From Nanobdellota archaeon (lineage in GTDB: Archaea > Nanobdellota > Nanobdellia > Woesearchaeales > GW2011-AR4): a DNA stretch of 27,190 bases. The translations under genes and the position numbers were made by a program. Positions 1 to 27,190 of this stretch are shown one piece after another (positions within the stretch are counted from its first letter, which is position 1; each line of letters starts with the position of its first letter). The stretch covers positions 1-27,190 of the forward strand of contig JBBSWH010000019.1 of NCBI GenBank assembly GCA_038046385.1, written 5' to 3'. The notes under the pieces are model-generated. The model saw nothing but the letters and a program-made list of their open reading frames with translations. It did no database searches and was not told the DNA's origin.

Positions 1-857
1 GTTGAATATTTTTCAACTGATTCTGTATAATGGATTCTTCTGAAAGGGGTTTTGACATCTTTGTTTAAAGTTGTCCTGAAAACATGCTTAATCATGCCTT
101 CTGTCAGTGTGAAAATATCATCTATGCCCGCAAATGACATCTCAAGATCAACCTGTGTATGTTCCGGCTGACGGTCCATTCTCAAGTCTTCATCTCTTAA
201 GCATCTTGCAAACTGGTAATAACGGTCAAAACCTGCAACCATTAGAATCTGTTTGTAAATCTGCGGGCTTTGGGGAAGTGCATAGAATTTGCCAGGATGT
301 ATTCTGCTCGGCACAACATAGTCCCTTGCGCCTTCGGGAGTTGTTTTTATGAGCATCGGCGTTTCTATTTCAATAAACTCATGTCCGTTAAGATATTCTC
401 TTATTGCAATTGCGACTTTATGGCGGAACATCAGCTGCTTCTGCATCTTTGGCCTTCTTAAGTCAAGAAACCTGTACTTCAATTTCATCTCTTCAGAAGC
501 TTCCAATCTATCATCAATTTCTATCGGAGGAGTCTGGGCGCGGTTTATGCTGACTATTTTATTTATCAGAACTTCAACGTGGCCTGTCGGGAGTTTTTCA
601 TTTGCCATTCCTGTCGGCCTTTTTCTTACAGCGCCTTCTACAATGACTACATCTTCCCTTCTCAATGATTCTGCGTTCTTGTGGCTCTCGATGTCATTGG
701 AAGGGTCAAAGACTATCTGTGTTAATCCATATCTGTCCCTAAGGTCGATAAATATGACTCCGCCATGGTCTCTTCTGGATGCGCACCAGCCTGCTAAGGT
801 GACTTTTTTATTTACATCCTTGTCATTGAGCTCGCCACATGTATGCGTTCTTTTCAT
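1..857 (-). CDS. aspS: Aspartyl-tRNA synthetase, bacterial type (5' part; runs off the left edge)
   Basis: Not in the ORF track. Manual translation from ATG at 857 gives MKRTHTCGEL...AGWCASRRDHGGVIFIDLRDRYGLTQ...GARDYVVPSR...FYALPQSPQIYKQILMVAGFDRYYQFARCLRDEDLRMDRQPEHTQVDLEMSF, which are bacterial AspRS OB-fold and motif-2 signatures. Confidence 0.95.
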   Translation of the reverse strand, partial: MKRTHTCGELNDKDVNKKVTLAGWCASRRDHGGVIFIDLRDRYGLTQIVFDPSNDIESHKNAESLRREDVVIVEGAVRKRPTGMANEKLPTGHVEVLINKIVSINRAQTPPIEIDDRLEASEEMKLKYRFLDLRRPKMQKQLMFRHKVAIAIREYLNGHEFIEIETPMLIKTTPEGARDYVVPSRIHPGKFYALPQSPQIYKQILMVAGFDRYYQFARCLRDEDLRMDRQPEHTQVDLEMSFAGIDDIFTLTEGMIKHVFRTTLNKDVKTPFRRIHYTESVEKYS

Positions 858-1016
858 AGTTTATAGGATGAATATATGTTATTTAAAGGTTGTTGTTAAG
901 ATTTTGGATTGTTTGAATGTATTGTTTAGAATTGTAAGTTGTTTGATTTTTATGTGCTTCGCACAAACTTTACAGCTCGCTGGCACCATAACCAGCTCGC
1001 CAATAATTATAGAACT

Positions 1017-1598
1017 TCAATTCCTTCCTTTCATCGAAACGTCGTACATTACTTCTTCAAGCTTTTTTAAATTCCATTTGATTGAGTCTGATTTTTTCCT
1101 TAATTCTCCGTTTCTCAAATTCAGCTTAAGAAATTCACCATAAATGTCGTGGACAAGCTCTTTTATTTTTTCAGCTTCGTCAAATTTTTTGTGGATTACG
1201 TCATAGATTGCTTTTCTCCCTAATTCGCCTGTCAAGTCGCACAATCCGCTTAGGTAGTCTTCTGCATTGACTTTAAGGGATGCTTTTGAAGGCAATCTGT
1301 TGTTTTTTACAAATTCATAGAAGCACATTGCTTCAACATATTCCTGGAAAGCAACTGAGTTGATGTTAGTGTCAATGCTTGTTCCCAAAGGAGTCCTTAT
1401 CTTTCTTAGCTTTGCAACATCTGCCTTGATTTCTTTTACAGCAGATTCTGCTTCTTCAGGCCCGTTTCTTTGGGCAGCATAGATAACCTGTTTTGAAAGG
1501 GTTATTATCTTCCTTGAAAGCTGGATTACTTCTTCTCTTTTAACATCAAGAGCGTGCATCTCTTCCCTTATCCCGTTGAATTCTTTCTTGTTTAACAT
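1017..1598 (-). CDS. Translin/Trax-family RNA-binding nuclease (archaeal translin-like)
   Basis: 193 aa, all-helical. Contains KREEVIQLSRKI, FQEYVEA and EDYLSGLCDLTGELGR, typical of the translin family. Confidence 0.85.
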   Translation of the reverse strand: MLNKKEFNGIREEMHALDVKREEVIQLSRKIITLSKQVIYAAQRNGPEEAESAVKEIKADVAKLRKIRTPLGTSIDTNINSVAFQEYVEAMCFYEFVKNNRLPSKASLKVNAEDYLSGLCDLTGELGRKAIYDVIHKKFDEAEKIKELVHDIYGEFLKLNLRNGELRKKSDSIKWNLKKLEEVMYDVSMKGRN

Positions 1599-1683
1599 TG
1601 TTATAGATAAATGAGCTTTCTTTATAAGGATTTTGATGCACTAAACCGATAGATTTAAATAGGTATTTTAAGAAAAAACACGT

Positions 1684-2259
1684 ATGGCTAGTCCTTTCAG
1701 AAACGTACTGACATTTTTTGACAGTCTTGGATTATTTGATGTTGTGCTTCCGTTCATTCTTGTGTTTACTATAGTTTTTGCCATTCTTGAAAAAACAAAA
1801 GTCTTGGGAATGGAGGAAATTGACGGCAAGAAGTACACAAAGAAGAATTTAAATGCAATTGCGGCATTTGTCATATCATTTCTTGTAATAGCATCATCTG
1901 AGCTTGTTGAGATTATAACGTCTGTTTCATCAAAGGCAGTTGTTGTATTATTCTTATCGTTCCTGTTCCTGCTGTTAGTCGGATCTTTCGTGAAAGAAGG
2001 CGAGCCGATATTCCTTGAAGGCGGCTGGAAACTTTTATTCATGATAATTTGTTTTGTGTCAATAGTTGCGATTTTCCTTGACGCAATAAAGACAAAAGAC
2101 GGCAAGAGCTGGCTTGAAGCCTTGAGCAGCGGCTTTTCCTCTGGAGGGGTCAATGACACCGTTGTCGGATCGGTTGTGCTGCTTGGTTTGATGGTGTTAT
2201 TTGTAATGTATGCTACACGAGACCCAAAGAAAGAAAGTAGTGGTGGCGGGAATCACTAA
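1684..2259 (+). CDS. Multi-pass membrane protein, unknown function (paralog 1)
   Basis: About 5 TM segments. N-terminal motif GLFDVVLPFILVFTIVFAILEKTKVLG...KNLN is shared with the next ORF. Confidence 0.8.
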   Translation: MASPFRNVLTFFDSLGLFDVVLPFILVFTIVFAILEKTKVLGMEEIDGKKYTKKNLNAIAAFVISFLVIASSELVEIITSVSSKAVVVLFLSFLFLLLVGSFVKEGEPIFLEGGWKLLFMIICFVSIVAIFLDAIKTKDGKSWLEALSSGFSSGGVNDTVVGSVVLLGLMVLFVMYATRDPKKESSGGGNH

Positions 2260-2360
2260 ACTTTTTAATAACATTTATATACTAATATTAAACTAAAATC
2301 GTCATATAAATCAAAGGCAGTGTGAAACTGACCTCATCGTAAAAACTCAGAGGTGTAAAA

Positions 2361-2966
2361 ATGGCTCAAAATCTTCAAAGCATGATAGTAAGGCTTGATG
2401 CTTTAGGTCTTACCGATGTAATTCTCCCGTTTATGCTCATTTTTGTCATAATTTTTGCAATACTTCAAAAGACAAAGATACTCGGAGAGTCAAGAAAGAA
2501 CCTTAATGTTGTCATTGCAATTGTTGTTGGGCTGCTTGTGATTATTCCGCATGCAACCGGAAGGTTCCCTCCAAATTCTGACCCTGTCACAATAATGAAC
2601 AACGCATTGCCTCAAGTTTCAATAGTGCTTGTTGCAGTAATATTCATGCTTATCCTAATAGGCGTTTTCGGGCAAGAACAAGTATTCCTTGGTGTGGCTA
2701 TGCCAGGATGGATAATGTTTTTCTCATTGATAACAATATTGATTATATTCGGCGGCGCAGCAGGATGGTGGACAAACTATTTTGGAAATTCGATTGAAGG
2801 ATTTTTTGGCACAGATGCCGTGGCTGTTGCAATAATGCTTCTTGTATTCGGAATAATAATTGCGTGGATAACATCCGATTCAAAAGAGAGGGAAGACAGA
2901 TCTGCCCTTAACAGAATGGGAATGGACTTCAGCAAGCTTTTTGGAGGAGGCAAAGGGGGCCATTAA
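2361..2966 (+). CDS. Multi-pass membrane protein, unknown function (paralog 2)
   Basis: Motif GLTDVILPFMLIFVIIFAILQKTKILG...KNLN. SD GAGGTG upstream. Gly-rich C-terminus ending in His, like paralog 1. Confidence 0.8.
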   Translation: MAQNLQSMIVRLDALGLTDVILPFMLIFVIIFAILQKTKILGESRKNLNVVIAIVVGLLVIIPHATGRFPPNSDPVTIMNNALPQVSIVLVAVIFMLILIGVFGQEQVFLGVAMPGWIMFFSLITILIIFGGAAGWWTNYFGNSIEGFFGTDAVAVAIMLLVFGIIIAWITSDSKEREDRSALNRMGMDFSKLFGGGKGGH

Positions 2967-2972
2967 ACTAGC

Positions 2973-3473
2973 ATGGCAACCTTTCTTGATGTAACCAGTT
3001 TAAGGCATTTTAATTCATTATTTGTTTTTCTCTTTGCATGGATTTTTGTCTATGCAATGCTGATGTATTTTAAAGTCCTCGGAGGAAATAATTTCGTAGC
3101 TGCAACGCTCGGGTTATTGCTTGCAATATTTGTAGTAACAAATGAGTTCGCAGCGCAGCTCATAGGGGGAGTTGCACCGATTATTGTTGCTATACTGGTG
3201 CTTATAGTGTTTTTTTCAATCACTGGGAGGATGCTTGGGGCAGATGTTGAGCATTATGGCCCAATAAAAGCAGTCATGCTCGTTATAATAGTGATGATAA
3301 TCATGGTATCTATCGGATTTAAGGTAAAGGACAGTATTGGAGTAGACAATGTTGACAGAACAGACCTTTCAAAATCAGTAAACTTATTGTTTCATCCAAG
3401 CTTTCTTGGATCTATGCTCATACTGCTAGTTTCAATATTCACAGTCGCACTGCTTGCAACGAAATCTGCCTAG
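2973..3473 (+). CDS. Multi-pass membrane protein, unknown function (probable distant paralog 3)
   Basis: About 5 TM segments. FVFLFAWIFVYAMLMYFKVLG resembles the first helix of paralogs 1 and 2. Starts 6 nt after the previous stop. Confidence 0.75.
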   Translation: MATFLDVTSLRHFNSLFVFLFAWIFVYAMLMYFKVLGGNNFVAATLGLLLAIFVVTNEFAAQLIGGVAPIIVAILVLIVFFSITGRMLGADVEHYGPIKAVMLVIIVMIIMVSIGFKVKDSIGVDNVDRTDLSKSVNLLFHPSFLGSMLILLVSIFTVALLATKSA

Positions 3474-3506
3474 TAACTAGTGAGAATTATAATTGGCAAA
3501 GTGATA

Positions 3507-4205
3507 TTATTTTTTCTGAGAACTGATGTTTTTCGTTGCGCGCTCTAATCTGTTTACGCTTTCTGTCATTGTCGGAAGAACTTTCTGGAAAACCTTTTCC
3601 ATTGCCTTTATCTCTGTTCCAACGTCGATTATATTTTGGTCATAAGAAGAAATTTTTCCCATTATGCTTTTTGTCAAAGAGTCAATGCTAATCTTCATAT
3701 CCAGAAGCTGCTGCTCTATTTTGGTTATTCTTTCCTCGCTTCTCTCTTTCCACTCAACTACCTTTCTTATGTCAACAGCAAGCTCGTCCCATTTTTCGTC
3801 TATTATTGACTCGGCTATCTCCTGTATTCTTTCTTCGTCTATAGTGGCTGGTTCTTCGGTTTGCATTGGAACTTCTCTTCTTTGCATCGGCGCTGGCTGA
3901 GGCTGTTCAAATGCTTCAGATGGAGCATCATCAAAATGGCCATAATCAGACATTCCTGCTTCCATCTGCGGCTGCTGCGCCCCGCTTAATCCGGATTGGC
4001 CTATTGCATCGGAAATCTGCGTTGTGGAATATCCCTGGCTTTGAAGAGTCTGTATTATCTGGTTGTTAGTATATCCCTGGTGCTTCATCATCGTGACCTG
4101 TTCTACAGGCGCCTGCGGCTGCTGCTGAGGCATATCAAACTGAGTAGGCATATCCAGATGAGTATCAAGAGAATCCTCTTTCTTTTTTGACTTGAATAAA
4201 GACAT
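3507..4205 (-). CDS. Coiled-coil protein, unknown function
   Basis: Q/P-rich N-terminal half with a QGYTNNQIIQTLQSQGYS repeat, heptad-rich C-terminal half. SD GAGGTG precedes the ATG at 4205. Confidence 0.75.
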   Translation of the reverse strand: MSLFKSKKKEDSLDTHLDMPTQFDMPQQQPQAPVEQVTMMKHQGYTNNQIIQTLQSQGYSTTQISDAIGQSGLSGAQQPQMEAGMSDYGHFDDAPSEAFEQPQPAPMQRREVPMQTEEPATIDEERIQEIAESIIDEKWDELAVDIRKVVEWKERSEERITKIEQQLLDMKISIDSLTKSIMGKISSYDQNIIDVGTEIKAMEKVFQKVLPTMTESVNRLERATKNISSQKK

Positions 4206-4262
4206 CAATACACCTCTTTTTTTATTCTTCTACTTGTGTAAGCGTATTTAAAGTTTTCCATA

Positions 4263-4715
4263 TTATCCTGATTTTGGCTCTTTTTTTGTTTTTCTCTCAA
4301 GAGCATCATTCACTATCTGCTCAACTTCATTGCTTGTGACAAATTTTATCGGGTTCCATAAGTTGATGTATTTTTCAAGCACTTTTACTTCTTCTTTCCT
4401 TGCAACAGACTGCAGTTCCTTGATTATTAATCCCATTTTTTCCCTTATTTCCTGCATTTCCTTCCTTAATTCTAAAATGTCAGAGTTTGTTGTCTTTATT
4501 TCAACAGAATAGTGCTTGTTCTTTGCTATGGTATTTTCTTCTGTCACCTGGAAGAATTTTCTCAGGTTGGTTGTGCCTTCTTCCAAAAGCCTTAATCTTC
4601 TGCCTAAAGTGTTGATGTCATCATTCATTCCGCTGTAGTCTGCTGTTTCAGCCTGCTTTGAATGGCCGAAATTCATCATAGGCTTCTTTAACGGAGGCGG
4701 TTCTTGTATTGGCAT
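4263..4715 (-). CDS. Coiled-coil protein, unknown function
   Basis: 150 aa with a long heptad region followed by VLEKYINLWNPIKFVT. Confidence 0.75.
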   Translation of the reverse strand: MPIQEPPPLKKPMMNFGHSKQAETADYSGMNDDINTLGRRLRLLEEGTTNLRKFFQVTEENTIAKNKHYSVEIKTTNSDILELRKEMQEIREKMGLIIKELQSVARKEEVKVLEKYINLWNPIKFVTSNEVEQIVNDALERKTKKEPKSG

Positions 4716-4770
4716 TTTGATTCTCTTTTTTTATTTGATTTATCAACTAACTTTGATTAGGCTTCATTGG

Positions 4771-6318
4771 TTAACTTGTTCGTTTTAGCTTTCCACGTTG
4801 GAATAGACTTCCATCCAGATTAAAGCTTGCTGGTTTGTCTGTACTAAATGTTGCTGCAGTCGCCATAGGATCGACACCGTCAAATACTGACTGAAGATCC
4901 CCCATTTCTGAATTTTCAAATGTTCGAGTAGGATTTATTTTAATATAAATATGGCTCCCGGCACGATTTGCATAAGCTTCAGGGGTTAACGCTGTAGATT
5001 TTTCGATCTTGCCGTTTCTAATTTTAACTTCTCCGCCAGGATTTACCTCAATTGTTTTTGATATTGGAAGGATAGGGGTGCTTGGAGATATTGAATAAGA
5101 TGTTGATTTTTCTTTTTTCTTAATAAGAGTGTTATAAAAATCAAGATGCTGCTCTACAGAAGCGTAGATTGAGTGATATTTTAAACAGAATTCAAATGCA
5201 TTTATGATATGTGCTCTAACTTTTTCTTGATTTTCAAATGCATAAATCAATGAATCATATATATCTGACTCTGTTTTAGATTGTCCGAGGCTCATCTCCC
5301 CTTTGCAAGTTATTACTGGCAACCCCATACAAATTGCTTCTTTTGCGGTCATAGGGTACAAACTATCAGTTTTCATTGGGGCAACCATGACAGTCCCTAT
5401 TCTATACCACGCAGCTAATTCTATATCCCCTGCCCATGGAATAAATATTATTTGATTACCAATAATCTCCTTTGGGGCTCCTGCACCTATTATTTTACTT
5501 TCGGAATCGTTTGTTTTTCCTCCTACAAATATTAATTTTGTATTTTTGTATTTTGGGTTTTTTAATATTCTTAGGAAGGCTTTGACTGCCCTGTCATAAC
5601 CTTTAGACTCCTCTATCCTACCTATAAAAAGTATTAACCTATTTCCAGCCAAGTTATAAGTATTCAATAGTTCACCGGCCTTAGCTTCCATTTTTGGATC
5701 ATTTATGAATTTAAAAAAATCAACCCCATTTTCTATTGAAATCATTTCTCCGTGATATTTTTTGAAGAATTTTTTAAAATAAGTTAATTGAGTATTACTT
5801 ATTCCTATTACCGCATCACTTTTTTCTATTGTATCTTTTTGTGATTTTGCCCTGCCGCCCCACATTGATTCATCATAGTATTTATCTAATATTTCCGGTA
5901 TGGCTTCATTTTCTGATTCTTCCAGTTTTTCTTTTTCTTTACTAGTCATATATGCATGAGGAATGAGCTGGTGCAATGTAAAAACTATTGGTGTGCTTGG
6001 AAAAGCATTTTTTAGAACATCTACAGCCCCATCATATTCAAACGTTTGCGTATGTATATGAATTATATCCGGTATAAATCCCATATCAAGCAAAGTTTTA
6101 GGCAGGTCTTTAGTTTTTAGAACTCTAGTTTTAAAATTACCAAAAAAATTGTAATGACTTTTGTACCAATGGGTTATGAATTCTGTATTCATCCCGTATT
6201 CTCTTTGGTAGTTAAACAAATTTACAGCGCAAGTTACAACTCCTGCCCTAATAGTGGTAGGTATTGAAAGATGTACTATTTTCAGCGGGCTGTAACTCTT
6301 CTTTTTTATGCTTATCAT
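4771..6318 (-). CDS. Glycosyltransferase family 4 (GT-B) with C-terminal extension
   Basis: Motifs PDIIHIH, VFTLH, DAVIGIS, IENGVD, ILFIGRIEESKG and EAICMGLPVIT, plus about 110 extra C-terminal residues. Confidence 0.85.
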   Translation of the reverse strand: MISIKKKSYSPLKIVHLSIPTTIRAGVVTCAVNLFNYQREYGMNTEFITHWYKSHYNFFGNFKTRVLKTKDLPKTLLDMGFIPDIIHIHTQTFEYDGAVDVLKNAFPSTPIVFTLHQLIPHAYMTSKEKEKLEESENEAIPEILDKYYDESMWGGRAKSQKDTIEKSDAVIGISNTQLTYFKKFFKKYHGEMISIENGVDFFKFINDPKMEAKAGELLNTYNLAGNRLILFIGRIEESKGYDRAVKAFLRILKNPKYKNTKLIFVGGKTNDSESKIIGAGAPKEIIGNQIIFIPWAGDIELAAWYRIGTVMVAPMKTDSLYPMTAKEAICMGLPVITCKGEMSLGQSKTESDIYDSLIYAFENQEKVRAHIINAFEFCLKYHSIYASVEQHLDFYNTLIKKKEKSTSYSISPSTPILPISKTIEVNPGGEVKIRNGKIEKSTALTPEAYANRAGSHIYIKINPTRTFENSEMGDLQSVFDGVDPMATAATFSTDKPASFNLDGSLFQRGKLKRTS

Positions 6319-6323
6319 TTTTT

Positions 6324-8675
6324 TTAAGGAAATTTTATTTTAATGTTATTTCTAAAAAAATCAAAATTATTGTAAGGTAAACTGCTTAAGTTTCCAGGAG
6401 GATATTCTGATGGAGGGTATTGGTTTGGGGCTCCTTTTTTTGGAGGGTACTCGTCTCCAGGATATTGAGTTGGAGGATATTGTCCCGGGGGGTACTGCCT
6501 TGGCGGATATTCTCTCGGTGGATACTCATGTGGAGGATACTCATGTGGAGGATACTCATGTGGAGGATACTCATGTGGTGGGTATTCCTGAGGCGGTTCT
6601 GATGTTCTTCCACTAATGAATATCTCGATTGACTTTTCTGAGGCTCTTCTGTAAGTATCTTTTGCGCTTATTGCCATTATACTGATAACGTTTCTTCCCT
6701 GATTGAGTTGGCCTATTTCTTCTGTAGTGAATTGAACAACTGGTTCTGTATCATAGTTCTTATTAACAATCCGTTCTGCTTTTTTTACACCATTTACATA
6801 ACATGCAACTTTATAGGGAGGAATTCCACTTGCAAAATTAGTCCATATCCTGATTAACTGCTGATTAATTCCTGGAGGAGTTTTTGCTTGTGCTGTAACA
6901 TCAATCCATTTTTTATGAACTTCTCCTTGCGCACTTATCTCAACAGCTTCTTCACCAGGATATTTGGTAGGCTCTAGAATTCCAACGTGAAGCTCCTGCA
7001 ACTCTGTGAATGATCTTAAGTTGCTTTCAAGGAACTTAAGCAGTTCCCTTATGTACTGCAAGTATCTCATCTGCGCGTGAACTGCAGGGATAAGCTTTCC
7101 ATTAAAGAATACTTTTTCTTCCTGCTCAAAATATTCCGAAAGTTCTGCAGCCCCTTTATCGCGTATGGCAGTCCATTTTTCATACTTGCCTTCTTTCAGC
7201 CAGTTTTGCAGGTATCTCAAGTCAGTCAATTGCTTAAGCAATTTTTCAATTCCTTCCTCTTTCTTGGCTATAAGGAAGAATCTTGCTATTATTCTCTTAA
7301 TGGCAGGCACAATTCCTTCATTGTCGTGCATTAATTCATTGAAGGCAAGGAGTATTTTTGCAAGAGATTCTTTTTGCCATTCTGCTGAAGCAGGCATTTC
7401 TCCGCTTTGCTCCCTTGGAGTGAGGTATCCTGGATGGTACCCTTCAGGAAGTTCCTCATTAGGCTTTTTATTTGCCTTATGCCCATACTTTATGAACTCC
7501 TGCCATTCAACAAGCTTTGATTTATTAGTGTTATTTCCGCTCAGCTCTTCTTCTACATTGCGCAATTCCAACAAGTCTTTTTCGAGCTCAATCTCGAGTT
7601 TAAGTATCTGAGAAACCTCATCCTGCTGCTGCATAATATTTTGATATTCTGGTGATTCGCGGTCGCTCAAAAAAGCCGGATCCCTAATTGTTTTGTGATA
7701 AACGTCTAGAAACTCCTTAGAAAGTTTTCCTTTCCTTTCTATAATCTCTCGTATTTTCTTAAGTATCGCTGCTTTTAACTCAACAATCTTTGTGATTTCA
7801 TCTATAATCTTCTGTATTGTAAGACCTCCAGGCGTTCCTTCCGGAGTTGTTGAAGTAGTTGTGGTTGTTGTAGTTCCTGTACCTCTTCTCTTCCAAGGCT
7901 TCAAAATCATCAAAGCAATTAGCAAAGGCAATAAAAGTAGTAACAGCCACCACCATTTATTTGTCTTCTTCTCTTCTCCGGCTGCTGCAGCGCCTACTGG
8001 CGGTGTTGTGCTATCTGTAGGTGTTGTTGTCTCTGTGATAACTTTTTCTCCTGTTGCTGTTGTTTTCAGCCCAAGATTCAGATTAGAAAGCGGGTTGCTT
8101 AGTGTTGGCTTAAAGTTCATGCCAAAGTTCTTGAAAAAGCCGCCAAATGAGGATTTTGGAAGCGAAGGAGTTCCTATTGTTGGAACTTTTGGAGCTGAAA
8201 AGTAATCAAACAGGCCCTGCATCAGCATTATTGTGAGTATCGTAAGCAATAGTGCTGTTATCAAACGCCAGAACTTGCTTTCAATGCCTTTAAGCATCCA
8301 CCAGTACAGCATGAACAATAAGAAATAAAGAATCCAATGTACCCAAGGCAATAATGAAGTGACTGATATATCCCTTAAAACAAGCAGGAATGCTGTTGCC
8401 AGTCCAAGCAGTATCACAATCATCTGCTCCGGCCTTTTCATTTCTTTGAACGCGTACCTTGCGCCCATCATGTATACTGCTATGAACAGGAATGAAAAGA
8501 AGAAAAAGTCAATTGCTTTGGAGTATGGAGCGTACTGCCCTGTAAAGAAGTTATTAATGCTCAGTAAACCGCCCTGCATAGCATCTGTTATAGGGGCTGC
8601 ATAGGCAACTGTAGATAACATCAATATAATAGCTAAGGCAAACAATGAAATGTTAACCATTTTTTCTTTTTTCAT
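6324..8675 (-). CDS. Large membrane-anchored protein (TM bundle, Thr-rich linkers, coiled coil, beta-rich domain, xxYPP repeats)
   Basis: 783-aa ORF with a signal-like N-terminus, several TMs, a WWWLLLLLLPLL anchor and a C-terminal Pro/Tyr repeat. Confidence 0.8.
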   Translation of the reverse strand: MKKEKMVNISLFALAIILMLSTVAYAAPITDAMQGGLLSINNFFTGQYAPYSKAIDFFFFSFLFIAVYMMGARYAFKEMKRPEQMIVILLGLATAFLLVLRDISVTSLLPWVHWILYFLLFMLYWWMLKGIESKFWRLITALLLTILTIMLMQGLFDYFSAPKVPTIGTPSLPKSSFGGFFKNFGMNFKPTLSNPLSNLNLGLKTTATGEKVITETTTPTDSTTPPVGAAAAGEEKKTNKWWWLLLLLLPLLIALMILKPWKRRGTGTTTTTTTSTTPEGTPGGLTIQKIIDEITKIVELKAAILKKIREIIERKGKLSKEFLDVYHKTIRDPAFLSDRESPEYQNIMQQQDEVSQILKLEIELEKDLLELRNVEEELSGNNTNKSKLVEWQEFIKYGHKANKKPNEELPEGYHPGYLTPREQSGEMPASAEWQKESLAKILLAFNELMHDNEGIVPAIKRIIARFFLIAKKEEGIEKLLKQLTDLRYLQNWLKEGKYEKWTAIRDKGAAELSEYFEQEEKVFFNGKLIPAVHAQMRYLQYIRELLKFLESNLRSFTELQELHVGILEPTKYPGEEAVEISAQGEVHKKWIDVTAQAKTPPGINQQLIRIWTNFASGIPPYKVACYVNGVKKAERIVNKNYDTEPVVQFTTEEIGQLNQGRNVISIMAISAKDTYRRASEKSIEIFISGRTSEPPQEYPPHEYPPHEYPPHEYPPHEYPPREYPPRQYPPGQYPPTQYPGDEYPPKKGAPNQYPPSEYPPGNLSSLPYNNFDFFRNNIKIKFP
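6395..6590 (-). repeat. 15-bp tandem coding repeat (xxYPP pentapeptide, about 12 copies)
   Basis: Four near-identical GGATACTCATGTGGA units at 6520-6579 with degenerate flanking units. Encodes QEYPP(HEYPP)4REYPPRQYPPGQYPP... Confidence 0.9.
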
Positions 8676-8676
8676 G

Positions 8677-9198
8677 CTAAAACCTTGAAGTTGAATTCTT
8701 TATGATTTCCACAATCTTTGCTTCTCCAAACAAAACCAGCCCTTTGCGGAGCATCTGGAGCATTTCAGAGTCTTTTTTCCTGAACAAAGCAACCATTTCA
8801 TCTTCTGTTTTCATTATAACATTCACATTTGGAATTGAAACATCAAAGACAGAGACATTGTCTGTTACGAGAAGCAGGGTTTTATTGTCAAAAACAGCAG
8901 CTTTGCTGTTCTTTATGCTGTCCATGTTGAGCTTCTGCATTTCCTGCTCAGACATCAACAATACAATAGAAGATAGGTGTTCTGCTATTTTATTGTCAAA
9001 ATTAATTGAATAAAACAAGCCTGTGCCGAGCTTTTCGCCGGTTACAATCTCTTCTTTTTCCAGTTTTTTAAGAATGTTGAAGACACCGGCTGCGCTAAAA
9101 CCAAGTTTTTGCGCGATGTTTCTTATTGTAAGCCGTTCAGTAAAGTTTCTAACTAGAAAACTGATTACACTAAATTCGTTGTCCGAAAGGGATAACAT
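8677..9198 (-). CDS. Winged-HTH transcriptional regulator
   Basis: LTIRNIAQKLGFSAAGVFNILKKLEKEEIV followed by a wing hairpin. Lies 1 nt upstream of the 783-aa gene, so probably one operon. Confidence 0.8.
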   Translation of the reverse strand: MLSLSDNEFSVISFLVRNFTERLTIRNIAQKLGFSAAGVFNILKKLEKEEIVTGEKLGTGLFYSINFDNKIAEHLSSIVLLMSEQEMQKLNMDSIKNSKAAVFDNKTLLLVTDNVSVFDVSIPNVNVIMKTEDEMVALFRKKDSEMLQMLRKGLVLFGEAKIVEIIKNSTSRF

Positions 9199-9493
9199 TG
9201 TTTATTTTTACTAAACTATTTATTTTTTTAAATGTTTATTTGATTCTTATTGATTATTAGTCAATCTTTTTTGATAATAATCTGATTTTTATATATAAGT
9301 TATTGATTGAGTTTTATATATTTTTGTTTTTAATTTATTTGTTTATGAACTTTTTTAATGATTAATAACACTTTTTTAACAATTATGCACCTATTTATTT
9401 AGAACTTGTATTCAGTATTTTTAAATGTTTCGGTTTTGCTAAAATAGGAAGGTTTTTATACTCCTGTATACAAAAAGGTATAATCACAAAAAA

Positions 9494-9598
9494 GGGATTA
9501 TGGAAGTAAAATTCCAAAATCCTGTCAAACACTAGGAGGCAGCGTCGAAACAAGTTTCGACTGGTCTCCTGCGTGTAAAACACTAGGAGGTGTTCAAT
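9494..9598 (+). promoter_or_regulatory. Structured 5' leader with duplicated RBS-containing 13-mer (candidate translational switch)
   Basis: AAACACTAGGAGG occurs at 9527-9539 and 9578-9590. CTCCTGCGTGT (9566-9576) is complementary to both copies. Additional hairpins at 9494-9522 and 9544-9561. Confidence 0.5.
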
Positions 9599-9811
9599 AT
9601 GGGATGCTGTGAAAGTATGTGCAGTAAATGCATGGGAGGAAATTACATAGTACTTGGTTTATTGATTTACCTAAACCAGATGTATGTGTGGATGGACGCA
9701 TGGAAGTTCATCGGTGTACTATTAATATTGAAGGGATTGCTTAAAATGGTCAAGCCATCATGCGGGCATTGCGATTCAGGTGCAATGCAGATGAAGAAAG
9801 GCAAGCGTTAA
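9599..9811 (+). CDS. Small Cys-rich membrane hairpin protein (70 aa)
   Basis: SD GGAGGTG lies 6 nt before the ATG at 9599. CCxxxCxxC and CxxC motifs flank two hydrophobic segments. Confidence 0.7.
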   Translation: MGCCESMCSKCMGGNYIVLGLLIYLNQMYVWMDAWKFIGVLLILKGLLKMVKPSCGHCDSGAMQMKKGKR

Positions 9812-9825
9812 TTTTCCTTTCGTAG

Positions 9826-9899
9826 ATATGATTGAAGATATGCCATAGCCAGGTAACCGGGCAAGTCCCAAATGTTCCTGGGGCGTATTTTCAGCATAT
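9826..9899 (+). other. Long G-U-containing stem-loop downstream of the small gene (3' UTR element, terminator or sRNA)
   Basis: ATATGATTGAAGATATGCC (9826-9844) pairs with GGCGTATTTTCAGCATAT (9882-9899). Inner stems are CCAGG/CCTGG and GGG/CCC. A T-tract follows. Confidence 0.5.
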
Positions 9900-9932
9900 A
9901 CTTTTTTATAATAAGTTCTTTCTCTAGTTATT

Positions 9933-10673
9933 ATGCCAATTAAAAAGGTGCTAATCACGGATCAGGGTAAAAAATTCTTTGCTAAAGGCTTTGATGAAGA
10001 TTTGCATACACAATACGGGTTTGTGAAGAAAGAAGATTTGAAAGCTGCAAAAGACGGAAGTGTTGTCAAGTCAAACACAGGCAAGGAATTCTTCGTGTTT
10101 GAACCGTCATTCATAGACGTATATAGGAAAATAAAAAGGGATGCACAGATTATACCCTTAAAAGATGTCGGGTATATAATAGCAGAAACTGGGATTAACA
10201 AAGAATCAAGGATTTTGGATGCTGGTGCTGGATCTGGCGCTTTGTCATGCTTCTTGGCAGGAATAGCTAAGGAAGTTATCACATATGATATAAGGGAAGA
10301 TTTTATCAAGATTGTAAAGGCCAATATAGAGTTTCTTGGATTGAAAAACATCAAAATAAAGCACAAGGACATTTACAATGAAACTGAGGAAGAAGATATT
10401 GATGTTGTAACACTTGATGTACCAGAGCCGTGGAAGGCGCTTGAGAATGTTTCCAAGGCGCTTAAGCCAGGCGGATTTCTTGTTTCATACAGCCCCTCTA
10501 TTCCGCAGGTTGCTGATTTTGTGAATGCTGTGAGGAAAAATGATGATTTTATTTATATTAAATCAATAGAGATAACGGAAAGGGAATGGGAAGTTGAAGA
10601 AAGGAAAGTGCGACCAAAATCAAGAGGTTTGGGTCATTCTGGATTTTTGAGTTTTGCAAGGAAAGTAAAATAA
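9933..10673 (+). CDS. trmI: tRNA (adenine-N1, m1A57/58) methyltransferase
   Basis: LHTQYG, IKRDAQII, ILDAGAGSGALS, LDVPEPW, YSPSIPQV and VRP...GHSGFL, matching the GCD14/TrmI family. Confidence 0.9.
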   Translation: MPIKKVLITDQGKKFFAKGFDEDLHTQYGFVKKEDLKAAKDGSVVKSNTGKEFFVFEPSFIDVYRKIKRDAQIIPLKDVGYIIAETGINKESRILDAGAGSGALSCFLAGIAKEVITYDIREDFIKIVKANIEFLGLKNIKIKHKDIYNETEEEDIDVVTLDVPEPWKALENVSKALKPGGFLVSYSPSIPQVADFVNAVRKNDDFIYIKSIEITEREWEVEERKVRPKSRGLGHSGFLSFARKVK

Positions 10674-10754
10674 CGAAAATTCGCCATTTGGCAAATTTTC
10701 GGAATAGTAAATTTCACTAAATCATGCCTAAAATGTGAAATTCACAATAGAAAG

Positions 10755-10782
10755 TTTTATATAGTTAGTTATACATGTATAA
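10755..10782 (+). promoter_or_regulatory. TA-operon promoter: TATA box plus palindromic operator
   Basis: TTTTATATA at 10755-10763. Perfect 14-bp palindrome TTATACATGTATAA at 10769-10782, just before the antitoxin ATG. Confidence 0.6.
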
Positions 10783-10787
10783 TTAAT

Positions 10788-11012
10788 ATGATGGAGATAA
10801 AAGCTATGACAAGGAAATGGGGAAATTCTATTGGGATATTGATACCAAAAGAAGCAGTTAAGAGAGAGGATATAAAACCTAATCAGGAGATCACTTTAAT
10901 GATAAACAAAAAACCAATAACAAAAGGAAAAGATATTTGGGGAACATTAAAATTCAAAGAATCCACTGAACAGCTTATGAGAGAAGTAGACAAGGAATTT
11001 GGATTGGATTAA
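10788..11012 (+). CDS. AbrB/MazE-family antitoxin
   Basis: RKWGNSIGILIPK swapped-hairpin motif. 74 aa, directly upstream of a PIN gene. Confidence 0.88.
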   Translation: MMEIKAMTRKWGNSIGILIPKEAVKREDIKPNQEITLMINKKPITKGKDIWGTLKFKESTEQLMREVDKEFGLD

Positions 11013-11013
11013 A

Positions 11014-11376
11014 ATGTCTTATTTTTTTGATAGCTATGCAATAATTGCACTTGCGGAAGGCATTCCCTCTTATGACAGCTATCAAGGAATTGAAATAATA
11101 ACAAGTGTGCTGAACATTGGCGAGATATATCAAATTATTCTAAGAAAGCAAGGAAAACAGTCAGCAGATACTTGGTTTAAAAAAATTAATTTTAAATTGA
11201 TTGAAATATCTCCAGAGGCAATTATTGAAGCAGTTCACTTTAGGCATTTGAATAAAAAAAATGATATTTCTTTGCCTGATGCAGTCGGGTATACTCTATC
11301 ACTAAAGCACGGGTTAAAATTTCTTACAGGGGATATGCAATTTGAAAAGCTTCCAAATGTCGAGTTTGTAAAATGA
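11014..11376 (+). CDS. vapC: PIN-domain (VapC) toxin
   Basis: YFFDSYAII, NIGEIY, ISLPDA and LTGDMQF acidic PIN motifs. ATG at 11014 follows the antitoxin stop. Confidence 0.88.
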   Translation: MSYFFDSYAIIALAEGIPSYDSYQGIEIITSVLNIGEIYQIILRKQGKQSADTWFKKINFKLIEISPEAIIEAVHFRHLNKKNDISLPDAVGYTLSLKHGLKFLTGDMQFEKLPNVEFVK

Positions 11377-11993
11377 TATTCAAACAAGTTGCATTGGGAA
11401 AGATGCAGAATTTTTCTTATATCATGGGAGATAGTGGGGAAGCTGCAATTGTTGATCCTGGGTGGGATGTTGATGAATTAATTGAAACTGCAGAAGATAT
11501 GAAAATAACCAAGATAATTCTGACGCATTTTCATTTTGACCACGTGCAAAAAACAGATGAACTTGCTGACAGGACAAAAGCGGAGATTTACCTTTACGAG
11601 GATGAATTTGAATCACTGAAAAAAGTTGTTGGGAGCCATAAAGTGCACAAATTGAAAGATAATGATAAAATCAAAGTTGGAAAAGTGAAAATTAAAGTTA
11701 TTCACACGCCTGGGCATACTCCCGGGGGTATGTGCCTTTTAGTCGAGAATAAATTGATAACAGGCGATACTCTTTTTGTGAATGCAATCGGAAGAACAGA
11801 TTTGCCGGGAGGAAATGCGCCGCAATTGTTTGACAGTTTGCAGAAACTGAAAAAGCTTGACGATAAAATAGAAGTCTATCCAGGGCATGACTATGGCGAT
11901 GTTCCAGTTTCAACAATTGCAAGAGAAAAAAAACAAAATCCCTATTTTATGTGCAAGTCAAAGGAAGATTTTCTTAAGATGGTTGGGTATTAA
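11373..11993 (+). CDS. MBL-fold metallo-hydrolase (glyoxalase II-like)
   Basis: THFHFDH, HTPGHTPG, TGDTLF and YPGHDY motifs. Confidence 0.9.
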   Translation: MIFKQVALGKMQNFSYIMGDSGEAAIVDPGWDVDELIETAEDMKITKIILTHFHFDHVQKTDELADRTKAEIYLYEDEFESLKKVVGSHKVHKLKDNDKIKVGKVKIKVIHTPGHTPGGMCLLVENKLITGDTLFVNAIGRTDLPGGNAPQLFDSLQKLKKLDDKIEVYPGHDYGDVPVSTIAREKKQNPYFMCKSKEDFLKMVGY

Positions 11994-12032
11994 TAACAAA
12001 TCTTAAATAGTTTATTTTAAAATGTATCTAAA

Positions 12033-13317
12033 ATGTATGATTTAAATCTTCTAAGAAAAGCATTGTCTTATCTAAACTCTGAAGAAGAAAAAAATAAGAT
12101 ACCTTTGGAGGCTTCTAAGGCCTTACCTTGAAAGAGATAGTGATATTGCAAATGTCTGGGATCCTAAAGTTCAAGCAAAATTTGCACAGATTAAAGATAA
12201 ACTAATAAAACTAAAAGCAATACTCGTAAAATTTCATGATTTCTATAAAACTGATGAAAGCAGATACAAAAGTGAAATCAATAAAATAGAAGAATTGCTT
12301 GGGCTGCTGTCAAATATAAAATCAAATGAAGCATGGATAGAAGAATTGCATGATGATATGGAATCGATTTTGAAAGCAATTGAAGCTGAAAGAGTCAGAG
12401 CACAGAAGATGTCCAGAAGGATGTTTATAGGCACTTCGGTTGTTGCGGCTGCATCGGCAGCTGGACTTTATAGGGCAGGTGTATTTGACAAAACAGAGAC
12501 AAAAGAAAGAGAGCTGCTGGAAAACTTCTTGTCTCCCTCTGAAGTCCCCCTAACAAGGAAAGAGATTGAAGTAATCCTTTATGATATTGAAGATAAAGAT
12601 GGAACTGTTGGGAGGGCAGTGCACATAGGAGGTAACTATTTTATTACCGCCAATCATGTTGTAAGTAGGGGAGTTGTCGGGAAAAGGCTGCTCCCTCAGC
12701 ACAGAAGAGGATACCAATGGGATTTTTCATCTGAGTTTAACATCATTGCTGTGGATAAAAGGTCAGATTTAGCATTGTTAAAAACAAACTATGAACGTGT
12801 AGAATACAAACCCAGATTGCACATAAGCAACAGAAAACCTATGCTTGGAGAAAGCATATCTGAATTTACTTTTTTGAGTGGGTCTGCTGTAACAGAAGAA
12901 TATAGACTGGACTATTCCGGAATGGACCCTTGTAATAATAAAAAAATAGAGCAAAATATTGGATCAATAATCCTACTAAAAGGCACACATCTCCTTGAAA
13001 AAGTTGGAAAAGTACAAGATAGAGTATGCTATGACAAAGGATATGGGAAATTTTCCAGCGATCATGGTGTAGCAACTATAAATGTTTTTAATGGTGAAAG
13101 CGGCTCTCCTATTTTTATAAAGTTGGATGGAGATGAATATTATGTATTTATCGGCTTAACTCATTCAGCTTTTGGCTTTAAAAATGGTATAAAAACACCA
13201 AATAATCCGCTCGGGTATAACATGATGCAACAGACAAGTGTGGGATTCACGACTAGGAATGCTGTGGAAAGGCTAATCAGAAATTATTTGGCAAAAATGA
13301 GCTATAATATAAAATAA
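12033..13317 (+). CDS. Trypsin-like serine protease with N-terminal helical region; apparent +1 frameshift in the A7 run at 12088-12094
   Basis: Catalytic triad motifs ITANHV, DLALL and GESGSP. The protease frame is open from 12076. ATG 12033 is in another frame and joins it if one A is removed. Confidence 0.7.
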
Positions 13318-13332
13318 TTATTAATTTTAATT

Positions 13333-13803
13333 CTAATCAAAAAATATACTATAAACATATTCATGCTTGTTCTTGTAATAATGCTCTTTTAATGTCGTCT
13401 CGTGCTTAAATCCTAATTTTTCGTAGAATTTCTGCGCCCTTTCGTTGTCTTCGTGCGTAAGCAAATATAATTTTCTTAATTTTGATTTGTTTTTTTTGTA
13501 AGATTGTTTTGCGTCTTTCACGAGAGCATCAAACAGCGGCTTTGCAATTCCTTTGCCCCTGCATTCAGGCAATAACGCGATTCTGTCAAGCTCTGCCAAT
13601 TGATGCTTCGGCAAGCCGTGCATCACCCATGTAACAATTCCTACAATTTTTCCTTTGTCTTCTGCAACAATGTAATGGTGATGCTTTATTGTTTCGTTCT
13701 TGAAGGCTGCAATCCCTTCCTTCAAGTCTTTTATGTTGTAGCTTTTAACGAGAACGTTTGCTATTCCTTTTGCATCTTTTGAAACTGCTTTGCGGATTTT
13801 CAT
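13333..13803 (-). CDS. GNAT-family N-acetyltransferase
   Basis: MKIRKA, PECRGKGIAK acetyl-CoA motif and NERAQKFYEKLGF. ATGA overlap with the upstream gene favours start 13803 (alternative 13809). Confidence 0.88.
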   Translation of the reverse strand: MKIRKAVSKDAKGIANVLVKSYNIKDLKEGIAAFKNETIKHHHYIVAEDKGKIVGIVTWVMHGLPKHQLAELDRIALLPECRGKGIAKPLFDALVKDAKQSYKKNKSKLRKLYLLTHEDNERAQKFYEKLGFKHETTLKEHYYKNKHEYVYSIFFD

Positions 13804-14249
13804 ATCCATCTCCTTACCTGTTTTTTGTATGACAAATATTTTTTTCCGAAAGTCTGCTCCATTAGATTTTCCTCGTATAGAACATAGTATTTATTTATTA
13901 TGAAAAAAAATGCTATTGGAGATATTAATGTAAGGGAGTTTTGAAAAAGCAAAGAAGTGCCTATAAGAAAAATAACCATAGAAAAGTATATTGGATTTCT
14001 GCTAAGTTTATAAGCACCTTCCGTTATAAAAAATTCCGGCGTTGTCCCTGGGACAATTGGTGTTTTGTTTTTCCTGAAAAGGCTGGCAGAGTAAACAATA
14101 ATCAACAGCGCAAATATAATAAGGGCCATTCCTGCTCCTGGATATACATTGAAAGAATACCTCGGAAACATTCTGTCAATCAGCCACGAAAGCATTACTA
14201 ATAAGGCTACAAAATACGGAGGCTTCATCCTGAATTGTTTTATTTTCAT
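13800..14249 (-). CDS. Isoprenylcysteine carboxyl methyltransferase / PEMT-family membrane protein
   Basis: ITEGAYKLSRNPIY, EENLMEQTFG and YKKQVRRWI signatures. Confidence 0.85.
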   Translation of the reverse strand: MKIKQFRMKPPYFVALLVMLSWLIDRMFPRYSFNVYPGAGMALIIFALLIIVYSASLFRKNKTPIVPGTTPEFFITEGAYKLSRNPIYFSMVIFLIGTSLLFQNSLTLISPIAFFFIINKYYVLYEENLMEQTFGKKYLSYKKQVRRWI

Positions 14250-16078
14250 TCAACAACAACACTCTTTGCCAGATTTCGAGGCTTGTCCACATCTTTTCCA
14301 AGCTTTTCTGCAATATGGTATGCCAATAATTGCAAAGGAACAGCTGCAAGTATCGAGCTTAAAGTATAAAGTGTTTTGGGTATGAATATTGTATGCTTTG
14401 CTTTTTTAGGGATTTCTTTGTCGCCTTCTGTGGCTATTGCCATTATAATTCCGCCTCTGGCTTTTACTTCTTCTATGTTTCCGAGGACTTTCTTGTAAGT
14501 GTGAATATCATGAGGGGCAATAAACAAGACAGGCATATTCTTATCAATAAGCGCAATCGGGCCGTGCTTCATTTCTGCAGCAGGATATCCCTCTGCATGA
14601 ATGTAAGATACTTCCTTTAATTTTAATGCGCCTTCAAGCGCTATTGGAAAATTAACTCCGCGTCCAAGATAAAGCGAATTTTTTTTGCTCAAATAAAGGT
14701 TAACGCATTTCATTATTTCCTTGTCTTCCTTGAGAACGCTTTGAAGCTGCAATGGAATTTTCCTTATTCCCCCAATCATTGATTTTATCTGATCTTCATT
14801 AAGTGTTTTTCTGATTTTTGAAAATAGTATAGTAAGAAGGTAAAGGACCGCAAGCTGTGTTGTGAATGCTTTTGTCGACGCAACTCCAATTTCAGGCCCT
14901 GCCCTTGTATAAATAACCCCATCAGCAATCCTTGTCATTGAAGAGCCCATCACGTTGCAGATTGTAAGTGTCTTTACTCCGTATTTTTTTGCCTCTTTCA
15001 GAGCTGCAATTGTATCTGCTGTTTCTCCAGATTGAGAGATTGCTATTACAAGCGTGTTTTTGTCCATTATCGGATGCCTGTATCTAAATTCCGAAGCATA
15101 CTCGACTTGAGTTTGTATTTTTGCAAGCTCCTCAAACATAAACTCTCCTGTCAAGCCGGCATGCCATGATGTTCCGCAGGCAAGAATGACTATGTTGTTT
15201 ATTTTCTTCAGCTGCTCATTTGAAAATCCAAACTCTTTTTCAAAAATAATATTATTATCCAATATTCTGTCATTCAATGTGTCTGCAATTGCGCTTGGCT
15301 GCTCGTGAATCTCTTTTAGCATGAAATGCTTGTAGCCCTGCTTCTGCGCTGCTTCTGCTGTCCAGTTTATTGTGTGGATTTTTTTCTTTTTTTCTTTCCC
15401 ATTTAAGTCAAAAACATTAAAATTAGTTTTTGTAAGGACTGCAATTTCCTTGTCTTCAAGATAAACTATTTTATTTGTGTACTCCAATATTGAAGGGACG
15501 TCTGATGCAATAAAATTTTCGCCTTTTCCGATGCCAAGAATCAACGGGCTTTCGTTTCTTGCTGCAAGAAGCTTATCCGGGTTGTCTGCGCTTAATATTC
15601 CCAATGCATAACTCCCTTCCATTTTCTGCAGGGAAAGCCTTAATGCATCCTCTATCTTATTTTTTTTTGAATACTCCTCAATAAGGTGCGCTATGACTTC
15701 TGTGTCTGTTTCAGACGAGAATTTGTGGCCTTTTTTTATCAATTCATCTTTTAGTTCGGAATAGTTTTCGATTATCCCGTTGTGAATAACACTTATCTTA
15801 TTTTTGCAGTCTACATGGGGATGCGCGTTTCTGTTTGAAGTTTTACCATGGGTGCTCCATCTGCAGTGGCCTATGCCTATATTGCCCGGAATGCTTAGAA
15901 AATCGACTTTGCTGTGGACTTCATGGAGCTTGCCAACGCCTTTTTTTATCTTAAACTTGTTGTTGTGGATGAAACACATTCCCACAGAATCATAGCCTCG
16001 GTATTCTAAGTTAGATAGGCCGTTGAACAGCTTGCTGTTCACATTTTCGCTTGAAACAACCCCTACTATGCCGCACAT
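14246..16078 (-). CDS. glmS: Glutamine--fructose-6-phosphate aminotransferase
   Basis: MCGIVG N-terminus, LEYRGYDS, GHCRWSTHG, SQSGETADT, EMKHGPIAL and C-terminal DKPRNLAKSVVVE. Confidence 0.97.
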   Translation of the reverse strand: MCGIVGVVSSENVNSKLFNGLSNLEYRGYDSVGMCFIHNNKFKIKKGVGKLHEVHSKVDFLSIPGNIGIGHCRWSTHGKTSNRNAHPHVDCKNKISVIHNGIIENYSELKDELIKKGHKFSSETDTEVIAHLIEEYSKKNKIEDALRLSLQKMEGSYALGILSADNPDKLLAARNESPLILGIGKGENFIASDVPSILEYTNKIVYLEDKEIAVLTKTNFNVFDLNGKEKKKKIHTINWTAEAAQKQGYKHFMLKEIHEQPSAIADTLNDRILDNNIIFEKEFGFSNEQLKKINNIVILACGTSWHAGLTGEFMFEELAKIQTQVEYASEFRYRHPIMDKNTLVIAISQSGETADTIAALKEAKKYGVKTLTICNVMGSSMTRIADGVIYTRAGPEIGVASTKAFTTQLAVLYLLTILFSKIRKTLNEDQIKSMIGGIRKIPLQLQSVLKEDKEIMKCVNLYLSKKNSLYLGRGVNFPIALEGALKLKEVSYIHAEGYPAAEMKHGPIALIDKNMPVLFIAPHDIHTYKKVLGNIEEVKARGGIIMAIATEGDKEIPKKAKHTIFIPKTLYTLSSILAAVPLQLLAYHIAEKLGKDVDKPRNLAKSVVVE

Positions 16079-16163
16079 GGAGTTTAAGCTGTACAGCCTA
16101 TTTATATATCTTATTAAGGTGAGTTCTATAAGGCTTCAAAAATCAAGATTAGAAAAAAATCAA

Positions 16164-16895
16164 TTATGCTTGATTTGGCTTATAAGCCTGTAGAAATCTT
16201 ACTGCATCCAAACCAGTGCATAAAGGATGATCAGCTGCTAAATTCAAGTTTCTTGAATCTTCAAAAGAGTACTTAAAAACTTTGGCTGCATTTACATCCG
16301 TAGGATTTTTGAAATCAAAGGTAAAAACATAAACGTCTCTGCCTTCCATGCTCCAATAGACCGGTGTTTTTATTTGGGCAAATGGAAACTTATCAAATGT
16401 TGATTTTTCAAAGCCGCTTCCACTGGCTAAAACGTGCAAATGAGCGTATTCTCCTCTAGCCTGCATTTCAGTAAGTTTGTTTACCTGCGCAAGAAGCCCA
16501 TCTTCCGACACTGGTTTTTCCATAACTATGCTTGCGCCATACTCCACAATATCCCTGCAAGCTGCTGGATTAACTGTAGTCGCTAAAATAAAAGGGACGT
16601 TTCTCATTTTTTCCACGAAAGAAAGATAGTTGATTAAATTTCCACCAAAATATGTTTTTGCATATGTTTCGGCATCACTTGTGTGTGTATTATTTATGAT
16701 TCTTAATAAATCATCTCCACGGACTTTTGGCATTTGCCAATCGCTGATAATCAAATTGTAGTCGTGCTCAGCGAGAGAACGCACTGCTTTATCCCCATCA
16801 TCAACAGCAGTAACTTCATGGCCTTGCCCCGATAGAGAAGTAACTATATCTTCCAGAATTTTAGGATCGTCTTCAGCAACCAGTATTCTTGCCAT
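16164..16895 (-). CDS. Response-regulator receiver-domain protein with unknown C-terminal domain
   Basis: ILVAEDD, ISDWQMP (phospho-Asp) and EKP motifs. Confidence 0.85.
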   Translation of the reverse strand: MARILVAEDDPKILEDIVTSLSGQGHEVTAVDDGDKAVRSLAEHDYNLIISDWQMPKVRGDDLLRIINNTHTSDAETYAKTYFGGNLINYLSFVEKMRNVPFILATTVNPAACRDIVEYGASIVMEKPVSEDGLLAQVNKLTEMQARGEYAHLHVLASGSGFEKSTFDKFPFAQIKTPVYWSMEGRDVYVFTFDFKNPTDVNAAKVFKYSFEDSRNLNLAADHPLCTGLDAVRFLQAYKPNQA

Positions 16896-17046
16896 AATGC
16901 TGCTTCAAATTAGAAACTCCTTTATAAATCTTTCTATTTTTACTACTAAAGGATAGTTACTTATACAATTTACCCTTATCCATCTCAATAAACAGGCCCC
17001 TGAAACCGCAAGCTTTATAAAGTAACTACTATTAAATAGGTACAAA

Positions 17047-18126
17047 ATGAGGATACTGTCATTTATGCTGGTTTTCATTGTATTGCTTAGTGCAATCTCT
17101 ATAGCCCAGGGGCTTGAAATAACAAAATTAGAGGTGCATGTAGATTATGATGAGGCTTATGCATACAAGCAGCAGTACAAGAGAGACAGGGATGATTCTA
17201 TGTTTGACATTACGAATAATTCTATAATAAAAGCAGATGTTTTTCCAGGATCAAATATAACTTTCACATTAAAGCTTGAGAATACTTTTGACAGCAATGG
17301 AGACGAATTGAGAGGAACGTTTACAAGAATAACTATAGAAGATATAGATGACGGGTCTGATTTAGAGGATGAAAGCAATGATTTTTCGCTTGATCCCGGA
17401 AACAGCGAATTGATGGATATGAAGTTTAAGCTTCCTGTTGATGTTGATTCCGGGTCCTATAATGTTCTTATTGAAACAGAGGCAGAAGGAAAGAACAACA
17501 CAGTTTATTTTATTTCAACAAACCTAAAGCTGGAAGTCAAAAAACTAGCGCACGATATCAGGATAACAAAAGCTGAATTAAAGCCGATTTCTGTTTCATG
17601 CGACAGAAAATCAAAGATATATGCCGAAATAATGAACCTCGGCACTAATCTGGAAGAGGACGTTTCACTGGAATTTAAGTCTCAAAATCTTGGATTAAAC
17701 ACTTTTGACAGGGACATAACTCTTTTTGCATCAAATGCTGATGAAGATGTGATACCTTACAAAAAAACAGCGGCAATAGATGTGCCTTCATTTTTTGAGC
17801 CTGGAAATTACAGGATATTTGTAAATCTTTACTGGAAAAACCTGATACTTTTTGACCAGAAGACAATAGATTTGAATGTAAGGGAATGTAATCCGCTGCC
17901 AAAGCCTGCAAAAATCCAGAATAATAACACAGGAAACAAAAGCGAAGTTGTTATAGAGGCTCCAGAAACATCTAATGACGACAATGAGCCCATTGTAGTT
18001 TCTCAGGAAACGCCGTTCTTTGAAGATCCTGTGCTTGTTTCATTATTCTTTGGAGGAATTGTAGTTGCAATGCTGCTTTTGGCACTGGTTGTTGTTGCTG
18101 TTCTAAAATTTTTCAAGAAAATATAG
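17047..18126 (+). CDS. Cell-surface / S-layer-like protein with Ig-like domains
   Basis: N-terminal signal peptide, acidic beta-rich body, several NxT/S sequons, C-terminal TM with a basic tail. Confidence 0.75.
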   Translation: MRILSFMLVFIVLLSAISIAQGLEITKLEVHVDYDEAYAYKQQYKRDRDDSMFDITNNSIIKADVFPGSNITFTLKLENTFDSNGDELRGTFTRITIEDIDDGSDLEDESNDFSLDPGNSELMDMKFKLPVDVDSGSYNVLIETEAEGKNNTVYFISTNLKLEVKKLAHDIRITKAELKPISVSCDRKSKIYAEIMNLGTNLEEDVSLEFKSQNLGLNTFDRDITLFASNADEDVIPYKKTAAIDVPSFFEPGNYRIFVNLYWKNLILFDQKTIDLNVRECNPLPKPAKIQNNNTGNKSEVVIEAPETSNDDNEPIVVSQETPFFEDPVLVSLFFGGIVVAMLLLALVVVAVLKFFKKI

Positions 18127-18178
18127 GGCAAGATTTATATATTAAACAGATAATATCTATAGTAAGGGGTGTGTTATA

Positions 18179-18757
18179 ATGGAACAGGAAACTAATCAAA
18201 TTAAACATGATATTGTAACAAAAGACATGACAATAGGGGATGTTGTAGCTAAGTATCCTGCTTCTATTGAAGTATTGCAGTCAGCAGGCGTTCATTGCGT
18301 CGGTTGTCACGTTTCTTATCACGAGACTCTTGAGCAGGGATTCAAGGGGCACGGAATGACAGATGAGGAAGTTGATTCTGTAATAGCAGGCATAAACAGC
18401 GCAATAAATGAGTCTGCATCAGAAGGGCCAAAAGATTTTATTGTCACAAAAAAAGCAGCTGAAAAGCTAATTGAAGTTCTTAAGGAAAACAACAAAGAAA
18501 ATTTCGGATTAAGGGTTGAAGTTGTTACTGGCGGATGCTCAGGATTCCAGTATGGATTGGAATTGGATGAAAATCATTCTGATTTTGACAATGTGATAGA
18601 AGAAAAAGGCGTCAAAATAATCATAAGCAAAGAAAACATGAATTTTCTCAAAGGGGCAAAATTGGATTATGTTGACAGCATACAGGGCGGCGGATTCAAG
18701 ATAACAAATCCTAATGCGCACAGCTCATGCGGATGCGGGCAGAGTTTTGAACAGTAA
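18179..18757 (+). CDS. A-type Fe-S carrier (IscA/HesB/ErpA) fused to an N-terminal DUF1858-like CxxC domain
   Basis: TKDMTIGDVVAKYP...GVHCVGC...ETLEQG (DUF1858-like), then GGCSGFQY and NPNAHSSCGCGQSF (HesB family). Confidence 0.88.
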   Translation: MEQETNQIKHDIVTKDMTIGDVVAKYPASIEVLQSAGVHCVGCHVSYHETLEQGFKGHGMTDEEVDSVIAGINSAINESASEGPKDFIVTKKAAEKLIEVLKENNKENFGLRVEVVTGGCSGFQYGLELDENHSDFDNVIEEKGVKIIISKENMNFLKGAKLDYVDSIQGGGFKITNPNAHSSCGCGQSFEQ

Positions 18758-18812
18758 AACTTTCTATGCCAGAAAAAAACAGCAAGGGGGCTGGACAGAG
18801 TATTGTACTACT

Positions 18813-20189
18813 ATGAAATTCAAAAGCATTAATCCTGCAACAGAAGAAGTGATTGCGGAATATGATTTAATGACTGGTGAAAATGCGCTTTCTATAGCAA
18901 AAGATTCTCATGATGCTTTTAATAAATGGAAAACTCTCTATATTGGTGAAAGGGGCGTTTATTTCAGGAAGCTTGCAGCAGTATTGAGGAAAAACAGGGA
19001 AAAATACGCAAAAATAATGACCCTTGAGATGGGCAAGCCGATAAATGAGTCAGCATCGGAAGTCGAGAAATGCGCTTATCTTGCAGAAGTTCTGGCAGAG
19101 AATGCAGGCAAGTGGCTTGCTGATGAACAGGTTAATGCAGACGGCAAGAAACACATAATAACATTTGAGCCGCTTGGGCCAATTTACATAATCATGCCGT
19201 GGAATTTTCCTTTCTGGCAGGCATTCAAGGTTGCTTTGCCACCGATGATTGCAGGCAACACCATAATGCTCAAGCATGCAAGCAATGTGACAGGATGCGC
19301 TTTGATGATTGAAGAGGCATTTTCAGAAGCAGGATTTCCAGAGAATGTCTTTAGGACCTTGATTATTGACCATGACACAAGCACAAAATTAATTGAAAGT
19401 GAATATGTAAAAGCATGCTCATTGACAGGCTCTGTTGGAGCAGGAGCAAGTATTGCGCAGGAAGCAGGAAAAAACATAAAAAAAATAGTGCTTGAACTTG
19501 GTGGCTCTGACCCATTCATAGTGCTTGAAGATGCGGACATAAATGCCGCTGTGAAAGGCGCTGTGCTAGGAAGAACACTTAATGCGGGGCAGGTCTGCAT
19601 TGGCTCAAAAAGAATCATTGTTCATAAAAAAATTGCAGATGACTTCACAAAAAAATTTTCAGAAGCGATGAAAAATCTTATCGTAGGAAATCCTCTTGAT
19701 TCAAAAACACAGGTTGGGCCGCTGGCAAATGAAAAAGCTGTGAAAAGCATGGAAAGTTTTGTAGATGATGCTGTTGCAAAAGGCGCTGTGATTGCTGCAG
19801 GCGGAAAAAGAATGAAAATAAAAGGATATTTCTTTGAGCCGACTGTTTTGACAAACACAACGCATGAAATGGATGCTGTCTGCAATGAAGTTTTTGGACC
19901 AGTTGCCCCTATAATAATTGTTAATACTGAAGAGGAAGCTATAAAAACAGCAAATAATTCTGAATTTGGATTAAGCGCATCAGTATGGACAACCGACCTT
20001 GCAAGAGGCGAAAAACTCGCAAGAAAGCTGGAGACAGGCGCAGTATTTATTAACAGCATCTCAAAATCACATCCATTGCTGACAATAGGCGGCATAAAGA
20101 AAAGCGGCTTCGGAAGGGAATTGTCGCATTACGGAATAAAGGAATTTGTCAACATAAAAGGAATAAATGTTTATGAAGTAAAAAAATGA
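18813..20189 (+). CDS. NAD(P)-dependent succinate-semialdehyde dehydrogenase-type aldehyde dehydrogenase
   Basis: MKFKSINPAT start, IMPWNFPFWQ, LKHASNV, LELGGSDP, NAGQVC, EVFGP and SGFGRELS. The true start is likely 18813 rather than 18714. Confidence 0.88.
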   Translation: MKFKSINPATEEVIAEYDLMTGENALSIAKDSHDAFNKWKTLYIGERGVYFRKLAAVLRKNREKYAKIMTLEMGKPINESASEVEKCAYLAEVLAENAGKWLADEQVNADGKKHIITFEPLGPIYIIMPWNFPFWQAFKVALPPMIAGNTIMLKHASNVTGCALMIEEAFSEAGFPENVFRTLIIDHDTSTKLIESEYVKACSLTGSVGAGASIAQEAGKNIKKIVLELGGSDPFIVLEDADINAAVKGAVLGRTLNAGQVCIGSKRIIVHKKIADDFTKKFSEAMKNLIVGNPLDSKTQVGPLANEKAVKSMESFVDDAVAKGAVIAAGGKRMKIKGYFFEPTVLTNTTHEMDAVCNEVFGPVAPIIIVNTEEEAIKTANNSEFGLSASVWTTDLARGEKLARKLETGAVFINSISKSHPLLTIGGIKKSGFGRELSHYGIKEFVNIKGINVYEVKK

Positions 20190-21826
20190 AAGCAAGCGAT
20201 TTATTTATCAAATGCCTGGAAAATGAGGAAGTTGAGTACATATTCGGCGTTCCGGGAGAGGAAAATGAAGATATAATGATTTCCTTAATAGATTCAAAAA
20301 TAAAGTTTATACCGACAAGGCACGAGCAGGGAGCTGCTTTCATGGCTGCAATCTACGGAAGACTGACCGGAAAGGCAGGAGTCTGCTTATCCACTTTAGG
20401 GCCTGGAGCGATGAACCTGACAACCGGGCTTGCAGAAGCGCATCTTGGAAACATGCCAATGGTTGCGCTGACAGGACAGGGAGGATTGCACAGGTTTAAC
20501 AAGGAAAATTTTCAGTTTATTGATGTTGTAAGATCTTTCAGGCCAATAACAAAATGGAATGCCTCTGTAACAACAGCATCAATAATCCCGGAAGTCATAA
20601 GAAAAGCATTCAAGATGGCTGAGATGGAAAGGCCGGGGCCGGCGCATATAGAGCTGCCTGAAGATGTTGCAAAAACAGAAACAGACGGCAAGCCATTTGC
20701 AAAATCAATGGTAAGAAGGCCAAGCGCAGACAGCGAGGCAGTTGAAAATGCAATCAAGATGATAAAAAATGCCAAAAACCCGCTGATACTTGCAGGCAAC
20801 GGATGCGTAAGAACAAGAGTTTCAAAGCAGCTTAATTCTTTTGTTGAGGAAAGAGGAATCCCGATTGTGCACACGCAAATGGGCAAGGGTGCAATAAGCG
20901 ACAAGTCAGAATATTCTCTTTTTACAACAGGAATAAATGCAAAAGACTACTATGTGTGCGGCTTTGACAGGGCAGATTTGATAATCACGCTCGGATACAA
21001 CACCGTAGAATTCTCTCCTATACACTGGAACAAGAGCAAGGAAAAAAAGATTTTGCATATTGATTTCAAGCCAAGCGAAGTAGACGAATATTACAATCCG
21101 GATTTAGAAGTGATTGGAGACGTTTCCAACACCTTATGGATATTGAGGGAAAAGCTGAAAAGGGAAAAGAAAAAAAATCCGGAATACTTTTTCAAGCTGA
21201 GAAAAACAATATTACAGGATCATGAAGAGAAATCAAATGATAATTCATTTCCATTAAAGCCGCAAAGAATAATTTATGACATAAGAAAATCGCTTACAGA
21301 CTCGGACATTGTGATAGCTGATGTCGGAATGCACAAAATATGGACAGCAAGATTATACAAGACTTATGAGCCAAACACCTGCCTGATTGATAATGGACTT
21401 TGTTCGATGGGAATTGCATTGCCGGGGGCAGTTTCAGCAAAATTAGTTAATCCTGACAAAAAAGTTGTTGCTGTGTGCGGCGACGGTGGATTTTTGATGA
21501 ACTCGCAGGAAATTGAAACTGCCATAAGGCTGAAGCTTGCATTTGTTATTGTGGTTTTTAATGATTCAAAATTCGGAATGATTGAGTGGAAGCAGAAAAC
21601 GCACCACGGCAAGAGCTTTGGAAATGACTTTAATAATCCTGATTTTGTAAAATATGCTGAAAGCTTTGGCGCAAAGGGATACAAAGTTACTAAAGCGGCT
21701 GATTTTGGAAAAATGCTGAAAGATGCTTTAAAGCAGAAGACAGTCTGCATAATTGATGTTCCTGTCGATTACTCTGAAAATTATACTTTGATAAAGAAGC
21801 TTGGACAGAATATCTGCCCTATATAA
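20186..21826 (+). CDS. ThDP-dependent acetolactate-synthase-like enzyme; likely 2-oxoacid (2-oxoglutarate) decarboxylase subfamily
   Basis: IFGVPGEEN, RHEQGAAFMA, STLGPGA and GDGGFLMNSQE motifs. ATGA overlap with the aldehyde dehydrogenase. Confidence 0.85.
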   Translation: MKASDLFIKCLENEEVEYIFGVPGEENEDIMISLIDSKIKFIPTRHEQGAAFMAAIYGRLTGKAGVCLSTLGPGAMNLTTGLAEAHLGNMPMVALTGQGGLHRFNKENFQFIDVVRSFRPITKWNASVTTASIIPEVIRKAFKMAEMERPGPAHIELPEDVAKTETDGKPFAKSMVRRPSADSEAVENAIKMIKNAKNPLILAGNGCVRTRVSKQLNSFVEERGIPIVHTQMGKGAISDKSEYSLFTTGINAKDYYVCGFDRADLIITLGYNTVEFSPIHWNKSKEKKILHIDFKPSEVDEYYNPDLEVIGDVSNTLWILREKLKREKKKNPEYFFKLRKTILQDHEEKSNDNSFPLKPQRIIYDIRKSLTDSDIVIADVGMHKIWTARLYKTYEPNTCLIDNGLCSMGIALPGAVSAKLVNPDKKVVAVCGDGGFLMNSQEIETAIRLKLAFVIVVFNDSKFGMIEWKQKTHHGKSFGNDFNNPDFVKYAESFGAKGYKVTKAADFGKMLKDALKQKTVCIIDVPVDYSENYTLIKKLGQNICPI

Positions 21827-21969
21827 TTTTTCTTTTCTTCGTCGTTAATTTAAGAAAATTGCACAAAAAATGCATTTATTTTTAATATACTAATTTCTAT
21901 CTTAATATACAAAAACGTAACCTTTAAATATACCCAGCTTAACTAAAATTGACAAATTGTAAAAGATAG

Positions 21970-22905
21970 GTGTTTTATTTGAGAAAAATTGCTGTATTCA
22001 ACCAAAAGGGCGGTGTTGGCAAGACAACTACTGCAGTAAATCTTGCAGCAGGGCTTTCAAGGAACAATAAAAAAGTGATTCTTATTGATCTTGACCCTCA
22101 AGGGGATATAAGCGTCTGCCACAATGTAGATGCTAAGTACAATATTTACAATTTTCTTGTTGAAAATGCAGACATAAAAGAATGCACAAGCAGGCTTGGA
22201 AAAAATCTTGAAATAATACACGCTGACCACATGCTTGCAGAAGCAGAGCAAAGATTTTCAAAGGAAAAAGACAATGATTTCATCAGCAAGAAACTTTCTT
22301 CAATAAAAGATTATGATTATGTCATTCTTGACTGCGCGCCTTCATGGAGATTTTTGAACAAGTGCGCATTAAGCTACGCAACAGAAGTTATTATACCATC
22401 ATCGACAGATGTTCTTGGATATGCCTCTCTTCAAAAAACAATAAAAAGGATAAATGAATTAAGCTCTGCTGACCATAAGATTGAAGTGAGCTCGATAGTT
22501 CCAACAATGTATGACCAAAGAAGCAAATTGTCAAAAGAAATAATCAGCAAGATGAAAAATGAATCCCCAATGCTTGTATCAGAGCCAATAAGAACAAACT
22601 CAAAGCTAAAAGAAGCTCCAAAGTCAAAAATGTCTATATTCACCTACGACAAGAAAAGCACCGGCTCTGAAGACTACTGGAAGCTTGTCAAGCTTGTGCT
22701 TGAAAATGAATATATGTATGATGCTGCAATATCAAAAACAGAAAGAGAAAAGGCGCAGAAGGACTATTTTATCAACGGAAAAAAGAGAGAAATGATGATT
22801 GTCAATAACAAAGTAACATTCGGCTTCAGGTTTGTGACCAACGGGAACGAGCCTGTAAAGAATTTTGTAGGCCAAAAAAAACAAAAAAAAGGAACTGAAG
22901 CCTAA
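21970..22905 (+). CDS. parA: ParA/Soj-family ATPase with C-terminal extension
   Basis: NQKGGVGKTTT, IDLDPQG, LDCAPS and PTMYD motifs. The start may be the TTG at 21979. Confidence 0.88.
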   Translation: MFYLRKIAVFNQKGGVGKTTTAVNLAAGLSRNNKKVILIDLDPQGDISVCHNVDAKYNIYNFLVENADIKECTSRLGKNLEIIHADHMLAEAEQRFSKEKDNDFISKKLSSIKDYDYVILDCAPSWRFLNKCALSYATEVIIPSSTDVLGYASLQKTIKRINELSSADHKIEVSSIVPTMYDQRSKLSKEIISKMKNESPMLVSEPIRTNSKLKEAPKSKMSIFTYDKKSTGSEDYWKLVKLVLENEYMYDAAISKTEREKAQKDYFINGKKREMMIVNNKVTFGFRFVTNGNEPVKNFVGQKKQKKGTEA

Positions 22906-23348
22906 ATATCAACAACTATTGTTGCCATGTAGCCGGTTTTTTCCTTCTTTAATTCAAACATATGCATTGTAATTGCTTTTATGTCATTCTCAAGCTTTTG
23001 TTTTTTAGAATCTATTCCTTCTCCAAAGAGCGTTGCTTTCAGCTTGTTTGGCTTGCCTTCTTTAATCTCAACTTTAACTTTCCTGAAGACAATATATTTT
23101 GAATCCTTAAGAAACAAAATTTCTGAAAGAAAGTCATAAAGCAGGTTGTCAAGGTTTTTATGCTCAATCTCCACTTCTAGTTTTTCCTTGTCGCCAACTG
23201 ATTTAAGCTCTGCGCTTAACTCAAATATTGCAAGAGCCGAATTCTCAAAAACTTCATTTAAGTCTTTTCCGTATGCCTCATAGCAGATATCTGCAAGCGC
23301 AACATCCTCAAGAAACCTGTATTTCTTTTTGTCGTTGTTTATGTTCAT
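22902..23348 (-). CDS. Archease (RtcB activator)
   Basis: YRFLEDVALAD...AYGKDLNEVFENSA...LLYDFLSEIL...IKAITMH...VVDI. ATG at 23348, right after the ZIP stop. Confidence 0.9.
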   Translation of the reverse strand: MNINNDKKKYRFLEDVALADICYEAYGKDLNEVFENSALAIFELSAELKSVGDKEKLEVEIEHKNLDNLLYDFLSEILFLKDSKYIVFRKVKVEIKEGKPNKLKATLFGEGIDSKKQKLENDIKAITMHMFELKKEKTGYMATIVVDI

Positions 23349-23349
23349 T

Positions 23350-24099
23350 TCAATGCCCTTCAAACAGCTTACCAACAAACCATATCAAAGCAATTCCTAG
23401 GACCATCATCAAAAGCTGAAGAGAGGATTTTCTCAAATCTTTCTCTTTATGTATCTCGGGAATAAGGTCTGTCCCTGCAATGTAAACAAAGCCGCCTATG
23501 GCCAATGCAATTATGTAAGTATGCGAACCTTCCATAAAGCTTGAGAAAAAATAAGTAAGCAGAGCGCCAAGGACTGCAGTAAGCGCTGTCAGGAAATTGT
23601 AAACGAGCGCCTTCATTTTTGAAAATCCGCCGTAAATAAGAACTGAAAAATCAGCTATTTCCTGCGGAATTTCGTGTGCAATTATTGCGATAGTTGTTGC
23701 AATCCCAAGGCTAGTGTTGTTCATAAAACTTATTGCTATTACGGCACCGTCCAAAAAATTATGTATAGCATCTCCTACGAGATTAAGGTAAGTGAAGCTG
23801 TGCACTTCGTCGTGCTCCTCATGAGCGTGGTGGTGATGCCAGTGAAGGAATTTTTCCAGAACGAAAAAAGATAGTATCCCTCCGATTATCAAAAGAGGTA
23901 TAGACTCGCTGAATCCATTTTCTATGACTTCGGGAAGCAGGTCAAGGAATGCAACGCCTATCATAGTGCCTGCTGCAAAGCTTACAAGCAGGAAAAGCAG
24001 CCTGTTGAACGACTTCTGCTTATAGAATATGAAAAGCCCCAGTATTGAAACCAAAGAGACTGCAAGCACTGCAATTAAAATGTTGATTATTGTTTCCAT
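23350..24099 (-). CDS. ZIP-family divalent metal transporter
   Basis: SFAAGTMIGVAFLDLLPE, His-rich loop HWHHHHAHEEH, GDAIHNFLDG, AHEIPQEIADF and DLIPE. Confidence 0.92.
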   Translation of the reverse strand: METIINILIAVLAVSLVSILGLFIFYKQKSFNRLLFLLVSFAAGTMIGVAFLDLLPEVIENGFSESIPLLIIGGILSFFVLEKFLHWHHHHAHEEHDEVHSFTYLNLVGDAIHNFLDGAVIAISFMNNTSLGIATTIAIIAHEIPQEIADFSVLIYGGFSKMKALVYNFLTALTAVLGALLTYFFSSFMEGSHTYIIALAIGGFVYIAGTDLIPEIHKEKDLRKSSLQLLMMVLGIALIWFVGKLFEGH

Positions 24100-24100
24100 A

Positions 24101-25601
24101 TTAACCCTTAATATTTCCAATAGGCTTTAATCCGACAACCGGCTTTGAAATGCCAGCTTGGGCAACAGCATCAATAACCTCATTTATATTTTTGTATGCG
24201 AAGCCTGCTTCTTCTGCAAGGCCGGACATTGAAGTAGCCTTGACGTAAATTCCCCTTTTCTCCATGTCTTTCTGCAATTGCTCTCCGCGCACCTGGTGCT
24301 TTGCAGCAGCCCGCGACATTGTTCTTCCGCTTCCATGCGCTGTGCTTCCGAAAGTCTCGTCCATTGCTTTTTGAGTTCCAACCAATAAAAATGATCCTGT
24401 TTCCATTGAGCCGCCTATGATAACCGGCTGGCCTGTCTTCTGGAATATTTTTGCAAGCTCGGGATGTCCCGGAGGGAATGCCCTTGTTGATCCTTTTCTA
24501 TGGACAACCAGCTTTTTCTTTTTTCCGTCAACATTATGCTCTTCAAGCTTTGCAATGTTGTGGGCAACATCATAAACCATATTCATTTCAAGTTTTTCAG
24601 CATCTGTTTTGAAAACTTTAGAGAATCCTTCCCTTATCCTGTGCAAAATAACCTGACGGTTTGCAAATGCCATGTTTGCAGCGCATGCCATTGCCTTGTA
24701 ATAATCCTGACCTTCTTTTGATTGGAATGGCGCGCATGCCAACTCTCTGTCATAAACCTCTATTTTGTATTTTTTCATTACATCTTCAAAAATTCTTAGA
24801 TAGTCTGTTCCAATCTGATGCCCGAATCCTCTGCTTCCGCAATGGACCATGACAACAACCTGCTCCGGCGTTACAATGCCGAATTTTTTTGCCATAGCCT
24901 CATCAAAAATGTTTTCTGCTCTTGCAACCTGTATCTCGAGATAATGATTTCCGCTTCCCAAAGTGCCAAGCTGAGCTATCCCTCTTTCAAGCGCCTTTGA
25001 GCTTACTTTTTCAGGATCTGCCCATTCAATCTTGCCGTGGCCTTCTGTTCTTTCTGTGTCGTCTTTCCACCCATATCCGTTTTCAACGCACCACTTTGAA
25101 CCATCCGATATAATATCCCTGAACTGCTGCTTTGTTGCGTTTACAAACCCTTTTGATCCAACGCCGGATGGAACTGTTTTGAACAATGAATCAACTAACT
25201 CTTTTAATTTTGGCTGGACTTCCTTGAACGTTAAGTTTGTTGTAACAAGCCTCATCCCACAGTTTATATCGAAGCCTATGCCGCCTGGGCTTATGATACC
25301 TGTTTCTGAATCAAAAGCTGCTACACCGCCGATTGGGAAACCGTCAAGGGCTGAATAAGAAAGTTCTTACTCAGAATCCCCAGTGCCCATCCGGCATGCA
25401 GAACGAATACTTTTGAATTCCTGGCAAACAGGCTACATTAGTTACCTGATTGAATACTCCATTGTCCATTTCATCAAGGAGTTTTTTTGTCGCGTAAATC
25501 CTTGCTGGGACCAGCATGCCTTTTTTGTGCGATGTTGGAATTTCCCAGACAGTGTCGCTAACCTTATTTATCTCCTTGGGCCTCTCAAGATTGTGTTCCA
25601 T
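24101..25601 (-). CDS. rtcB: RtcB tRNA-splicing ligase in two exons (25601-25376 and 25344-24101); 489 aa after removing the 31-nt intron
   Basis: Exon 1 ends MPDGHWG. Exon 2 continues GFPIGGVAAFD...GGIGFDINCGMR, GTLGSGNHYLE, HCGSRGFGHQ, YDVAHN, HRKGSTR and STAHGSGR. SD GGAGG at 25608-25612. Confidence 0.92.
25345..25375 (-). other. Putative BHB-type mRNA intron in rtcB (31 nt)
   Basis: Minus-strand RNA reads GGGG AU^U CUGAGUAAGA ACUU UCUUAUUCAG CCCU UG^A, i.e. a 4-bp central helix, two 3-nt bulges and a 10-bp intron stem. Ligation gives GGA UAC GGU (G-Y-G). Confidence 0.85.
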
Positions 25602-25714
25602 TTAGTTCCTCCTTCCTGTTTTTGATTATTAAGCAATAATATAAAGAACCCGTATTGTTTCTCCAGGGTCCGAATAATTTAGAGTTGATTTGGTGCTTAT
25701 TTAAAGCTTATGGT

Positions 25715-25729
25715 GCAAAAGTTTATATA
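25715..25729 (+). promoter_or_regulatory. Archaeal BRE/TATA promoter of ssb (probably leaderless mRNA)
   Basis: GCAAAAG-TTTATATA ends about 25 nt before the ATG at 25755. Confidence 0.55.
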
Positions 25730-25754
25730 TTAAACCAGCCTTTTAACGGATACA

Positions 25755-26165
25755 ATGCAGGTAAAAGACTTAAAGCCAAGACAGGGAAGTGTTGACATAG
25801 TTCTAGATATAACCTCAATTGAGCCTCCAAGGGAATTCCAGAAATTCGGCAAGCCTGGAAGGGTTGCAAATGCAAAAGGGATGGACGGAACTGGAGAGAT
25901 AAAAGTCACGCTATGGAATGAGGATATTGATAATGTTAAGACCGGAGACAAGATACAAATAACAAACGGCTACGTCAATGAATGGCAGGGCGAGCTTCAG
26001 TTAACAACAGGCAGGCTTGGAAAGCTTGAAGTGATAGGAAAAGCAAGCGCCGATGCTGTTAAAGAAGAGGCACCTGAAATAAAGTCAAACTCACCCTTGC
26101 AGGATTTTGACGAAAATGATGATGTCAATGTCGAAGAAGAAGATATTGAAGACGAAGAGATTTAG
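25755..26165 (+). CDS. ssb: Single-stranded DNA-binding protein (single OB fold, acidic tail)
   Basis: GRVANA..DGTGEIKVTLWNE...NGYVNEWQGELQLTTGRLGKLE followed by a D/E-rich C-terminus. Confidence 0.88.
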   Translation: MQVKDLKPRQGSVDIVLDITSIEPPREFQKFGKPGRVANAKGMDGTGEIKVTLWNEDIDNVKTGDKIQITNGYVNEWQGELQLTTGRLGKLEVIGKASADAVKEEAPEIKSNSPLQDFDENDDVNVEEEDIEDEEI

Positions 26166-26184
26166 TTCTTGCTTCATTTAAATA

Positions 26185-26199
26185 GAAACTCTTTTAAAT
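26185..26199 (+). promoter_or_regulatory. BRE/TATA promoter of the tRNA gene
   Basis: GAAACTC-TTTTAAAT ends about 25 nt upstream of the tRNA start. Confidence 0.5.
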
Positions 26200-26224
26200 C
26201 GTGTTCTTGTTCTTAGGTTTGTAT

Positions 26225-26395
26225 GGGGCGTTAGCTCAGCCTGGGTAATATCAGGCTTGCCTGTGTTCAGGATAGAGCACACGGCTGAAGGCGGTATTCT
26301 GAGCTGAGAAATCAGCGATGAATGTTTGATACCGTGGAATCAAAAAGTGAATTTTTTGATGCGGAATGTCGAGGATTCAAATTCCTCACGCCCCA
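26225..26395 (+). tRNA. tRNA-Phe(GAA) with three introns: 26246-26273 (20/21), 26291-26330 (37/38), 26338-26366 (44/45)
   Basis: The spliced 74-nt product GGGGCGT TA GCTC AGCCTGGGA GAGC A CACGG CTGAAGA CCGTG GTGTC GAGGA TTCAAAT TCCTC ACGCCCC A forms a full cloverleaf. CCA is not encoded. Confidence 0.9.
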
Positions 26396-26403
26396 TATAT
26401 TTT

Positions 26404-27190
26404 TTATACAGTTGCAGTCAGAATTCTTCCTGCTATTATGTTGAAAAGCAGCATCACAGCAGCTGAAATAAATGCATAAAGCAGAGTGCTTCTTATCAGA
26501 TTGTTTCCCAATTGGTAGCGCTCATTCAATTTATCAGAGCCGTTCTCAACGCCGTTTGCAATCACAGTCAAAATATAGGTTATCTGCACAACATAAATGC
26601 CTACAACTATCTGGAAATAATAAGTCGGGATGCCGTTTCCGAACATATCCATAAATCCTGTCGGAGTTCCGCCTTCTGCTCCGGCTGATGCTGTTGCCTG
26701 CTGCAGCTGGTTGCTTAACCTTCCAAGAATTGCGGTAATCATCGATGTTATTCCAATAACAACTCCGGCAATTGCAGGTGTCAGGAATTTTACCTGGGAA
26801 TTCATTGAAGAGATTATATCAGCCATTAAATCCTTTAATCTTTCATTGACTTTGTGGATTTCTTTTATGTAACGGGAAACATTTGTAAGTGCCTGTGCAG
26901 CAATCAACGGGCTTTTTTTCACAGCCTGCGTAAGAACTTTCATTGAAGATTCTATAAGGTTGCTTGGAAAATAAACAAGCGCGCCGTGCACCGGGTCAAA
27001 TATTGCCTTTTCAATGCTCATTCCCATTCTTTTTATGTTTTGGCTGACAAGCGCAAAGAAACTTCCGGAAACTGTGCCTTCCATCACATCAGCAACTTTC
27101 CCTACTGCAATTTCTACTTGGAGGTTGTCTCCAAGCCGGTTCCCCAATTGAAAAAGAGCGCTTGCAAATTCCAGCTCAAGCTGCTTTGCC
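26404..27190 (-). CDS. Type II secretion F-family / archaeal pilus assembly membrane platform protein (3' part; runs off the right edge)
   Basis: The frame is open to the window edge (AKQLELEFASALFQLGNRLGDN...). Helical domain followed by three C-terminal TMs, as in TadC/PilC/ArlJ-like proteins. Confidence 0.65.
   Translation of the reverse strand, partial: AKQLELEFASALFQLGNRLGDNLQVEIAVGKVADVMEGTVSGSFFALVSQNIKRMGMSIEKAIFDPVHGALVYFPSNLIESSMKVLTQAVKKSPLIAAQALTNVSRYIKEIHKVNERLKDLMADIISSMNSQVKFLTPAIAGVVIGITSMITAILGRLSNQLQQATASAGAEGGTPTGFMDMFGNGIPTYYFQIVVGIYVVQITYILTVIANGVENGSDKLNERYQLGNNLIRSTLLYAFISAAVMLLFNIIAGRILTATV

Follow-up and report, generated by a model that had tools for sequence, protein, structure and literature searches.

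Two kinds of described system come closest to the locus reported here, namely archaeal messenger RNAs that are spliced by the tRNA-processing machinery and free-standing homing endonucleases whose genes lie next to introns of conserved genes. To the first kind belongs the cbf5 pre-mRNA intron of the Desulfurococcales and Sulfolobales (Yokobori et al. 2009, PMC2738675), which is described there as too short to encode a nuclease and whose origin is left open. The Haloferax volcanii HVO_1309 mRNA, which carries a BHB motif in its 5′ untranslated region, is likewise a substrate of the tRNA splicing endonuclease (PMC7714728, PMC10485636); in the available text of the former report cbf5 is given as the only earlier archaeal mRNA case, and in that of the latter at least two spliced archaeal mRNAs are counted, with more expected. 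The available text of PMC12397907 adds no further spliced mRNA case, and a term search of the available text of a 2026 preprint on Asgard tRNA introns returned no mention of rtcB, mRNA or homing. The second kind is exemplified by F-CphI, a free-standing homing endonuclease whose gene adjoins the intron-containing, conserved psbA gene of cyanophage S-PM2; the intron is reported to block self-cleavage and to gain mobility (PMC6083498, PMC2988022).

Here we describe a 31-nt insert in rtcB, the gene of the splicing ligase, from a groundwater Nanobdellota archaeon (genome G000, 85% complete). The window is the whole 27,190-nt stretch of DNA that was analysed. The insert is apparently a real, conserved and unpublished mRNA intron of the splicing ligase gene, and it is best read as the mobile passenger of a homing endonuclease, a reading that joins the two known kinds. 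It differs from the cbf5 intron in that the host gene encodes the splicing ligase itself, the organisms are DPANN archaea, at least seven sites are used within one gene, a nuclease gene stands beside the intron, and it is known from sequence alone. It differs from the HVO_1309 motif in lying within a coding motif, and from the F-CphI/psbA pair in that a host-spliced 31-nt intron replaces the ribozyme and the putative cleaving enzyme is a LAGLIDADG protein encoded on a cellular archaeal chromosome. A search of published literature on rtcB introns and archaeal mRNA introns, which took in main texts and few subscription papers, found no paper on an rtcB intron.

The rtcB gene occupies the minus strand of the window (25601-24101), a strand that the preliminary description leaves unnamed, and it is broken into a first frame of 76 aa and a second one downstream. 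Exon 1 (25376..25601, minus strand) comprises 75 codons and the first base of a Tyr codon and matches positions 1-24 of PF01139; exon 2 (24101..25344, minus strand) matches positions 26-426 (E 1e-160) and encodes the remainder of the catalytic domain, including the predicted Mn ligands. The insert between them (25345..25375, minus strand), a candidate relaxed BHB (HBh′) intron, consists of a 10-bp hairpin and the 3′ strand of a 4-bp central helix and places stops in both exon frames. The exon-1 frame (25601-25371) is thus closed after 76 aa by an in-frame UGA, the exon-2 frame meets a second stop within the 31 nt, and the unspliced downstream frame (384 aa) begins past both Mn ligands of the DINC motif. 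The Mn ligands of Pyrococcus horikoshii RtcB include Asp95 and Cys98 (PMC9745838); alignment to that protein puts their equivalents in exon 2 and equates Tyr76 of the spliced product with Tyr70, five residues past Asp65 and upstream of Asp95 and Cys98. When 21 possible 31-nt removals were tried, that of 25345-25375 alone restored HWGYGFPIGG, and with it the conserved Tyr and a 489-aa open frame. The preliminary description of this DNA, which had reported a 31-nt frame-shifting insert with a UGA, a 489-aa spliced product and a 76-aa stub from the unspliced message, agrees with these results at each point.

At the level of DNA, a contig of run X4 (study P2, a second study) covers 25232-25479 with zero differences, and so does run X1, a possible source of the assembly; runs X7 and X8, the other two of the four compared, have no coverage there. 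A PF01139 search of G000 (85% complete) found a single rtcB locus and no second one. No Rfam model matched around the insert even with E values as high as 1 allowed, and a group I or group II intron or another Rfam family was rejected on that ground and on the length of only 31 nt; the insert as a copy of a dispersed repeat was ruled out by the absence of a second copy in G000, where the closest other match has 10 mismatches over 31 nt. An exact exon-1 24-mer had no match in the metagenome contigs searched, and a sigma-70 promoter scan of the window was uninformative for an archaeon. Two genes downstream of rtcB lies the uninterrupted gene of archease, the RtcB cofactor (22902..23378, minus strand); between them, and overlapping both, is a ZIP-family metal transporter gene (23350-24120, minus strand), of possible interest as RtcB needs Mn.

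On the mRNA strand the junctions fold much as first proposed, with a central helix GGGG/CCCU (4/4 pairs), bulges AUU and UGA of 3 nt each, a 10-bp intron-side hairpin (h′) and a weak outer helix. The register in which a BHB is cut, after the second base of each bulge, is also the sole register that restores Tyr in this gene. The intron alone folds with z = -4.7, which 0/200 shuffles equalled, and its 81-nt context with z = -4.2. The outer exon helix (h) has 2/5 pairs and falls short of the canonical hBHBh′ motif, so that the junction is assigned to the relaxed HBh′ form. The minimum-energy fold puts the G-run in a slightly shifted pairing register, and the exact 4-bp helix is therefore a permitted fold and not the single best one.

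The rtcB gene was compared in 61 relatives, in all 43 genomes of the genus and in 401 genomes drawn from the order; unpublished genomes were included in the genus and order denominators only. A total of 46 inserts of 12-33 nt was recovered from 37 genomes in 12 families, at seven sites that form two clusters. Within the genus, 18 of the 31 genomes having the rtcB 5′ region carry an insert and 13 do not; nine carriers have it in the Tyr codon used in the window (Y48), and in the other nine it lies 7 nt farther upstream, where the His and Trp codons meet (W46). Among genomes of the order draw with an rtcB match, at least 22 of 386 carry an insert, a count made from the best 150 of 441 match rows with 57 genomes of split or weak matches re-searched. 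The preliminary description had proposed a search of relatives for insertions at the same Tyr codon with co-varying stems, and the window's site indeed holds 21 inserts from nine families (nine congeners and eight other families). The Y48 and W46 sites show zero co-occurrence in the 37 genomes.

Several features of these inserts are those expected of substrates of EndA. For 44 of 45 inserts the register with the best BHB pairing is also one that best restores the protein, one mis-parsed row being left out, and the exceptional insert restores GIGYD, with Tyr where the reference has Phe. Every one of the 46 contains a stop in the exon-1 frame, including all 28 that would otherwise keep the frame because they are 3n nt long, and lengths are spread over all three frames. 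At the window's site (n=21) the second central pair is G-C in 11, A-U in five, U-A in three and unpaired in two, and pairs 3 and 4 are G-C in 21/21; across families the intron strand of the central helix tracks the exon strand (GGGG/CCCU, AAGG/CCUU, AGGG/CCCU, UUGG/CCAG), and the first pairs of the intron-side helix co-vary across the same 21 inserts. In a slid-partner control, central pairs numbered 3.5/4 in register and 0.9-2.2 otherwise, a comparison that is partly circular because registers were first chosen by pairing. An outer helix of at least 4/5 pairs occurs in just five of 42 distinct junctions, and in three of those five the central helix has 2/4 pairs. The exons evolve under strong constraint, with dN/dS of 0.03-0.05 both with and without the intron among the 19 congeners passing the filter; a rerun on 28 genes agrees, save for one value inflated by a one-codon indel in G026. 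The spliced frames of carriers reach the normal end. The intron sequence itself is kept at 0.84-0.86 identity, compared with about 0.3 at synonymous sites, and one 33-nt intron is identical between two families.

The distribution of the intron is patchy. Its states are scattered over a quick RtcB tree, a clade of the Y48 carriers of the genus (seven rows versus 24) is rejected on the exon-2 tree (AU p = 0.0006), and the 61-row tree requires no fewer than 21 changes of state. A shared exon-1 tract, which co-conversion would predict, is present among W46 carriers (p 0.002), and none was seen for the Y48 type (p 0.87).

Several of the inserts deserve mention in their own right. The 12-nt introns of L029, L030 and L054 (G016, G001 and G153) combine a fully paired outer helix with an inner helix of 1 bp and lie near the lower size limit. 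By eye, many W46 and Y48 inserts share an apical TAG-loop-CTA or TAAG-loop-CTTA hairpin, and some of both types have the same TTAATT loop, a hint of one intron family. At L036 (G024) rtcB has two introns and lacks about 16 codons between two short repeats, which marks either a broken copy or a mis-assembly. At L037 (G011) two rtcB starts flank a gap of Ns, one intron-bearing and one intron-less, both apparently followed by the start of an intein; they may be two strains joined in assembly. L241 shows a further insert site 2 nt past Y48, with a 31-nt insert beside a 54%-identical endonuclease.

EndA, RtcB and archease were all found in G000. The EndA (C6:72116-72715) is a single unit of 200 aa whose closest match among solved structures is 3iey_A (E 4e-35), and neither a second EndA subunit nor an ATP-dependent Rnl-type ligase was found in this 85% complete genome. 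The case for splicing is weakest on the type of EndA: according to the available text of PMC5829648, efficient cleavage of relaxed HBh′ introns is confined to EndAs of the (alpha-beta)2 and epsilon2 types that have a specific loop. About 600 nt from rtcB lies a tRNA-Phe(GAA) gene (26225..26395, plus strand) that ARAGORN missed in its unspliced form; a motif scan found BHB motifs, and a cloverleaf results after removal of three introns at 26246-26273 (28 nt), 26291-26330 (40 nt) and 26338-26366 (29 nt). Introns 1 and 3 are at non-canonical positions and have the same geometry of a 4-bp helix and 3-nt bulges as the rtcB insert, so G000 must be able to splice introns of this kind.

We therefore regard the rtcB insert as very probably a host-spliced, EndA-type (BHB) mRNA intron, given the stops in all inserts, the co-varying helix pairs and the strong purifying selection on the exons. 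In each 3-nt bulge EndA would cut behind the second base, and the exons would be joined by RtcB and archease, an unspliced message yielding the 76-aa stub. If so, it follows that new RtcB synthesis very probably depends on EndA and on pre-existing RtcB, new ligase requiring old ligase.

The window also holds a trace of a nuclease gene. Just upstream of rtcB, and overlapping its ribosome-binding site (GGAGG, 25612-25608) and start codon, are the last 40 codons of a LAGLIDADG endonuclease gene (25588..25707, minus strand), a 3′-end relic that shares 77% identity with the intact G064 gene across 30 aa (E 2e-9; profile E 9e-11). In G064 (L050) the 292-aa LAGLIDADG gene (PF14528, E 1e-21) overlaps the start of a complete, intron-bearing rtcB, and the order of genes is an orphan rtcB 5′ stub ending at His-Trp-Gly, two unknown genes, the endonuclease gene and rtcB. 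Two further loci, making three in all, contain orphan rtcB stubs that end just before or within the intron motif. Three other LAGLIDADG-like frames occur in G000 (C1:60240-60935, C6:7691-8485 and C5:54442-55449).

A profile built from 11 such endonuclease genes was used to scan 1.3 kb upstream of rtcB, leaving out intein-bearing genes and four loci with less than 400 nt of upstream sequence. A whole endonuclease gene was found at 11 of 34 intron-bearing loci and at none of 46 intron-less ones, and a whole gene or relic at 19/34 and 1/46, respectively; 15 of the 34 intron-bearing loci have no trace of it. The Fisher p values for these associations (3e-5 and 2e-8) ignore kinship, and reliance was therefore placed on a pair test. 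Among ten independent pairs on the 61-row tree, the endonuclease went with the intron in 7.2 and against it in 0.1 on average (median p 0.016); for whole genes alone the median p was 0.06, which is not significant. In a search that began with the endonuclease, its gene lies next to rtcB at 29 of 32 genome loci; the intron is present at 18 of those 29, or at 10 of 21 once loci already in the comparison set are left out, against at least 22 of 386 genomes in the order draw. Metagenomes contributed 61 endonuclease loci, 36 of them non-duplicate. For endonucleases with 60% or more identity to the query, the intron is present in 25 of the 26 neighbours whose motif is visible, including 11/11 new metagenome loci, and at L193 a 67%-identical endonuclease stands beside an intact (intron-less) motif. 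Below 60% identity, six of 14 new metagenome loci are intron-bearing and eight intron-less, and a quick parse of genome loci gave eight of 11 neighbours as intron-less. Odd motifs in intron-less genes near distant endonucleases were considered as immunity by substitution, an idea not adopted here, as the motif also varies where there is no endonuclease. No relative of the endonuclease was found in viral contigs, or in solved structures searched by sequence, and no member of its family was found beside cbf5 or carB inserts.

These observations suggest that the intron, given that it is spliced, probably spread and persisted as the protective allele of the upstream free-standing endonuclease, a form of collaborative homing. 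The endonuclease would cut an intron-less rtcB within the conserved DxHxGYG codons, and repair from the donor would copy both the endonuclease gene and the intron-bearing 5′ end of rtcB. By splitting the target site the intron would put an end to self-cleavage, and either of the two introns 7 nt apart would break the site. The endonuclease gene could later decay, as it seems to have done in the window, and the intron would stay, since nothing short of a precise deletion would restore the gene. In this scheme we infer that the message is spliced in vivo, that the endonuclease cuts DNA and does so at the site named, that the intron gives immunity, and in which direction transfer ran; taken as a whole, with host splicing as one layer and collaborative homing as the other, it is in our judgement the reasonably likely account.

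Inserts of the same type are found in other genes. In cbf5, stop-bearing BHB inserts of 12-26 nt interrupt the Asp codon of GTLD in five of 14 congener loci fetched (39 genomes matched), these being L106-L110 (G062, G009, G001, G030 and G031), four of them with a full outer helix; the cbf5 gene of G000 is intact. The crenarchaeal cbf5 intron interrupts the same, catalytic Asp codon, as described in PMC2738675. An 18-nt stop-bearing BHB insert lies in carB of G001 (L139, near 12292), and carB matches of eight more congeners begin at model position 24-25 and one has an internal stop; these may be further inserts. No interruption was found in endA (34 genomes) or archease (36), and no stop-bearing insert in rpoB (37), where stops in three congeners are point changes and, of two splits, one comes from a gap of Ns and the other from a frameshift. 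When roughly a quarter of G001 (400 kb) was compared with G000 (about 230-250 gene matches each way), a comparison blind to inserts common to both genomes, three stop-bearing BHB inserts were private to G001 (the second rtcB site, cbf5 and carB) and none to G000. When G000 was scanned ab initio for BHB motifs, rtcB ranked third among 680 candidates, most of which were neighbouring genes; true introns are not separable in such a scan without homology. Inteins also enter RtcB of relatives (L040, L052, L059, L061-L063, L083 and L088), between N and C of DINC, with G243 having another between GYGF and C; these positions lie beside both intron clusters. They splice as protein and carry their own nuclease, whereas the rtcB insert has no coding capacity; an intein occurs in 0/9 genomes with inserts near DINC, numbers that are small.

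It is also conceivable, if rather unlikely, that the intron is spliced but neutral, with tRNA-type introns as its source (reverse splicing being one route), and that the endonuclease simply parasitises the same conserved gene, hitch-hiking being all that links it to the intron. G000 is rich in tRNA introns, many distant endonucleases sit beside an intron-less rtcB, 15 of 34 carriers have no relic, and the Y48 type lacks the long shared exon-1 tract, all of which would fit such an origin. It leaves unexplained why close endonucleases stand beside an intron-bearing gene in 25 of 26 cases, at either of two sites 7 nt apart, and why the orphan stubs stop at or just before that very motif; nor does the insert have a second copy in G000 from which it might have come, the best other match differing at 10 of 31 positions.

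A second account, which we regard as improbable, was part of the preliminary description: the intron is spliced, and selection has retained it for an autoregulatory loop in which the amount of ligase follows EndA activity or the supply of GTP/Mn. The dependence of RtcB on EndA and on itself stood up to comparison, with no Rnl-type ligase found to bypass it; regulatory feedback as the reason for the intron did not. That rtcB is a hot spot (18/31 congeners) and that endA, archease and rpoB are free of such inserts can be read in favour of a loop, as can the conservation of the intron sequence far above that of synonymous sites, the stop in all 46 inserts and the regulatory role proposed for the cbf5 intron (PMC2738675). 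The hot spot is explained by the link to the endonuclease, and inteins occur at the same two motifs. Moreover, 13 of 31 congeners lack the intron under the same exon selection, at least 21 changes of state have occurred on the tree, and cbf5 and carB hold like inserts without any self-reference. By our reasoning, the loop would be one of positive feedback and would not stabilise the ligase level. The XBP1/HAC1 system is similar in that a short, frame-shifting intron is removed by an endonuclease and a tRNA ligase; there, the nuclease is a dedicated one that stress activates and the role in regulation is proven, and neither is evident for the rtcB intron. The patchy presence of the intron, its carriers that form no clade, its tie to the endonuclease and the cbf5 and carB inserts thus leave an evolved feedback switch not supported by the sequence comparisons, and the self-dependence of the ligase is probably a by-product, not the reason for the intron.

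That the ribosome passes the insert by frameshifting, read-through or bypassing, with no splicing, is very doubtful. The bypass signal of T4 gene 60 is a stop with a hairpin after it, an arrangement that the insert resembles, and a UUC codon occurs before the stop and again in exon 2. Yet a hop from UUC to UUC would lose the conserved Tyr-Gly, the insert carries stops in both exon frames, and the exon-intron pairs co-vary as EndA requires; with homologous inserts of 12-33 nt in all three frames and a stop in 46/46, no single recoding event fits. A pseudogene or assembly error, for which one might cite that G000 is a metagenome assembly of 85% completeness and that the carrier G024 also misses about 16 codons past the intron, is largely refuted by identical bases in a second study, inserts at the same base in nine congeners and eight other families, exon dN/dS of about 0.05 and the finding of no other rtcB in G000.

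Collaborative homing of a host-spliced intron, as favoured here, has several consequences. The ligase that seals such introns would itself be a widespread third host gene for archaeal mRNA introns, and in these archaea rtcB, cbf5 and carB can be mis-called as pseudogenes or split genes. The reading names a testable partner, a LAGLIDADG protein of about 290 aa with a predicted DNA target, so that the way in which BHB introns are gained could be put to the test by a single cleavage assay in vitro. If the self-dependence of the ligase is true, a cell that loses its RtcB protein would be unable to remake it from its own gene, and the on/off state would be inherited through the protein. More tentatively, BHB mini-introns in archaeal mRNAs may be selfish elements without ORFs that use host enzymes for excision and a neighbouring homing endonuclease for mobility; if that were true, the same reading would also explain the cbf5 intron.
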